Below are positions 1 through 64,000 of a DNA stretch of 64,000 nucleotides, one piece after another. The stretch lies in NCBI GenBank assembly GCA_943787795.1, contig CALSNU010000002.1, positions 512,001-576,000 of the forward strand, read 5' to 3'. This DNA is from an uncultured bacterium. Its GTDB lineage: Bacteria; Planctomycetota; UBA1135; GCA-002686595. Made by a program: the position numbers and the translations under genes. Positions within the stretch are counted from its first letter, which is position 1, and each line of letters opens with the position of its first letter. The notes under the pieces are model-generated. The model was not told the origin of the DNA, searched no databases, and worked only from the letters and a program-made list of their open reading frames with translations.

Positions 1-212
1 CGATGGTGATCGAGACGCTTTACGTGGACTTCCACGTCCAGCTGCCCTGCGGGGCCCTCGACGACGCCGAGATCGCGTTCCTGCTGCCCGAGACCTGTGA
101 TCCGGAGATCGTCGCCGAGGCGATTGATCGGTCCCTGGAGACCCAGGTCCGCGCCACGGACCTTCAGGGTGGAATGCGGGACCGCACGAAATCGCGGGTC
201 TGCTCCATCTGA
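1..212 (+). CDS. 3' end of a hypothetical protein (truncated by window edge)
   Basis: Open frame with GC3-rich codons ending at TGA 210-212; no recognisable motif. Confidence 0.5.
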   Translation, partial: MVIETLYVDFHVQLPCGALDDAEIAFLLPETCDPEIVAEAIDRSLETQVRATDLQGGMRDRTKSRVCSI

Positions 213-417
213 CGGGCTAAGCCGCCCTCGAGTGCCTCCCCGAGGGCCATTCGGGCGAATCCCCACCGCAGGCCGAGGGCATTTCAGTGCCCCAAACGGC
301 GTCCGGATGATGTTCCGGTCCCGATGCCGTGGCTTCTGTTCGGATGGGTGGTCATCTGAGCCAGGGTCGGACCTATCCTCTCCTGCGATTTTCTGGCGCC
401 CACGCCCAAGCCCAACG

Positions 418-2295
418 ATGACTCCGCCGACCGCCCAAGACACCTCCGCAGGTGAGCTCCCCCTCCAGCAGCTCGACCGCGTTGTCATCCGCTTCGCCGG
501 GGACTCCGGCGACGGGATGCAGGTGACGGGGAACCAGTTCACGCGCACCAGCGCGCTGTTCGGGAACGACCTCGCGACCCTGCCCGACTTCCCCGCCGAG
601 ATCCGGGCGCCAGTGGGCACGCGGCCCGGCGTGTCGGGCTTCCAGCTCCAGTTCAGCTCCTCGGACATCCACACGCCCGGCGACCAGCCCGACGTGCTCG
701 TCGCGATGAACCCCGCGGCGCTGATGGTCAACGTGAACGCCCTGAAGAAGGGCGGCATCGTGATCGTCAACACCGACGCCTTCAAGGCGACGGACCTGAA
801 GAAGGCGAAGTGCGACACCAACCCCCTCGAGGACGGGACCCTCGACGGCTTCCGGGTCATCGAGGTCGGGATCAACTCCCGCGTCTCCGAGGCGCTGGCG
901 GACTCGCCGCTCTCCAACAAGGACAAGCAGCGCTGCAAGAACTTCTACACCCTGGGCCTGATGTACTGGGTGTACAGCCGCCCGCTCGAGCCGACGCTCG
1001 AGTGGCTGGAGGAGAAGTTCAAGGGCAAGGACGACCTCATCGCCGCCAACCAGACGGCGCTGAAGGCGGGGTACAACGCGGGGGACATCCGCGAGCTCTT
1101 CCAGGGCCAGTACGAGGTCCCCAAGGCGACGCTCCAGTCGGGCACGTACCGCAACGTCATGGGCAACCAGGCCCTGGCCATCGGCCTGGTCGCTGGCGCA
1201 AAGCTCGCCGGCCTCAAGCCGGTGTATTGCTCGTACCCGATCACCCCGGCGTCGAGCGTCCTGGAGTTCCTCGCGGGCTACAAGAACCACGGCGTCGTGA
1301 CGATCCAGTCCGAGGACGAGATCGCCGCGATCTGCTCGGCCATCGGCGCCTCCTTCGCCGGGAGCCTCGGCATGACCGGGACCTCCGGGCCCGGCATGGC
1401 CCTCAAGGGTGAGGCCATGGGGCTCGCGATCTCCACCGAGCTGCCCCTTGTCATCGTCGACGTCCAGCGCGCCGGCCCGTCCACCGGGATGCCGACCAAG
1501 GTCGAGCAGTCCGACCTCCTGAGCAGCATCTTCGGCCGCAACGGGGACGCGCCCATGCCGGTCGTCGCCATCAGCAAGCCCAGCGACGCCTTCGAGCTGA
1601 CCATCGACGCCTGCCGCATCGCGGTGCAGTACATGACGCCCGTCATCCTGCTCTCCGACAACTTCATCGCCAATGGCGCCGAGCCGTGGTCGCTCCCCGA
1701 CCTCGACTCGCTGGAGCCGTTCCCCGTGGAGTTCACGGCCGAGAAGGGCGAGGACTTCCAGTCCTTCGGACGCGACGAGAAGCTCGCGCGCCCCTGGGTC
1801 AAGCCCGGCACGCCCGGCATGGAGTTCCGGATCGGCGGCCTGGAGAAGGCCCCGAGCAGCAACATCAGCTACGACCCGGACAACCACCAGGCGATGACGG
1901 ACATCCGTCACCAGAAGGTCCGGAACGTGGCCGACTCCATCCCGACCCCCGAGGTCGACGGCGCCGACTCCGGTGACCTGCTCGTCCTGGGCTGGGGTTC
2001 CACCGTCGGCATCCTGCGTCAGGCCGTGGACAATGCCCGCGCCAAGGGGCAGAGCGTCTCGCGGATCCACCTGACCCATGTTTGGCCGCTGCCGCACGGG
2101 CTCGACGAGATCTTCTCGCGCTTCAAGTCCGTCATCGTCCCTGAGATGAACGTGGCGCAGATGACCTATCTGCTGCGCGGCGAGCTCCCGGACCACGACT
2201 ACATCCCCTTCAACAAGGTCACCGGCCAGCCCTTCCTCGTCGCCGAGGTCGAAGCCGAGATCAAGCGCGTCCTCGACGAGCGCGCGGGAGCCTGA
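418..2295 (+). CDS. korA: 2-oxoacid:ferredoxin (acceptor) oxidoreductase alpha subunit with fused gamma domain
   Basis: VIRFAGDSGDG N-terminal motif, YPITP motif, EDEIAA, VDVQRAGPSTGMPTK; ATG at 418 (the ORF-track extension from 97 is low-complexity and unlikely). Substrate specificity cannot be determined. Confidence 0.92.
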   Translation: MTPPTAQDTSAGELPLQQLDRVVIRFAGDSGDGMQVTGNQFTRTSALFGNDLATLPDFPAEIRAPVGTRPGVSGFQLQFSSSDIHTPGDQPDVLVAMNPAALMVNVNALKKGGIVIVNTDAFKATDLKKAKCDTNPLEDGTLDGFRVIEVGINSRVSEALADSPLSNKDKQRCKNFYTLGLMYWVYSRPLEPTLEWLEEKFKGKDDLIAANQTALKAGYNAGDIRELFQGQYEVPKATLQSGTYRNVMGNQALAIGLVAGAKLAGLKPVYCSYPITPASSVLEFLAGYKNHGVVTIQSEDEIAAICSAIGASFAGSLGMTGTSGPGMALKGEAMGLAISTELPLVIVDVQRAGPSTGMPTKVEQSDLLSSIFGRNGDAPMPVVAISKPSDAFELTIDACRIAVQYMTPVILLSDNFIANGAEPWSLPDLDSLEPFPVEFTAEKGEDFQSFGRDEKLARPWVKPGTPGMEFRIGGLEKAPSSNISYDPDNHQAMTDIRHQKVRNVADSIPTPEVDGADSGDLLVLGWGSTVGILRQAVDNARAKGQSVSRIHLTHVWPLPHGLDEIFSRFKSVIVPEMNVAQMTYLLRGELPDHDYIPFNKVTGQPFLVAEVEAEIKRVLDERAGA

Positions 2296-2309
2296 GGAGG
2301 ACCACAAAC

Positions 2310-3314
<1,005 letters not shown>

Positions 3315-3335
3315 ACCCTCGGTGCATGCACCAAA

Positions 3336-3378
3336 GCAAACGGCGCGCCCCCCGCAATGCGGGTGGCGCGCCGTTTGC
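3336..3378. terminator. Inverted repeat between convergent genes; probable bidirectional intrinsic terminator
   Basis: GCAAACGGCGCGCC...GGCGCGCCGTTTGC hairpin between korB (+) and the DUF3332 gene (-). Confidence 0.75.
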
Positions 3379-3398
3379 GTCCGTGAGTTCAGCTGAAC

Positions 3399-3683
3399 TC
3401 AGTCCTCGTCGCCGCTCTTGCGGGTGAAGCCGGGGAACGGGCCGGCGGCGTCGATGGGGTTACCGCCGCTCCAGTACTCGATCGTGTTGAAGACGAGCAC
3501 GTCGCCCATGTAGGCGAACCCGTAGACCGGGATGATGTTCATCCCGATGAAGAGGGCCTCGTTCACAACATCCGAGTCAGAGACCTCGGCGTTCCAGTTG
3601 TTGATCGAGTTGAAGGCGTTGTTCGGGCCGAGGCAGCCGGTGGCGCCGAGCGTGAGCGCGGCGGCAGCGATGAGCTTCTTCAT
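3399..3683 (-). CDS. DUF3332-like small lipoprotein
   Basis: Lipoprotein signal (LGATG-C), then WN..V....NE..F....IPVY....GD.LVFNTIEYWSG.NPI pattern typical of DUF3332. Confidence 0.75.
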   Translation of the reverse strand: MKKLIAAAALTLGATGCLGPNNAFNSINNWNAEVSDSDVVNEALFIGMNIIPVYGFAYMGDVLVFNTIEYWSGGNPIDAAGPFPGFTRKSGDED

Positions 3684-3781
3684 GGTGTATTGACTGGCTA
3701 GTGGGGGATTGAAAGCGTCCAGCGATCAGGCCGTTGACGCAAACGAAGCGTCGACTCTGGCGCCTGACGCGGCGTCAGATG

Positions 3782-6178
3782 CTATCGGCCATCTTCGATG
3801 ACGAGAAGGTTTGAAAGCCCGTTCCCGAAGCGCTCGAAGTCCCTGAACGTCCATTCCACCCGAAAGTCCGGCCCCAATTCGATGGCCTGGGGCTGCTGGT
3901 CGCCCGCGTGACAGTTCCCCAGCACCAGATGGCCATCCTCGAGCTCCTGGACGGTCGTGACCCAGGCGAGCTCGATCCCGTCGAGGTCCTCTGACCCCTT
4001 TCGCCAGCGAACGTCGCCTTCCGGGGAGACGCAGAGCAGGCTGCTCCCGTTCCCCGTCGTGACCAGCGTGTCTCCATCGGCCCGCCGGATCGCCTGGAAG
4101 CACTGGTTCCCGTGCCCCTCGGGCCCATGACCCGCCGCCCTCTCCTGACCGAACAGCGGCACCTCGAAGGTCCACACGACCGCTCCGCTGCGGTCGTACT
4201 CGCGGACCACCCCGTCGTTCTCGTGGGCGACCAGGAAGGTCCCCTTCGGCGTCACCCGCACGAGCCGCGTGTCGTGGTGGGGGTCAGGCCGCTCGAGCGT
4301 CAGCGCGATGGTGCCCGTCAGCTCGCCGGCCCCGTTCACGAAGGCGATCCGCCCCCGACCGGACTCGGCCACCATGGTCGTGCCGTCGTCGAGGCGCTGG
4401 AAGGAGTGAATCTCCACCCGCTCACCGTCGGCCGGTCGGGCGTCGTAGGACCAGAGCGTCTCGCCCGTTCGCGTGTCCACCTCGACGATCTTCGTCCAGG
4501 ACTCCTGCACCAGGACGCGGCCGTGACCGTCGCCGGTTTCACCCAGCCACTGCAGGTCGTGCAGCGCCTGAATGGGTCGCTCCCAGAGGACGTCCGGTCG
4601 ACCGATCGCGACCTCACGCAGCAGGACGACGCGCCCCTTGCTCGCGTCAGCGGCGAGGATCCTACGGGGCTGTCCGTTCGCGAACACCTCGGGTGCAGGG
4701 GCTCCGATGGTCACCTTGACCTGCGGCGCCTGCGAAGAGAACCCGTCAGCCTGCGCGGGCGTGACCGAGGTGCCGAAGAGCACGAGGCGTTGCAGGTGTA
4801 CGAGGCGCCCAATGGCGTCCAGTCCCCCGCCTGTGACCCCGGTGGAGTGGAGGTTGAGATACTCGAGGGACGGAGCCCGCTCGGCCACAATGGACATCGC
4901 AACGTCCGTCACGCCTGTGGACTCGAGGTGAAGCCTCGTCAGGCCCTCCATCTCTGGCAGACCGCGGACGGTGGCGTCGGTGACGCCGGATCGCGCGAGG
5001 TCCAGGTTCACCACCCGGCCGGCGATGGGCGCCAGGGCCCTCACCTGGCCGACGCTCGGCGAGGCATCCGAGTGGCGCCAGCTCACGTCCAGCCGCTGCT
5101 GCCCCATCGGGAAGAGGAGGTCCTCCGCGATCGGTTCGATCCGCGCCCCGCTGGCCTCGCGCAGCTCATCCATGCTCGCCGCCTGCTTCTCCTGATCCTC
5201 TGCCGCTTCGCCGAGCAAGACGCGCAGCTCACCCGTGGGCGCTCCGGCCTCGATCCAGCCCTGCAGGGCCTCGATGGCGGCCTTGTCCAGGCCCTTGCCC
5301 TTGGGGGGCATGGCGTCCACGTCGTCCCGGGGCAGCAGGACCCGATAGAGCAGCTCGCTATCTTCGGGGGACTCGAGGTCCACGCCGTCCTCCCAGCCCG
5401 CGAGCTCGTCAAGGCGCAAGCCGCCCTTGGTCTTGTCCTCGTTGTGGCACTCGAAGCAGCGCGCTCGGAACGTGGACACCAGGAGCTCCAGGTCCACGCC
5501 CGCTCCCTCGTTCTCGCCGTGGCCGGACAGCGGGTCGGCGAATCCGGACAGCGGGTCGGCAGCCCCAGCCGGCGCGTCCACAGCGAACGAGCCTGCGCTG
5601 ACGACCCCCACCGGGCTCTCGGTGGGCGTCACCGCCGGCGGTGAGGTCTCGCTCGCGGGATCCTCCAAGCGCGAGGCCTCGCCTCCCTCGGTCAGGTACG
5701 GCGCGAGCCAGGGCGGGGCCGCAGAGGAGAGGAAGGTCCGCCCGTGCGTGATCATCCCCCCGTGGTGACCCGCGGTCCCGATCACGCCCGCGCAGAGCAG
5801 CGCCAGGAACCCGCGGGCGGCCGCCGCCCGGCGGCTCCGCCCCACGAGGTCCAGGGCCACGACCACGGCCGCGAGGATCGCCGCCGCCACGCCCAACCGG
5901 CGGTGCTCATCGACCAGCTCGCTCGAATAGTCGGATCCCTCGCCCAGCAGCCAGCCGCTCGACGCCGCGAAGGCCGCGGAGAGCGCGAGGAGGCCATACA
6001 TCCAACGGCGCGTGCTGCGGGCCCCGGGAGAGACCAGCGCCACGAGCTCCATGAAGAGCGCCGCGACGGTCAATCCGATGGGGAAGTGCAGCAGCACGGG
6101 GTGCAGGCGGGCATAGAACTCGCTCCACTGCTCCGCGCTGAACGCGGCTCCTTCGGCCGCGGCGATGAGTCCGATCAC
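3782..6178 (-). CDS. Multidomain membrane protein: DUF2231-like TM domain + planctomycete cytochrome c + LRR + beta-propeller
   Basis: LHPVLLHFPIGL and H...G TM motif; CFECH heme motif followed by KGGLRLD...MPP; LxxLxLxxTxVT leucine-rich repeats; C-terminal W-x-F/Y propeller repeats. Confidence 0.8.
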   Translation of the reverse strand: MIGLIAAAEGAAFSAEQWSEFYARLHPVLLHFPIGLTVAALFMELVALVSPGARSTRRWMYGLLALSAAFAASSGWLLGEGSDYSSELVDEHRRLGVAAAILAAVVVALDLVGRSRRAAAARGFLALLCAGVIGTAGHHGGMITHGRTFLSSAAPPWLAPYLTEGGEASRLEDPASETSPPAVTPTESPVGVVSAGSFAVDAPAGAADPLSGFADPLSGHGENEGAGVDLELLVSTFRARCFECHNEDKTKGGLRLDELAGWEDGVDLESPEDSELLYRVLLPRDDVDAMPPKGKGLDKAAIEALQGWIEAGAPTGELRVLLGEAAEDQEKQAASMDELREASGARIEPIAEDLLFPMGQQRLDVSWRHSDASPSVGQVRALAPIAGRVVNLDLARSGVTDATVRGLPEMEGLTRLHLESTGVTDVAMSIVAERAPSLEYLNLHSTGVTGGGLDAIGRLVHLQRLVLFGTSVTPAQADGFSSQAPQVKVTIGAPAPEVFANGQPRRILAADASKGRVVLLREVAIGRPDVLWERPIQALHDLQWLGETGDGHGRVLVQESWTKIVEVDTRTGETLWSYDARPADGERVEIHSFQRLDDGTTMVAESGRGRIAFVNGAGELTGTIALTLERPDPHHDTRLVRVTPKGTFLVAHENDGVVREYDRSGAVVWTFEVPLFGQERAAGHGPEGHGNQCFQAIRRADGDTLVTTGNGSSLLCVSPEGDVRWRKGSEDLDGIELAWVTTVQELEDGHLVLGNCHAGDQQPQAIELGPDFRVEWTFRDFERFGNGLSNLLVIEDGR

Positions 6179-7656
6179 GCGATGACCTCGTGGATCGGCT
6201 CGGCGCCCTCGGTCCCCACGAGCTTCTGGTCGAGCCCGTTGAAGAAGTAGGTCAGCCCGTTCGGGTCGAGCCCGAGCAGGTGGAGGATCGTCGCGTGGAG
6301 CCGCCGCACGTGGAAGCGGTCCTCCACGGCCTTCGAACCGAGCTCATCGGTTTGCCCGACGCTCGTGCCTCCCTTGATGCCGCCGCCGGCCATCCACATG
6401 GTGAAGCCCCAGGAGTTGTGGTCGCGGCCCGTGCCCTCGGCGTACTCCGCCGTCGGCTGGCGCCCAAACTCGCCGCCCCACACCACCAGGGTCTCCTCCA
6501 GGAGGCCCCGCCTCTCCAGGTCGATCAACATCCCGGCGATGGGCTTGTCGGTCCGGCCCGCGTGGCGGGTGTGGTTGAAGATCAGGTCCCCGTGGGCGTC
6601 CCAGTTGTCGTCGTTGTGACCGCCGCCGGAGTACACCTGCACGAACCGGACGCCGCGCTCCACGAGCCGCCGCGCCAGCAGGCACTTGGAGCCAAACCGC
6701 CGCGTCTTCTCGTCGTTGAGGCCGTAGAGCTCTCGCGTACCCTCGTCCTCGCTGGCGAGGTCGACCGCCTCGGGCGCCGTGGACTGCATCCGGTAGGCGA
6801 GCTCGAACTGCTCGATCCGCGCCTGCAGCTGGTCATTTCCTTTCCGCATCGCGGCGTGGGCCTCGTTCTCCGAGCGCAGGTGGTCGAGCAGCGCGCGCTG
6901 CGCGCCGTCCGTCATCCCCGCGGGGCGGTCCAGCCCCAGGATCGGGGTCCCCTCGGTGCGGACCTGGACCCCCTGGAGCGACGCCGGCATGTAGCCGTTC
7001 GTCCAGTTCTTGGCGCCGCTGATCGGGCCCCCCGCCTCGTCCAGCATGACCACATAGCCAGGCAGGTCCTTGTTGACGGACCCGAGCCCGTAGTTCACCC
7101 AGGAGCCCAGACTCGGGTGCCCCGAGATCAGGCGGCCGCAGTTCATGTTCAGCAGCGCCGAGCCGTGAATGGGGCTCTCCGCGTACATGGAGTGCAGGAA
7201 GGCGATCTTGTCCACCTGGGTCCCGACGTGGGGGAACAGGTCGGAGACGTACTTGCCGCACTCGCCGTACTGCCGGAAGCGCCACTTGGGGCCGACCACC
7301 CGGCCCCCGTCTCGCTTGCCACCCCGCCCGAAGGTGGGGACGCTCACGGTCTTGCCGTCCAGCCGGTAGAGGTCCGGCTTGTAGTCGAAGGTGTCGACCT
7401 GGCTCGGACCGCCGTACATGAAGAGGAAGATCACGTGCTTCGCTCGGCCCAACGCGGCCGAGGTGATCGGCTTCCCTGCGAGCGGGTTCGGCCCCCCGGC
7501 GGCCGCGCTGGCTGACGACGCGAGGAACTCGGACCCGAGCATTCCCGTCAGGGCCACCGAGCCGAAGCCCCCGGCGGAGTTCCAGAGGAACTGCCGCCGG
7601 CTCATGTCACAGCCGCGCCCTTGGCCCTGTCGTTGTTCTTGTTCGTTCATGGTCAT
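6175..7656 (-). CDS. DUF1501 domain protein (Tat-exported)
   Basis: SRRQFL Tat-like motif, AKHVIFLFMYGGPSQVDTFDYKP, ARRLVERGVRFVQ, WDAH, WGGEFGR, GRDHN; start overlaps the upstream stop (TGATG). Confidence 0.9.
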   Translation of the reverse strand: MTMNEQEQRQGQGRGCDMSRRQFLWNSAGGFGSVALTGMLGSEFLASSASAAAGGPNPLAGKPITSAALGRAKHVIFLFMYGGPSQVDTFDYKPDLYRLDGKTVSVPTFGRGGKRDGGRVVGPKWRFRQYGECGKYVSDLFPHVGTQVDKIAFLHSMYAESPIHGSALLNMNCGRLISGHPSLGSWVNYGLGSVNKDLPGYVVMLDEAGGPISGAKNWTNGYMPASLQGVQVRTEGTPILGLDRPAGMTDGAQRALLDHLRSENEAHAAMRKGNDQLQARIEQFELAYRMQSTAPEAVDLASEDEGTRELYGLNDEKTRRFGSKCLLARRLVERGVRFVQVYSGGGHNDDNWDAHGDLIFNHTRHAGRTDKPIAGMLIDLERRGLLEETLVVWGGEFGRQPTAEYAEGTGRDHNSWGFTMWMAGGGIKGGTSVGQTDELGSKAVEDRFHVRRLHATILHLLGLDPNGLTYFFNGLDQKLVGTEGAEPIHEVIA

Positions 7657-10583
7657 CAGTCGAGCCAGGTGAACTCGTTCCGGTTGAAGAGGCCGAGCGC
7701 GAACATGCTGAGGGCGCGCTGCTGATCCAGCCCGTGGGCGTCCACGAGGTTGGCGATGAGGACCTCCGCGCGGTCCAGCTCGTCCTCCGCCGGAGCCCGC
7801 GAGAGCGCGCGCTGCATGGCCTCCGCCAGGGCCGCCCGCAGGGTCTCGTGCTCCGTGAGCGAGGCCGCGAAGGCCTCCGCACGGACCTGGGAGAACTCGC
7901 CGTTGAGGGTGAGCAGCGCCTGGGTGGGGACGTTGGTCGGGAACCGCTCCGGGCACGGCATGTCCGGGTCGGGCTGGTCGAGGACCGCCAGCAGAGGCTC
8001 CCGCAGGGACCGCTTCACGTGGATGTAGACGCTGCGCCGGACGGAGTCCTCTTTGGAGGAGCGGCCCCACGCGGCGCCGGGCCGAGATGCGGTCGCGAGG
8101 ACCTCCTTGGGGAGGGGCGGGAAGACGCTGGGTCCGTGCTTGCGCAGGTTGAGCTCGCCGCTGGCGGCGAGCATCGCGTCCCGCACCTCCTCCGCCGTGA
8201 GCCGGCGCGGGTTGAAGCGCCAGAAGAGGTCGTTGCGCGGGTCCGCCTCGAGGGCCTCGTCCGGGCCGACCGTCGCCATCCGGTACGCCTCGCTCTCCAT
8301 GACGAAGCGCTGCAAGGCCTTGCGAGACCAACCGCGCTGAATGAGCTCGTTGGCGAGGTGGTCCAGGAGTTCGGGGTGCGTCGGGCGCTCTCCGAGGCGA
8401 CCGAAGTCACCCGTGGAGCGACAGAGGCCGCGACCGAAGAGGAACTGCCAGGTGCGGTTCGCCTCGACCCGCGCCGCGAGGTGGGCGCCGTCGCCGAAGA
8501 TCCACTCCACCAGGGCGCGCCGCCGGCCGCTGGTGGGCGCCCCGTCCGGCCCGTTCACGGGCGCGGCGTACTCGCCGTCCCCGGCTGTCCCCTTGACCCA
8601 TGCCATGGGCACCCCGGGGCCGACCTGATCCGCCAGCGCATGAACGCTGCCGCGCAGGTTGATGTGCTGCGAGGGGGGTCGAGACCCCACCTCCCGGACG
8701 ACCTGGGCGGGGTAGGGCTTGTTGACCCGCTCGCCCTTCAGCTTCGCCCGGCGCGCGAGCAGGTCTCGGCCGCGCTCGAGGGCAGCGTCCCCCTCACGCT
8801 CCGACGCCGCCGCCTCCAGGAGAGCCACCGGCCCTCCCTCCGCGTTGGGGTCGCACCCCGTATCGAGCCCGATGTCGATGTACTGGCCGCCGAAGTCCTG
8901 CAGGCAAGACACGGCCACCACGTTGCGGCCCACCACCAGGGCGTCCCGGGCGGCCTGGGGCAGCTGGTGGGTGCCGTAGTCCACGATGTACCCGGTCCGC
9001 TCCATCACGAGCTGGCCGTTGATGAACACGCGCACGTCGTCGTCGTAGTGCAGCGTGAGCCGCAGCGCCTCGGGGATCTCCTCGAGCCGGAACGTGGTCC
9101 TCAGCTGGATGAACTTCTCATGCCAGTCCGTGCGCACCACCGACTTCGGGGTCCCCCGCCGACCGAAGCCGGCCCTGCCTTCCCTCCAATCCCGGTGATC
9201 GAACCCCGGCATCTCCCAGCCGTCCACCGGCTCGCCGAAGCGATAGCGCCAGCGGTGCTCCCCCGAACGTGCGTCGGGGATCAGCACGTCGACCTTCGCC
9301 CCGGGTGCGGGTGCATCCAGACCGAGCTCGTGCGCCTCGGCGACGATCGCCTGCTCGGTCTCCGCCAGGTCGGCGTCCCGCTCGCTCACGTGCCGGACGC
9401 CCTCCTCGGCGCGATCGATCAGGTCGGCCTCGGGCCGGCCCCCGTAGTGGCGCACGCCGCGCACGTGGGCCGTGAGCTCGTAGTACTCCTTCTGGGTGAC
9501 CGGGTCCGCCTTGTGGTCGTGGCAGCGCGCGCAGCCCATGGTCGTCGCCATGACCACCTGGCTGAAGGTGTCGACCACGTCCGCGCGGCCGTCCGCGGCC
9601 GCCTGGGGGCGATCCACCGGCTCATCATCCCAGACACCGAGCCGGAAGAACCCGGTGGCGAGGATGGCCTGGTCGCGGTCGCGGGGGTCCTCGAAGTCCG
9701 CGGCGTACTCATCGCCCGCGAACTGGTGCTTCACGAACTGGTCGTAGGGCAGGTCCGCGTCGAAGGCGCGCACGACCCAGTCGCGGTAGCGCCACATGTT
9801 CTGCTTGGGGTTGTCGCGCTCGTACCCGTTGGTCTCCCCGTAGCGCACCAGATCCAGCCAGTGCCGCGCCTGATGCTCACCGTAGTGGGGGCTCTCGAAG
9901 AGGCGATCGAGGAGGGTCGCCCAGGCGGCATCGAAGCCTCGCCCCTCGACGTCCTCGAGGAAGACCTCCCGCTCGGCCACCGTCGGCGGGAGCCCGGTGA
10001 GGTCGAACGTGGCTCGACGGAGGAGCGCCAGCGGTTCGGCCGGTCCGGCGCAGGAGACCCCGGCCGCTTCTCGGCGGGCGGCGAGCAGCGCGTCCACGGC
10101 GTGCTCGTCGTCGTCCCCGGAGGCCGCGACCGGGTCAAGGGGGCCGTAGGCCCACCACTCCGCATCAATATCGATCGTGGCGGCCTCGATGGGGTGGGCT
10201 TCCGGGTCCGCCAGGCGCCCCTCATCCCCCTCAGGCCAGGGCGCGCCCGCCCTCACCCACGCGTCCAGGATCGCGCGCTCATCCCCTGCGAGGCGCCCCG
10301 AGGGGGGCATGGCAAGGTCCGGGTTGCGGTAGCTGATGACCTCGAGCAGTCGGCTTCGCTCGAGGTCGTTGGGCCGAACCGCAGGCCCACGGGCGCCCCC
10401 CTCCTCGAAGGTCGCTGCGTCAGCGAACGACAGACCGCTCTCCCGTCGATCCCCCCCGTGACAGGTCAAGCAGCGGCTCTCGATGATCGCCCTGGCCGAC
10501 TCGAAGCCGTCTCCAGCGGAGCCCGACTGGGCCGAACCAGGCGCGGCGAGGACGAGGGCAATGAGGGGTAGAAGTCGACTCAT
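7656..10583 (-). CDS. PSD1/DUF1549/DUF1553 planctomycete cytochrome c protein with inserted sugar-binding jelly-roll-like domain
   Basis: Signal peptide, CLTCH and GCARCHDHK heme motifs, RRATFDLTGLPPT, WLDLVRYGET, PTHPELLDHLA, RLTAEEVRDAML, PTQAL. Confidence 0.9.
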   Translation of the reverse strand: MSRLLPLIALVLAAPGSAQSGSAGDGFESARAIIESRCLTCHGGDRRESGLSFADAATFEEGGARGPAVRPNDLERSRLLEVISYRNPDLAMPPSGRLAGDERAILDAWVRAGAPWPEGDEGRLADPEAHPIEAATIDIDAEWWAYGPLDPVAASGDDDEHAVDALLAARREAAGVSCAGPAEPLALLRRATFDLTGLPPTVAEREVFLEDVEGRGFDAAWATLLDRLFESPHYGEHQARHWLDLVRYGETNGYERDNPKQNMWRYRDWVVRAFDADLPYDQFVKHQFAGDEYAADFEDPRDRDQAILATGFFRLGVWDDEPVDRPQAAADGRADVVDTFSQVVMATTMGCARCHDHKADPVTQKEYYELTAHVRGVRHYGGRPEADLIDRAEEGVRHVSERDADLAETEQAIVAEAHELGLDAPAPGAKVDVLIPDARSGEHRWRYRFGEPVDGWEMPGFDHRDWREGRAGFGRRGTPKSVVRTDWHEKFIQLRTTFRLEEIPEALRLTLHYDDDVRVFINGQLVMERTGYIVDYGTHQLPQAARDALVVGRNVVAVSCLQDFGGQYIDIGLDTGCDPNAEGGPVALLEAAASEREGDAALERGRDLLARRAKLKGERVNKPYPAQVVREVGSRPPSQHINLRGSVHALADQVGPGVPMAWVKGTAGDGEYAAPVNGPDGAPTSGRRRALVEWIFGDGAHLAARVEANRTWQFLFGRGLCRSTGDFGRLGERPTHPELLDHLANELIQRGWSRKALQRFVMESEAYRMATVGPDEALEADPRNDLFWRFNPRRLTAEEVRDAMLAASGELNLRKHGPSVFPPLPKEVLATASRPGAAWGRSSKEDSVRRSVYIHVKRSLREPLLAVLDQPDPDMPCPERFPTNVPTQALLTLNGEFSQVRAEAFAASLTEHETLRAALAEAMQRALSRAPAEDELDRAEVLIANLVDAHGLDQQRALSMFALGLFNRNEFTWLD

Positions 10584-10923
10584 GGGGAGCACTGAGGGTG
10601 GAGGACCACCAAGACACTAGGACAGCGCTCCGATTACCGAAACAGCGCCTCATCGTTCCTGGGGCGGCGTCCGGACGCATCACTGGGGACCGCCCGGGCG
10701 TTCCCCAGAAGCCCCTGTGAGAAACCCAAATCAGGACCCAAGGGGGCGGTGGCGCCGAGGCCGTACACAGGGATGTCATTCCCTCGGACCGCTGCCGGGC
10801 GTCCGAGCGCGCGGACCTCTGCCCGTGAGGGTTGAGAATTCGGCCCGTACGGGCGATCCTCTCCGCTCAACATCACCCCCACCCCCTCCGGCGCGCCCAG
10901 GCGCTCCCGACCCCCACCGACCC

Positions 10924-11535
10924 ATGGCCTTCGAAGTCCCCGCCCTCACCTTCGCGCACGACGCCCTCGAGCCCTTCATCAACACGCGCACGATGGAGCT
11001 CCACCACGGGCTCCACCACGGGGCCTACGTGTCGAAATTCAACGCCGCGATCGAGGGCACCGACCTCGAGTCCAAGACCGCCGAGGAGATCGTCTCCAAC
11101 CTCGACGCGGTGCCCGAGGACATCCGCGGCGCCGTGCGGAACAACGGCGGCGGCCACGTGAATCACTCGATCTTCTGGTCGATCATGGGCCCTGGGAAGG
11201 GCGGCGAGCCCACCGGGGAGCTGGGCGAGGCGATCAACAGCACCTTCGGTTCCTTCGAGAACCTGAAGGAGACCTTCAACGGCAAGGGCGCCACGCAGTT
11301 CGGCTCCGGCTGGGTCTGGCTCACGATGACCCCCGAGGGGCGCCTCGAGATCGTCTCCACGCCCAACCAGGACACCCCCATGAGCCAGGGCCACAAGATC
11401 ATCATGGGCAACGACGTCTGGGAGCACGCCTACTACCTGACGTACGAGAACCGTCGCCCCGAGTACCTCAAGGCCTGGTGGAGCTGCGTGGACTTCGACG
11501 CCGTCGCCGCCCGCTTCGCGGCGGCCAAGGCCTGA
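10924..11535 (+). CDS. sodA: Superoxide dismutase, probably Mn-type
   Basis: LEPFI...MELHH..HH, NNGGGHVNH (GG typical of Mn enzymes), FGSGW, NQD, DVWEHAYY. Confidence 0.93.
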   Translation: MAFEVPALTFAHDALEPFINTRTMELHHGLHHGAYVSKFNAAIEGTDLESKTAEEIVSNLDAVPEDIRGAVRNNGGGHVNHSIFWSIMGPGKGGEPTGELGEAINSTFGSFENLKETFNGKGATQFGSGWVWLTMTPEGRLEIVSTPNQDTPMSQGHKIIMGNDVWEHAYYLTYENRRPEYLKAWWSCVDFDAVAARFAAAKA

Positions 11536-11693
11536 CCCGGCGGGGAGCCGTCCCCTCGCCAAGGTGAGGGGCGCGCCAGTGCCTCCCGCCACCCCCGCCG
11601 CCCGCCCCTGGCCTCGCCAGGGGCGGGCGGCGAGCGTTTGCGTCTGGACCGTCGGCGCCCCCGGCGCTCACCCCCCCGGCGCTCACCCCAGGG

Positions 11694-11840
11694 GTGACGC
11701 TCGGACAGCGAGCCGATCTGGCCGTCCCCCATGATCGCGTCGTCCGCGCCCGCCGCGTTGGCCTCGACCTTGGCGAGGATCGACCGCAGCGGGTTGTTGT
11801 GGTGGATCTTCGAGTCGAGGCCATCGGAGGCGGGCGTGTC
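11694..11840 (-). pseudogene. Remnant of a class IV (BCAT/IlvE-like) aminotransferase
   Basis: Translates as DGLDSKIHHNNPLRSILAKVEANAAGADDAIM-GDGQIG; resembles an internal motif and a C-terminal motif of class IV aminotransferases joined directly, about 50 codons in total. Confidence 0.65.
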
Positions 11841-12069
11841 CGGGCGCGCCTCGAACGAGCGCAACAGCACCGTCGAGATGTTCCGCGGCACGATCCACAT
11901 GGCGCTCCGGAGGACCACCGATTCGGGGTGGGGCGGAGATCGAACGGGGGACGGGTGCTCGGGACGGCACGTCTTTCCGCCGGCCGGGGAAAGGGCTTAT
12001 CCTGCTCTGAGCCCAGCGGGGGCCACAACCAAGACCCCGCCCCCGAAGGCAATGACCCTCCCGAATGCA

Positions 12070-12531
12070 ATGAGACTGCTGCTCCCCGCCCTCACGCTCC
12101 TCGTCCTCCTCACCGCCTCCTGCAACGGCCCGCGCCGTGGATACGGCGCGAGCGACTCGACCGAGGACGTCCTCGTCATGGTCGGCGCCAGCGAGCGCAA
12201 CAGCGCGTTCAAGTTCTACGACGCGGCGGACGGGTGCCCGTCCTATCGCGACGGCGTGAACAAGAAGTACATGGGGATGGTCAAGGCGAAGGAGGAGGGA
12301 GCCCCCTTCCCGCTCCCCGTGGGCACCCCCGTCCACGTCTTCCTCTTCAGCCCCAGGGACACCCCCGTGCTCCTGGCCGACGGAGGCCTGAATGGCGTCC
12401 GCAAGCGCGCGGCCCAGGTGACCATCACCGGTGAGGGCGCGACGCTCACGGCCACCCGCGGGCCGGAGGGCATCGAGTGGACCTTCACGGGACCGGTCAA
12501 GGTGGAGCCCGCCTCCGCGTGCGAGGACTAG
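12070..12531 (+). CDS. Hypothetical lipoprotein
   Basis: MRLLLPALTLLVLLTAS-C lipobox; GC3-biased frame. Confidence 0.75.
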   Translation: MRLLLPALTLLVLLTASCNGPRRGYGASDSTEDVLVMVGASERNSAFKFYDAADGCPSYRDGVNKKYMGMVKAKEEGAPFPLPVGTPVHVFLFSPRDTPVLLADGGLNGVRKRAAQVTITGEGATLTATRGPEGIEWTFTGPVKVEPASACED

Positions 12532-12538
12532 CGCGCGG

Positions 12539-14818
12539 TCAGCGGAACGGCGCGCAGCGCGGGCACTCGCAGTCGGGGTCGATCATGCGTCCATCGAGGG
12601 CGCTGGCCTGCTCCGTGGCGTAGCCCAGGGCGGCGACATCCTCGAGGACGGCGGACCCCGTCGGCGCACCGCCGGCGAGGGACTCTGAAGGGTCCGCGCT
12701 GACAAGCCAGCGAACGAGTCCGGCCCGCAGCCGCCGGAGCGCCTCGGGGTGCTCGTCGCTCACGTCCACGAGGGCGTCGGGGTCCTGATCGAGGTCGTAC
12801 AGCTCGACCGAATGCGCCGGAAGCCCGGGTGGGTTACCCCAGCCCTTCTTCTTCAGGTGCAGGAGCAGGTACCAGCGATCGGCGAAGGCCCCCGCGCTGA
12901 GGGCGTTGGCTCCGAGGACGTAGCGGGGCTCCTCGAGGTCCCCATCGAGGACCTCGCCGTCCATCAGCGAACGCCCCTGGAACGGGTTCTCCTCCGCCCC
13001 GAGGGCGAGCTTGTGGAGGGTGCTGGCGAGGGCGCGGTTCTCGACCGGCGTGCGCACCGTTCGGCCCGCCGGGACCCCGGGACCGACGAGGAGCAACGGC
13101 ACCCGGAGCGTGCTCGGATAGAGCCCCTTGTGGTTCCAGTAGAGGCCGATCTCCCCAAGAGCCTCCCCGTGGTCGGAGGTGAAGGCCAGGAGGCCCTGGT
13201 CGAGGCGCGGCTCCTCCTCGAGGAGCTCCCCGAGCAGGCCGTCCAGGTAGGTGACCTCGCCCTTGTAGAGGGCCATGATGTACTCGGCGTCACGGACCTT
13301 CCGGTTCCACTTGGCCACCGCGCGCGGGTCCATCCGCGTGAGCGCCTCCGAGAACGGATCGCCCGAGTAGTACCGCTCCGTGATCCCCTCCCGCGGCTGA
13401 TACGGCGCGTGGACGTCAAAGAGGTGCAGCCAGACGAAGACGTCCTCGTCGGCCTCCGCGCCCGCCAGCAACTCGCGCACCGCCTCCACGGTTGCCTTCC
13501 CGCCCCGGGTCATGCCCTCGGACGGCGAGTCGAACACCTCAAACCCCTGGCCCAGCCCGCTCCTCCAGGGCGTCAGGTGCCGCGCGGAGACGGCCGCCAC
13601 CGTCCGGTAGCCGGCGTCCTGAAAGGTCTCCGCGAGGGTCACTGCGCGCTCGGACAGGAGCTCGACGTTCCCGACGACGCCCGTGTCCCGCACGGGCAGC
13701 CCGGTGAAGATCGAGGCGTGGGACGGGTTGGTGATGGACGTCGCGGAGATGGCGTCCTCGAAGACGGTGCCCCTGGCCGCGAGCGCATTCAGCGCCGGGG
13801 TGAGGGCGCCCCGATCACCCCCGGTGAACCCCACGTGATCGGCGCGGTGGGTGTCGCTGGTGACGAGGAGCACGGTGCTCGGGCGCTCCTCCCACCGCGG
13901 CAGGCCCCGGTGCAACAGCGCGCTGACCACCACCGCGCCCTCGCCTGAAGCCTCCACCCGAAGCTCGCACTCGTCGCCGACCGCGGACGGCGCCGCCTCG
14001 ACCTCGAGCTGAGTCCACCCCAGCCCCCCGACCGTACGGGAGACCTCAGTGACATCGCTCCCATCCCGCAGGGAGAGGCGGACCTCGGCCCCGCCGGAGA
14101 GCGAGGCCGCGTGGACCAAGAAGCGGCTCCCCTGGCGCGGGACCGCGACCCCGACCAGGGATACCCCCGGGAGCAACCCGACCGAGGGCCGACTCCGGTC
14201 GCCGATCTGGACCATCCGCGGCGGCTCGAAGGGGCTCGGGACCGTGGCGACCTCTGGACGCATTGAGAGCCTGATCGAGTGGATCTCGGTCCCGTGGGTC
14301 ATGGCGTTGAAGAGGACCGTCAGCGCCTCCGACGTCCCCGCCGAGGGGAGCGCGAACTCGACCACCTCGGGAGCCAACGGCGCCTGGCGCTCCATGTACT
14401 CGCTGCGATAGATCGCCTCGCGGGACCCGCCATCAGCGACGGAGAAGCGGAGGAAGCCCTCGGTCGAGACGGTGATCTCGACCGTGTTGTAGCGCTCGTC
14501 GGTCCCGCGCGGCAGCGTCAGGGAGAGCGGCCGCCCGGGCCTCGGGATCAACACCCGGTCGGGCGCGCCCGCCTCCCCCTTGACCGCGGTGGGTGCCACC
14601 CCGTTCGTCCCCCACGCCCCGACGGCCTCGGCGTCCAGGGGGAGATCCTCCACCACGACGGTCGGCGCCTGGGACCACTCCCCCCGAGCCTCGAGTTCGA
14701 CCGTCTCCGCGCTGAACCCCACCGCCGTGGGTTCAGGAGCGCAAGCCAGCGCGGCCCCGAGGGCTCCGAGGACGAGCGCGAGCCGGCGAGGCTCTTGGCG
14801 TCGGGTGGTTTCAGGCAT
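12539..14818 (-). CDS. Sulfatase-like hydrolase (alkaline phosphatase superfamily), probable lipoprotein
   Basis: VLLVTSDTHRADH, TNPSHASIFTG, WLHLFDVHAPY, Y.GEV.YLD, FTSDHGE, ELYDL..DP; N-terminal LGAALA-C; about 300 aa unknown N-terminal region. Confidence 0.85.
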   Translation of the reverse strand: MPETTRRQEPRRLALVLGALGAALACAPEPTAVGFSAETVELEARGEWSQAPTVVVEDLPLDAEAVGAWGTNGVAPTAVKGEAGAPDRVLIPRPGRPLSLTLPRGTDERYNTVEITVSTEGFLRFSVADGGSREAIYRSEYMERQAPLAPEVVEFALPSAGTSEALTVLFNAMTHGTEIHSIRLSMRPEVATVPSPFEPPRMVQIGDRSRPSVGLLPGVSLVGVAVPRQGSRFLVHAASLSGGAEVRLSLRDGSDVTEVSRTVGGLGWTQLEVEAAPSAVGDECELRVEASGEGAVVVSALLHRGLPRWEERPSTVLLVTSDTHRADHVGFTGGDRGALTPALNALAARGTVFEDAISATSITNPSHASIFTGLPVRDTGVVGNVELLSERAVTLAETFQDAGYRTVAAVSARHLTPWRSGLGQGFEVFDSPSEGMTRGGKATVEAVRELLAGAEADEDVFVWLHLFDVHAPYQPREGITERYYSGDPFSEALTRMDPRAVAKWNRKVRDAEYIMALYKGEVTYLDGLLGELLEEEPRLDQGLLAFTSDHGEALGEIGLYWNHKGLYPSTLRVPLLLVGPGVPAGRTVRTPVENRALASTLHKLALGAEENPFQGRSLMDGEVLDGDLEEPRYVLGANALSAGAFADRWYLLLHLKKKGWGNPPGLPAHSVELYDLDQDPDALVDVSDEHPEALRRLRAGLVRWLVSADPSESLAGGAPTGSAVLEDVAALGYATEQASALDGRMIDPDCECPRCAPFR

Positions 14819-14982
14819 GGACCGTGGGTGAGGGCTGGAGCGAGGGGCGGTGCGTCCGGCCCTCGGATCATCTTTCGGACGTGGAGGCGGGTGCGCGGCG
14901 TGGAGTCCCGGGAATCGTGCCGGCACCAGCGGATACGGCGCCCTCCCCGGTGAGGAGAGCAGGGATCGCGCGAGCGCGTACG

Positions 14983-17900
14983 ATGGTCTCGATGCGGTCC
15001 CCTCACATACTCTCCGCCGGCGCCGCTCTGCTGGTGGCCTCGCTCCATGGCGCAGCGGGGGCCGAGGATGAGGCCGGGCCCGTGGACTTCGCGGGCCAGG
15101 TTCGGCCGCTGCTCTCCGACCGCTGCTTCCCGTGCCACGGCCCCGGCGTGGCGAAGCCCGCCGCAGGCCTGCGTCTCGACCTGCGAGACTCGGCCGTGGA
15201 CGAGCTGGGGTTCTCCGCCATCATCCCGGGCGCGCCCGGCGAGAGCGAGCTCGTGGCGCGCCTCCACCACCCCGACCCTGAACGGCGCATGCCACCGGCC
15301 TCTTCGAAGCTCGCGCTCGATGACGACGAGGCCGCTCTCCTCACCCGCTGGATCGAGGAGGGCGCCGAGTACGGTGAGCACTGGTCCTTCGTTCTGCCCA
15401 GGCGCGCGACGCCACCACCGTTCGACGCAAGCGCTTGGCCACTGGACGACATCGACCGCTTCGTCCTCGCGCGCCTCTCGGCGCGCGGATTGACGCCCGC
15501 CCCGGAGGCCGACGCCGCCACGCTCCTGCGGCGCGCCCACCTGGACCTGACGGGCCTCCCCCCGCGGCTCGCTGACCTCGACGCGTACCTCGCCGACGAG
15601 GCGCCGGACCGATACGAGCGGGCCGTGGACCGGCTCTTGGCCTCGGAGGCCCACGCCGAGCACCTGACCGCCCACTGGCTCGATGTCGCGCGCTACGCGG
15701 ACACCTTCGGCTATCAGTCCGACGTGGACACCCACCTCTGGCCGTGGCGCGACTGGGTCATCGAGGCCTTCCGCGAGAACCTCCCCTACGACCGCTTCCT
15801 GACCGAGCAGCTGGCGGGAGACCTCCTGCCGGACGCCGACCAGAGCACGCGACTGGCGACCGCCTTCAACCGCCTGCACCGGCAGACCAACGAGGGCGGG
15901 AGCGTCGAGGAGGAGTTCCGCGTCGAGTACGTGTGCGACCGCGTGGAGACCATGGCGGGCGCGTTCCTCGGCCTCACGGTCGGCTGCGCGCGCTGCCACG
16001 ACCACAAGTTCGACCCCATCACCCAACGCGACTTCTTCGGCCTCTTCGCGCTGTTCGACGGCATCGACGAGTCCGGCCTCTACTCCCACTTCACCAACGC
16101 CACCCCGACGCCGACCCTGGAGCTACCCTCCGAGGTCCAGGCGCGCCGGACCGCGGAGCTCGAGCAGAAGGTCTCCTACGCCCAGGAGGCCGCGAAGGGC
16201 GAGCCGATTCCGTGGCGCGAGGTACTCTCCACCACGTTCGATGGGACTAGTGAATTCGATGGGTCCGGTGAAGAGGGCCCACCGTTCCAGCTACGCGGCG
16301 GCGCGACCCTCTCAGGTGACGGCCCCGATCGGTCGATCGAGCTCGACGGCGAGAACTCGATCGTCTTCCCTGGCGTGGGCGTCTTCCGACGCGCCGACCC
16401 CTTCAAGATCGAGCTGGAGATGCGCTCGCCGGAGCCCTACGACCGCGCGGTGGTGCTCCACCGCACCAAGTCGTGGACGGACTCGGGGAGCAGGGGCTAC
16501 CAGCTCCTGGTGGACCAAGGCCGCCTCATGTTCTCCCTGGTCCACTTCTGGCCAGGAGACGCCATCGCCGTCCGGACCGTCGACCCTGCGCCCGTGGGCC
16601 AGTGGACCAACGTCGAGCTCCGCTACGACGGCTCGAGTCGAGCGGCGGGGATGGAGATCTGGATCGACGGCGAGCCCGCCGCCCTCGAGGTCGTCCGAGA
16701 CCGCCTGACCCGCACGATCCGCGGGGGCTCCATCGAGCACCTGACCATCGGGAGCCGCTTCCGGGACCGCGGCTTCAAGGGCGGGGCGGTGCGGGCCATG
16801 CGGGTGATGGCGCTGCCCTCCGAGGTCCCCAACCCCACGAACACCCTGCGCGCCGCCCGCGCCGTGCTCAACGATCACCGGGACCGCATCCGGCAGATCA
16901 TGACCATGCGGGAGGCGCCGGACCTGCCGGCCGCCCGGCGAACCGCCCACCTGCTCGGCCGGGGGCTCTACTCCGACCGGCGCGAAGAGGTGGCCCCGGC
17001 GACCCCCGGGTTCCTCCCGACCCTGCTCGAGGAGCCGGTGCGCTCGCGGCTGGACCTCTCCCGCTGGCTGACCCACCCCGACCACCCCCTGACCGCCCGG
17101 GTCCACGTGGACCGACTCTGGCGACTCGCCATGGGCCAAGGCCTCGTCCCGAGCCCCGAGGACCTGGGCAGCCAGAGCCGCCCGCCCGTCCACGCGGCCC
17201 TCCTGGACACCCTCGCCCGGGACCTGATCGAGTCCGGCTGGGACTCCCGCGCGCTGCTCCGGCGCATCCTCTGCTCCTCCACCTATCGCCAGTCCGCCGC
17301 GAGCCGCCAGAGCCTCGAGTTGGACCCCGGAAACGAGCTCCTGAGCCGGGCCAGCACCCGCCGCCTCAGCGCGGAGGTCATCCGGGACGCAGCGCTCGAG
17401 GCCGCCGGCCTGCTCGTCCACCGGGTCGGCGGGCCTCCGGTCCGCCCTTATCAGCCCCCCGGCCTCTGGCAGGAGAAGAGCGGCAAGGTGTACCGGGCCG
17501 GCCGCGGGGACGACCTCCGGCGCCGGAGCCTCTACACCTTCTGGCGACGGACCTCTCCGCCCCCCGCGATGACGATGTTCGACGCCCCGGCCCGTGAGGT
17601 CTGCCGCGTGGATCGCCCGGCGACGACCACGCCCCTCCAGGCCCTGGTCCTCTGGAACGACCCGCAGTTCGTCGAGGTCTCCCTCGCCCTCGCCAGGGGC
17701 GCGCTGGAGGTCAGCGGCCTCCCCTCGACGGAGACCACCGCCGCGAGCCTCGACGGGCAGCGGGTGGACTTCATGGTCCGATCCCTCGCCTCCCGGCCGC
17801 CCACCGCCGCCGAACGCGAGTCCATGACGGCGCTGCTCGCCGCCCAGCGAGCGGCGTATCGCGGCGACGTCGACGCGGCCCGCGAGCTGGCGAGCTACTC

Positions 17901-18054
17901 CCTCGAGCGCACCGCCCACCCCGCTCCTGATGCCCCGGCCCAGGGTGGCTCGGACCAGAATGAAGTGCCCGACGAGGTCGCCGTGGAGACCGCGGCCACC
18001 GCCGTGGTCGCCAGCACGCTCCTCGGGCTCCCTGACGTGGTGCAGAGACGATGA
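14983..18054 (+). CDS. PSD1/DUF1549/DUF1553 planctomycete cytochrome c protein with inserted LamG/ConA-like domain
   Basis: Signal peptide, CFPCHGP and GCARCHDHK, RRAHLDLTGLPP, WLDVARYADT, HPLTARV, RLSAEVIRD, TPLQAL; LamG-like W..V..RYDGS....G..IWIDG insert. Confidence 0.9.
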   Translation: MVSMRSPHILSAGAALLVASLHGAAGAEDEAGPVDFAGQVRPLLSDRCFPCHGPGVAKPAAGLRLDLRDSAVDELGFSAIIPGAPGESELVARLHHPDPERRMPPASSKLALDDDEAALLTRWIEEGAEYGEHWSFVLPRRATPPPFDASAWPLDDIDRFVLARLSARGLTPAPEADAATLLRRAHLDLTGLPPRLADLDAYLADEAPDRYERAVDRLLASEAHAEHLTAHWLDVARYADTFGYQSDVDTHLWPWRDWVIEAFRENLPYDRFLTEQLAGDLLPDADQSTRLATAFNRLHRQTNEGGSVEEEFRVEYVCDRVETMAGAFLGLTVGCARCHDHKFDPITQRDFFGLFALFDGIDESGLYSHFTNATPTPTLELPSEVQARRTAELEQKVSYAQEAAKGEPIPWREVLSTTFDGTSEFDGSGEEGPPFQLRGGATLSGDGPDRSIELDGENSIVFPGVGVFRRADPFKIELEMRSPEPYDRAVVLHRTKSWTDSGSRGYQLLVDQGRLMFSLVHFWPGDAIAVRTVDPAPVGQWTNVELRYDGSSRAAGMEIWIDGEPAALEVVRDRLTRTIRGGSIEHLTIGSRFRDRGFKGGAVRAMRVMALPSEVPNPTNTLRAARAVLNDHRDRIRQIMTMREAPDLPAARRTAHLLGRGLYSDRREEVAPATPGFLPTLLEEPVRSRLDLSRWLTHPDHPLTARVHVDRLWRLAMGQGLVPSPEDLGSQSRPPVHAALLDTLARDLIESGWDSRALLRRILCSSTYRQSAASRQSLELDPGNELLSRASTRRLSAEVIRDAALEAAGLLVHRVGGPPVRPYQPPGLWQEKSGKVYRAGRGDDLRRRSLYTFWRRTSPPPAMTMFDAPAREVCRVDRPATTTPLQALVLWNDPQFVEVSLALARGALEVSGLPSTETTAASLDGQRVDFMVRSLASRPPTAAERESMTALLAAQRAAYRGDVDAARELASYSLERTAHPAPDAPAQGGSDQNEVPDEVAVETAATAVVASTLLGLPDVVQRR

Positions 18055-19451
18055 GGCCGCTCGACCCGAAGACGCGCCTCCACCTCGACCGGCGCGGGCT
18101 CCTCCAGGGAGCCACCCTGGGCCTCGCCGGCGCCGCCCTCGGGCGCCTCGGCCAGGCGCAGGACGCCCCGACCCTCCACCACGCCCCCCGCGCCAGGCGC
18201 GTGATCCACCTCTTCATGAGCGGTGGACCGTCCCAGCTCGACCTGTGGGATCCCAAGCCTGTCCTCCGCGAGCGGAACGGTGAGGAGCTCCCGGACTCGG
18301 TCCGCCAGGGGCAGCGGCTCACCGGCATGTCCGGCAACCAGGCCTCCCTGCCCCTCGCCGGCTCGATCTTCGAATTCAGCCAGCATGGGGAGAGCGGCAC
18401 CTGGGCGAGCGACCTCCTCCCGCACACCGCCGGGATCGTGGACGACCTCTGCGTGGTCCGGACGATGGTCACCGACGCGATCAACCACGACCCCGCGGCG
18501 ACGTTCCTGCTCACCGGTTCGGAGATCGCCGGGCGCCCCTCCCTCGGCGCGTGGCTGAGCTACGGCCTCGGCTCCCTCAACGGAGACCTGCCTGAGTTCT
18601 GCGTGATGGTGACCCAGGGCAAGGGGGGCCAGCCGCTCTACGAACGCCTCTGGGGCTCGGGCTTCCTCAGCGCCCGCCACGCGGGCGTCCAGTTCCGCAG
18701 CGGGAGCGAGCCGGTCCTCTTCCTCAACGACCCCCCGGGCATCGACCGCGCGACCCGCCGCAGGATGCTCGACGCCCTGCGCGGCGCGGCGGGGAGCGGC
18801 GACGACGCGGCCAGAGCGCGCATGGCCCAGGCGGAGCTCGCCTTCCGCATGCAGGTGTCCGTCCCCGAGGTCGCGGACCTCTCCGACGAGCCCGACTCCA
18901 CCTTCGAGCTCTACGGCGAGGACGCCAGGCGGCCGGGCAGCTACGCGGCCAACTGCCTGATCGCGCGGCGCCTCATCGAGCGCGACGTCCGCTTCGTCCA
19001 GCTCATCCACCAGGGCTGGGATCAACACGGGAGCCTGCCGGGCGCGATCCGCACCCAGTGCAGGGAGACCGACCAGGCGTCCGCGGCGCTGGTCACCGAC
19101 CTGAAGCGCCGCGGGCTGCTCGACGACACGCTGGTGATCTGGGGCGGTGAGTTCGGGCGGACCTGCTACAGCCAGGGTGCCCTGAGCCCCACGAACTATG
19201 GCCGCGACCACCACCCGCGCTGCGCGAGCCTCTGGATGGCCGGCGCCGGGGTCCGCGCCGGGACCACCCACGGCGAGACGGATGACTTCGGCTACAACGT
19301 CGCCCGCGACCCCGTGCACGTGCACGACCTGAACGCGACGCTGCTGCACCTGCTCGGGATCGACCATGAACGGCTGACCCACCGGCACCAGGGTCGCCGC
19401 TACCGGTTGACCGACGTGCACGGCTCGGTGATCGAGCCCCTGATCGGCTGA
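18051..19451 (+). CDS. DUF1501 domain protein (Tat-exported)
   Basis: DRRGLL, ARRVIHLFMSGGPSQLDLWDPKP, ARRLIERDVRFVQ, WDQH, WGGEFGRT, GRDHH; ATGA overlap with the upstream gene. Confidence 0.92.
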   Translation: MRPLDPKTRLHLDRRGLLQGATLGLAGAALGRLGQAQDAPTLHHAPRARRVIHLFMSGGPSQLDLWDPKPVLRERNGEELPDSVRQGQRLTGMSGNQASLPLAGSIFEFSQHGESGTWASDLLPHTAGIVDDLCVVRTMVTDAINHDPAATFLLTGSEIAGRPSLGAWLSYGLGSLNGDLPEFCVMVTQGKGGQPLYERLWGSGFLSARHAGVQFRSGSEPVLFLNDPPGIDRATRRRMLDALRGAAGSGDDAARARMAQAELAFRMQVSVPEVADLSDEPDSTFELYGEDARRPGSYAANCLIARRLIERDVRFVQLIHQGWDQHGSLPGAIRTQCRETDQASAALVTDLKRRGLLDDTLVIWGGEFGRTCYSQGALSPTNYGRDHHPRCASLWMAGAGVRAGTTHGETDDFGYNVARDPVHVHDLNATLLHLLGIDHERLTHRHQGRRYRLTDVHGSVIEPLIG

Positions 19452-19628
19452 GCCCAAGGCGCGCGGTGGCTCCAGGGGAGACAGCCGCAGGGCCCTCGTC
19501 CCCTAGCGGGACAGTCTGAGGCCGAGTTTGCGCGACTCGAACGCGGGACGGGCTCTGGCTCAATGCCGGCGCTCGAGGGTGTCGATGCCTTTGGGGTGGG
19601 AGCCCTCTGGAGCTCTCCAACCCAGATC

Positions 19629-20525
19629 ATGAGCACCGAGAAGCGCCCCAAGATCGCATCCTTCGCTGTCGCAGCGTCCGCGATCCTCTGCCTGTTCATC
19701 TACAGCCTCGACGAGCCGAAGCCCCTTTCGTCCGACGAGGCTGAGACCCTCTCCTCCGTCAGCCTCATGCCAGTCGGCGGCCGGATCGAGATCCACTCCG
19801 AAGGGAGCAGGCTGGTTCGGGTCGAGCCCCGCGATGACGAGGAAGTGCGAGGGGGAGAGCCGATCGAATCGATGATCGAGGTCGAGGAGCCGGACGCCAT
19901 CGACGTCGCGGAGGCCCAGGCCAGCGAGGCTCGGGCCGCGCAGACCCTGCGGATCATCGCCATGGCCCAGCACCGGTTCCAGGAGGCGCGCACCGTGGAC
20001 ATCAACTGCGACCACCTGGGCGAGTTCGGTTACCTCGCCGAGCTCACGGGCACCGCAGAGCTACGCAGCGGCGGCAGCAACTCCACGCAGGACGTCTCCG
20101 AGCTGAACGCCTTCCTCCCGCCGAACTTCGCGGAGATGGTCTCGACGTCCGAAGGCGGCGCCTGCGAGCTTGGTGGCTACCTCTTCGCCGTGTACCTGCC
20201 CGCGACCCCGACCTTCAGCGGAGAGGTCACCGGGCTCGCTGAGGCGCTGCACGGCGGCAGCGGAGAGTCCATCCCTGACCCCAACCAGAGCGCTCTGCGA
20301 TGGTGCGCCTATGCCTGGCCGACCAGCGAGACCTTTCCGGCACGCCGAGCCTTCTTCCTCGACGCCTCCGGACTTGGCCTGAGCACCCCGAACGGCCCCG
20401 ATGCCCCGCAGCAGTACATCGGCGCTGCCCACGCGCCGAGCTGGGACGCGGCCTACGCACGCCCTGATATGTCGGGCCAAGTCGGCGGCGAAGAGACCTG
20501 CGACGAGAACGTCTGGAAGCCCTAG
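19629..20525 (+). CDS. Membrane-anchored pilin-like/DUF2950-like hypothetical protein
   Basis: N-terminal TM helix; EARAAQTLRIIAMAQHRF...D.N....GEFGYLAEL.G and WCAYAWP....RRAFF segments resemble pilin-like proteins; no class III signal seen. Confidence 0.6.
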   Translation: MSTEKRPKIASFAVAASAILCLFIYSLDEPKPLSSDEAETLSSVSLMPVGGRIEIHSEGSRLVRVEPRDDEEVRGGEPIESMIEVEEPDAIDVAEAQASEARAAQTLRIIAMAQHRFQEARTVDINCDHLGEFGYLAELTGTAELRSGGSNSTQDVSELNAFLPPNFAEMVSTSEGGACELGGYLFAVYLPATPTFSGEVTGLAEALHGGSGESIPDPNQSALRWCAYAWPTSETFPARRAFFLDASGLGLSTPNGPDAPQQYIGAAHAPSWDAAYARPDMSGQVGGEETCDENVWKP

Positions 20526-21808
20526 CGGCCTGAGCCTGGACGAGGGTCAGGGGCGTCCGGCTCGTGCTCTCCAGGGACCCGCTCCGCGGGACCCGCCGCC
20601 TGCGGTGCCCCGTAGGCCCTGACCAATGACGTGAGTGCCGCCGCCCGCGGCTTGAAGTCGCTCAGCGCCTCGGGTGCCGAGGTCGCGCCCCAGGACCGCT
20701 CCGCCAGGTAGGGGAGGACGCCCGAGAAGGCCTCAACGCCCTCGGCGCCGCGAACCTCCAGCTCTGAGCCGATCACGAGCGAGGAAGCCGCCCGCGCCTG
20801 ATCAGAATCCGCCGCTCCAGGGAAGCGCAGCGGGCTCCAGGAGTAAGCCGCCAGGTCGGGAGAGATGCGCGCCCGCTGCCCGCCAATCTGGGGCCCGCCA
20901 ATCTGGGGCCCGGCGATCTGGGGCTCGGCGATCTGGGGCTCAGGCCTCCAGGATCCGCCGGAGGTGATCAGGGGCCGACCGGCACGAATGAACGGGGTGA
21001 GGTCTGCTGGCTCTCCGGGGCGGCACAGGAGCGGACGCTCGCCTGGCACCTGATCCGCCCCTTGACTTGCGCGGGCGAAGGGCAGATCGCCCGATGGACG
21101 GTCCAGCACGATGGCGATCCCCCGGGCGGCAGCGTCTTCAGCGAGCCCCTGAACGAGCCCTTGAACAAGCGTCTGCTGGCGAACCTTCGACTCCTCGCCT
21201 GCGACGCCCGCGCCCTCGAGCACCAGGCCCTCGAGCACCAGCGCGTTGAACGACCCGAGGAAGAGGAGGTCGAGCAGGCGCTTCGCTGTGGGAAGGTCAA
21301 GCTCTCCGGAGAGCCGGACCGCGCGCCATCGAAAGCGCGGGGCGTCGTCGAGGCGGACGGGCGGCAGCGACCACCCCTGCGCGCCAGTTGGGTCCTCCGT
21401 GGAACCCTGCTCCAGGAGCTGCAGCATCCGCGCTGCCGCGCGGGCGACCCCATCCGGGGTGCGACCCGAGAGGGCCACGTGATCCTCGAACACCTCGATC
21501 GAGAGCGCCTCTGGGCCCTCGCCGACCGCGTCGGCCGTGTAGCCCAGGGTGAGCACGACGTCACCCGACCGCGAGGGAGGAGCCCCCATCACGACCTCCT
21601 GACCGAGCCGCGCCGAGAGCATCTCGGCCATCAGCCCGGCGAGGGGTTCGAGCTCGGCGACCTGGGTCACCACGCGGAGCTCATCCGGAATGACAAACGG
21701 CGAGAAGCGCGGCTGAGCCATGGCCACGCCGGGGACCGTGGGCGGAGGGGGCGGAGGCGTCCAGTCCTGGACGAGGGGAGCGGAGAGCGCGAGGAGGAGG
21801 GTAAGCAC
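20522..21808 (-). CDS. Secreted protein with GH20 N-terminal (domain 2)-like fold and a degenerate barrel
   Basis: Signal peptide; EALSIEV....V.LSG....G...AA..LQL and LDDAPRFRWR motifs; LAERSW near the C-terminus; no HxGGDE catalytic motif. Confidence 0.6.
   Translation of the reverse strand: MLTLLLALSAPLVQDWTPPPPPPTVPGVAMAQPRFSPFVIPDELRVVTQVAELEPLAGLMAEMLSARLGQEVVMGAPPSRSGDVVLTLGYTADAVGEGPEALSIEVFEDHVALSGRTPDGVARAAARMLQLLEQGSTEDPTGAQGWSLPPVRLDDAPRFRWRAVRLSGELDLPTAKRLLDLLFLGSFNALVLEGLVLEGAGVAGEESKVRQQTLVQGLVQGLAEDAAARGIAIVLDRPSGDLPFARASQGADQVPGERPLLCRPGEPADLTPFIRAGRPLITSGGSWRPEPQIAEPQIAGPQIGGPQIGGQRARISPDLAAYSWSPLRFPGAADSDQARAASSLVIGSELEVRGAEGVEAFSGVLPYLAERSWGATSAPEALSDFKPRAAALTSLVRAYGAPQAAGPAERVPGEHEPDAPDPRPGSGR
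20879..20938 (-). repeat. 4 x 15-bp in-frame tandem repeat (PQIAE-PQIAG-PQIGG-PQIGG)
   Basis: CCCGCCAATCTGGGG x2, CCCGGCGATCTGGGG, CTCGGCGATCTGGGG on the + strand. Confidence 0.9.
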
Positions 21809-21990
21809 GGGGTGATCCTAGGCCCCATCCGCCCCGGCGACGACCCCAGGCCACTCCGAGGCCCCATTCGCGAGACACGCCCGAGGGGTTCGGCCCGAAT
21901 GGAAGGGACCAGGTGTCGTGACTTCAGCGGCGCCCGGCGGTCGCTTCAGACCCGACAGTCCGGGCCCTGGGACTCGACGGCGTCGCCCGG

Positions 21991-22080
21991 CTGAGTCCCT
22001 CAACTGAGTCCCTCAACTGGATCCGTCAACTGGATCCCTCAACTGGGTCCCTCAACTGGGTCCCTCAACTGGTCCCCCAG
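21991..22080. repeat. Intergenic 13-bp tandem array (6 copies plus 1 degenerate)
   Basis: CTGAGTCCCTCAA x2, CTGGATCCGTCAA, CTGGATCCCTCAA, CTGGGTCCCTCAA x2, CTGGTCCCCCAG. Confidence 0.95.
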
Positions 22081-22147
22081 CTGCGTGGCGATCCTGGACA
22101 GCCCCGCCCAGGAGCCTCTTCAGGGAGGCGCAGGCGCCCCCCCGGTT

Positions 22148-23029
22148 TCAGCCTCGGCGCGTGTGCTGAAGCGCGAAGGTCAGGGTGCTGTCTACCGCCA
22201 CCTCAAGGGTCTGGATGGACTCGGGGGACTCCAGCGGGTGTGAGGCACCCAACCCGTGATCCGCCCCCTCGATCAGGAGCGCCTCTCCGCGCTGCGCTCG
22301 CTCACTGAGCATCACCGCCGCGTCGTAGGCGACCGTCCCGTCCTCGAGTCCATGAATGGCGAGGAGAGGAGCTTGGAGCCGGCTCGCCGCGGCTGGGATG
22401 TTGAAGCGATCCACGTTCTGCTCGAAGTCCTCGAGGCCGGCGAGGCCCATCCTGTGCACCTGCCCTGTCCGGGCATTCGGGACCGGGAGGTACCCGTCCT
22501 CACGCCAGCGGGCCTTCATGGCCTCATCGAAGCGGTCGGCGTCTCCGATGGCGGCCCAGGTCACGAGGGCGGCCGGTGCCTCTTCAGCCGCCGAGATCAC
22601 CGCCATGCCGCCTCCGCGGCTGTGGCCGAACAGGACCTCCCTCTCCGGATCCACGCCTGGGAGGCTGCGCGCGAAGGTCCGCACCCGCGCCATGTCCTCG
22701 AGCTGGCGCGAGTACGAGTCGTTGAAGAATGCGTCCTCGTCATCCATCGCCATGGGGTCCTCGCCGACACCAGAGCCCGAGGTGTTCATGGAGACGACCA
22801 CGAACCCCGCCGCAGCCAATCGTCGGCTCAGGTGCGGGAAGAACCCCCAGTCCATGAACCCCTTGAAGCCGTGCACGAGGACCACGAAGGGACGGGTCGC
22901 GCCACCGCTGGGGACCTCAGGGGCGTCCGCGAGCTCGACTCGAACTCCAATCCTCCGGCCGGGCTGGTCGGGGTAGGTGAGGAAGATCCGCTCCTGATGG
23001 AGCCTCTCAGGCTGTGCTGGTTCTGCCAT
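22148..23029 (-). CDS. Alpha/beta hydrolase
   Basis: HGFKGFMDWGFFP, GHSRGG nucleophile elbow, IHGLED, GADH. Confidence 0.88.
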   Translation of the reverse strand: MAEPAQPERLHQERIFLTYPDQPGRRIGVRVELADAPEVPSGGATRPFVVLVHGFKGFMDWGFFPHLSRRLAAAGFVVVSMNTSGSGVGEDPMAMDDEDAFFNDSYSRQLEDMARVRTFARSLPGVDPEREVLFGHSRGGGMAVISAAEEAPAALVTWAAIGDADRFDEAMKARWREDGYLPVPNARTGQVHRMGLAGLEDFEQNVDRFNIPAAASRLQAPLLAIHGLEDGTVAYDAAVMLSERAQRGEALLIEGADHGLGASHPLESPESIQTLEVAVDSTLTFALQHTRRG

Positions 23030-23045
23030 GGTGAAGCCGCGGAGG

Positions 23046-23876
23046 TTAGCCCTCCCGGAGATCAAGCAGCGCCTCCAGGTGCGGGAACACCTCGACAATC
23101 CTCCGCCAACCGGGCACCGGCTGCTCGCCAGAGAGGACGAACTTGACCTCGAGCGCCGCCGCGATCCCGCTCGCCGGCGCTGCCCCCTGGTGTCCCGCAT
23201 TGTCGGCGATGACGTAGAGGTCCTCCACATCGGTCGAGATCTCCCGCGCGCGCCGCGCGACCTCCCCGATCCGCGCCGGCTCGTAGGGCCCCTGACCCAC
23301 GAGCCGCAGCATGCCCACCGGTCCGGTCGCTCGGTGCCGGCGCGGCGGCGCATCCCAGCGCTCGTCCTCGTCCAGGTGAGCCAGGGACCACCCCGCCCCC
23401 GCAAGGACATCGAGCGCACGGCGCTCGTACCAGGAGCGGTGCCCCGCGCAAAGGACCAGCGGCGCGGGCGACAGGATGCGCGCGAGGTCCCCCAGGGCGC
23501 GGGCCTCCGATGGCCCGAAGAGCGTCCCGTCGGCGAGCGTCGCCACCAACCCGCCTAACCGCTCGCGGCGGACGAGCGGGGCGATGGAATCCCGGAAGCG
23601 TCCCGCGTCGGCGGCGCGCTCCTCTGGCGCCCTCGAGAGGTCCAGCACCGTGGACGGTACGCGCACGAGGAGCCGCGTTCGGGGTCGATCCTGCAGCGCG
23701 GCTGCCCAGCGCACGATGTGCTCCTCGCGCGGGAGAACGTGGGCTGTGACGTCGACCTCCACGGCCCCGAAGTACTGGCCCAAGAAATTGAGCGGGTCGA
23801 AGTCCAGGCCGCGCTGCAGCGGCCAGGCACGATCCAGCGCAGGGTGCGTCCACCCGGAGGGGCCGATACGGATCAC
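23046..23876 (-). CDS. DUF72 domain protein (divergent)
   Basis: IRIGPSGW....W, F.AVEV, GHRSW, T....MLRL.G, LYVIADN. Confidence 0.7.
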   Translation of the reverse strand: MIRIGPSGWTHPALDRAWPLQRGLDFDPLNFLGQYFGAVEVDVTAHVLPREEHIVRWAAALQDRPRTRLLVRVPSTVLDLSRAPEERAADAGRFRDSIAPLVRRERLGGLVATLADGTLFGPSEARALGDLARILSPAPLVLCAGHRSWYERRALDVLAGAGWSLAHLDEDERWDAPPRRHRATGPVGMLRLVGQGPYEPARIGEVARRAREISTDVEDLYVIADNAGHQGAAPASGIAAALEVKFVLSGEQPVPGWRRIVEVFPHLEALLDLREG

Positions 23877-24665
23877 CAGTCGACCTCCACGCCGAGCCGC
23901 CTCGCGGCCTCGACCTCCGCGGCCACCAGGGCGTCTCCAACCCCCTGGCTCACGGCTCGAAGGTCTTCATCCGTGGCGCCCGGATCCACGGAGATCGGTG
24001 CCCCGATGACCACCTGCACCCGACTGAAGGGCAAGGGGAGCAGGAACCGATCCCACGAGTTCAGGCGCGCGGCGCTGGCAGCGGCGAAGCCGAACGGGAC
24101 GATGGGGAGCCCGGAGTCCCTGGCCAGGAAGGCCGCACCGCGGTTCACGCGATGGATCGGGCCGCGTGGCCCGTCCGGCGTGATGGCGACCGCACCACCC
24201 CCGCTGAGCATCTCGCGCATCGACTTGAGCGCCCGCACGCCGTAGCGGCTTGAGGATCCTCGGAGCGTGCGGTAACCGAGCCGTTCCAGCGTGGTGTTGG
24301 CGAGCTCCCCGTCCCCGGACATGGACACGAGGATGACCGTGTTCACCCCCCGCGAAGACCGGTGCGGCCGCGGCCATCCGCCCGTGCCAGAGGACCGCCA
24401 CGCAGCCATCTCCACCCTCGAGGAGCTCCTCTCGCCGCTCGCTGTTGGCCACCTTGACACGCCACGTCCAGCCGAGCCCGCGCAGCAACGGGGGGACCAT
24501 GAGGGGCACCAGCGGTGACAGTACCCGCCGACGCAGGTCCCGAAAGCGGCGGCGCAGCGGCCCGTTCCGACGGGAACGGTCGCTGCGCTTGTACTGCCAG
24601 CCAGAGTCCGCGGCGCCCCCAGGTGAACGGACGTCCGAGGACTCCCCCTCACGGTCATCGGACAT
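23873..24665 (-). CDS. DUF374 / lysophospholipid acyltransferase family protein (apparent +1 frameshift)
   Basis: N-terminal half (VLWHGR) in one frame, C-terminal half (LVS.S.DGE, RGSS, ITPDGPRGP, SWDRF.LP.PF) in another; the switch falls at the G6 run at 24346-24351. Confidence 0.8.
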
Positions 24666-26938
24666 CACTTGCCTGGGCTCTTGTAGATGCGATGGGGGTC
24701 ATCTCCCAGGCCATCCTCGTCCACAGCGTTGGCGCCCATCGACCAGATCACGTAACCGTCATCCGTCAGCTTGTAGCGCAACTTTCTCCCCCAGCCATCG
24801 CTGATTCCACTCGCGAGGTAGGCGGGCTTGCCGTCGTCGGAGCGCGCGAGCGCCTCGAGGTTCTGTGGCAGCTCGCCATCGTGATCCAGCTGATACATCT
24901 TCACCGCGACCTCCACGCTCATCAGCTGAGACTGTGTATCGGACTCGGCTCCCACGGGGGACGGAGGCTCCGGGATCGAGCCCTCGACCTCCAGGAATTC
25001 GGAGTCGAGCTCGTCCCAGACTTCAATGTCCACAGCGGCGGGCATGAACATCACGGACGCGCTCCCGACCCCGAAGAGGATCGCGGGGATCTCCGGGCCC
25101 AGGGAGGACACCGTGATGTCCATGAACCCGTCGTCGACCTTGACCCAGCGGCGCTCGCTGGCACTGAAGTGGCGCGTCAGAACGTCCATGTCGGGCAGCG
25201 AATCCAGCTTGAAGGGCAGCGGCAGGTCCGCTTCCCCCCCCGCAAGATCGCCGATCATCGGAGCCAGCGCCCGCAGCTGCGTGTAGAGATTGCCGTAGAA
25301 CACCGCCCAATCGGCGAAGCTCACCATGGTCGCGTCACCTGAGAGCTCGGCGGCGCTCAGCCCCGCGTGCACCTCTGCCTCTTGACCCGCCTCGGCCAGC
25401 TTGGCCACCCGGCGCACCTCCCGCTTGGCGTGACTTGGCAAGGTCGAGATCAGCACGCGATCGTCCATGACCGTGACGGTCGGACGGCTGAAGCTGGAGG
25501 GGTCAATGGGCAGGCCCAGCTGCATCCCGCCCTGGCCACCAGCCAGGGCGCTGAAAGACCAGGTGTACACCGTCGCTCCCCGGTACTCGGTGCGCTGCCC
25601 GTCCACGCCGTCCTCCATCATCTCCATGAGACCGTCCATGCCCCGCACAAAGGCCTCGCGGTCGTCGAGGCTCGCGACGGCCATCAGGTTAGGCGCCGAG
25701 AGGAGCGAGCGGAGCTTCGGGAGGCTGTACGAGATCGACCCACCGAGGGGCTCAATCAGGTCGCGGTCGATGCGGAACCCGTACGCAGTCTCCATGCCTT
25801 GCATGACCTCCTCCATCTCCTCCGAGCTGACGTCGTTGGAGGCCTGGACCAGGAGATCAAAGAGCTGCTCCGGGTCAAAGCTAGCCACGGAGGTCACCAG
25901 GGCGTCGGGGTGTGCGAGGGTGAGGCTGGATGGCTGCAGTGGGGTGCCGCCGACCATCTTTAGGCTGGAGATGGGCGGGGAACCAGGAATCCAGCCGGTC
26001 GTCAGATAGCGCCCATCCGCACCGATGCCGAAGTTCCAGTGCCCTCCACGGAGCATCGCGGTCCCCGGAGCGCCGAGCATCAGCTCGGTCATGGTGACCG
26101 CGGGGCCCGCCAAGAGCGCCCAGGTCGGGCCGGCAGGGTCGGTCAGCTCCAGCAGGCTTGAGAGGCCGGCATAGGCAGGGGTGTAGAGCTCCATGACGGT
26201 GGTCCCCTCCGCGGCGCCGAGCCTCTCGCGACCGACCTCGATCTCGGCGGAGAAAGCGCGGGGTGCCGCGCGACTCAACCGCGCGAGCTCCTTGCCGAGG
26301 TCCTCGATCCCGACCGCCATCAGCGCCCGCGTGCCGCCAAAGGCCATGTACTCCGTGGGAGCGTCCACGGATCCGGAGATCTCCATGACCGTGAGCCGCG
26401 GCGAACCGAATGCCCCGCCGTCTCCGTCGAGGCTCATCGCGCGAGTCGCGACCTGTTGCGATCGCCTCCCCACGAAGACGTCGCGCATGACCGTCGTCCA
26501 AGCCTCGCAGGAGGCCTCGTCTTCAAAGTCGACCACGACGCGCAGATCGAGGTCCGGGACCGATGTGTCCCCGTCCAGCAGCCCCACGAGCCCCAACACC
26601 GAGTCTCCCCCCGAACCACCGAGGTCAAGTGACATGGAGACCGATCGGACCCCCTTGTGCAGATCGAGGATCCGGGGGAGCTCCCCCTCCATTCCACGCA
26701 GCTGTGCGACGAGCAGCTCGACCGGATCGACCGGCCCGCTCCCCATGACGTCTCCAAGCGCAGCGTGCAGCTCCTCGTCCGCCATCGTCCGGGCCAGCGC
26801 CGTCCCACCGAAGGCGTCGAGGGCCGCCTGAAGATCGGGGATCACCACGACGAGGTCGGCGCCCTTGGGGTGGAGGTCCTGCGCTGTGGACTCGGGGGAC
26901 TGGGCGGCGAAGAGGGCGAGGGAGAGGAGGATCGACAT
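24665..26938 (-). CDS. Secreted hypothetical protein with C-terminal GspG-like (pseudopilin) domain
   Basis: Signal peptide; large unknown domain; hydrophobic segment; C-terminus MY.LD..G.LP..L..L......YL.....DGWGR...Y......Y.IWSMGAN. Confidence 0.7.
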   Translation of the reverse strand: MSILLSLALFAAQSPESTAQDLHPKGADLVVVIPDLQAALDAFGGTALARTMADEELHAALGDVMGSGPVDPVELLVAQLRGMEGELPRILDLHKGVRSVSMSLDLGGSGGDSVLGLVGLLDGDTSVPDLDLRVVVDFEDEASCEAWTTVMRDVFVGRRSQQVATRAMSLDGDGGAFGSPRLTVMEISGSVDAPTEYMAFGGTRALMAVGIEDLGKELARLSRAAPRAFSAEIEVGRERLGAAEGTTVMELYTPAYAGLSSLLELTDPAGPTWALLAGPAVTMTELMLGAPGTAMLRGGHWNFGIGADGRYLTTGWIPGSPPISSLKMVGGTPLQPSSLTLAHPDALVTSVASFDPEQLFDLLVQASNDVSSEEMEEVMQGMETAYGFRIDRDLIEPLGGSISYSLPKLRSLLSAPNLMAVASLDDREAFVRGMDGLMEMMEDGVDGQRTEYRGATVYTWSFSALAGGQGGMQLGLPIDPSSFSRPTVTVMDDRVLISTLPSHAKREVRRVAKLAEAGQEAEVHAGLSAAELSGDATMVSFADWAVFYGNLYTQLRALAPMIGDLAGGEADLPLPFKLDSLPDMDVLTRHFSASERRWVKVDDGFMDITVSSLGPEIPAILFGVGSASVMFMPAAVDIEVWDELDSEFLEVEGSIPEPPSPVGAESDTQSQLMSVEVAVKMYQLDHDGELPQNLEALARSDDGKPAYLASGISDGWGRKLRYKLTDDGYVIWSMGANAVDEDGLGDDPHRIYKSPGK

Positions 26939-27008
26939 GTTGGGATGCCTCAGGGCAGGGTGCCGGGCTGGGTGCCGGGCTGGGGGGCGGTCGATCAGGT
27001 GAGATCGG

Positions 27009-28478
27009 CTACTTGTTCATGAACGCGCGAAGCTGCTCGTCACGTTCCGAGATGCTCTTGCGAATCGAGGCGAAGATGTTCGCCGTCTCCTCCCGTTTTT
27101 CCATCGCGTCCTTCAACTCCTCGTGAAGGCGTGAGAGTTCGGGGTCCCCACCGTCGACGAGGAACGCGACAAACAGCCCTGACTGGTTGATGAGCCGCGA
27201 GGTCTCCTCGTTCTGGCCGCTCGCCTCAAAGTCGAAGACGTCGTCAAAGTCAAGCAGGCCGCCCTGAGCGTTGAGGTTCGATGCTGACCACTTTCGAGCC
27301 CAGTAGGGGTCGCCACCCCGCTTGATCTGATTGTCCTTGAACCAGCGTGACGCGTAGCACGCCGCGCCCCATCGGAACCACCGGGGGAGCTTGTGGGCAC
27401 GAAGCCGAACCGCGGCGAACTCCGGCGTGACCTCCCCCTCTCCATAGACGTCATCGAGTCCGTCGAAGCAGGGGTCGATGGACTCCACGAAGGAGAGGCC
27501 GTAGGCGAAGCGCGCGTCGTGCAGACCGAACAGATCTCCTGACTCATTCTCCTCGTCCCAGAAGGTCACCCCCATGCCGAGGTACCGCTCCTCGTCAAAG
27601 TCAAACCAGAGGTCTGCGAAGGCGGAGCGATTGAAGGCGGACATCGCCAGCGGGTCGAGCTGTGGGAGGTCGTAGTCGTCGTCGCCGTCCATGAACCGCA
27701 GGTACTCGGACCGACTGCGAACCACCATGAAGGCGGGCTGATCATCCCCTCCGAACCCGAAGACCTTGAGCATGTCAAAGTACGCCTGCTCAGCCTGCTT
27801 GGCCGCCTTCATGGCCGTCTCACGACTGCAGGTGGTCCAGACCGTGGCGCGCTTCTCGGGGATCCTCCACGGCGTCTCGATGTCCCCATGCCACTCGTTG
27901 GCGGCGGCTAAGGGGAGCCACTTGTCATCGCACTTCCAGAGCCCCTCATCGAGCTTGCCGACCTCGTCAGGGGAGACCCAGTTGAGGTCTTGGAGCTTCC
28001 ACCCTTCGGCCAGCCGCTTGCGCGCCACCGGGTCGTACCACTCATCCGTCGCGGCGTCTTTCTTCCACCCCTTGTCGAGGTAGACCACGTCCGCCGGCGA
28101 CACCCACTTGCCGTCGTACTTCACGAGACCGCGCTCCTTGGCGATCTTCGACATGTACCGCTCGAGGGCACGCTCGGAGTCATACCACTTGCCCTCGAAC
28201 TGCACGTGACCGAGCGCCGCGTGGGCCTCCGCGTGGTCCGGCGCAGCCTTGATCACCTTGTTGAGCACGCGCTTGCGGTACTTCTTGCGATCGTCTTCCT
28301 CCAGGGTCCACTCGTAGAGCGCCCACAGCTTCTCAGGGTCGTCTCCAGCCGCCTTGAGCAGGGACTTGTAGTCCTCGACCTCCACGACGATCGAGGGTTC
28401 GCCGATTGGCGCCACACCCGTGAGCGAAGCGACGGAAGCGGTCATGGGCGAGACGGCGAGAAAGAGAGAGATCAGCAT
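27009..28478 (-). CDS. Secreted hypothetical protein
   Basis: Signal-like N-terminus; AH.ALGH..FEGKW / GLVKYDGKWV repeats; LPRWFRWGAACY zincin-like segment; good codon bias. Confidence 0.75.
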   Translation of the reverse strand: MLISLFLAVSPMTASVASLTGVAPIGEPSIVVEVEDYKSLLKAAGDDPEKLWALYEWTLEEDDRKKYRKRVLNKVIKAAPDHAEAHAALGHVQFEGKWYDSERALERYMSKIAKERGLVKYDGKWVSPADVVYLDKGWKKDAATDEWYDPVARKRLAEGWKLQDLNWVSPDEVGKLDEGLWKCDDKWLPLAAANEWHGDIETPWRIPEKRATVWTTCSRETAMKAAKQAEQAYFDMLKVFGFGGDDQPAFMVVRSRSEYLRFMDGDDDYDLPQLDPLAMSAFNRSAFADLWFDFDEERYLGMGVTFWDEENESGDLFGLHDARFAYGLSFVESIDPCFDGLDDVYGEGEVTPEFAAVRLRAHKLPRWFRWGAACYASRWFKDNQIKRGGDPYWARKWSASNLNAQGGLLDFDDVFDFEASGQNEETSRLINQSGLFVAFLVDGGDPELSRLHEELKDAMEKREETANIFASIRKSISERDEQLRAFMNK

Positions 28479-28540
28479 GGAATCTTCAAGTCAACGAGGA
28501 TGCGAGCCGGGCAGCTTGCCCGCTCGGACGATATAGCTCC

Positions 28541-28546
28541 TATAAT
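28541..28546 (+). promoter_or_regulatory. Putative sigma-70 -10 element upstream of the PPIase gene
   Basis: Perfect TATAAT in a GC-rich divergent intergenic region; TTGCCC at 28516-28521 is 19 bp away (suboptimal spacing). Confidence 0.45.
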
Positions 28547-28646
28547 GCCGGGCCATGCGCCAGGGGGGAGACCCCTGGCCGCTCTGAGCCAAGAGAAGCT
28601 CGGGACCCAGTCGAACCCTAAACGCCTCGCACAACAGGCAAGCACG

Positions 28647-29642
28647 ATGGCCAAGCACAAGGCTGCCACCGAAATCACGATCGCCCAGGAAGAGCAGTCC
28701 GCATTCGCGACGCTGGTCTTCAAGTACAAGTGGCCGGCTCTCTCGGCTCTGGCTGTGGGCGCCGCTGCCGTCCTGTACACACAGAGCGCCTCGCAGGCCG
28801 CGACGGAGTCAGAGCGGGCGGTGTGGGGCCAACTGTACGAGGCCTCGACCGCGGATGATCCACAGGCTGCGCTGGAGGCGCTGACCGCCCAGGACACAGA
28901 GGGGGTCGTCGCCGCCTGGGCGTATGTGGATCTGGCCAGGACCCACCTCCAGGATTCGGAGTACGAGGCGGCCATCGCAGCCATCCAGAGCGCTCAAGCG
29001 CTCTCTCCGGCCCTCCTCAGCTCGCTCGAGTTCCCGATCGGGCCCGACGGTTCCGGCCAGTCCATCCTCGACCACCTCGAGGCCAGCGTCGCTCAGGAAG
29101 CCGCCTGGACACTGGAGCACCCGGGCATCTTCGAGAACCCCCCGCTGCCCGAAGGCTCGCCGCGCGTCGAACTCATGACCGATCTTGGGCCGATCATCCT
29201 CGGCCTTGACAGCGCCGCGGCCCCTGGCCATTCAGCGAACTTCCTCACGCTGGTGAAGGATGGCTACTACAACGGCACCCGCTTCCACCGGATCCAACCT
29301 GGCCGCTTCATCCAGGGTGGTGATCCGAACTCCAGGGACGATGACGCGAGCACCTGGGGCCTTGGGGGGCCCGAGAAGACCGTTCCCGCCGAGGAATCCG
29401 GCCTCATCCACGCGGAGGGCGTTCTCGCCGCCGCCAAGGTGTCTGGCGCGGTCAATTCCTCCGGCAGCCAGTTCTACCTGACGGCCTCCCCTCAGCATCA
29501 GTTCGACGGCAACTACGTCGTCTACGGGAGAGTGCTGGAGGGTCTGGACCTCGTGAAGGAAGTCTCCAACGGGGAGATCCGTGAGGAGAAGGCGGAGACC
29601 CCCGTTGAGCCTGTGACGATCATCAGCACCAGGATCCTCTGA
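28647..29642 (+). CDS. Membrane-anchored cyclophilin-type peptidyl-prolyl isomerase with N-terminal TPR-like region
   Basis: TM helix, helical region, then AP.HSANF..L...GYYNGTRFHR......IQGGDP, SSGSQFY, YVVYGRV.EG. Confidence 0.88.
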   Translation: MAKHKAATEITIAQEEQSAFATLVFKYKWPALSALAVGAAAVLYTQSASQAATESERAVWGQLYEASTADDPQAALEALTAQDTEGVVAAWAYVDLARTHLQDSEYEAAIAAIQSAQALSPALLSSLEFPIGPDGSGQSILDHLEASVAQEAAWTLEHPGIFENPPLPEGSPRVELMTDLGPIILGLDSAAAPGHSANFLTLVKDGYYNGTRFHRIQPGRFIQGGDPNSRDDDASTWGLGGPEKTVPAEESGLIHAEGVLAAAKVSGAVNSSGSQFYLTASPQHQFDGNYVVYGRVLEGLDLVKEVSNGEIREEKAETPVEPVTIISTRIL

Positions 29643-29665
29643 TCCGCTTTACCTGCTCCGGCCCG

Positions 29666-29709
29666 ACGAAGAAGGGGCGGTGGACCGTGGTCCACCGCCC
29701 CTTCTTCGT
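29666..29709. terminator. Long perfect hairpin downstream of the PPIase gene
   Basis: ACGAAGAAGGGGCGGTGGACC-GT-GGTCCACCGCCCCTTCTTCGT. Confidence 0.8.
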
Positions 29710-29771
29710 GCCCGGAGGCTGACGGCACCCGCGGCCGATCAGCGATCTCCCCACCTTGCCTTCAGGCTTCA

Positions 29772-29787
29772 TGTTCCACGTGGAACA
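29772..29787. promoter_or_regulatory. parS: parS site 1
   Basis: Perfect palindrome TGTTCCACGTGGAACA (canonical parS consensus) near parB. Confidence 0.95.
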
Positions 29788-29878
29788 CGGAGCTCCCGCC
29801 CGGCGCCACTCCAGCGGCACCCGGTGCTTCGATGGAGAACCAGCATGGCGCGTTCTCGTCCGACCTGGACCCCTGGAG

Positions 29879-29894
29879 TGTTCCACGTGGAACA
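29879..29894. promoter_or_regulatory. parS: parS site 2
   Basis: TGTTCCACGTGGAACA. Confidence 0.95.
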
Positions 29895-30158
29895 CGCCAA
29901 TTCGGTGCTGGGCCCATCCCTGAAAGGGACCACCCCGGAGCTGTACTCCTACGGCCTTCATAGCTCAACGGACCAGGATCCCCCGGCTCGGTCCTGGGGC
30001 TCCGATTAACGGCAGGGGTCGCTCCCCTGGAGTGATCGCTCTCCGGGCCCCGGCCAGGCGTTCACAAGCCACGACCGGCACGGTGCTCCCGCCCCGTGGG
30101 CGAGCTTGCCCGGCGGCAAAGGGGTTCGATTCGTGGGCCAGCGGAGATGGCCCATTGA

Positions 30159-30174
30159 TGTTCCACGTGGAACA
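30159..30174. promoter_or_regulatory. parS: parS site 3
   Basis: TGTTCCACGTGGAACA. Confidence 0.95.
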
Positions 30175-30420
30175 ACCGCCACGCTCACTCCACCTTCAAC
30201 CAAGCCCCAAGCGCCACCACAACCCCAAGGGCCCCGTTGCGATGGCCAGGACCACCTCGGAACCGCCGCCTGGGCCTCCCCTCAGGTCGCGCAACCTTCG
30301 CGAGCGGCTCCAACCCCGAGCCTGCCGGACCACCGACCGGCGAAGCCCGATTCATCACCAAGGGCGGCCGGGACCACGAGCGACACGACGTCAGAGCACG
30401 GACCGAAGCTCTGGAGCGGT

Positions 30421-30436
30421 TGTTCCACGTGGAACA
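30421..30436. promoter_or_regulatory. parS: parS site 4
   Basis: TGTTCCACGTGGAACA, extending to a 20-bp palindrome at 30419-30438. Confidence 0.95.
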
Positions 30437-30737
30437 ACTCACCTACGACCATGTCATTTCCAATTGTGGACAACCCACCTTCGCACTCTCCGGGTCCCCA
30501 GCCTCCGTCTCAGGCTTGGTCACTGCACCACGCACTGGAGGCGCGAGAGCAGCTATCCCGCCAGAGTCGCGCTGCGGCCACCACATCACGGAGTCCGTGG
30601 AGAACTGGTGGAGAACTACCCGCAGATCGACAAGACCCAACGCAGGCAGGCTCCGCTCCCCCCCCGACCCAGCGACCCACCCCACCCCGTCGATGGAGGA
30701 CCCCCAAGGACCACAAGGCGTTGTGGCCCTGGCAGAT

Positions 30738-31703
30738 TCAGATCGAGTCCTTGGGCGCCATCTGATCGCAGAGACGCTCGAGCTCATCGCGATTGGCGTA
30801 GTCCAAGGTGATCGAACCGCGGTACTTGCTGCCGTTCCGAAGCGTCACCTTGACCCCGAGGGCTTCCCGGAGGCGCCCCTCCATCTCACCCACCCAGGCC
30901 GGCTGCGTCGCGCCCACCTTGCTGGCCCCCGTGGAGCCAGCGGGGGCCTCTGAGGCTCCGCCGCTGCGAGTCAGCCGCTCGGTCTCGCGAACCGAGAGTT
31001 GTTTCCTCACGACTTGACCGAGGGCGCTGCGGATCGCCGCGGGGTCCGCCAGGCCAAGAAGGGCCTTGGCGTGACCGGAGGTGATCATGCCCTGGCTGAG
31101 CGCCTCGAGGGCCTCCTCTGGGAGGTCGAGCAGGCGAAGCTGGTTGGCGACCGAGGAGCGCTTGATTCCCATGCGCTCGGCCACCTGCTCCTGATTCAGG
31201 CCCACGCGATCCATGAGCGCTCGATAGCCGCGCGCCTTCTCCACCGGATCCAGGTCCATGCGCTGGATGTTCTCGACGATCGCCAACTCCAGGCTCACCT
31301 CGTCCGAGACGTCATCGCGAACCACCGCGGGAATGACCTGCAGACCTGCGTTCCTGGCGGCACGCCAACGACGCTCGCCCGAGATGATCTCGAAGCCACT
31401 GCCCTCCCGCCGAACTGTGATCGGCTGCAGTACGCCGTGCCGAAGGATGCTCTGACGAAGCTCCTCGAGCCCCTCCGACTCGAACACCTTGCGAGGCTGG
31501 TCCGGGTTTCGGCGGATCGCTGCCAGCTCCACCATCCGGCCGACGGTCTCCGCCGCGTCGGGCGCTTCCTCGGATCGGGGCGGCTCAGCCTTCGCGGGCA
31601 CGGCGCCCTTGCCCTGGGGAACGACGGTCTTGGGGCGCTCTGCTTGTCCGTCTTCAGGCTGCCCCAGAAGGGAGCCAAGGCCTCGACCGAGTCGACGTTC
31701 CAT
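30738..31703 (-). CDS. parB: Chromosome partitioning protein ParB/Spo0J
   Basis: N-terminal RRLGRGL ParA-contact motif, NPDQPRK.F, GVLQPI, GERRWRA, ENIQR.DL, HTH (RSSVANQLRLL), GHAKALL, LSVRETE. Confidence 0.96.
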   Translation of the reverse strand: MERRLGRGLGSLLGQPEDGQAERPKTVVPQGKGAVPAKAEPPRSEEAPDAAETVGRMVELAAIRRNPDQPRKVFESEGLEELRQSILRHGVLQPITVRREGSGFEIISGERRWRAARNAGLQVIPAVVRDDVSDEVSLELAIVENIQRMDLDPVEKARGYRALMDRVGLNQEQVAERMGIKRSSVANQLRLLDLPEEALEALSQGMITSGHAKALLGLADPAAIRSALGQVVRKQLSVRETERLTRSGGASEAPAGSTGASKVGATQPAWVGEMEGRLREALGVKVTLRNGSKYRGSITLDYANRDELERLCDQMAPKDSI

Positions 31704-31887
31704 GGGGTTCTTGATCGAGGGGCGGTGAGGGACTGGCGAGCGAGCCGGGACGAGCGGCGCGCGACTCTAGAGCAAGCCGTACACCTGTCAAGGGACACCG
31801 TCCCGGACACCTTGATGGCTCTTGATCAAGGGTAGCGAATGTCTGGATTCTCGACGGAGAGCGTTAGGCTCTGGGCGGATGAGCTGC

Positions 31888-32589
31888 ATGAACGTCACCC
31901 TCGGTCTCGTCCGGCACCACCTGCGCCAACCGCTCGGTTGGGTGCTCATCGTCGCCCTCTTGTTGTCCTGGCCGGCGCTGCGGACCTTCCTCCCGCTTGG
32001 CCTCGTCACCGCCGACGTGCACCACTGGACCGGCGCCTACGAAGCCGCATTCATCGGGGGGGTCGCGGCCATGGCCATGAGCCTCTCCCCGCTCCATGAG
32101 CTCAGCTGGCTCATGCGCCCCCTCGGACCCACCGGGCGGATCTTCGTGCAGGCCGGCAGCATGCTGCTCGTGAGCGCCTGCGCGGGGACGCTCGCGCTGG
32201 TTCCCGCCCACCTGTTCCACGACTGGCAGCTCGTGTCCTTCCGGGCGGGCGACTCGCTTCCGGCGCTCCTCCTCGCCTGGGCCCACGCTGCGGCCATCGG
32301 CGCGGTCCTCCTCCAAGTTCCGCTGGAGCGGCACCTCCGCGCCGCGATCGCCGTGGGCCTCGTCACTCTGGTTCCCGGGCTCGTAACGGGCGAGACACCT
32401 GCGGGGCACGCGCTCCTTGCCTGGTTTGATGCGGGAGAGACCCTGAGGGAGTCGTTCGAATTCTCACCCACCCGCGCTCACTGGATCGGGGCTGCGCTGC
32501 CGATGACAGGTTGGATCGCGGGCGCCCTGGCCCTCGCGGCTCCGGGAACCGACGGGCGACCCGCTCATGCAATACGCAATCCTAGGTGA
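31888..32589 (+). CDS. Hypothetical multi-pass membrane protein
   Basis: About six hydrophobic segments; overlaps the downstream phosphoesterase start; start could be 31879. Confidence 0.65.
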   Translation: MNVTLGLVRHHLRQPLGWVLIVALLLSWPALRTFLPLGLVTADVHHWTGAYEAAFIGGVAAMAMSLSPLHELSWLMRPLGPTGRIFVQAGSMLLVSACAGTLALVPAHLFHDWQLVSFRAGDSLPALLLAWAHAAAIGAVLLQVPLERHLRAAIAVGLVTLVPGLVTGETPAGHALLAWFDAGETLRESFEFSPTRAHWIGAALPMTGWIAGALALAAPGTDGRPAHAIRNPR

Positions 32590-33301
32590 CATTCACGCCA
32601 ACCTCGCTGCGCTTGAGGCCGTGCTCGAGTCGCTCGAGAACGAGGTCATCGACCAGATCCTCCAGGTCGGGGATGTCGTCGGCTACGGCGCGGCACCCGC
32701 CGAGTCCATCGAGCTGCTCCGTGAACGCGACGCCATGGTCGTGAAGGGCAACCATGACGCGGCTTGCGCGGGCGAGCTCGACACCAGGCTCTTCAACCCC
32801 AACGCCAGGGCCGCGGTGGACTTCACCCGAGCCGAGCTCTCTCGAGACGATCTCCAGTGGCTCGCGAACCTGCCGCTCCTGCATGCGACGGATGACTGCG
32901 TGCTGGCCCACAGCACGCTGCCCGACCCCGACCGCTTCGACTACATCCAGAGCACCTCCGAGGCGGACCCCTCCCTCGACACCCTCGACCGTCCGGTCGC
33001 CTTCCTCGGGCACACGCATGTCCCCGTCACGATCATGCGGCTCATCGATTCCCCGGAGAGGACGTCCTACACCATCGACCGCGAGATCGACCTCGAGGAG
33101 ACCACGGTGGCGCTCGTGAACGTCGGGAGCGTGGGACAGCCCAGGGACGAGGATTGTCGGGCGGCCTACGCCATCTACGACACAGCAACCCAGCGGGTCC
33201 AGTTGCGCAGGGTCGACTACGACATCGAGCGGGAAGCAGACCGAATCGTCCGCGCTGGACTCCCGAAGATGCTCGCGGACCGCCTCTTCCTCGGGATTTG
33301 A
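32567..33301 (+). CDS. Metallophosphoesterase (calcineurin-like, YfcE-related)
   Basis: GDIHAN, GDVVGYG, GNHD, GHTH, NVGSVGQPRD. Confidence 0.93.
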   Translation: MQYAILGDIHANLAALEAVLESLENEVIDQILQVGDVVGYGAAPAESIELLRERDAMVVKGNHDAACAGELDTRLFNPNARAAVDFTRAELSRDDLQWLANLPLLHATDDCVLAHSTLPDPDRFDYIQSTSEADPSLDTLDRPVAFLGHTHVPVTIMRLIDSPERTSYTIDREIDLEETTVALVNVGSVGQPRDEDCRAAYAIYDTATQRVQLRRVDYDIEREADRIVRAGLPKMLADRLFLGI

Positions 33302-33311
33302 GCCCGCCAGC

Positions 33312-34613
33312 TCACCTGCGCTGCCGCAGGTAGTTGAGGCTCACGGGGAGGTCCTCGAGCCCGGCCTCGCCCAGGTCAGCGGCGAACAACTGCTCGAGGT
33401 CGAGGAGGGTCCGCTCGTCCCCATGGGCGACGAAGGTCCGCTGCTCCGGGTTGGATCCGATCGCCACCATGAGCTCGAGGATCGAGCCGGCGTTGCACCT
33501 TGAACCTGCGACCTCCAGCTCGACGGGCGTGCCGTGGTGCTGGACGATCGCCACGATCAGCGACGCTGGCCTGGCATGGAGGAAGATGCCCTCCCTCAGG
33601 CAGAGTTCGACGCTGGAGACACGGGTGTAGCTCGGGAGCAGGGACGACGCGATCTCCCCGCCGCTCCGAATGAACGCCTGCGCGCTGACCAGCAGGCGGT
33701 TCAGCGTCACATCCCGGACCTGCGAGCGCGGCACCAGCCGCTGCAGGACCGAATCGGCCATGTCGGAGCGCAGACCGCGCTCGTGCCGCTCGACGAAGTG
33801 CGTCAGGTAGGTCACCGCGCCGAGGGTATGCAGCGCCGCCGAGGCGTGACCGCGGAGGTCGGGCAGGCGCGGGTCCCCGGTCTCCAACACCGTGTTCTTG
33901 ACGTACGTGTCGTAGCTCGACTGGAGGTTGTGGACGGTGGCTTCCCAGACGCGCGCCGTCTCCTCACTGCACTTGGCGCGCAGGAACTCCTCCCGGCGGT
34001 CGGCCTCGAGCATCGGCTCAATGCCCACGTCCTCGAGCATCTTGAGGGCAGAGAGGTAGCTGGTCGCGACCTTCGCGATGCGGTGGTCGTCGTCGTCAAT
34101 GCGGTCGAGGTCGACGTTGTTGGCGAGCCTCGGCGGCGCCTCCATGGCATCGTCCGGCCGCTGCCCCTGCCCCAGCTGCAGCTCGGAGACGCCGCGTTCC
34201 CTGGCCTCCTCGAGCAAGGCCCCCATCAGCAGCGCGGTGCGATCCTGCACGAAGCTGAGCGCCTCCCGCATGTGCCCGAGCACCTCCGCGCCCCCCCCAG
34301 GCAGCCGCTCGGCGACTCCGTACGAATCAACCCGGCGATCCAGGTGAGCGAGCTGCATTCCGGCAAGGGCGAATCCCCGGACCGAGGCGACGAGCTCGGT
34401 GAACGCCGAGAATGTTCGGTTGGTTCGGGCGCCGTGGTCGTCGAGGAATGACTCCAGCTCATCCGCGCTGGCCGAGACCTCGAAGAAGCGCCGCTTGGAC
34501 CAGCGCGTCCCCGAGGGCACCGCGCAGCTCGTCAGGAACCCCTCGGCGCGTTCCCGAAGGAGAACGCCGAAGTCCTGTTCAGAGACAACCGGCTTGTTGG
34601 TGGACGATCCCAT
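33312..34613 (-). CDS. Large protein with C-terminal HPr phosphocarrier domain
   Basis: C-terminal LHARPASLIV (His15 equivalent) and NAGSILELM (Ser46 equivalent); about 340 aa helical N-terminal region. Confidence 0.82.
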   Translation of the reverse strand: MGSSTNKPVVSEQDFGVLLRERAEGFLTSCAVPSGTRWSKRRFFEVSASADELESFLDDHGARTNRTFSAFTELVASVRGFALAGMQLAHLDRRVDSYGVAERLPGGGAEVLGHMREALSFVQDRTALLMGALLEEARERGVSELQLGQGQRPDDAMEAPPRLANNVDLDRIDDDDHRIAKVATSYLSALKMLEDVGIEPMLEADRREEFLRAKCSEETARVWEATVHNLQSSYDTYVKNTVLETGDPRLPDLRGHASAALHTLGAVTYLTHFVERHERGLRSDMADSVLQRLVPRSQVRDVTLNRLLVSAQAFIRSGGEIASSLLPSYTRVSSVELCLREGIFLHARPASLIVAIVQHHGTPVELEVAGSRCNAGSILELMVAIGSNPEQRTFVAHGDERTLLDLEQLFAADLGEAGLEDLPVSLNYLRQRR

Positions 34614-34772
34614 GACCCGGGCGGGAGGGTAGCACGATCTCCGTTGCGAGACCGTGTTCCAGGATCGACCTCGGGGCTCAAGACCGAGCCAACAAGAGTC
34701 CGAATCCATGGGAAGAGGGGGCCTCACGGGGCGCCCTGATCACGCATTCCCCCTGCGACACGGAGCACCACC

Positions 34773-35579
34773 ATTTCTGCCGAACGCTGTCTCGAGACCT
34801 ATCTCCATGAGATCAACGAGGTCCCCCTCCTCACCGCGGACGAGGAGAAGGTGCTCGGTGCCCGGGTCCAATCCGGTGACCTCGAAGCGCGGGAGCACCT
34901 GATCCGGGCCAACCTCCGGCTCGTGGTGTCCATCGCCAAGATGTACAACGATCGAGGTCTGAACCTCCAGGACCTCATCGCAGAGGGAAACATCGGCCTG
35001 ATGAAGGCCGCGGAGAAGTTCGACCCCGAGGCTGGCTGCCGCTTCTCGACCTACGGTACGTGGTGGATCAAGCAGTCGATCCGACGCGCGCTGACCAACA
35101 CGGTCAAGTCGGTGCGCGTCCCCGGATACATGACGGAGATGATCTCCAAGTGGAGGAACGTCGCTAACGAGCTGCGCTACATGCTCGGGCGCATGCCCAC
35201 GGTCGAGGAGGTCGCGATGGAGCTCGGAATCCCCCGCGAGTCCTGGCCCCTCCTGAAGCGCACCATCGAGTCCAACCAGGCCGGGCAGGTCTCACTGGAT
35301 GTGATGACCCAGACCCAGGACACCGTCGAGGACGAGAAGGCCGTCGACCCGGAGGAGTCCATGCTCCACCGCGACCTGCTCTCGCGGCTCGACGAGCTCC
35401 TCGGGGTGATCGACGAGCGTGAGGCGCAGATCCTGCGGCTCCGCTACGGCCTCGGGGATGGAGCCGAGCCGATGACCCTGAAGGAGATCGGGAAGGTCGT
35501 TGGCCTGACCCGTGAGCGCGTTCGCCAGATCGAACGCGAAGCCCTCCGAAAGCTCTACGACGTCATGGCTGGGGACTGA
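34773..35579 (+). CDS. RNA polymerase sigma-70 factor, RpoD/RpoS-like (group 2), probable ATT start
   Basis: Region 1.2 LETYLHEINEVPLLTADEE, region 2 ANLRLVVSIAK...DLIAEGNIGL...RFSTY.TWWIKQ, region 4 TLKEIG..VGLTRERVRQIE; lacks region 1.1. Confidence 0.9.
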   Translation: MSAERCLETYLHEINEVPLLTADEEKVLGARVQSGDLEAREHLIRANLRLVVSIAKMYNDRGLNLQDLIAEGNIGLMKAAEKFDPEAGCRFSTYGTWWIKQSIRRALTNTVKSVRVPGYMTEMISKWRNVANELRYMLGRMPTVEEVAMELGIPRESWPLLKRTIESNQAGQVSLDVMTQTQDTVEDEKAVDPEESMLHRDLLSRLDELLGVIDEREAQILRLRYGLGDGAEPMTLKEIGKVVGLTRERVRQIEREALRKLYDVMAGD

Positions 35580-35638
35580 GTCCCAACGGAAGCGACCTGT
35601 GCCCCCAGACGTGCCAGGCCGCCCCGAGGAAGTGAATC

Positions 35639-36526
35639 ATGAGCAGCAAGAAGAACGCCGACGCGCAGGACAACCGCTCAAGGTCGGATCGGGACCTCGG
35701 CCAGCGCCTGATCAGCGCCGTCGAGCGCGGCGACCTCGAGGCGATCGGAGGCCGTGACCTGCAGGAGGCCCTGGTCTCCACCGTGGATACCCGCCCCGCG
35801 ACCTCGGGTTGGACCCCCCTCATGCTGGCAGCGGCGAAGGGTGACGCCGACATCACAGGCTCCCTCCTGGAGGCCGGAGGCGACCCGGGCGAGGCCCTGC
35901 TGATCGCCTGCGCGCTCGGCCACACCAAGGTCGCCAGCAAGCTCATCGACGGCGGAGTGGACGTGGAGTTGCAGGACCGAGGCGGCCGCAACGCGCTCTC
36001 CTTCGCCGCCCAGACCGGAGATGAGGGGCTCATCGACGCGCTGCTCGCGGCCGGGTTGCCCGTCGATCTGCCCGAGCGCGAGTCCGGCATGACGGCCCTC
36101 TCACGCGCGGCCCTCGCCGGTCGGTCCGAGGCCTGCGGCGCGCTCCTCAAGGCCGGCGCCGGCATGGGCCACGTCGACCACGAGGGCTTCACTCCCCTCC
36201 TGTACGCCGCGAGCTCCGCGCACGAGTCGGTCTGCAGGGTCCTCCTCGAGGCCGGCGCCGACCCCAATGACCGATCACCTGACGGGTGCGGCGCGCTCCT
36301 CGCAGCGATCTCCGCCCGCGCCTACTTCAGCCTCGAGGGAGACGCCCACGAGGTCCGGCCCTTCGACGAGGCTCAGCTGCTCCCGATCGTGGAGCTCCTG
36401 GCCCGCTGGGGAGCGGAGGTCGAACTCGACGGCGAGGCGTGCCGTCGTGCGCGAAGCTTGGGATACGACGCCATCGCCAGGAGCCTCGCGGAGTACGCCT
36501 GCGAGCCCCTCCGAGCAGCCAGCTGA
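35639..36526 (+). CDS. Ankyrin repeat protein
   Basis: Repeated G.TPL..AA..G....LL.AGA motifs. Confidence 0.9.
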   Translation: MSSKKNADAQDNRSRSDRDLGQRLISAVERGDLEAIGGRDLQEALVSTVDTRPATSGWTPLMLAAAKGDADITGSLLEAGGDPGEALLIACALGHTKVASKLIDGGVDVELQDRGGRNALSFAAQTGDEGLIDALLAAGLPVDLPERESGMTALSRAALAGRSEACGALLKAGAGMGHVDHEGFTPLLYAASSAHESVCRVLLEAGADPNDRSPDGCGALLAAISARAYFSLEGDAHEVRPFDEAQLLPIVELLARWGAEVELDGEACRRARSLGYDAIARSLAEYACEPLRAAS

Positions 36527-36572
36527 GCTTCCCAGGTCGACGTAGCCTCCGCCTTCGGTGACACTGGGCGGC

Positions 36573-37676
36573 ATGCGGGCTCCCCACCGGATCATCCCCG
36601 CCGCCATGACCCTCGCGGCCCTGACGGTTCTCGGCTGGACGATCTTCGGAGAGCCCAGCCCACGGGAGTCCCCATCAAAGGTGACGGGGCTGACCCTGCC
36701 CGAAGCACCGGACCCCATCCAGGAGGCTGCCGACCCGCTGATGGCGCCAGCCCTCGCCGAGGACAGCCCGGGGATCGAACCCGGCGGCCGCTCCGGCGCT
36801 GACACCACCCCCTTCGTCGAACGCCTCAGGCCCTTCGAGGGTGAGGCCCTGCTGCAGGTCAAGGGCGCCCCCCTCCCGTCCCCGGTGAGGTCAGGGTCCT
36901 TCCAGCTGGAGATCCTGACCCAGGGCGCATCACAGCTGACCGAGGTCAAGGTCGGCAGCGGTCGCTTCAAGCTGGAGATCCCCGATCGCTCCCGGGTCAA
37001 GCTGCTGGGGGGCATGTTCAACGGCCAGCGCGTTCGCTTCGAGGGGCTCGGTCACGCGTTCACGCCGGTCGACAGCCCCTATGTCCTCGTGGGTTCGCCC
37101 TTTCCCCTGAACCGACTCATTGTGCGGGACGGCCCCACTGGCGCGCACCTCTCCGGGCTGCGCGTCACCCAGGCCTCGGGAATGAGCCCGCTCACCCTGC
37201 GGGATCAAGCCGCCGGTGAGGAGCTCGTCCTCAAGGACGCGAGCTCTCCCGTTGACCTGCCCTGGATCGAGTCTCGCACCCCCCTGTGGCTTCGGGTTGA
37301 GGCGGACGGCTACGCGCCGGCGACCGCGTGGGTTGACCCGGATCAGGAACGAACACGAGAGCTCCTCCTGTGGCCCGCAGCGGAGCTCGAGGTCCGCGTC
37401 ATCGGCGACGCCCGAGAGGCCCTGAAGATGATCGCGCTGTTCCACGACGCGCCCGAGGGTCGCACGATCGCCGGCGGAGTCATCGAGCGACGGGCCGCAG
37501 GGGTGACCTCGGATGGGGAGGCGTGGGTCTTCGACCTCGTCGGCTTGCCCGCGCTGCCGACCCAGGTCGTCGCCAAAGGCATCGACCTCAAGGCGCAGCC
37601 CGTGGACCTCTCGACGGCCAACATCACGCTCGAACCCGGCGGTCGCCAGACCGTGGTGCTACGCCTCAGGCGCTGA
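36573..37676 (+). CDS. Membrane-anchored or secreted hypothetical protein with carboxypeptidase-regulatory-like beta domains
   Basis: N-terminal hydrophobic segment; LRVEADGYAPA motif; beta-rich. Confidence 0.65.
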   Translation: MRAPHRIIPAAMTLAALTVLGWTIFGEPSPRESPSKVTGLTLPEAPDPIQEAADPLMAPALAEDSPGIEPGGRSGADTTPFVERLRPFEGEALLQVKGAPLPSPVRSGSFQLEILTQGASQLTEVKVGSGRFKLEIPDRSRVKLLGGMFNGQRVRFEGLGHAFTPVDSPYVLVGSPFPLNRLIVRDGPTGAHLSGLRVTQASGMSPLTLRDQAAGEELVLKDASSPVDLPWIESRTPLWLRVEADGYAPATAWVDPDQERTRELLLWPAAELEVRVIGDAREALKMIALFHDAPEGRTIAGGVIERRAAGVTSDGEAWVFDLVGLPALPTQVVAKGIDLKAQPVDLSTANITLEPGGRQTVVLRLRR

Positions 37677-37756
37677 GCCCGACGCCGTGGCGCCCCAGGC
37701 GGAGCCTCCGCGCTGGTGACCCCTTAGGCCTCGAGCGCCACCCCCCCACGCCCCCT

Positions 37757-39030
37757 ATGACCGGTCCCAAGCGCAGCCAAGCCCACATGGAAGAGCACCA
37801 GCAGCGGGTCGAGGACGAGCCGACACCGAACTCCAGGCGTGACACCCCCAGGGTCTCCGCGCCGCCCCAGGCGCTGGAGGGCACCGCCCTCTACGTGCAT
37901 CTGCCCTTTTGCGCCGCCAAGTGTCACTACTGCGACTTCTTCTCGGTGCCCGACGAGGGTCAGGACATCGACGGGATGATCGCCGCGATCCTGCGAGAGG
38001 CCGAGCGCCGTGCCCCTGCGCGGCCAGCCACGCTCTTCCTGGGTGGGGGGACGCCGTCCTTGCTCAGCGCAGGGCAGCTGAAGACCCTCCTCGACGGGCT
38101 CCACGAGATCTCGGGCTGGCGAGAGAGCGCCAAGGAGGTCACCGCGGAGTGCAACCCCGAGAGCCTGGACGTGGACAAGGCGCGCTGCCTGCTCGACCTC
38201 GGCGTCCCCCGCCTCTCCATTGGCTTCCAGTCCCTGGATGACGAGACGCTCAAGCTGTTCGGCCGGGTCCACACGGCCGCGGAGTCGTTCCGAGCCTACG
38301 AGTCCGCGCGCACCGCGGGGATCGAGCACGTCAACGTGGACCTGATCTACGCGATCCCAGGACAGACGGCTGATGGATGGAGCTCCGACCTCGGCCGGGT
38401 CCTCGACCTGGGCCCGGACCACCTCTCTGCGTACAACCTCACCTTCGAGGAGGACACGCGCTTCAAGCGCTGGCTCGACCGGGGGCGCCTGGAGGCCGCA
38501 GAGGAGGAGGTCGAGCTCGAGATGTTCCACGCCACCCGGGACCTCGCGTCGTCGAGCGGGCTCATCGCCTACGAGATCTCCAACCACGCCCGCCCCGATG
38601 AACAGTGCCGCCATAACGTCAACTACTGGCGGAACGGCGAGTACGTGGGCATTGGCCCCGGAGCGGTCAGTAAGGTCGCGCAGACACGATCGGGCAACCC
38701 TCGATCGATCAGCCCGTACCTGCACCGGATCCGCGGACACGGCCACGCGACCGAGTGGAGCGAGGTGCCCGAGGAGGTCGCCCGCGTCGCCGAGTGCTGG
38801 TGGCTGGGCCTCCGTCTGAAGGAGGGCGTTGACCCCCGCCGAGGTGGCCAAGACAGCGTCCGCGTCCGAGGCCGCCATCGAGGCCTCCGTCGCGCTGGCC
38901 ACGAGGCTCGTCGGCGACGGGCTCCTCGACCGCTCAGGAGACCGATTCCACCTCAGCGACCGGGGGCCTCCCGCTCGCAGACGGCGTGGCCCGGGAGTTC
39001 CTGCAGCGGCTCTCGCAAGACACCAGGTGA
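37757..39030 (+). CDS. hemW: Radical SAM heme chaperone HemW (HemN-like); two apparent +1 frameshifts near the 3' end
   Basis: LYVHLPFCAAKCHYCDF, GGGTPS, YEISN, HNVNYW (HNxxYW signature); C-terminus restored by removing one base at C5 38833-38837 and at G5 38962-38966, giving ...LSDRGLPLADGVAREFL. Confidence 0.88.
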
Positions 39031-39261
39031 GGACGCGCCTCAGCACCACGCCCCAGATCGAGATGTGGCGCGTTGTCGCGGTGCGTCAAATTGCCTGACT
39101 CGTTTCGGCGCAACGAAGGGCTGCTCTCGCTGATGAGGGCGCCGGCCTTGCGTTTGGAGGGATAACTTTGGACCTAAGGCGAGACCCCATCATCGTCGGC
39201 ACAAGTCCGCTGCTCGCCCTTCCTGACCCACGCTTCGCTCACTAGCAACGACTCTCTCCAG

Positions 39262-41360
39262 ATGAATCTCTCTCGATCTCTCCTCACCACAGCAGCCTTT
39301 GCTGCGCTCGGCTCCGTCGCCAGCGCACAGCTGCAGGTCCGCTCCATCGACTTCGAGTCCGCTGACCCGGCTTCGCCTGGACCCGGGGTCAGTGACCTTG
39401 GCTTCGGGAACTTCGTGACGGTCTTTGACCCCTCCGGCGGCTACCTCTTCGGCTACGGCGTCTTCCCGCCGAACAACACCGAGGGCGAATGCGCCCTGCT
39501 CGTGTCCGGCCTCGGCACGCCGAGCAACGGCCAGTCGCTGCAGACCAACAGCAACTACAACAACACCACCGAGCACGGCAACGGCAACATCCTCGAGACG
39601 AACACGTTCTTCGAGCAGAACATCACCGCCGACAGCTTCGGGGACACCTGGACGCTTGACTTCGACTACCTGAAGGCCAACTGCGACGCCAACCCCGCGG
39701 GGACGACGACGGCCGCCTTCATCAAGGTCCTCGATCCCGCGAGCGGCTTCGCCACGGTGTACTACGACCCGATCGACACCACCGGCGCGGACTGCGTGAA
39801 CTGGACCAGCGCGAGCACCAGCGTCACGATCGACTCCGCCTGGGGCGGTCACATCCTCCAGGTCGGCTTCACCAACCGCTGCTCCAATAACGATGACTCG
39901 CGGCGCGTGTACGACAACATCGAGTGGCAGGGCCCCCCGCCCCCGCCGCCCACGATGAACGAGTACGCCCAGGACTTCGACGGCCCTGGACATCACCAAC
40001 GGCGACGCGCTCTCAAACGAGGGCTGGATCATCTTCGCCAACGTCTTCGACCCCGCCGGTGGCTACCTCTACGGCTACGGCACCTTCCCGGCGCCGAACC
40101 CCGGGATCGGCTTCTCCGCCATCACCGACACCCAGCAGGCCGCCGACCAGGGCTCCCAGAGCCTCGTGGTCTACAGCGACTACAACAACGGTGATCACGC
40201 CAACGGCAACTACATCGAGGCCTCGGTCTTCAAGGAGCAGACCGTCGAGGCGGCCAACATCGGCCAGACCGCGATCTTCTCGTTCGACGTGAAGAAGAGT
40301 GACTTCGTCGGCAACGGCCAGGGCGACGCCCAGATGTTCGCCTTCATAAAGATCCTCGACCCCTCGGCCCGGCTTCGCGACCATCCGCCAGACGCGCCTC
40401 GACGTGACCGACAACAGCATCCGCAACTGGGAGAACGCCACGCTGACGATGGCGCTCGACCCGGGCACGGAAGGCAAGATCTTCCAGATCGGCTTTGGTA
40501 GCTACGCCAGCAACTACGACGACACCGGCGTCCTCTACGACAACATCGAGCTCTCCTTCCTCGACATCGACAACTCCCCTTCGACGAATCTCTACACCGT
40601 GGTCGAAGACGGCGTCACGCTCTTCAACCCCGAGTTCGCCACGGACTCTGGTGTCGCCATGTGCACCATGCTGGGCGGCAACAACGACCTCTGGTTCGCC
40701 TACTTCGCCGAGGCCGACGCTAACATCAACTTTGACCTCTGCGGCTCTGACTTCGACACGGTCATATCCGTGTATGACGGATTCACTGGCCAAAACGTCG
40801 GCTGCAACGACGACTCCTGCGGACTCCGGAGCGCTCTCACGATCTCGGGCACCGCGGGAACTCCTTACGTCATCCAGGTGAGCGGTTGGGGTACCACCCC
40901 TGAGTTCGGCAACGGCGTGCTCACGATCTCCGAGGGTCTCGGCTCCACGATCTGCTCCGCGCAGGCCAACGAGTCCGGCGGTGGAGCAGTGATCACGGCC
41001 ACCGGTAGCCCGGTCGCCACAGACAACACGCTGACCCTCGCCGTCCGGGACCTCCCGGCCAACACGATGGGTTACTTCCTGACGTCGAGCGACGCGACGT
41101 ACCTGGCGAACCCCGGCGGTTCGGCGGGCAACCTCTGCATCGCAAGCCTCAGCATCGGTCGCTACGCGGGCGCCGTCCAGACCTCCGACGGAGCTGGCGC
41201 GGTCAGCTTCCCGGTGGACCTGACGGCCATCCCCGGCCCGACCGGCCCGTCGTCCGTGATGGCTGGTGATACGCGCTTCTTCCAGTACTGGTCGCGCGAC
41301 TCTGCCGGTGGCAACCCGACGTCGAACTTCTCGACGGCCGTGAGTATCACCTTCCAGTGA
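39262..41360 (+). CDS. Secreted multidomain protein with duplicated N-terminal domain and lineage-typical C-terminal domain; two apparent +1 frameshifts
   Basis: Signal peptide; three ORF-track pieces in successive frames join at about 39984 and 40368; internal duplication VFDPSGGYLFGYGVFP / VFDPAGGYLYGYGTFP and AFIKVLDP / AFIKILDP. Confidence 0.8.
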
Positions 41361-41394
41361 TCGCTCGCCCACGCCCTCGGGCGTGACTGGAATC

Positions 41395-41431
41395 AGAGAG
41401 CCCCCTCGGCGAGCTGCCGGGGGGGCTCTCT
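41395..41431 (+). terminator. Probable intrinsic terminator hairpin
   Basis: AGAGAGCCCCCTCGGC-GAGCT-GCCGGGGGGGCTCTCT after the stop at 41360. Confidence 0.7.
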
Positions 41432-41532
41432 CAATTCTCCGGGCAGCCGTGGCGTCCGGACCTCACCGGTGGCAACAGATTGGCCCCCTCTCCGTCTGAA
41501 AGCCCCGGCGCTCTCCGGTAGGCTCTGCTGCG

Positions 41533-42561
41533 ATGGCACCCGACGAGTCGAAGAAGCTGACGCGCGCCGCCAAGCGGCAGCTCAAGCGCGAGAAGAAGGC
41601 GTCGAAGAAGAAGAGGAACTTCTTCGTCCGGGGGCTCGTGGTCCTGCTCCCCGCCGTGCTGACGATCTTCGTCTTCGCCACGGTGGTGCAGTTCGTGAAC
41701 ACGTACCTCACGAAGCCCATCAACGCGACCATCCTCACCGTCCTCGACGGGAACTCCCTGGGGTGGCAGGCCCTGGGCCTGATGGACGTGGACCCGCGGG
41801 CACAGCAGTTTGTCGACTTCGACCAGCTCCCCATCGACCTCCAGGCCCGGATCGGGCAGGGGCGGGAGCTCGGAGAGCTCGGCTCTCAGGCCGCTCAAGC
41901 CGCCATCGAGAACTTCCGCACGGACCGCTACACCTGGATCCGGAACCTGGAGAAGCTGGCCATCGACCGGGAGAAGCTGCGGTCGGCGACACCGGTCCCG
42001 GAGTGGATCGGGATCCTGCTCGCCGCGGTCATCGTGCTCTTCCTGGGGTACCTGGCGAGCGGCTTCCTGGGCCGTGGCCTGATCGCGAGCTTCGACAAGG
42101 CCCTGACCCGGATCCCCATCGTCCGGTCGGTCTACCCGTACACCAAGAAGCTGGTGGACTTCTTCCTCTCGGACAACGAGCTGGAGTTCGACACCGTGGT
42201 CGCCGCTCCGTACCCGAGCGAGGGCGTCTGGGCCATCGGCTTCGTGACCGGCGGGGGGCTCAAGAGCATCCACGCGGAGCTGGGTGGCAACTTCCTCTCG
42301 GTGTTCATTCCCACCTCGCCCATGCCGATGACCGGGTTCACCGTCTTCATCGAGGCCGAGCGCCTCATCCCGCTCGACATCTCCGTGGACGAGGCGCTAC
42401 GCGTGACGGTCTCTGCCGGTGTGCTGGTCCCCGAGAGCGAGCAGGTCTCCACCCTCGACGAGACCCACGAGCGCTGGCAGGCGTTGGGCATGGACAGCGC
42501 GACGGGCAAGCCCAAGGCCCGCAAGGGCTCCAGCGACCCCAAGGACCCCGAGGACTCCTGA
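41533..42561 (+). CDS. DUF502 domain membrane protein
   Basis: FFVRGL.VLLP.VLT, RIPIVRSVY...K, V.APYP..G.W.IGFVT, VFIPTSP.P.TGF, SVDEALR..VSAG. Confidence 0.9.
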   Translation: MAPDESKKLTRAAKRQLKREKKASKKKRNFFVRGLVVLLPAVLTIFVFATVVQFVNTYLTKPINATILTVLDGNSLGWQALGLMDVDPRAQQFVDFDQLPIDLQARIGQGRELGELGSQAAQAAIENFRTDRYTWIRNLEKLAIDREKLRSATPVPEWIGILLAAVIVLFLGYLASGFLGRGLIASFDKALTRIPIVRSVYPYTKKLVDFFLSDNELEFDTVVAAPYPSEGVWAIGFVTGGGLKSIHAELGGNFLSVFIPTSPMPMTGFTVFIEAERLIPLDISVDEALRVTVSAGVLVPESEQVSTLDETHERWQALGMDSATGKPKARKGSSDPKDPEDS

Positions 42562-43478
42562 TGCGGCCCTTCGGCGACCGACTTCACGACGCCGTCGAAC
42601 GGGTCGGGAACCCCTGCGTCGTCGGGCTCGACCCCCACCTCGCCCACCTCCCCGACGAGTACGCGGTGGCCCGCGACCCGTCGGCCTCGAGGGCGGAGCG
42701 CGCCCGAGCCATCGGGGACTTCCTGTGCGAGATCATCGACGCCGCGGCCGGCAAGGTGCCCGCGGTGAAGCCCCAGTCGGCGTTCTTCGAGGTCTTCGGG
42801 GCGGACGGCGTGGCGGAGTTCGAGCGCGTGGTCGCCGCCTCCAAGGACGCGGGCCTGCTCGTCATCGGCGACGTCAAGCGTGGGGACATCGGGAGCACGG
42901 CGGCGGCTTATGCCCAGGCGTTCCTGCGGGGGATCGAGGGACAGGACCCGAGGACCCTCTGCGACTCCATCACGGTCAACCCCTACCTCGGGTCAGACTC
43001 CGTCGCCCCCATCGTCGACGAGTGCAGGGCCACAGGAGGCGGCATGTACGTCCTGGTGCGGACCTCGAACCCCTCCAGCGCCGAGTTCCAGGCCCTCTCC
43101 ACCGAGGGCTGCGAGGGTGGACCGGCGCTCCTGGCCGACCGCGTCGCGGGGGCCGTGGAGCGCTGGGGTCAGGACCTGGTGGGCGACAGCGGCTGGAGCT
43201 CGGTGGGCGCCGTGGTGGGGGCGACTCACCCCGACGAGCTCGCGCGGCTGCGCCGCCTGATGCCCCAGACCCCCCTGTTGCTGCCCGGCTATGGAGCCCA
43301 GGGCGCGGGCGCCGCGGACATCGTGGGCGGCTTCGGGGACGGGCTGCAGGGCGCCCTGGTGAACTCCTCCCGAGGCATCCTCTTCGCGGGCAAGAATCAG
43401 CCAGAGAAGCACTGGAAGGACGCCGCAGCCGGGGCCATGGACGCGATGGCGGCTGAGCTCCGCGCCGCGCTCCTTTGA
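42561..43478 (+). CDS. pyrF: Orotidine-5'-phosphate decarboxylase
   Basis: VGLDP, KPQSAFFE, DVKRGDIGST, TVNPYLG, RTSNP, GAVVGAT, PGYGAQG, NSSRGI. Confidence 0.95.
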   Translation: MRPFGDRLHDAVERVGNPCVVGLDPHLAHLPDEYAVARDPSASRAERARAIGDFLCEIIDAAAGKVPAVKPQSAFFEVFGADGVAEFERVVAASKDAGLLVIGDVKRGDIGSTAAAYAQAFLRGIEGQDPRTLCDSITVNPYLGSDSVAPIVDECRATGGGMYVLVRTSNPSSAEFQALSTEGCEGGPALLADRVAGAVERWGQDLVGDSGWSSVGAVVGATHPDELARLRRLMPQTPLLLPGYGAQGAGAADIVGGFGDGLQGALVNSSRGILFAGKNQPEKHWKDAAAGAMDAMAAELRAALL

Positions 43479-45163
43479 TGAAGACCCGAGTCCAGCACCT
43501 CCCCGCCGACGTCCACGGGCTCTCGGCCCTGGCGCGTGAGGGCATCTCATCCGGCGCGGCCTTCAGCCCGGTCCCCGTGATCGCCCGGCTGGAGGACATC
43601 GGGGAGCCCGACGAGCGCCTCGGCGTGGAGGAGCGCGGCGCCCTGGTGGAGCTCCTCGATGGCGGCCTCCTCGAGGCCCAGCTCGCCCTCGCACCCGCGG
43701 CCCGGGACAACCTCGAGTCGCTGCGGCGCGAGGGCGTGCCCTGCGTCCTCACGGGTCAGCAGCCGGGCTTCCTCACCTCGCCGCTCTACTGCCTCTACAA
43801 GGCCCTGCAGGCGTGCAAGGTGGCCCAGGAGCTCTCCCGCCGCTGGGGAGTCCCCGTGGTCCCCGTCTTCTGGAATCACGCCGACGACCACGACATCGCC
43901 GAGGTGCATCACGCCTGGCAGCTCAACCGGAACCTGGACCTCCAGAAGGTGGGGCTCGCCGGGCTCGCCTCGGGGCGCACCCCGGTGGGCGAGCTGCCCA
44001 TCAGCGCCGAGGCCCAGAGGCTCGACGCGGTCAGAGCCCAGCTACGGGGCGTCGTCGAGGAGCACGCCGGGGCGGACGCCGCCCTGGACCTGTTCTTGCC
44101 GCGGGATGGAGAGACCCTTGCGCGGGCCTTCTCGAGGACCCTCAACGAGCTCGCCGGCCACCACGGCCTCGTCGTGTGCGAGCCCGCCTGGATCCGCCCG
44201 ACCCTCTCCAGTGAGATGGCTCGGCTGGTGTCGGGACCCGGTGCCTCGATGGGCCTGGCGGACGCCCTGCGCGCAGGCGAGGCCGAGCTCGCCGACCTGG
44301 GGCTCGCGACCGCGATCCCCGTGGACGGCCGAGACCGAGACCCGGGCGCTGCGCTGGTCTACCAGCACCTCGACGCCGAGGGAGCTTCGCGGGCGGAGCG
44401 CACCGCGCACCGCGCGAGCCCCGGTGGCTTCCTGAGGGACGGGGACGCCGGCGAGCGGACCGCGGCGGAGGTCGGCAGCCTGATCGTGGGTGAGCCGGGA
44501 CGCTGGTCCGCGGGCGCGCTGGTCCGCCCCCTGGTCCAGGACGCCGTCTTCCCCACCTGCGCCTACATCGGCGGACTCGGCGAGCTCGCCTACCACGCCC
44601 AGCTCGGACCCGCCCGCGACCGCGCGGGGCAGCCCAGGACCCCCTTCGTGCCGCGGGTCTCCCTGACCCTCGTGGATGGGGACACCCGCTATGCCCTCGG
44701 CCGGGTCGAGGCCGGGGTTGAGGAGGTGCTGCGTGCCTCGGGCTCCTTCACGCCCGCGACCGAGGAATACGGCGAGCCCGAGGTCATCAGCGCCCTCCGC
44801 CGGGTCAGCGAGGAGGCCTCGGCCGCCCTGACCGCCCACCGCTCGGAGCTCGCGGAGCTCGAGCCAGCCCTCGGCATCACCCTCAAGAAGACCGCCGAGC
44901 ACGTGCGCAGCTCCATCGGCAAGGTGATCGACAAGGCCACCCGCGTGCACCAGAACCGCGCCGGCAAGGGCGCGCGCCAGGTGCGTCGGGTCAACCACAC
45001 CCTCATGCCCCGCGGCGTGCCCCAGGAGCGCGTCGTCGGGCCGTTCCAGTTCGTGGCGCGCTTCGGGCCCGACTTCGTGGACGCCCTCTGGCGCGAGCTC
45101 CCTCCCGCCGCCACCGAACACCTCGTCCTCCATCTGGAGGACGACGAAGGAGACCCGCAATGA
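43478..45163 (+). CDS. bshC: Bacillithiol cysteine-adding enzyme BshC
   Basis: TGQQ.G....PLY..YKA, PVFW...DHD..EV, RPLVQD..FPT.AYIGG.GELAY.AQL, PQER. Confidence 0.88.
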   Translation: MKTRVQHLPADVHGLSALAREGISSGAAFSPVPVIARLEDIGEPDERLGVEERGALVELLDGGLLEAQLALAPAARDNLESLRREGVPCVLTGQQPGFLTSPLYCLYKALQACKVAQELSRRWGVPVVPVFWNHADDHDIAEVHHAWQLNRNLDLQKVGLAGLASGRTPVGELPISAEAQRLDAVRAQLRGVVEEHAGADAALDLFLPRDGETLARAFSRTLNELAGHHGLVVCEPAWIRPTLSSEMARLVSGPGASMGLADALRAGEAELADLGLATAIPVDGRDRDPGAALVYQHLDAEGASRAERTAHRASPGGFLRDGDAGERTAAEVGSLIVGEPGRWSAGALVRPLVQDAVFPTCAYIGGLGELAYHAQLGPARDRAGQPRTPFVPRVSLTLVDGDTRYALGRVEAGVEEVLRASGSFTPATEEYGEPEVISALRRVSEEASAALTAHRSELAELEPALGITLKKTAEHVRSSIGKVIDKATRVHQNRAGKGARQVRRVNHTLMPRGVPQERVVGPFQFVARFGPDFVDALWRELPPAATEHLVLHLEDDEGDPQ

Positions 45164-45891
45164 CAACGCTCGACGTGCTCGTGATCGCCGCTCACCCGGA
45201 CGACGCGGAGATCTCCGCCGGCGGGACCATCCTCCGGCTCGTCGACGCCGGCGCGCGCGTCGGCGTGCTCGACGTGACCCGCGGCGAGATGGGGACGCGC
45301 GGGACCCGTGATGACCGCGACGCCGAGACGGCCCGCGCCACCGAGGTGCTGGGGCTCGCCTGGCGCGGCAACCTGAACCTGCCGGACGGCAGGGTCCAGG
45401 CCGCGCCCGAGGCCCGCGAGGAGGTCGCTCGCCACCTGCGGGAGCTCGCGCCCGACCTCGTCCTCGCGCACCACGCCCACGACCCCCACCCCGACCACGA
45501 GGCGAGCGCCCTGCTCGCCCGCCAGGGGTGGTACCTCTCGGGACTCGGTCAGCTGGCCAAGCAGGCCGGCGGGCCCGCCGCGCGTCGCCCCGCGCAGCTC
45601 GCGCACTTCATGTCCCACGTCCCCTTCGAGCCGACCTTCATCGTCGACATCGAACCGGTCTGGGAGCGCAAGCGCGAGGCCATCCTGGCCTACGCCACCC
45701 AGCTCGAGCGGTCCGACGAGGGCGACGAGGGCAAGCACCTGCTCTACGGGGCCGACATCCTCGAGCGCGTGGAGACCAAGGCTCGCACCTACGGCGAGCG
45801 GATCCGCCGCCGCTACGGGGAGCCGCTGCTGACCACCGAGCCCGTCGCGCTCGACTCGCCGTTGATCCGCTGGCTTGGCGCCCGGCGCTGA
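45160..45891 (+). CDS. bshB1: Bacillithiol deacetylase BshB1 (PIG-L family)
   Basis: AAHPDDAE, TRGEMGTRG, HPDH, P.FIVDI; adjacent to bshC. Confidence 0.88.
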   Translation: MTTLDVLVIAAHPDDAEISAGGTILRLVDAGARVGVLDVTRGEMGTRGTRDDRDAETARATEVLGLAWRGNLNLPDGRVQAAPEAREEVARHLRELAPDLVLAHHAHDPHPDHEASALLARQGWYLSGLGQLAKQAGGPAARRPAQLAHFMSHVPFEPTFIVDIEPVWERKREAILAYATQLERSDEGDEGKHLLYGADILERVETKARTYGERIRRRYGEPLLTTEPVALDSPLIRWLGARR

Positions 45892-46024
45892 GCGAGCCCC
45901 CCCTTCCGGCGCCCCCCCGCACCGCACCTCCCCTGCAGCCTCTGGCCACGTTCCACGCCCCGCAGCCGTGGGAACTGGGTCCAATTGCGCCTATCCTCTG
46001 AGCCCAAGCCTTCCGAGAGCCACC

Positions 46025-46801
46025 ATGCAGAACACCTCCAACAACCCCGTCCTGAAGGATTCCGTCTTCAGCGGGACCTCGTTCCAGTCGCAGAGCGGCG
46101 CCGTCGCGACCCAGATGACCGTGCAGGGCACGATGGCGAAGACCGCCTTCCTGCTGCTCGCCGTCATGCTGTCGGCGGCCTACACGTGGAAGCTCGCCAT
46201 CGACGACCCCGGCAAGGCCATGCCCTGGATGATCGGCGGCGGACTCGTCGGCTTCATCGTCGCCATGGTGATCAGCTTCAAGCCGAGGTTGGCGCCTTCG
46301 CTGGCGGTCCCCTACGCCCTCCTGGAGGGCCTCTTCCTGGGGGCCATCTCCGCGTTCATCGCCCAGAGGGTGCCCGCCGACTCCGGCATCGGGGGCGGCA
46401 TCGTCTTCCAGGCCGTGGTGCTGACCTTCACCACCGCGCTCTCGATGCTCGCGCTCTATGCCTTCCGTATCATCCGCGTCACCGAGAAGCTGCGCTCCAT
46501 CGTCATGGCGGCCACGGGCGCGGTGATGCTGTTCTACCTCGTCTCGTTCGCGCTCAGCCTCTTCGGCGTGCAGATGGCCATGCTGCACGGCTCAGGAACC
46601 CTGAGCATTGGCATCTCCCTCTTCGTCATCGGGCTGGCCGCCTTCAACCTGCTGCTCGACTTCGACTTCATCGAGCGGGGGGCCCGCCACGGGGCGCCCA
46701 AGGCCATGGAGTGGTTCGGCGCCTTCGCGCTGATGGTCACCCTGGTCTGGCTCTACCTCGAGATTCTGCGCTTGCTCGCGAAGTTCAGCCGACGAGACTG
46801 A
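46025..46801 (+). CDS. Bax inhibitor-1/YccA family membrane protein
   Basis: MTVQGT..KT, YA..EG.FLG.IS, IRVTEK, NLLLDFDFIE, EW..AF.L.VTLVWLYLEILRLL. Confidence 0.9.
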   Translation: MQNTSNNPVLKDSVFSGTSFQSQSGAVATQMTVQGTMAKTAFLLLAVMLSAAYTWKLAIDDPGKAMPWMIGGGLVGFIVAMVISFKPRLAPSLAVPYALLEGLFLGAISAFIAQRVPADSGIGGGIVFQAVVLTFTTALSMLALYAFRIIRVTEKLRSIVMAATGAVMLFYLVSFALSLFGVQMAMLHGSGTLSIGISLFVIGLAAFNLLLDFDFIERGARHGAPKAMEWFGAFALMVTLVWLYLEILRLLAKFSRRD

Positions 46802-46837
46802 CCCCTGCGCGGGACGGCGAGGTGGAGGACCGGCCGG

Positions 46838-47452
46838 CTAGTGGTCGGTGAACAGGTACCACCAGCCGTCCCGGACCGGCGCCGCCAGCAGCAGGTCGAC
46901 GCCGGGGGGGCTGCCCTCCTTCATCCGGGTCGGGCCCCGTTCGAGCAGGACGTGCTCCACGGGTTCCTCCGTCGAGAGGGGGAGCGCAGCGCGCTCATCC
47001 GTGGAGCGCGCCGGATCCTCGAGCACGAAGCGGCCGTGACCGTTGAGGCTGCGGTCGCTCTCGATCGGGACGATCGCCGCGCCCTGCCCCGGGGGGTCGA
47101 GCCGGGCGAAGGCTCGCTCCACCGGCCCGTCCAGGAAGCGCAGCGAGGAGAGGCGGGCGGTGCCGAACAACAGCGCGAGCCCGAGGACCGAGCAGGCGAG
47201 GAACACGCCCGCGATGCGCCGCCGTGGATAGGAGACCGACATCCGGACGAACGCGAACATCAGCCCGCAGGCGAGCCAGGTCGGCACGAAGACCAGGAAC
47301 AGCGTGCCGAGTCCCCACTGCTCCCCCGGCAGGAGCTGGAGCCGGAAGTAGAGGGACAGGCCGCCGGGGACGAGGGCCCAGGCCATGAAGGTCAGCACCG
47401 AGAGCCGGTTCGCGGCGGCGGGCCGGAGGCCGATCCTGTTCGTGGGTTCCAT
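46838..47452 (-). CDS. Hypothetical membrane protein
   Basis: Three N-terminal TM segments; C-terminal DGWWY motif. Confidence 0.6.
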   Translation of the reverse strand: MEPTNRIGLRPAAANRLSVLTFMAWALVPGGLSLYFRLQLLPGEQWGLGTLFLVFVPTWLACGLMFAFVRMSVSYPRRRIAGVFLACSVLGLALLFGTARLSSLRFLDGPVERAFARLDPPGQGAAIVPIESDRSLNGHGRFVLEDPARSTDERAALPLSTEEPVEHVLLERGPTRMKEGSPPGVDLLLAAPVRDGWWYLFTDH

Positions 47453-47576
47453 GGGCAACGGGCGGGCCGAGCGGCGCTCGAAGAACCCTAATTCGAAGTG
47501 CGTGGAGAAACCAACGCCATCCCCCCCCGGCTCCCGGCGCGGGCGAGCCCCCGGGGGTAGACTGCGGGCCGAGCTC

Positions 47577-49229
47577 ATGCGGCGAATTGCGATCATCAAC
47601 CAGAAGGGCGGAGTCGGAAAGACCACCACCGCCGTCAACCTCGGCGCGGCCCTGGCGCGCCTGGGCCGCCGGGTCCTCGTGGTCGACATGGACCCCCAGG
47701 CGAACGCGTCCCAGAACCTGGGCGCCGAGCTCGAGCCGGGCGAGCCCTCGACCTACTCCCTCCTGACCCAGGCGGGGAGTGTCGCTGACACCGTCCGGGG
47801 CACCTCGACGCCCGGGCTCTCGGTGCTACCCGCCCACCTCGATCTGTCGGGCGCCGAGCTCGAGCTGGCGAGCGCCATCGGGCGGGAGAGCATCCTCAAG
47901 GACGCGCTCGACGACTGGGAGAACGAGGAGCTGGAGCGCAGCGGCCGATCGCCCGCCGACATCGTGCTCATCGACAATCCCCCGAGCCTTGGGCTCCTGT
48001 CGGTGAACGGGCTGACGGCCTCGAGCGAGGTCCTGATCGCCGTGCAGACCGAGTTCTTCGCTCTCCAGGGGCTGAGCAAGCTGGTCGAGATCGTCCAGCT
48101 CTTGCGGCGTCGGATGAAGCCCGATCTCGAGATCACCGGCGTGCTGGCGTGCATGTACGACAGCCGCCTGCGCCTCGCGCGGGAGGTGCTCGGGGAGCTG
48201 CGATCGCACTTCCCAGAGCAGCTCTTCAAGCGGCCCATCGCCCAGAACGTGAAGCTCGCCGAGACCCCGAGCTTCTCCCGGACCATCTTCGAGTACGCGC
48301 CTGAGTCCAAGGGCGCAGAGGACTACCTGGCTGTGGCCCGGGAGTTCCTCGAACGAGAGGGTGCTGAGTCCGAGGACGAGAGCCGCTCCGTCGAGGCCCC
48401 ACCAGGCGCGCGGCCGAGAGGGCCGCACCTGGACTGGCTGGCCGCCCAGACCCTGATCGCCGCCCCCGCAGACCCGAGGGGTCTCCCGGCCGACGATGTC
48501 CCGGGCCCGTCCCCCGCGGTGGCCGGAGCCGCGCCCCCGTCTACCGCGCCCCCATCTACCGAGGTCGTGGGCGATGAGGGTCCAGCGGCCGAGCCCGCGG
48601 CGACCGAGCCCGTTCCGGCAGCGGCTCCCTCCCTTGGAGCTCCGACCGATGAGCCCCCGGCTGCTGAGGCTCCGGCTGCTGAGGCCCTGACCGCTGAGAC
48701 CTCGACAGCCGAGAATCCGGCAAGCGAGGAGCCGACCGCCCAGACCGTGACGTCCGGCGTACTCGTCGACTCCCGGGGCAGCCTTGGAGACGAGGCGGCT
48801 CCACCCGACGGCTGCCGGCCTGAGCCGGAGCCTGAGCCTGAGAGCAGGGTCAGGATGAGCGCTGAGCCTGGGGCCGAAGAAGAGGACCCCGTCGTGGCTG
48901 AAGCGCTCGCGCCACGGGCCGCTGAAGACCCCGATAGCGGCCCCCCAGGGGAGATCGAAGGAACGGCCCAAGCCGCTGAAGGGAAACCTCTTACGGCCGC
49001 CAATCCTGACGCGGGCGCGCCGGCGCAGCCTCCGGAGAGGCCGGTCTACGCCAAGGGCTCGCGGGCCGCGGAGCGGGGCCTTGAGCGGGCGCCCTGGACG
49101 TCGGGGTCCACTGAGAAGTCCACTTGGAGGTCCACCGCGGAATCCACCGCGGCATCCACTGAGGGGTTCTCTGAGGGGTCCGCCGTGGACCCCTCAGGGG
49201 CATCGCCGGTGGAGCCTGCGACCCGGTGA
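47577..49229 (+). CDS. parA: ParA/Soj family ATPase with long acidic low-complexity C-terminal extension
   Basis: NQKGGVGKTT deviant Walker A, VDMDPQAN, IDNPPSLG, QTEFFALQG, NVKLAETPS; about 290 aa A/E/P/S-rich tail. Confidence 0.88.
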   Translation: MRRIAIINQKGGVGKTTTAVNLGAALARLGRRVLVVDMDPQANASQNLGAELEPGEPSTYSLLTQAGSVADTVRGTSTPGLSVLPAHLDLSGAELELASAIGRESILKDALDDWENEELERSGRSPADIVLIDNPPSLGLLSVNGLTASSEVLIAVQTEFFALQGLSKLVEIVQLLRRRMKPDLEITGVLACMYDSRLRLAREVLGELRSHFPEQLFKRPIAQNVKLAETPSFSRTIFEYAPESKGAEDYLAVAREFLEREGAESEDESRSVEAPPGARPRGPHLDWLAAQTLIAAPADPRGLPADDVPGPSPAVAGAAPPSTAPPSTEVVGDEGPAAEPAATEPVPAAAPSLGAPTDEPPAAEAPAAEALTAETSTAENPASEEPTAQTVTSGVLVDSRGSLGDEAAPPDGCRPEPEPEPESRVRMSAEPGAEEEDPVVAEALAPRAAEDPDSGPPGEIEGTAQAAEGKPLTAANPDAGAPAQPPERPVYAKGSRAAERGLERAPWTSGSTEKSTWRSTAESTAASTEGFSEGSAVDPSGASPVEPATR

Positions 49230-49302
49230 ACCCGTCTCAGGTCGCGGGATTTCGCAGCACGCGGACCCTCGACGAACGGCGGCCGCCGACCATGATCGTC
49301 CC

Positions 49303-50448
49303 ATGCGTATCGGGATCCTCTGTCACCCCACCTACGGCGGCTCCGGCGTCGTGGCGAGCGAGCTCGCCCTGTCCCTCGCGGAGAACGACCACCGGGTGCA
49401 CCTGTTCTCGCACGACATGCCCCCACGCCTCGCGCGGGCCCCGGGCCCCGTCGAGGTGCACGTGGCCCAGGGCAGCCCCTACCCCCTCTTCCACTCCACG
49501 CCCCACGACCTCGCGATCATGTCGAGGGTTCTGGACCTCCATCGCAGCGAGGGGCTCGACGTGCTCCACGCTCACTACGCGCTCCCCCATGCCGTCAGCG
49601 CGCTCCAGGTTCGCTCGGCAGCCGTCGAGGCTGGGCTCGAGCCGCTGAAGGTGGTGACCACCCTGCACGGAACGGACATCACCCTTGTGGGAAACGACCC
49701 GAGCTACGCGCCGCTCACGCGCTACGCCATCGCGGCCTCGGACGCGGTGACGGCGGTCTCGGAGGACCTGCGGCAGCGCACGACGGATAACTTCGACGGC
49801 GTCCCGCCCTGTGGGATCGAGGTGATCCCGAACTTCGTGGACCTCGAGGAGTTCTGCCCTGGCGCGCCACGCTCGGCGCGGCCGACGGCTGTTCACGTGA
49901 GCAACTTCCGAAAGGTGAAGCGTGTCCCGTGGCTCGTCGAGGCCTTCGCCATGGCCCTCGAGCAGCTCGCCGCCCGCGGCGCCAACGCCGACGCCGAGCT
50001 CATCCTGGTGGGGGATGGGCCGCAGCTGGGCGAGGCGCGACGCGTCGCCCAGCAGCGCAACCTCGAGGGACATGTGAAGTTCCTCGGACTTCGAGACGCT
50101 CTCCCAGACCTCCTCAGCCCGGCCGACGCCTTCTGCGTGGCGAGCACCGAGGAGTCCTTCGGGCTCTCCGCACTCGAGGCCATGGCCTGCGGCACGGCCG
50201 TCATCGGGACGTGCGTCGGGGGCCTACCCGAGGTGGTCGAGGACGGCGTGTCGGGGCTGCTCTCGCCCGTCGAGGACCTGGAGGGGTTCGCCGGGCACCT
50301 CGCCTCCGTCCTCGAGGACCGGGAGCGCTCGGCCGCCATGGGCGCGGCGGCACGGGAACGCGCCATGGGCATGTTCGACCGCCGCCGGGTCGTCCGGCTC
50401 TACGAGCAGCTGTACCGGCGGCTGATCAACGGCGACTGCGACCGCTGA
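49303..50448 (+). CDS. bshA: N-acetyl-alpha-D-glucosaminyl L-malate synthase BshA (GT4)
   Basis: MRIGILCHPTYGGSGVVASEL, HAHYALPHA, TTLHGTDITLVG, HVSNFR.VKR, ESFGLSALEAMACG. Confidence 0.93.
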   Translation: MRIGILCHPTYGGSGVVASELALSLAENDHRVHLFSHDMPPRLARAPGPVEVHVAQGSPYPLFHSTPHDLAIMSRVLDLHRSEGLDVLHAHYALPHAVSALQVRSAAVEAGLEPLKVVTTLHGTDITLVGNDPSYAPLTRYAIAASDAVTAVSEDLRQRTTDNFDGVPPCGIEVIPNFVDLEEFCPGAPRSARPTAVHVSNFRKVKRVPWLVEAFAMALEQLAARGANADAELILVGDGPQLGEARRVAQQRNLEGHVKFLGLRDALPDLLSPADAFCVASTEESFGLSALEAMACGTAVIGTCVGGLPEVVEDGVSGLLSPVEDLEGFAGHLASVLEDRERSAAMGAAARERAMGMFDRRRVVRLYEQLYRRLINGDCDR

Positions 50449-50454
50449 GGGGCC

Positions 50455-51594
50455 ATGAATCGCATCCACCTGGACTACAACGCCACCACCCCCCTGCGCC
50501 CTGAGGCCAGAGAGGCGCTCCTCGGGGCCGTGGACGGAGGGCTGGGCAACGCGTCGAGCGTCCACGGCGCGGGCCGCCGGGGCCGCGCGGCGGTGGATGA
50601 GGCCCGTGAGCGAGTCGCGGCCGCACTCGAGGTGCCAGAGGACAGCGTGGTCTTCACCAGCGGCGGAACCGAGTCCAACAACCTGGCCATCTTTGGCGCC
50701 CTCCGGGCCGGCCCCGCCGACATGTGCCTGGTGACCTCGACCATCGAGCACGCCGCCGTTCAGGGTCCCGCCCTCCACCTCGAGTCCCGCTCGCGCGAGG
50801 TGCGCTGGATCGGGGTCGACGCGCAGGGCGCCCTCGACCTGGACGCCCTCGGAGCGGCGGTCGCCGGCCGCCCTGCGCTGGTGTCCGTGATGGGCGCCAA
50901 CAACGAGATCGGCTCGACGACCGATCTGCGAGAGGTCCGGGCCAGAATCGGAGAGGACGGAGTTTTCCACAGTGATGTCGTGCAGTTGCTGGGCAAGAAA
51001 CACCTCGACCTGACGGGGTCTGGCGTCGACCTCGCGAGCCTCTCTGCCCACAAGGTTGGAGGCCCCATCGGCGTAGGAGTTCTCTTCCGCCGACCCGGCG
51101 CGCCCATCGCCCCGACGACCTTCGGCGGCTCCCAGGAGGCCGAGCTTCGCCCGGGCACAGAGAACGTCCCCGCGATCGCCGCTGCGGCCGTGGCGATCGA
51201 GCTCGCCGTGAAGGAGACCGAGGCCTTCCAGCGCGAGACCAGCCGCCTCACGGCGCTCCTGTGGGATGGCCTGCGCTCCAAGGTCCCGGGCATGAGCCTC
51301 AACGGCCCCCCCATTGAGGACCCGACCCGACTTCCCAACACCGTCAATGTCTCGGCTCCTGCGGGCGACGCGCGGACCCTCGTCGCACGCCTCGACCTCG
51401 CGGGGCTGGAGGTCTCCGCCGGCTCTGCCTGCGCGAGCGGCTCGCTCGAACCATCCCACGTGCTCAGCGCCCTCGCTATTGACCCCGAGCGCGCGAGGAG
51501 CGGCCTCCGGCTGTCCCTCGGCAAGGCCTCCCTGGAGCAAGATATCCACACCTGTGTGGAGCGTTTGGGGAGAACTTTGGGGGGAGCGCCGTAA
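50455..51594 (+). CDS. Cysteine desulfurase (NifS/IscS group I)
   Basis: LDYNATTP, GNASS.H, FTSGGTESNN, SAHK PLP lysine, SAGSACASG catalytic Cys. Confidence 0.93.
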   Translation: MNRIHLDYNATTPLRPEAREALLGAVDGGLGNASSVHGAGRRGRAAVDEARERVAAALEVPEDSVVFTSGGTESNNLAIFGALRAGPADMCLVTSTIEHAAVQGPALHLESRSREVRWIGVDAQGALDLDALGAAVAGRPALVSVMGANNEIGSTTDLREVRARIGEDGVFHSDVVQLLGKKHLDLTGSGVDLASLSAHKVGGPIGVGVLFRRPGAPIAPTTFGGSQEAELRPGTENVPAIAAAAVAIELAVKETEAFQRETSRLTALLWDGLRSKVPGMSLNGPPIEDPTRLPNTVNVSAPAGDARTLVARLDLAGLEVSAGSACASGSLEPSHVLSALAIDPERARSGLRLSLGKASLEQDIHTCVERLGRTLGGAP

Positions 51595-51651
51595 GTCTCG
51601 GTTCTCCACCGCCGCCCAAGGTCTCAGGGGACACCTGAGCGACCGGAGCCG

Positions 51652-51680
51652 TTGACGGGTTCTTGAATCGCGCGTGTAAT
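51652..51680 (+). promoter_or_regulatory. Putative sigma-70 promoter of dnaA
   Basis: TTGACG-N17-TGTAAT about 170 bp upstream of the dnaA ATG; DnaA-box-like sites at 51542-51610 just upstream. Confidence 0.6.
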
Positions 51681-51849
51681 CAGGGGCCGCGACCCAGGTC
51701 CGCACTCGGCGTCCCCACCGCCCCGCACCGAGGTCCCGGGCCCCGCCCCCCCTGCCCCCTGCCCCGCTCGCTGTCGGGCAAGCGGGCGCCCTTCCCCCCT
51801 CACGCCGCCTGCTCGCGGCCTGCCGCAAGGCATCGTTCGCACCGCACGG

Positions 51850-53499
51850 ATGGACGACTCCACCCTTAACACCAGCTTGCCCCCTGCACGGGAGGAGCTC
51901 CCCCAACGGCCGAGCGCCCGGGTTGTCCGGACCGCCTCCCCGCGGCCGGAGCGAGCCGAAGGTTCCGGGCGAGGCCTGTTCGACGCCGAGGAGGCGCCAG
52001 CGCCCCCTGAAGCCACGGGGGCCGTGGCCGAGGGAGAGCAGGTCGAACACCTCGCCAACAGCCTCCGAGACGCCCTCGTGGCAGCCCTCGCGCCCGAGCA
52101 GTTTCAGACCTGGTTCAAGCGGTCGAAGCTCATTCGAATCGACGACGAGAGCGCGGTGATCGCCGTCCCGAACAGCTTTGCGAAGGAGTGGATCGCGAAG
52201 TACTACCTCGACGTCCTGCAGCGCGCCGTGGACTCCATCCTCGGCGCCGACCGGCAGGTGGTCCTCGTCGAGCAGCCGGAGAGCCTCGTGGTGGAGTCGG
52301 CCCCCAGGGACCGCGACGAGGCGAGCACTGGTCCGGCGGCGGCCCCTCGGGAGGGCGCCGGCGGCGGAGATGCCCGGGGGCCCGAGGCCGCGCCACTGGC
52401 GGCACCTGCGGCCCCGGCGCGTCGCGAACAGCAGCCGATTCGCCGCAGCCAACTGGACGCCGCCAGCGACTTCGTCCTGAACCCCAAGTGCACCTTCGAG
52501 AGCTTCGTCGTCGGCCCCTGCAACCGCTTCGGGCACGCCGCCTCGCTGGGCGCAGCCGAACAGCCGGGCAAGTCCTACAACCCCCTCTTCCTCCACGGCC
52601 GGGTGGGCGTGGGCAAGACGCACCTGCTCCAGGCCTTCTGCTACTCCGTCCTCGATCGGTTCCCCGACTCTCGCATCCTCTACCTGTCCTGCGAGACGTT
52701 CGTGAACCACTTCATCGACGCCCTCGAGAACGGCGACATGATGTCCTTCCGGGATAAGTACCGGAACATCGACGTGCTCGTCGTGGACGACATCCAGCTG
52801 CTCGCCAACAAGGAGCGGACCCAGGAGGAGTTCTTCCACACCTTCAACTCGCTCTACAACGCGGGCAAGCAGATCGTCCTCTCCTCGGACAGCCCGCCGA
52901 AGGACATCCCGACCCTGCAGGACCGGCTCGTCTCACGCTTCAAGTGGGGCATGGTCACCGAGATCGAGCCCCCGTGCTTCGAGACCCGCATGGCGATCGT
53001 GAAGCGCAAGGCTCGCGAGCGCGGCACCGAGCTCCCCGACGATGTCGCGCAGTTCATCTCCGAGAACATCGAAGAGAACGTCCGCGAGCTGGAGGGCGCG
53101 GTGACCCGCCTCTTCGGGTACACGCGACTGACCAACGCGAAGATCTCCGTGGACCTCGCGAGAGAGGCCCTCGCGGGCCTGATCGAGGTGCGCGCGGGCG
53201 TTCCCACCGTCGACGACATCATCTCGCTGGTCACCGAGCACTATCAGGTCAAGCTCTCCGAGCTTCAGTCCAAGAGGCGCACCAAGGCCATCGCCTTCCC
53301 CCGACAGGTCGCCATGTACCTGTCTCGAAAGGTCACGCGACACTCCCTCGAGGAGGTCGGGGGCTTCTTCGGCGGCCGAGACCACACGACGGTGCTCTAC
53401 GCCGTGGAGAAGATCGAGAAGGAGATCGCCGCCGACCGAGAGTTCTCCCGGCGCATCCAGCACTTCCTCGACCGCCTCGGGACTGGTGGGCGCTCCTGA
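51850..53499 (+). CDS. dnaA: Chromosomal replication initiator DnaA
   Basis: F.TWF domain I, LNPK.TFESFVVG, YNPLFLHG..G.GKTHL, DDIQ, TQEEFFHTFN, RLVSRF.WG, NVRELEG, RQVAMYL, GGRDHTTV; exact start uncertain. Confidence 0.97.
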   Translation: MDDSTLNTSLPPAREELPQRPSARVVRTASPRPERAEGSGRGLFDAEEAPAPPEATGAVAEGEQVEHLANSLRDALVAALAPEQFQTWFKRSKLIRIDDESAVIAVPNSFAKEWIAKYYLDVLQRAVDSILGADRQVVLVEQPESLVVESAPRDRDEASTGPAAAPREGAGGGDARGPEAAPLAAPAAPARREQQPIRRSQLDAASDFVLNPKCTFESFVVGPCNRFGHAASLGAAEQPGKSYNPLFLHGRVGVGKTHLLQAFCYSVLDRFPDSRILYLSCETFVNHFIDALENGDMMSFRDKYRNIDVLVVDDIQLLANKERTQEEFFHTFNSLYNAGKQIVLSSDSPPKDIPTLQDRLVSRFKWGMVTEIEPPCFETRMAIVKRKARERGTELPDDVAQFISENIEENVRELEGAVTRLFGYTRLTNAKISVDLAREALAGLIEVRAGVPTVDDIISLVTEHYQVKLSELQSKRRTKAIAFPRQVAMYLSRKVTRHSLEEVGGFFGGRDHTTVLYAVEKIEKEIAADREFSRRIQHFLDRLGTGGRS

Positions 53500-54224
53500 G
53501 CCCCAACCGCAGCGCTCGAGCGGCCCCGTTCCCGGGCCGCAGCCAGGCCGCCGTCAGAGCCCTTGCTCTGCCGGCGGCTTTGCTGTTCCAGGACGCCTTG
53601 CTCGCGGCGCCCGCCCCCCGCTTGGCGTTGTGGACAGCTCTGGGGAAGAGCTGTCGAAAGGACCTTGGCCGACCGTGCACCAGCGCACCTCTTGGGTGGA
53701 GTGTTGTGGGCCTCTCGGGGAACAAGTCGGTGAGCCATTGTGAGTAGGTCGGGGAGTCTGGTCGCCCGCATCTCCTCCCCCGGGGGCCCCTGTTGATAGG
53801 CGTGGACAAGCGTCCCGTTTTCCACCGCCGCCCCACCGGCTCGCCCGCACTCCCCACATCCCAACCAAGCCCATAAGCCGCCAAATCAAAATGACTTAGG
53901 TCGCCCATCGCGGCGCTTTGAACGATAGACAGGGGCCCCTATTAAGACGAAGATATCAATACAGGAGAGAGGCCTGGAAAACCTGTCCTCCCGCCTGTGA
54001 TGCGCGCCTCTTGGCCGCTCCGCATCTCCCGCACGAACCCCTGACCTGGGTCGCTGACCCTGGCGACGACAGGCGTCTGACCCTTCGGGCCGCCTGTCGT
54101 CCGAAGACTCCTCTGCCACGGACCTCGTGCAGGCACTTGCAGCGCGTCACCGGTGCGCTCCACCCCACCCCTCGCTTCTTCGTCCCGGGCCACCCCGGGG
54201 GCGCAACAAGGAACAAGATCAATC
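53500..54224. other. oriC: Replication origin oriC (dnaA-dnaN intergenic)
   Basis: 725-bp non-coding gap with DnaA-box-like 9-mers (TGTGGACAG 53629, TGGGGAAGA 53641, TGTTGATAG 53791, CGTGGACAA 53801, TTTTCCACC 53818) and a relatively AT-rich tract at 53883-53963. Confidence 0.8.
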
Positions 54225-55325
54225 ATGAAGGCCACCTGCGATCGAGACGCTCTGCGTGAGGGACTCGCCATCATCTGCGGCGTCATCCCGACCAAGAGCC
54301 CCAAGCCGATCCTCTCCAACGTCTGCCTCGTCGCGACCGACGACTTGGTCGAGCTCGTGGGCACAGACCAGGAGGTCTCGGTTCGCTTCAAGCTCGACAA
54401 GGTCGACGTCGCCGAGCCGGGCCCCGTCGTGATCCCGGCTCGGACCGCCTTCGACTTCGTCCGCGATCTCTCGGGCGAGACCGTCACGATCTCCACGGAT
54501 GAGTCTCGCTGCACCATCACAAGCGGTGAGGACTCCTGTGAGCTCGTTGTGGCCGATGTGGACGAATTCCCGGTGGTTCCCCGCTTTGACGACCAGGGTT
54601 CCGTCAGCGTCCAGGGAGGGAGCTTCTCGCGCCTTGTGGGAAGGACCGCCTTCGCAGCGGCTCGTGAGCCCGGGCGCTACGCCATGCACGGCGTGCTGAC
54701 CGAGCTCGACAACGACCAGCTGCGGCTCGTGGCCACGGACGGTCGGCGCCTCTCCATGGCATCGATCCCCGTTGAGATGGCGGGCGCGGAGAAGACCAGC
54801 GCCATCATCCCCACCAAGGGCATGCAGCTCTTCTGCCGGGTGATCCCCGACCCTCTCGACCAGATCCGTCTCTCGCTCAAGGATGGCCAGGTGGGCCTGC
54901 GCTCGAAGAACGCCGAGATCTTCGCCCGGCTGATCGACGGGGACTTCCCCCAGTACTCCGCCGTGATCCCCGCGGAGTGCGGCAACGCCATCGAGGCCGA
55001 CGCAGAGCAGTTCACGCGCAAGCTCCGGCTGGTCTCCAACGTCTCGGGTGACGAGACCCGCGCCGTTCGCTTCCGGGTGAAGGGCGAACAACTCGAGCTG
55101 TTTGGCCACTCCGCTGATCGGGGTGAGGCCACAGCTCACATGGAGGTTGCATTCAAGGGCGAGGAGGCGGAGATCGCCTTCAACGCGGATTACGTCCTCG
55201 ATGGCCTGAAGAATGGCGCTCCCGAGCGCGTGATCCTCGAGTTCGGTCAGAAGACCAGCCCGGGCAAGTTCACGCTTGGAGAGAACCACATCTACATCGT
55301 CATGCCCATCACGCTGGACGCCTGA
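54225..55325 (+). CDS. dnaN: DNA polymerase III beta sliding clamp
   Basis: PILSNV, GTD.E, G...IPA, EFP, RYAMHGV, VATDGRRL, RLIDGDFP.Y..VIP, IAFNADY, YIVMPI. Confidence 0.96.
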   Translation: MKATCDRDALREGLAIICGVIPTKSPKPILSNVCLVATDDLVELVGTDQEVSVRFKLDKVDVAEPGPVVIPARTAFDFVRDLSGETVTISTDESRCTITSGEDSCELVVADVDEFPVVPRFDDQGSVSVQGGSFSRLVGRTAFAAAREPGRYAMHGVLTELDNDQLRLVATDGRRLSMASIPVEMAGAEKTSAIIPTKGMQLFCRVIPDPLDQIRLSLKDGQVGLRSKNAEIFARLIDGDFPQYSAVIPAECGNAIEADAEQFTRKLRLVSNVSGDETRAVRFRVKGEQLELFGHSADRGEATAHMEVAFKGEEAEIAFNADYVLDGLKNGAPERVILEFGQKTSPGKFTLGENHIYIVMPITLDA

Positions 55326-55332
55326 GTCCGAG

Positions 55333-55713
55333 ATGGCTGCCGCTCGTCGCCGCCCCTCCCGGCGCCGGGGACGCTCCGGGCGACCGGGACGAACCGGCGC
55401 TGAGCCCGAACGCGGGCTACTGATGCCGCTCGGCGACGCCCTCAAAGAATACCTCGATGATTCCCGTGTCCTGCAGCGCAAGAAGGCCGGTCCGGCCCTC
55501 GCTGCCTGGGACGCGGCCGTTGGTCCGGACCTCTCCAGCCGCGCCACCGCGGTCTCGTTCCGGCGCGGCGAACTGATCATCGAAGTCGACAACTCATCCC
55601 TGCTCTCCGAGCTCCGGGGGTTCGCCTCCGAAGACCTACGAACGCGCGCGGACGCCCTCCTCGAGGGCGCCACGATTCGCAAGCTCTCCTTCAAGTTGAA
55701 ACGCCGCTCATGA
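55333..55713 (+). CDS. dciA: DUF721/DciA family protein (helicase operator)
   Basis: W...VG.......T.......G.L.IEV..S....EL motif; position between dnaN and gyrB. Confidence 0.8.
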   Translation: MAAARRRPSRRRGRSGRPGRTGAEPERGLLMPLGDALKEYLDDSRVLQRKKAGPALAAWDAAVGPDLSSRATAVSFRRGELIIEVDNSSLLSELRGFASEDLRTRADALLEGATIRKLSFKLKRRS

Positions 55714-58157
55714 GCGACATGGACCAGACCGCCGACGCCGCCAGCCCGACCTACGGCGCAGACTCGATCACCATCCTCGAGGGCCTCGAGGCCGTTCGGG
55801 TTCGTCCCGCGATGTACATCGGGGACACGGATACCCGGGGTCTCCACCACCTCATCTGGGAGGTTGTGGACAACGCGGTGGATGAGGCGCTCGCCGGTCA
55901 CGCCAGCCACTGCCGAGTCATCCTCCGGGCGGACGGCTCGGTCTCCGTCGAGGATGACGGCCGGGGCATTCCCGTGAGTATGCACCCGACCGAGGGCGTC
56001 CCCGCCGTCGAGGTCGTGCTCACCAAGCTCCACGCCGGCGGCAAGTTCGATGACCAGGCTTACAAGGTCTCCGGCGGCCTCCATGGCGTCGGCGTCTCCT
56101 GCGTCAACGCGCTCTCGACGCTGCTCACCGTTCAGGTGCACAAGGACGGCGAGGTCCACGAGATGTCGTTCGAGCGCGGCGACAAGTCCACCGACCTGGC
56201 GGTCGTCGGCACGACCGACCGCACCGGGACCACGGTGACCTGGTTCGCCGACCCGGAGATCTTCTCCACCACCGAGATCGAGTACGACGTCGTCGAGAAG
56301 CGGCTTCGGGAGACGGCCTACCTGATGGGCACGCGAGGCCTTCGGATCGAGCTCGAGGATGAGCGCACGGGCGCCTCCGAGGTCTTCGAGTATCCCGACG
56401 GACTGAAGACCTTCGTCACCCACATCAACAAGAACAAGTCGGTCCTCCACGACGGCGTCGTTCACTTCTCGAAGGCGGTTCCCTCCACCGATGACCCGGG
56501 CGCCGAGTACGAGGTAGAGCTCGCGCTCCAATACTCGGACTCCTATCAGGAGAACGTCTTCACGTTCGTCAACAACATCAATACGCACGGCGGAGGCACG
56601 CACCTCGCCGGCCTCCGCGGCGCGATCTCGAGGACCCTCGGCGCCTATGCACGCGCCGGTAAGCTGGTCAAGGAGAACCAGGACCTGCCCTCTGGCGACG
56701 ACTGGCGTGAGGGGCTCACCGCCGTGCTCTCTCTGAAGGTCCCCGACCCTCAGTTCGAGGGACAGACCAAGGACAAGCTCGGCAACCGCGAGGCCCAGGG
56801 GATCGTGGAAGCCGCGGTCAACGACCTCTTCGGGACCTACCTCGAGGAGAACCCGGGACCGGCCAAGTCGATCGTCGGCAAGGCCGTGCGGGCCAAGGAG
56901 GCGCGCGACGCAGCGCGCAAGGCGCGCGACCTCGTGCGGCGCAAGTCCGCGCTGGCCAGCGGCAACCTGCCCGGCAAGCTCGCGGACTGTCAGAGCAAGA
57001 ACCGCGACGAGACCGAGATCTACATCGTCGAGGGTGACTCGGCCGGCGGGCCGGCCAAGCAGGGCCGGGACCGGCGCTATCAGGCGATCCTCCCGATCAA
57101 GGGCAAGATCCTGAACGTCGAGAAGGCGCGCCTCGACAAGATGCTCGGGCACCAGGAGATCCAGCTGATCATCTCGGCGCTCGGCACGGGCATCGGCGCC
57201 GAGTTCGACATCGAGAAGCTGCGCTACGGCAAGATCATCATCATGACGGACGCTGATGTGGATGGCTCCCACATCCGCACGCTGCTCCTGACGTTCTTCT
57301 TCCGGCAGATGCCGGAGACCATCGAGCGGGGCCACCTCTACATCGCGCAGCCGCCTCTCTACAAGCTGACGGTGGGCAAGAAGAGCCAGTACATCGTCGA
57401 CGACCCCTCGCTCCGCAAGGCGTTGCTCGAGCGTGGTGTGGAGCAGATCACCGTCGAGGATCGTGCCGCCAAGAAGGAGTGGACCGGCGCAGAACTGAAG
57501 ATGCTCTTGGATCAACTCCAGGAGCTTCAGAACCTCGTGGACGGGGCCGTCCCGGCCTGGTCAGAGACGACGTTCACGGAGTTCCTCGAGCGCTGGGACG
57601 GGTCGAACCTGCGGCCCATTCACGCTGCGCGGGGGGCGAACGCGGAGTTCTTCAACACGAAGGAGGAGCTCGACCGTTGGCTTGAGCTCCAGGGGGTGGA
57701 CGGGGACCTGAAGGTCTATCGTGGCCCCGACAGCAACGTCCTCCGCCAGGACGCGGACGTCGTGGTGACCTTCCTCCGACAGCAGCAGGAGATCGAGGCT
57801 GTTCTCGGGTCCATCGCTGAGGGTGGCCTGCAGTTCCAGGGCGGCGGCAACTTCCTGGTCCGTACGTCGAAGGGTGCCGAGCAGGAGTGCGGGAACCTGA
57901 TGGACCTCGCGAAGGAGGTTCAGAAGGGAGCGCAGTCCGACGTGGACATCCAGCGCTACAAGGGCCTTGGTGAGATGAACCACGACCAGCTCTGGGAGTC
58001 GACCATGGACCCCACGACGCGAAGCCTCTACCAGGTGACGCTCGACGACGCCCTGGGGGCCGACGAGATCTTCACCATCCTGATGAGTGAGGGCGTCGAG
58101 GCCCGGCGCGAGTACATCGAGCAGCACGCCCTCGAGATCACCAACCTCGACGTCTGA
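55710..58157 (+). CDS. gyrB: DNA gyrase subunit B
   Basis: EGLEAVR.RP.MYIG, EVVDN, DDGRGIP, LHAGGKF, GGLHGVG, EGDSAGG, IMTDADVDGSHI, QRYKGLGEM; long insert in the TOPRIM domain. Confidence 0.97.
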   Translation: MSDMDQTADAASPTYGADSITILEGLEAVRVRPAMYIGDTDTRGLHHLIWEVVDNAVDEALAGHASHCRVILRADGSVSVEDDGRGIPVSMHPTEGVPAVEVVLTKLHAGGKFDDQAYKVSGGLHGVGVSCVNALSTLLTVQVHKDGEVHEMSFERGDKSTDLAVVGTTDRTGTTVTWFADPEIFSTTEIEYDVVEKRLRETAYLMGTRGLRIELEDERTGASEVFEYPDGLKTFVTHINKNKSVLHDGVVHFSKAVPSTDDPGAEYEVELALQYSDSYQENVFTFVNNINTHGGGTHLAGLRGAISRTLGAYARAGKLVKENQDLPSGDDWREGLTAVLSLKVPDPQFEGQTKDKLGNREAQGIVEAAVNDLFGTYLEENPGPAKSIVGKAVRAKEARDAARKARDLVRRKSALASGNLPGKLADCQSKNRDETEIYIVEGDSAGGPAKQGRDRRYQAILPIKGKILNVEKARLDKMLGHQEIQLIISALGTGIGAEFDIEKLRYGKIIIMTDADVDGSHIRTLLLTFFFRQMPETIERGHLYIAQPPLYKLTVGKKSQYIVDDPSLRKALLERGVEQITVEDRAAKKEWTGAELKMLLDQLQELQNLVDGAVPAWSETTFTEFLERWDGSNLRPIHAARGANAEFFNTKEELDRWLELQGVDGDLKVYRGPDSNVLRQDADVVVTFLRQQQEIEAVLGSIAEGGLQFQGGGNFLVRTSKGAEQECGNLMDLAKEVQKGAQSDVDIQRYKGLGEMNHDQLWESTMDPTTRSLYQVTLDDALGADEIFTILMSEGVEARREYIEQHALEITNLDV

Positions 58158-58311
58158 GGCGCGGCCCGCCCCGAGGGGCGAACGCGCCTAATTGCAAGAT
58201 TGTACGTTTGGGGTGGGTGGCTCCTGGGTCACCCCCAAACCGTTCAAGGCTCAGGCTCAAGGGGTCGATAAGCAACTCCAGTCCCGGGCCCCTCGTGGAC
58301 GGAGATCCCCC

Positions 58312-58977
58312 TTGAAGTATTCGCAACGACTGGACTACGCACGCCTCGCAGAGACCCTGCTCGAGCGAGGCCTCGTAGCCCCTGAGCCGGTTCGCGAGCT
58401 TCTCCAGCTGAGCCGCGAGGGCGGCATGGGGTTCTGTGAGGCGCTGGTGACCTCGAGCCTGGTGGCGGACTGGGAGCTCGCGCGGCTGATCAGCGAGACC
58501 TTCCAGCTCCCGTTCCTGCCGGTCGAGCTCCTGGTTCCCAACCCTGCAGCTCAGGAGGGGATCGACAAGGACTTTTTCATCCAACACAACCTCGTCCCCG
58601 TCGACACCTTCGGACAGATCCTCACGGTGGCGATGCCGGGCCTGGTGCCGGCCGAGGTCCTCGCGCAGGTCTCTGCGCACACGGACTACGAGGTGCTGCC
58701 CCTTGTCGGGTCAGTGGAATCGAACCGCCGCTGGGTCAGTGACAACCTCGAGGCTCGGGTGGTCCCCGAGCGTGAGGGCGGCTGGGGCTCGATCTTCGAC
58801 GAGGCTGACGCCGAGGTGTTGGCGGGCCTGGACGACGAGACCGGCTTTGTCGCGCCGGATCCGCTCCCGCTGGAGATGGGCGAGACGCTGGACCTCGGCT
58901 CGATCGAGGCCCAGGTCGTGGAGCCCAACGAGCTCCCCCCGATGCCGGAGTTCGGCGACGCTCAAGAGGGCCGCTAG
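58312..58977 (+). CDS. Stand-alone T2SSE_N/MshEN-like domain protein (no ATPase domain)
   Basis: RLAETLLERGLV...EALV....V...EL......FQLPF, LVP.......LTVAMP; TTG start with GGAG 7 nt upstream; acidic tail. Confidence 0.72.
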   Translation: MKYSQRLDYARLAETLLERGLVAPEPVRELLQLSREGGMGFCEALVTSSLVADWELARLISETFQLPFLPVELLVPNPAAQEGIDKDFFIQHNLVPVDTFGQILTVAMPGLVPAEVLAQVSAHTDYEVLPLVGSVESNRRWVSDNLEARVVPEREGGWGSIFDEADAEVLAGLDDETGFVAPDPLPLEMGETLDLGSIEAQVVEPNELPPMPEFGDAQEGR

Positions 58978-59780
58978 GTCCGACTCCTGGGCACGCGCCA
59001 GTCGCCGCCGAGGCGGCGAACGAGGGCGTGATCGGCGAGCCGCGGAGAGAGGATCGAGAGGATCCCCAGTAGCCGCCACTTCCACCGCAGCGAGACCTCG
59101 GGCTTCGGGGTTCGGTCGAGGGCGAGGATGGCCTGGGCGACCTCGCTGGCCGGGCGCGCCTCGTCCAGGTCTGGATCTGGCAGCCCCTGGGGGTTCAGCT
59201 GGTTCTGGAAGAAGCCGGTCGCGGTGAGGGCAGGGTTCAGGGTGCTGACGGCGATGTCCTCTTCGGCCCACTCGACACGCAACGCCTCGCCGATGGAGCA
59301 GACCGCCGCCTTGCTCGCCGAGTAGCCAGCTTGGCCCGGAATGCCCCGGCGCCCGACGACGCTCGAGACGTTCACGACCACGGGGCGCTCCCCGCGGACC
59401 AGCAGCGGGTAGCAGGCCTTGCAGGTCAGGAGTAAGGCAAAAACGTTGGTGTCGAAGACCCGACGGAGGGGCTCGGGATCGAGCTCGCTCACGCGGGCCC
59501 GATACCCGATGCCAGCGTTGTTGACCAGCAGGTCCAGGCCGCCGAAGGCGCCCTCGAGGGAGCGAACCGCACCCTCAATCTCCTCGACCCGGGTGAGGTC
59601 GCAGGGGAGGACCAGGTGGTCGCCCTCTGCCGGGCGGGGGAGCTCCGCGGCGACGGCTTCCAGCCGAGCCCGGTTCCGGGCGAGGAGCGCCACGCGGTAT
59701 CCCTCTGCGGCGAGGAGCCGCGAGACCGCCTCGCCGATGCCGGAGGAGGCGCCGGTCACGAGGGCGCGTCGGCCCCTCAA
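58974..59780 (-). CDS. Short-chain dehydrogenase/reductase
   Basis: TGASSGIG, LVNNAG, NVSS, YSASK. Confidence 0.92.
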   Translation of the reverse strand: MRGRRALVTGASSGIGEAVSRLLAAEGYRVALLARNRARLEAVAAELPRPAEGDHLVLPCDLTRVEEIEGAVRSLEGAFGGLDLLVNNAGIGYRARVSELDPEPLRRVFDTNVFALLLTCKACYPLLVRGERPVVVNVSSVVGRRGIPGQAGYSASKAAVCSIGEALRVEWAEEDIAVSTLNPALTATGFFQNQLNPQGLPDPDLDEARPASEVAQAILALDRTPKPEVSLRWKWRLLGILSILSPRLADHALVRRLGGDWRVPRSRT

Positions 59781-60337
59781 CGAGCACCACTCACTTTGCG
59801 GACCTTCCTTCGGGCTCGGTCCCAGCGCTGAAGCTCTCGCTCCACCCGTGCGACCTGCTGGTCGTTGGGGTAGAGGTCCTGGATCTCGAGCACCCAGTCA
59901 CCAACGCGTTCGAACGCCACGTCCAGCTTGGCCCTCCCGACGGCGCCCGTGCGCTGGAAGGTGTCTTCATCTCCGGCCTTGCGGGCCTTCTCCGCCTCGT
60001 TCACGAGGGTGATGCCCTCCGACGCCAGGGCACATGCGGCCAGGTAAGCGGGGTTCTGGAGGAGGCCAACGGGCGCCCGGTTGGAGTGGACGGTCCGCGT
60101 TCCGGCGGTTCCACCCGGACTGTTGTCGATGTCGGCGAAGGGGTTCGGCCCGCTCGGCAACGTCTCGGCCGCCGGCGCCGCGGGGCTTGCCTGCTGCGGG
60201 GACTCCTTCTTCTTCTTGTTGGTCACCACGGCAACGGCGAGCGCAGCGAGCGGAATCGCGGCGATCAGGAGGACAACCGGTAGGAGGTTGATTCCATTCT
60301 GGGGCCTTTGGTGGTCCCTCTCGGAGCGGCGTGCCAT
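59777..60337 (-). CDS. Hypothetical membrane-anchored protein
   Basis: TM helix followed by KKKK, then a helical domain; overlaps the SDR start. Confidence 0.7.
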   Translation of the reverse strand: MARRSERDHQRPQNGINLLPVVLLIAAIPLAALAVAVVTNKKKKESPQQASPAAPAAETLPSGPNPFADIDNSPGGTAGTRTVHSNRAPVGLLQNPAYLAACALASEGITLVNEAEKARKAGDEDTFQRTGAVGRAKLDVAFERVGDWVLEIQDLYPNDQQVARVERELQRWDRARRKVRKVSGAR

Positions 60338-60454
60338 GGGGAGAGCTTAGCGGGGTAGAGCGGCGATGGGGCCCCGGCGACGGGACGCGGCGACGGGACG
60401 TGGCGAAGGGAGACAGCGAGGGCAGACCCGGTGGTGCGGGTCGGCGAAGAGCGG

Positions 60455-61789
60455 CTAGGCAAGCGGGGCTCGAAGCCGCGCGGCATAGCCGCCGTCCGCA
60501 GGTCCCCCCGCGTCGAGAGCCGCGGGTGCGGACCGGCGCTCCTCCTCGAGGGTCCACCCGGTGTGCTCCTCGAGGAAGCCGCGGACCTGCTGCTCGTTCT
60601 CTTCGTTCTCGAGGCTGCAGGTGGAGTGGACCAGGACCCCCCCCGGCTCGACGTGCCCGCTGGCCGAGCGGAGCAGCTCTCGTTGAAGCTCGACCAGGGC
60701 GCGCTGGCTCTGTGGGCCATGGCGCCACTTGGCCCCGGGGCGCTGCGCGAGGACGCCGGTGTTACTGCAAGGCGCGTCGACGAGGACGGCGTCGAACCGG
60801 GCCGCGGGGCCCAGCCCGCGCGCCTGATCCATCGCAGCCAGCTCGGGGACTGGGAGGCCGAGGCGCTGGAACCCGGTGCGGATCCGCTGGAGCCGGTGCG
60901 GGGACAGATCGCAGGCGACGAGGCGTTGGGGCCCGGACTCCAGTATCGCCGCGGTCTTCCCCCCGGGCGCAGCGCAGAGGTCGAGGACCCGGAGACCTTC
61001 GACCTCGCTCAGCATCTGCGCCGCGCCGAAGGCGTGCTCTCCCTGCACGGTGAGCTCCCCGTGGTGGAAGAGCGGAGAGGCGAGGGCCGTTGAAGCGTCT
61101 TCGGGAGCGACGAGGAGGAACCGCGCGTGCCGGCCGTTCGTGCACCCCACGCCGGCCGCCTCGAGCGTGGCCCGCACCTCCTCTCTGGGCCGCGCCGAGC
61201 GGATCCTGAGGGAGAGCGGCGGCTCCTCGAGGGCCAGCGCGGCGAGTCGGTCCGCCTCCTCACGGCCCACCCGCTGGGTCCACCGCTTGTGCAGTGCGCT
61301 GGGAAGAGAGAGGGCGTCTTCTGCCCACAGGTGGGGGTGCTCCTCGGGGTCACGGAAGACAGGGAATTCGAAGCGGAGGTTCGTACCGACGACGTCGCGC
61401 GAGGGGTCGCCCGACGCGCCGGGGAGCACCGCGCGCTGAACGCTGCGCAGCACCGCGTTCGCGGTGCGCCCCTTCCCTAGACCGAGGTGGTCGGTCACAC
61501 AGCGGACGGTCTCCGAGACCGCCGCGTGGTCCGGGACGCGGTCGAGGAACAAGAGCTGCGCGATCCCGAGCCGAAGCAGCGCCGCGAGGTCCGCCTTGGG
61601 CTTGGCGTGGACAAATGCCCCGAGCACCGCGCGGAGCGTTCCTCGGCGACGGATCTCGGTCCCCACCAGGCGCCTCGCCAGGGCCGTGTCCCTCGGGTCG
61701 AGGCCCCGGAGGGAGGCGTACCGGTCGACTTCCCGCAGCGGCGTGGGGGAGCCGCTTCGCAGGCACATGTATGCGGTCTGGCGGGGCAT
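60455..61789 (-). CDS. rsmB: RsmB/NOL1/Sun family RNA m5C methyltransferase with NusB-like domain
   Basis: LRLGIAQL.FL..VP.HAAVSETV, NAVLR, DLCAAPGGKT, DAPCS.TG, STCS...EN. Confidence 0.9.
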   Translation of the reverse strand: MPRQTAYMCLRSGSPTPLREVDRYASLRGLDPRDTALARRLVGTEIRRRGTLRAVLGAFVHAKPKADLAALLRLGIAQLLFLDRVPDHAAVSETVRCVTDHLGLGKGRTANAVLRSVQRAVLPGASGDPSRDVVGTNLRFEFPVFRDPEEHPHLWAEDALSLPSALHKRWTQRVGREEADRLAALALEEPPLSLRIRSARPREEVRATLEAAGVGCTNGRHARFLLVAPEDASTALASPLFHHGELTVQGEHAFGAAQMLSEVEGLRVLDLCAAPGGKTAAILESGPQRLVACDLSPHRLQRIRTGFQRLGLPVPELAAMDQARGLGPAARFDAVLVDAPCSNTGVLAQRPGAKWRHGPQSQRALVELQRELLRSASGHVEPGGVLVHSTCSLENEENEQQVRGFLEEHTGWTLEEERRSAPAALDAGGPADGGYAARLRAPLA

Positions 61790-61883
61790 TCGGCGGATCC
61801 TACCCGGCCCAGCTCTCCGTGCCTCCGGGACAAAGCTCCCGCTTTCCACACCCGGTGGAGAGTCCTGTGGAGAGACTGCGCCC

Positions 61884-63095
61884 ATGGGGACCAGGGGAGC
61901 GGGCGGGGTACGACCGAAGGTGGTGGTGGTGGCGGGATGTCTGGTGGCGATGTTCATCACCGCCCCCGGCCAGACCTTCGTGATCTCCACCTTCAGCGAG
62001 GCGCTCTCTCGAGACCTGGGCCTCACGCTGGACCGCCTCGGCTTGGCCTACCTCATCGGGACCTTGTCCTCGGCGATTTGCCTGACCGGGATCGGCGGCG
62101 TTGCAGACCGCATCGGGCCAAGGGCGATGATCGGCGTCGCGTCGATCGGGCTCGCGGGGGCGGGCCTCGCGCTCCAGTCGGCCACGGGCTTCGTGACCCT
62201 GACGCTGGCGTTCTTTCTGCTGAGGCTGACGGGCCAGGGCGCCATCTCGCTCGCGTCCAGCCACGCCCTCGCCCTTCGGTTTGACGCCACCCTTGGGCGA
62301 ATGGAGGGGCTTCGTGGGGCGACCGTGGCGCTCGCCATCGCGACGGTCCCCCAGCTCTCCGTCGCGCTGATCGCGAGCGAGGGGTGGCGCTTCTCGGCGG
62401 TGGCCCTGACGGCCTCAGCGGGGGCGCTCGGCCTTGTCGCGTCCACGGTCATGATGGACCGAGACCCCAGCGCCCGCTCGGGGGGAGCGAACGAGGGGGA
62501 GGGGTGGTCCCGGTCCTTCGACCTCGCTGCTGCGCGGAGGACTCCGGTCTTCTGGGTGCTGATCGCGCTGGTTGCTGCGCAGGCGGCGATCGTGACCGCC
62601 GTGCACTTTCACCTTCTGCCGATCCTCGCGGAGTCTGGGACGGGCGCCAAGGAGGCCGCGCGCACGTACATGACCTACGCCGCGGCTGGGCTTGGGGCGA
62701 CCCTGCTGGGCGGTGTGCTCGCGGACAGGGTCCGGCCGGGACCGCTCCTTGCCGCGTCCATGATCCTGCTTGGCCTTGGGGCCGGGACGCTGGAGCTCTG
62801 GGCCGGCGGCCTCGGCTCCCACGTGGCGATGGGGATCCTCGGGATCGCCCAGGGGATTGGCGCAGCAACCCACGGGCCGACCCTCGCGCGCTACTTCGGC
62901 CGGCGCCACCACGGCGCGATCCGAGGAGCCGCCGGGACCGCCGCGGTGGCGGGCTCAGCGGTCGCGCCGTGGGCGACCGCGGCGCTCATGGAGCGCTCGG
63001 GGTCGTTTGGGGCGCCGCTTCTCATGATGGGACTCGCGGCCGGGGGGCTCGGCCTGCTCTGCGTGATGGTCCGGCGGCCCGAGCCGCGGGCATGA
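61884..63095 (+). CDS. MFS transporter
   Basis: About 12 TM segments; G.VADRIGPR and G.LADRV motif A; TAPGQTF. Confidence 0.9.
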   Translation: MGTRGAGGVRPKVVVVAGCLVAMFITAPGQTFVISTFSEALSRDLGLTLDRLGLAYLIGTLSSAICLTGIGGVADRIGPRAMIGVASIGLAGAGLALQSATGFVTLTLAFFLLRLTGQGAISLASSHALALRFDATLGRMEGLRGATVALAIATVPQLSVALIASEGWRFSAVALTASAGALGLVASTVMMDRDPSARSGGANEGEGWSRSFDLAAARRTPVFWVLIALVAAQAAIVTAVHFHLLPILAESGTGAKEAARTYMTYAAAGLGATLLGGVLADRVRPGPLLAASMILLGLGAGTLELWAGGLGSHVAMGILGIAQGIGAATHGPTLARYFGRRHHGAIRGAAGTAAVAGSAVAPWATAALMERSGSFGAPLLMMGLAAGGLGLLCVMVRRPEPRA

Positions 63096-63250
63096 GGCCG
63101 CTCTGCGGGCGGGGCGGTCCGTGTGAATCACCTGCAGGATCCAAGAGACCTGCCATGATGGAGGGCGGTACACCTTCGCGCCCACGGCTCACCTGCCTTT
63201 CCGATTCAGGCGAGCGCCGCGCCCCCTTCCCTTGCCCTGAAGACTCACCC

Positions 63251-64000
63251 ATGAATGCCAAGACACTCCTTCTTGGAGCCAGCCTGCTCTTCATCGCCCC
63301 GACCCTCGCGGCCGCCCAGTCGAATGACGACTGCAGCGGCGCGACGTCGATCACGGGCTTCAACACCTTCAACTTCGACAACTCGTCTGCGACCGCGAGC
63401 GGGGTGAACGACTGCAACGGGCTGCCGGTGCGGAAGGACCTCTGGTACGAGTGGACCGCGCCCGCGACCGGCTCCGTCCGCTTCGAGACCTGCGGGACGA
63501 ACACCGGGTTCGAGACACGGATCGCCGTCTACACCTCGAGCTCCAGCTGCGGCTCGCTCAACCTGCTCATCTGCGGCGCGGCCAACTGTGGGGCGAACGG
63601 GCTCTCGCGCGTGGCGTTCCCCGCCGTTCAGGGACAGTCCTACCTGATGCGTGTGGGCTCCCGTCAGGTCGGCGCAGGGAACAACGGGGCGGGCCAGTTC
63701 GTGCTCAGCCCGGACCCCTGCGATCCGGCCCAGGACGACGTGCTGGAAGACAACGACGACTGCGCGTCCGCCAGGCCGATGACTGACGGGACGACGAACG
63801 ACCTCTGGTGCTCCAAGTCCGACCCGGACTGGTACAGCTTCTGCGTGGACGCGGGCGGCACCATGTCGATCGACGTGCTCTTCGCCACGACCCCCGGCGA
63901 CATCGACATCTTTGCCTTCGACGCTTGCGGGGGCGGGAGCCTCGGCATCGGAGGTTCAGCGAGCGACAACGAGAACCTCCTGATTGACAACTCGGCGGGC
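63251..64000 (+). CDS. Secreted protein, 5' part (runs off the window); missed by the ORF track
   Basis: MNAKTLLLGASLLFIAPTLAAAQSNDDC.....DLWYEWTAP.TG....ETCG...FETRIAVY; later LEDNDDC and D.DWY (pre-peptidase-C-like); no stop before 64000. Confidence 0.85.
   Translation, partial: MNAKTLLLGASLLFIAPTLAAAQSNDDCSGATSITGFNTFNFDNSSATASGVNDCNGLPVRKDLWYEWTAPATGSVRFETCGTNTGFETRIAVYTSSSSCGSLNLLICGAANCGANGLSRVAFPAVQGQSYLMRVGSRQVGAGNNGAGQFVLSPDPCDPAQDDVLEDNDDCASARPMTDGTTNDLWCSKSDPDWYSFCVDAGGTMSIDVLFATTPGDIDIFAFDACGGGSLGIGGSASDNENLLIDNSAG

Follow-up and report, generated by a model that had tools for sequence, protein, structure and literature searches.

Comparison of orthologous genes indicates that a sigma-70 factor of the Planctomycetota almost certainly begins at a non-canonical ATT codon, at positions 34773-34775 of the window (the whole 64,000-nucleotide stretch of DNA that was analysed). 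The position of this start, its conservation, its dependence on a Shine-Dalgarno (SD) motif and the protein family are established by this comparison, i.e. at the level of sequence. As to function, we consider it fairly probable that the arrangement acts as an SD-dependent throttle on the sigma factor that is policed by IF3, like that of Streptomyces sigR. The sequencing runs containing the window DNA are marine.

The start region of the sigma gene

An earlier note on this DNA had reported a GGAG motif at 34762-34765, an ATT codon behind a 7-nt spacer at 34773-34775, an in-frame TGA at 34737-34739 and, as the first in-frame ATG, GTG or TTG, a GTG at 34851, all of which are present in the window sequence. 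Its further statement that region 1.2 lies upstream of the first canonical codon agrees with the PF00140 match: as this covers residues 7-37 counted from ATT, the GTG (codon 27) falls within region 1.2. The features of the gene and its start region are as follows.

34737..34739 (+): in-frame TGA, 12 codons above the start, at which the frame closes
34746..34748 (+): second in-frame ATT at codon -9; no SD precedes it, and it is not conserved (AUH, i.e. AUU, AUC or AUA, at -9 in 8 of 89)
34762..34765 (+): Shine-Dalgarno GGAG, 7 nt before ATT, pairing with the 16S 3' end of the same genome
34773..34775 (+): ATT, putative start codon from orthologue comparison
34773..35579 (+): sigma-70 gene, 268 aa, with regions 1.2, 2, 3 and 4 and no region 1.1 (group-2-like)
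34791..34883 (+): region 1.2 (PF00140, residues 7-37, 45.7 bits, cut-off 22)
34851..34853 (+): GTG, first canonical in-frame codon, an internal Val, with GTG at this codon shared by just 8 of 89 class orthologues
34899..35096 (+): region 2 (PF04542, residues 43-108, 67.7 bits, cut-off 24)
35142..35360 (+): region 3 (PF04539, residues 124-196)
35400..35558 (+): region 4 (PF04545, residues 210-262, 72.3 bits, cut-off 24.1)

Because the TGA closes the frame, neither an upstream canonical start nor a longer isoform is available, and the open frame (34740-35579, +) translates SRIPPATRSTT-ISAERCLETYLHEINEV... The second ATT, missing from the earlier note, lies where the nearest NCBI protein (P0002) apparently begins. 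The site at 34773 combines a near-cognate codon with GGAG at proper spacing (7 nt), as is characteristic of SD-led non-canonical starts, and GGAG with a spacer of 6-9 was found in 65 of 89 class orthologues. The SD and start neighbourhood is on average half unpaired, and no conserved leader structure was detected among 12 sequences (-2.9 kcal/mol; none of the 10 pairs covaries). Within 34500-35800, no sigma-70 promoter or terminator consensus was found. At the bases corresponding to 34770-34772, the position directly before AUH (-1) is C in 87 of the 97 loci and the one before it (-2) in 78, these loci being kin and not independent; before the SD-led ATG starts of this genome C occurs in approximately 45%.

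Identity and distribution of the sigma factor

PF04542, PF04545 and TIGR02937 (123.8 vs 42.9) all score above their curated cut-offs and place the protein in the sigma-70 family. The earlier description as an RpoS-like sigma-70 is thus right about sigma-70 but not about RpoS (TIGR02394 251.2 vs 378.7; NF004207 239.9 vs 394), and a reading as a factor that is switched on in stationary phase is unsupported here. The cyanobacterial and actinobacterial group-2 models likewise score the protein below their curated cut-offs. The primary factor RpoD (group 1) was considered and rejected, as TIGR02393 reaches 224.8 vs 354 and 268 aa is too short to accommodate region 1.1; the same genome encodes a full-length RpoD elsewhere (G000:C1:1413886-1415778). 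Group-2 sigma-70 factors are non-essential, act in stress or stationary phase and possess regions 1.2-4 without 1.1; this domain layout is found here, beside a primary sigma. RpoS, cyanobacterial SigB-E and actinobacterial SigB share the layout and also have a full-length RpoD alongside, whereas the planctomycete sigma forms a clade of its own and falls under every curated cut-off for those families.

Orthologue-level matches were obtained in 117 of 121 class genomes (E 1e-66) and in 124 of 151 phylum genomes (E 1e-58). In a FastTree phylogeny, the 196 planctomycete rows formed one clade (SH 99) apart from RpoD/SigA (9 outgroup rows). By its domains and phylogeny, the protein is a phylum-wide, group-2-like sigma-70 of Planctomycetota, non-housekeeping and present beside a normal RpoD. 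Its range is stated here within the phylum, a scan of named genomes having been dominated by generic RpoD/SigA, with five planctomycete loci among 80; a search of phages gave only matches below 60% identity. Some genomes hold second copies (L386-L392), which start mostly at ATG, although L386 keeps ATC with an SD.

Among solved structures, the best matches are SigA of Bacillota (207 bits) followed by RpoS (192). Regions 2.4-3.0 read SIRRALTNTVKSVRVPGYM in the planctomycete sigma vs AITRAIADQARTIRIPVHM in SigA, and these residue differences suggest that other promoters are recognized. In Tuwongella, 'SigA_1 and SigA_2' have been detected and may include this sigma (PMC8567305, accessible text), and the accessible text of PMC2754498 contains nothing identifiable on it.

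Conservation of the start codon

The 5' ends were read in 224 genomes (109 of the same class and 115 of other classes), with starts assigned by position-based rules; roughly 25 more matching class genomes were left out by a choice blind to the start, and four duplicate loci and seven second copies are uncounted. At the aligned codon, the class genomes carry ATT (63), ATC (18) or ATA (2), making 83 of 109, and the remaining 26 have ATG, GTG or TTG there or one codon to either side (-1 or +1). The near-cognate start was therefore either kept or swapped for a canonical one within a single codon in 109 of 109. Outside the class, 33 of the 115 genomes have AUH at codon 0; in a few of these (L108, L116 and L144) a canonical codon is available close by as well. 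Overall, the AUH start was seen in at least 31 families. In 54 of the 224 genomes, the interval from the in-frame stop above the start down to codon +5 contains no canonical codon; among the first 191 this applied to 49 loci in 22 families. Other near-cognate codons prevail in some families, namely CTG in f61 (3 of 4) and ACG in f63 (3 of 3) and f40 (5 of 6). As a match of roughly 820 aa to hydrazine synthase alpha was present in the five f40 genomes tested, this family is probably anammox. The probable anammox loci L171, L172, L177, L182 and L379 show an apparent ACG start preceded by GGAG(G) or by an SD of lower strength.

The aligned proteins change character at the proposed start. Codons -10 to -1 are unconserved (commonest residue in at most 29 of 89 class orthologues), while codon 0 is Ile in 65, codon +6 Leu in 88 and codon +9 Tyr in all 89. 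In f1, the family of this genus, ATT occupies codon 0 in 38 of 43 orthologues, compared with 52 of the 623 Ile codons inside these genes, and ATT accounts for 2,582 of 44,888 Ile codons in the coding ORFs of this genome; at codon 0 alone is ATT preferred over the usual ATC. Codon +3 in f1 is GAA in 42 of 43 vs 178 of 1,026 Glu codons in the gene body, and the A/T tilt after the sigma start resembles that at the ATG starts of this genome. The orthologue alignment that the earlier note had proposed as a check thus lends strong support to initiation at ATT.

A start elsewhere, be it the ATT at -9, a distant upstream ATG or GTG, the GTG at 34851 or frameshift entry from an upstream ORF, would agree with the databases, where 103 of the best 120 hits begin upstream and 8 downstream, and with the other-frame canonical starts found at most 150 nt upstream in 55 and 48 of 97 AUH loci. 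The upstream extensions, however, are unrelated to one another, in-frame stops lie as near as two codons above the start (before ATC in L068 and L070), just 8 of 89 orthologues repeat the GTG at codon +26, and region 1.2 is conserved. Nor was there a conserved slippery site, uORF stop position or leader structure, and we regard a start at any of these places as highly improbable. The expectation that automated annotation would truncate the gene holds for the 8 hits that lack the start of region 1.2. It fails for the 103 hits that are instead spuriously extended before the invariant Ile (102 by script, P0082 by eye); a further 8 have Met at the aligned codon and one is extended before Met. With 8 of the best 120 starting at the aligned codon, the present assignment corrects the N-terminal ends of most records of this family.

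In a metagenome bin (4.7 Mb, 84.9% complete), a sequencing or assembly error at 34773-34775 might also be considered, as might RNA editing to AUG. ATT was, however, found in 28 of the first 30 orthologues, and public contigs (not raw reads) of two DNA runs, X5, which may be the source of the window DNA, and X6, and of two RNA-library runs, X15 and X16, cover the codon with no listed difference or indel; the RNA-library contigs carry no information on level, strand or start site. An ATG at 34773 in contigs or close orthologues, or an indel joining region 1.2 to an upstream canonical start, had been named beforehand as observations that would speak against ATT; both were looked for and neither was found. 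By conservation across the aligned genes, sequencing error at ATT is refuted, and error or editing is left with virtually no probability. As AUH is kept across genomes and, in 54 of the 224, an in-frame stop leaves no canonical start ahead of region 1.2, ATT is almost certainly the true start.

The phylogeny implies no fewer than 23 switches of start state. In f10, ATG with an SD was found in 12 of 12, and of the five named planctomycete loci, four (Gemmata, Pirellulales, Planctomycetaceae, Mariniblastus) use an ATG or TTG that lies 9-11 codons further up, so that the weak start is not universal; that it is dispensable in many lineages counts against its being a brake.

Link between start codon and Shine-Dalgarno motif

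SD strength was compared across the 173 genomes in which a start could be assigned close to codon 0. At a cut-off of -4 kcal/mol or stronger, an SD was present at 117 of 120 AUH, 10 of 13 GTG/TTG and 23 of 40 ATG starts. In 12 independent pairs the trend ran one way, at 5.8 vs 0.2 (cut-off -4), 5.7 vs 0.8 (-5.5) and 7.8 vs 0.0 (-7), with median p of 0.06, 0.125 and 0.008, respectively, a result that depends on the threshold and on the FastTree tree only. The pattern fits a low output that has been kept, either by a weak codon with an SD or by ATG without one, and it fits plain relaxation too.

Near-cognate starts elsewhere in the genome

A second gene, rsfS (PF02410; G000:C1:534808-535191, -; L307:808-1191), starts at ATC behind GGAG; it was the one further solid case to emerge from screening the genome for such starts. 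Its orthologues have ATC or ATA behind GGAG in 26 of 30 loci, with ATG at the same codon in one, and across the phylum AUH is found in 10 of 30 loci. Starts of infC were read by eye in 31 loci. In this genus infC begins with TTG (here at G000:C1:1328558-1329202, +, locus L306), elsewhere in f1 with GTG, TTG or ATG, in f2, f4, f5 and f8 with ATT or ATC, in f9 probably with AUH, in f3 and f7 with TTG and in f10 with ATG. Given the TTG in this genus, the usual AUH autoregulation is seemingly lost in f1 and kept in f2, f4, f5 and f8. The start states of sigma and infC do not track each other, ATT being combined with TTG here and TTG/GTG with ATC in f2. IF3 itself is complete, with two domains and close to solved IF3 chains; it carries a charged C-terminal tail of roughly 30 aa.

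The ATC of rsfS and the loss of the infC AUH start in f1 could mean that start selection is relaxed throughout the lineage, by a weak IF3 or an unusual initiator tRNA, and that the ATT of sigma is one of many unremarkable cases. Two screens of the approximately 3,085 coding ORFs of this genome argue otherwise. The first, in 340 ORFs without a nearby canonical start, showed no excess of AUH behind an SD (ATT 7 vs 3.6 expected, ATC 14 vs 14.7), and neither did the second (ATT 6 of 62, ATC 22 of 424, vs about 7% for control codons), the sensitivity of which was limited, as it missed the sigma gene itself. Moreover, hflX starts at ATG, the genome has one ordinary tRNA-fMet(CAT), and no unusual initiator tRNA appeared among 46 ARAGORN hits in this incomplete genome, where one Met/Ile2 tRNA is missing. 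Lineage-wide relaxation is accordingly very unlikely. Additional candidates with SD and ATC, CTG or ATT emerged from the screens at G000 C1:836463 (-), C2:428123 (-) and C1:1194976 (+).

Neighbouring genes

33312..34613 (-): divergent neighbour, 433-aa helical protein with C-terminal HPr domain, beside sigma in 80 loci of 11 families
35639..36526 (+): ankyrin-repeat gene, downstream

The divergent neighbour is modelled as two helical bundles plus an HPr domain with intact HARPA motif (pLDDT 90), and look-alike clusters of it also occur in Thermodesulfobacteriota. A fold search with the whole model returned HPr and generic four-helix bundles, with no specific match to an anti-sigma factor, and a predicted complex with sigma (score 0.00, mark 0.32) says nothing either way. 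AUH starts of sigma are also found where the HPr-domain gene was not seen adjacent, and no conserved anti-sigma was seen among the downstream neighbour clusters. The ankyrin-repeat gene probably lies outside the system, as it is a neighbour in only 7 loci. What we take to be a ribosomal-protein-S1-like gene precedes sigma in Planctomycetia-like and f40 genomes (L226, L151, f13 and f40 loci), and a presumably apt-like gene follows it in 31 loci of 19 families.

Elsewhere in the window, a long intergenic stretch by parB (29640-30500) contains repeated GTTCCACGTGGAAC-like palindromes, with 'FHVEH/VPRGT' in ORF translations; we assume these palindromes to be parS sites. Genes resembling dnaA, dnaN and gyrB lie at about 51700-58200. 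The gene of a secreted-looking protein at 39262-41360 apparently falls into two frames (39262-40194 and 40404-41360), for which frameshifts introduced during assembly may be responsible.

Possible control of sigma output

In the proposed mechanism, GGAG would position the ribosome, and initiation at AUU would use ordinary fMet-tRNA to give Met-Ser-Ala-Glu-Arg..., i.e. (M)SAERCLETYLHEINEVPLLTADEEK, with region 1.2 intact. The near-cognate codon would most likely be a brake, as IF3 would reject most such initiation complexes; little sigma would then be made, and it would compete weakly with RpoD for core polymerase. Selection would retain a near-cognate codon rather than a particular one, with ATT, ATC and ATA interchanging and ACG, CTG, TTG or GTG taking over in some families. 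Sigma output would probably also shift with the ratio of IF3 to ribosomes or with nutrient state. The low yield, the discrimination by IF3, any conditional switch and the regulon are our inference.

The accessible parts of the literature give a range for such starts. In E. coli, AUA, AUC, AUU and CUG yield 1-2% of AUG (10.1101/063800), while AUH starts reach about 10% in S. aureus and ccpN up to 30% in rich medium (PMC13009471). Sensitivity to added IF3 was greatest for an AUU mRNA, and non-AUG starts are lowered by ppGpp and when nutrients are limiting (PMC5499595). IF3 scrutiny is loosened by defects in ribosome assembly (PMC6868393). By analogy, starvation could lower sigma and defective ribosomes could raise it. 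In Listeria, ATA and ATT mutations in rsbW alter the balance of sigma and anti-sigma (PMC13068326). Feeney et al., as far as the accessible text goes, were unable to show derepression of sigR under stress (PMC5472188). Furthermore, AUU need not imply scarcity, since the AUU-initiated infC is still well expressed (PMC5499595).

Perhaps the ATT is a start that merely fixes sigma at a low level, for which any weak site would suffice and by which nothing is sensed. TTG, GTG, CTG, ACG and ATG without an SD stand in for AUH in various lineages, and the sigma start is unlinked to that of infC. As IF3 treats both TTG and GTG as canonical codons (PMC5499595, accessible text), f2 would also escape IF3, again as expected of a fixed level. 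On the other hand, AUH prevails over TTG and GTG in 83 of 109 class genomes though one base change would give ATG, and rsfS, a ribosome regulator, also starts at ATC; a fixed level thus seems a possible but minority explanation next to the IF3-policed throttle. A wider role of IF3 is conceivable though doubtful: near-cognate starts on both sigma and RsfS would let IF3 status jointly set a global programme of transcription and ribosome silencing. As part of the same doubtful claim, this circuit would be old within Planctomycetota, reaching from the marine lineage to probable anammox (ACG in 5 of 6), lost in cultured Planctomycetia, and would outlast the AUU autoregulation of infC in f1.

Near-cognate starts in distant relatives would point to a brake on sigma amount that has long been kept, and flag an unstudied, near-universal planctomycete sigma as a dose-sensitive regulator. 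The series of ATT, ATC, ATA, ACG, CTG, TTG, GTG and ATG at one aligned position also offers a ready test between a fixed damper and an IF3-dependent sensor.

Comparison with known systems

Natural non-canonical starts in bacteria amount to a handful in the literature found, as far as its accessible text goes, and one of them belongs to a sigma factor, sigR, in a single genus. Among the accessible papers searched, which exclude most subscription journals, none on the start codon of the planctomycete sigma family was found; more sigma factors of this kind might be listed in the genome table of PMC5472188 or among the start sites tabulated in PMC13009471.

The AUU, AUC and AUA starts of infC and the AUU of E. 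coli pcnB are SD-led, and AUH is interchangeable between lineages, as in the planctomycete sigma (10.1101/063800, PMC5499595, PMC5472188; accessible parts). While infC forms a direct autoregulatory loop, the target here is a transcription factor, and infC itself is on TTG in this genus. The AUA start of ccpN in S. aureus and B. subtilis, as described in the accessible text of PMC13009471, is closer in that a transcription regulator carries a conserved AUH behind a strong SD, with medium-dependent output. CcpN, however, is a repressor of Bacillota with extended SD motifs, whereas plain GGAG suffices in the planctomycete sigma.

The nearest parallel remains sigR of Streptomyces, where a GTC start, subject to repression by IF3, ensures an excess of the anti-sigma factor (PMC5472188, accessible part). 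Both genes have a conserved non-canonical start behind an SD and both are mis-annotated, the codon of sigR varying between GTC and GTT. In contrast to the planctomycete sigma, sigR encodes a group-4 ECF factor with a co-transcribed anti-sigma in one genus (GTC in 32 of 34). The planctomycete gene, in turn, encodes a region-1.2-bearing sigma-70 with AUH in at least 31 families across the phylum and no known anti-sigma. By its sequence features it resembles the sigR design without being a member of the SigR/RsrA family, and extends a design of this type to a different class of sigma factor and to the depth of a phylum.
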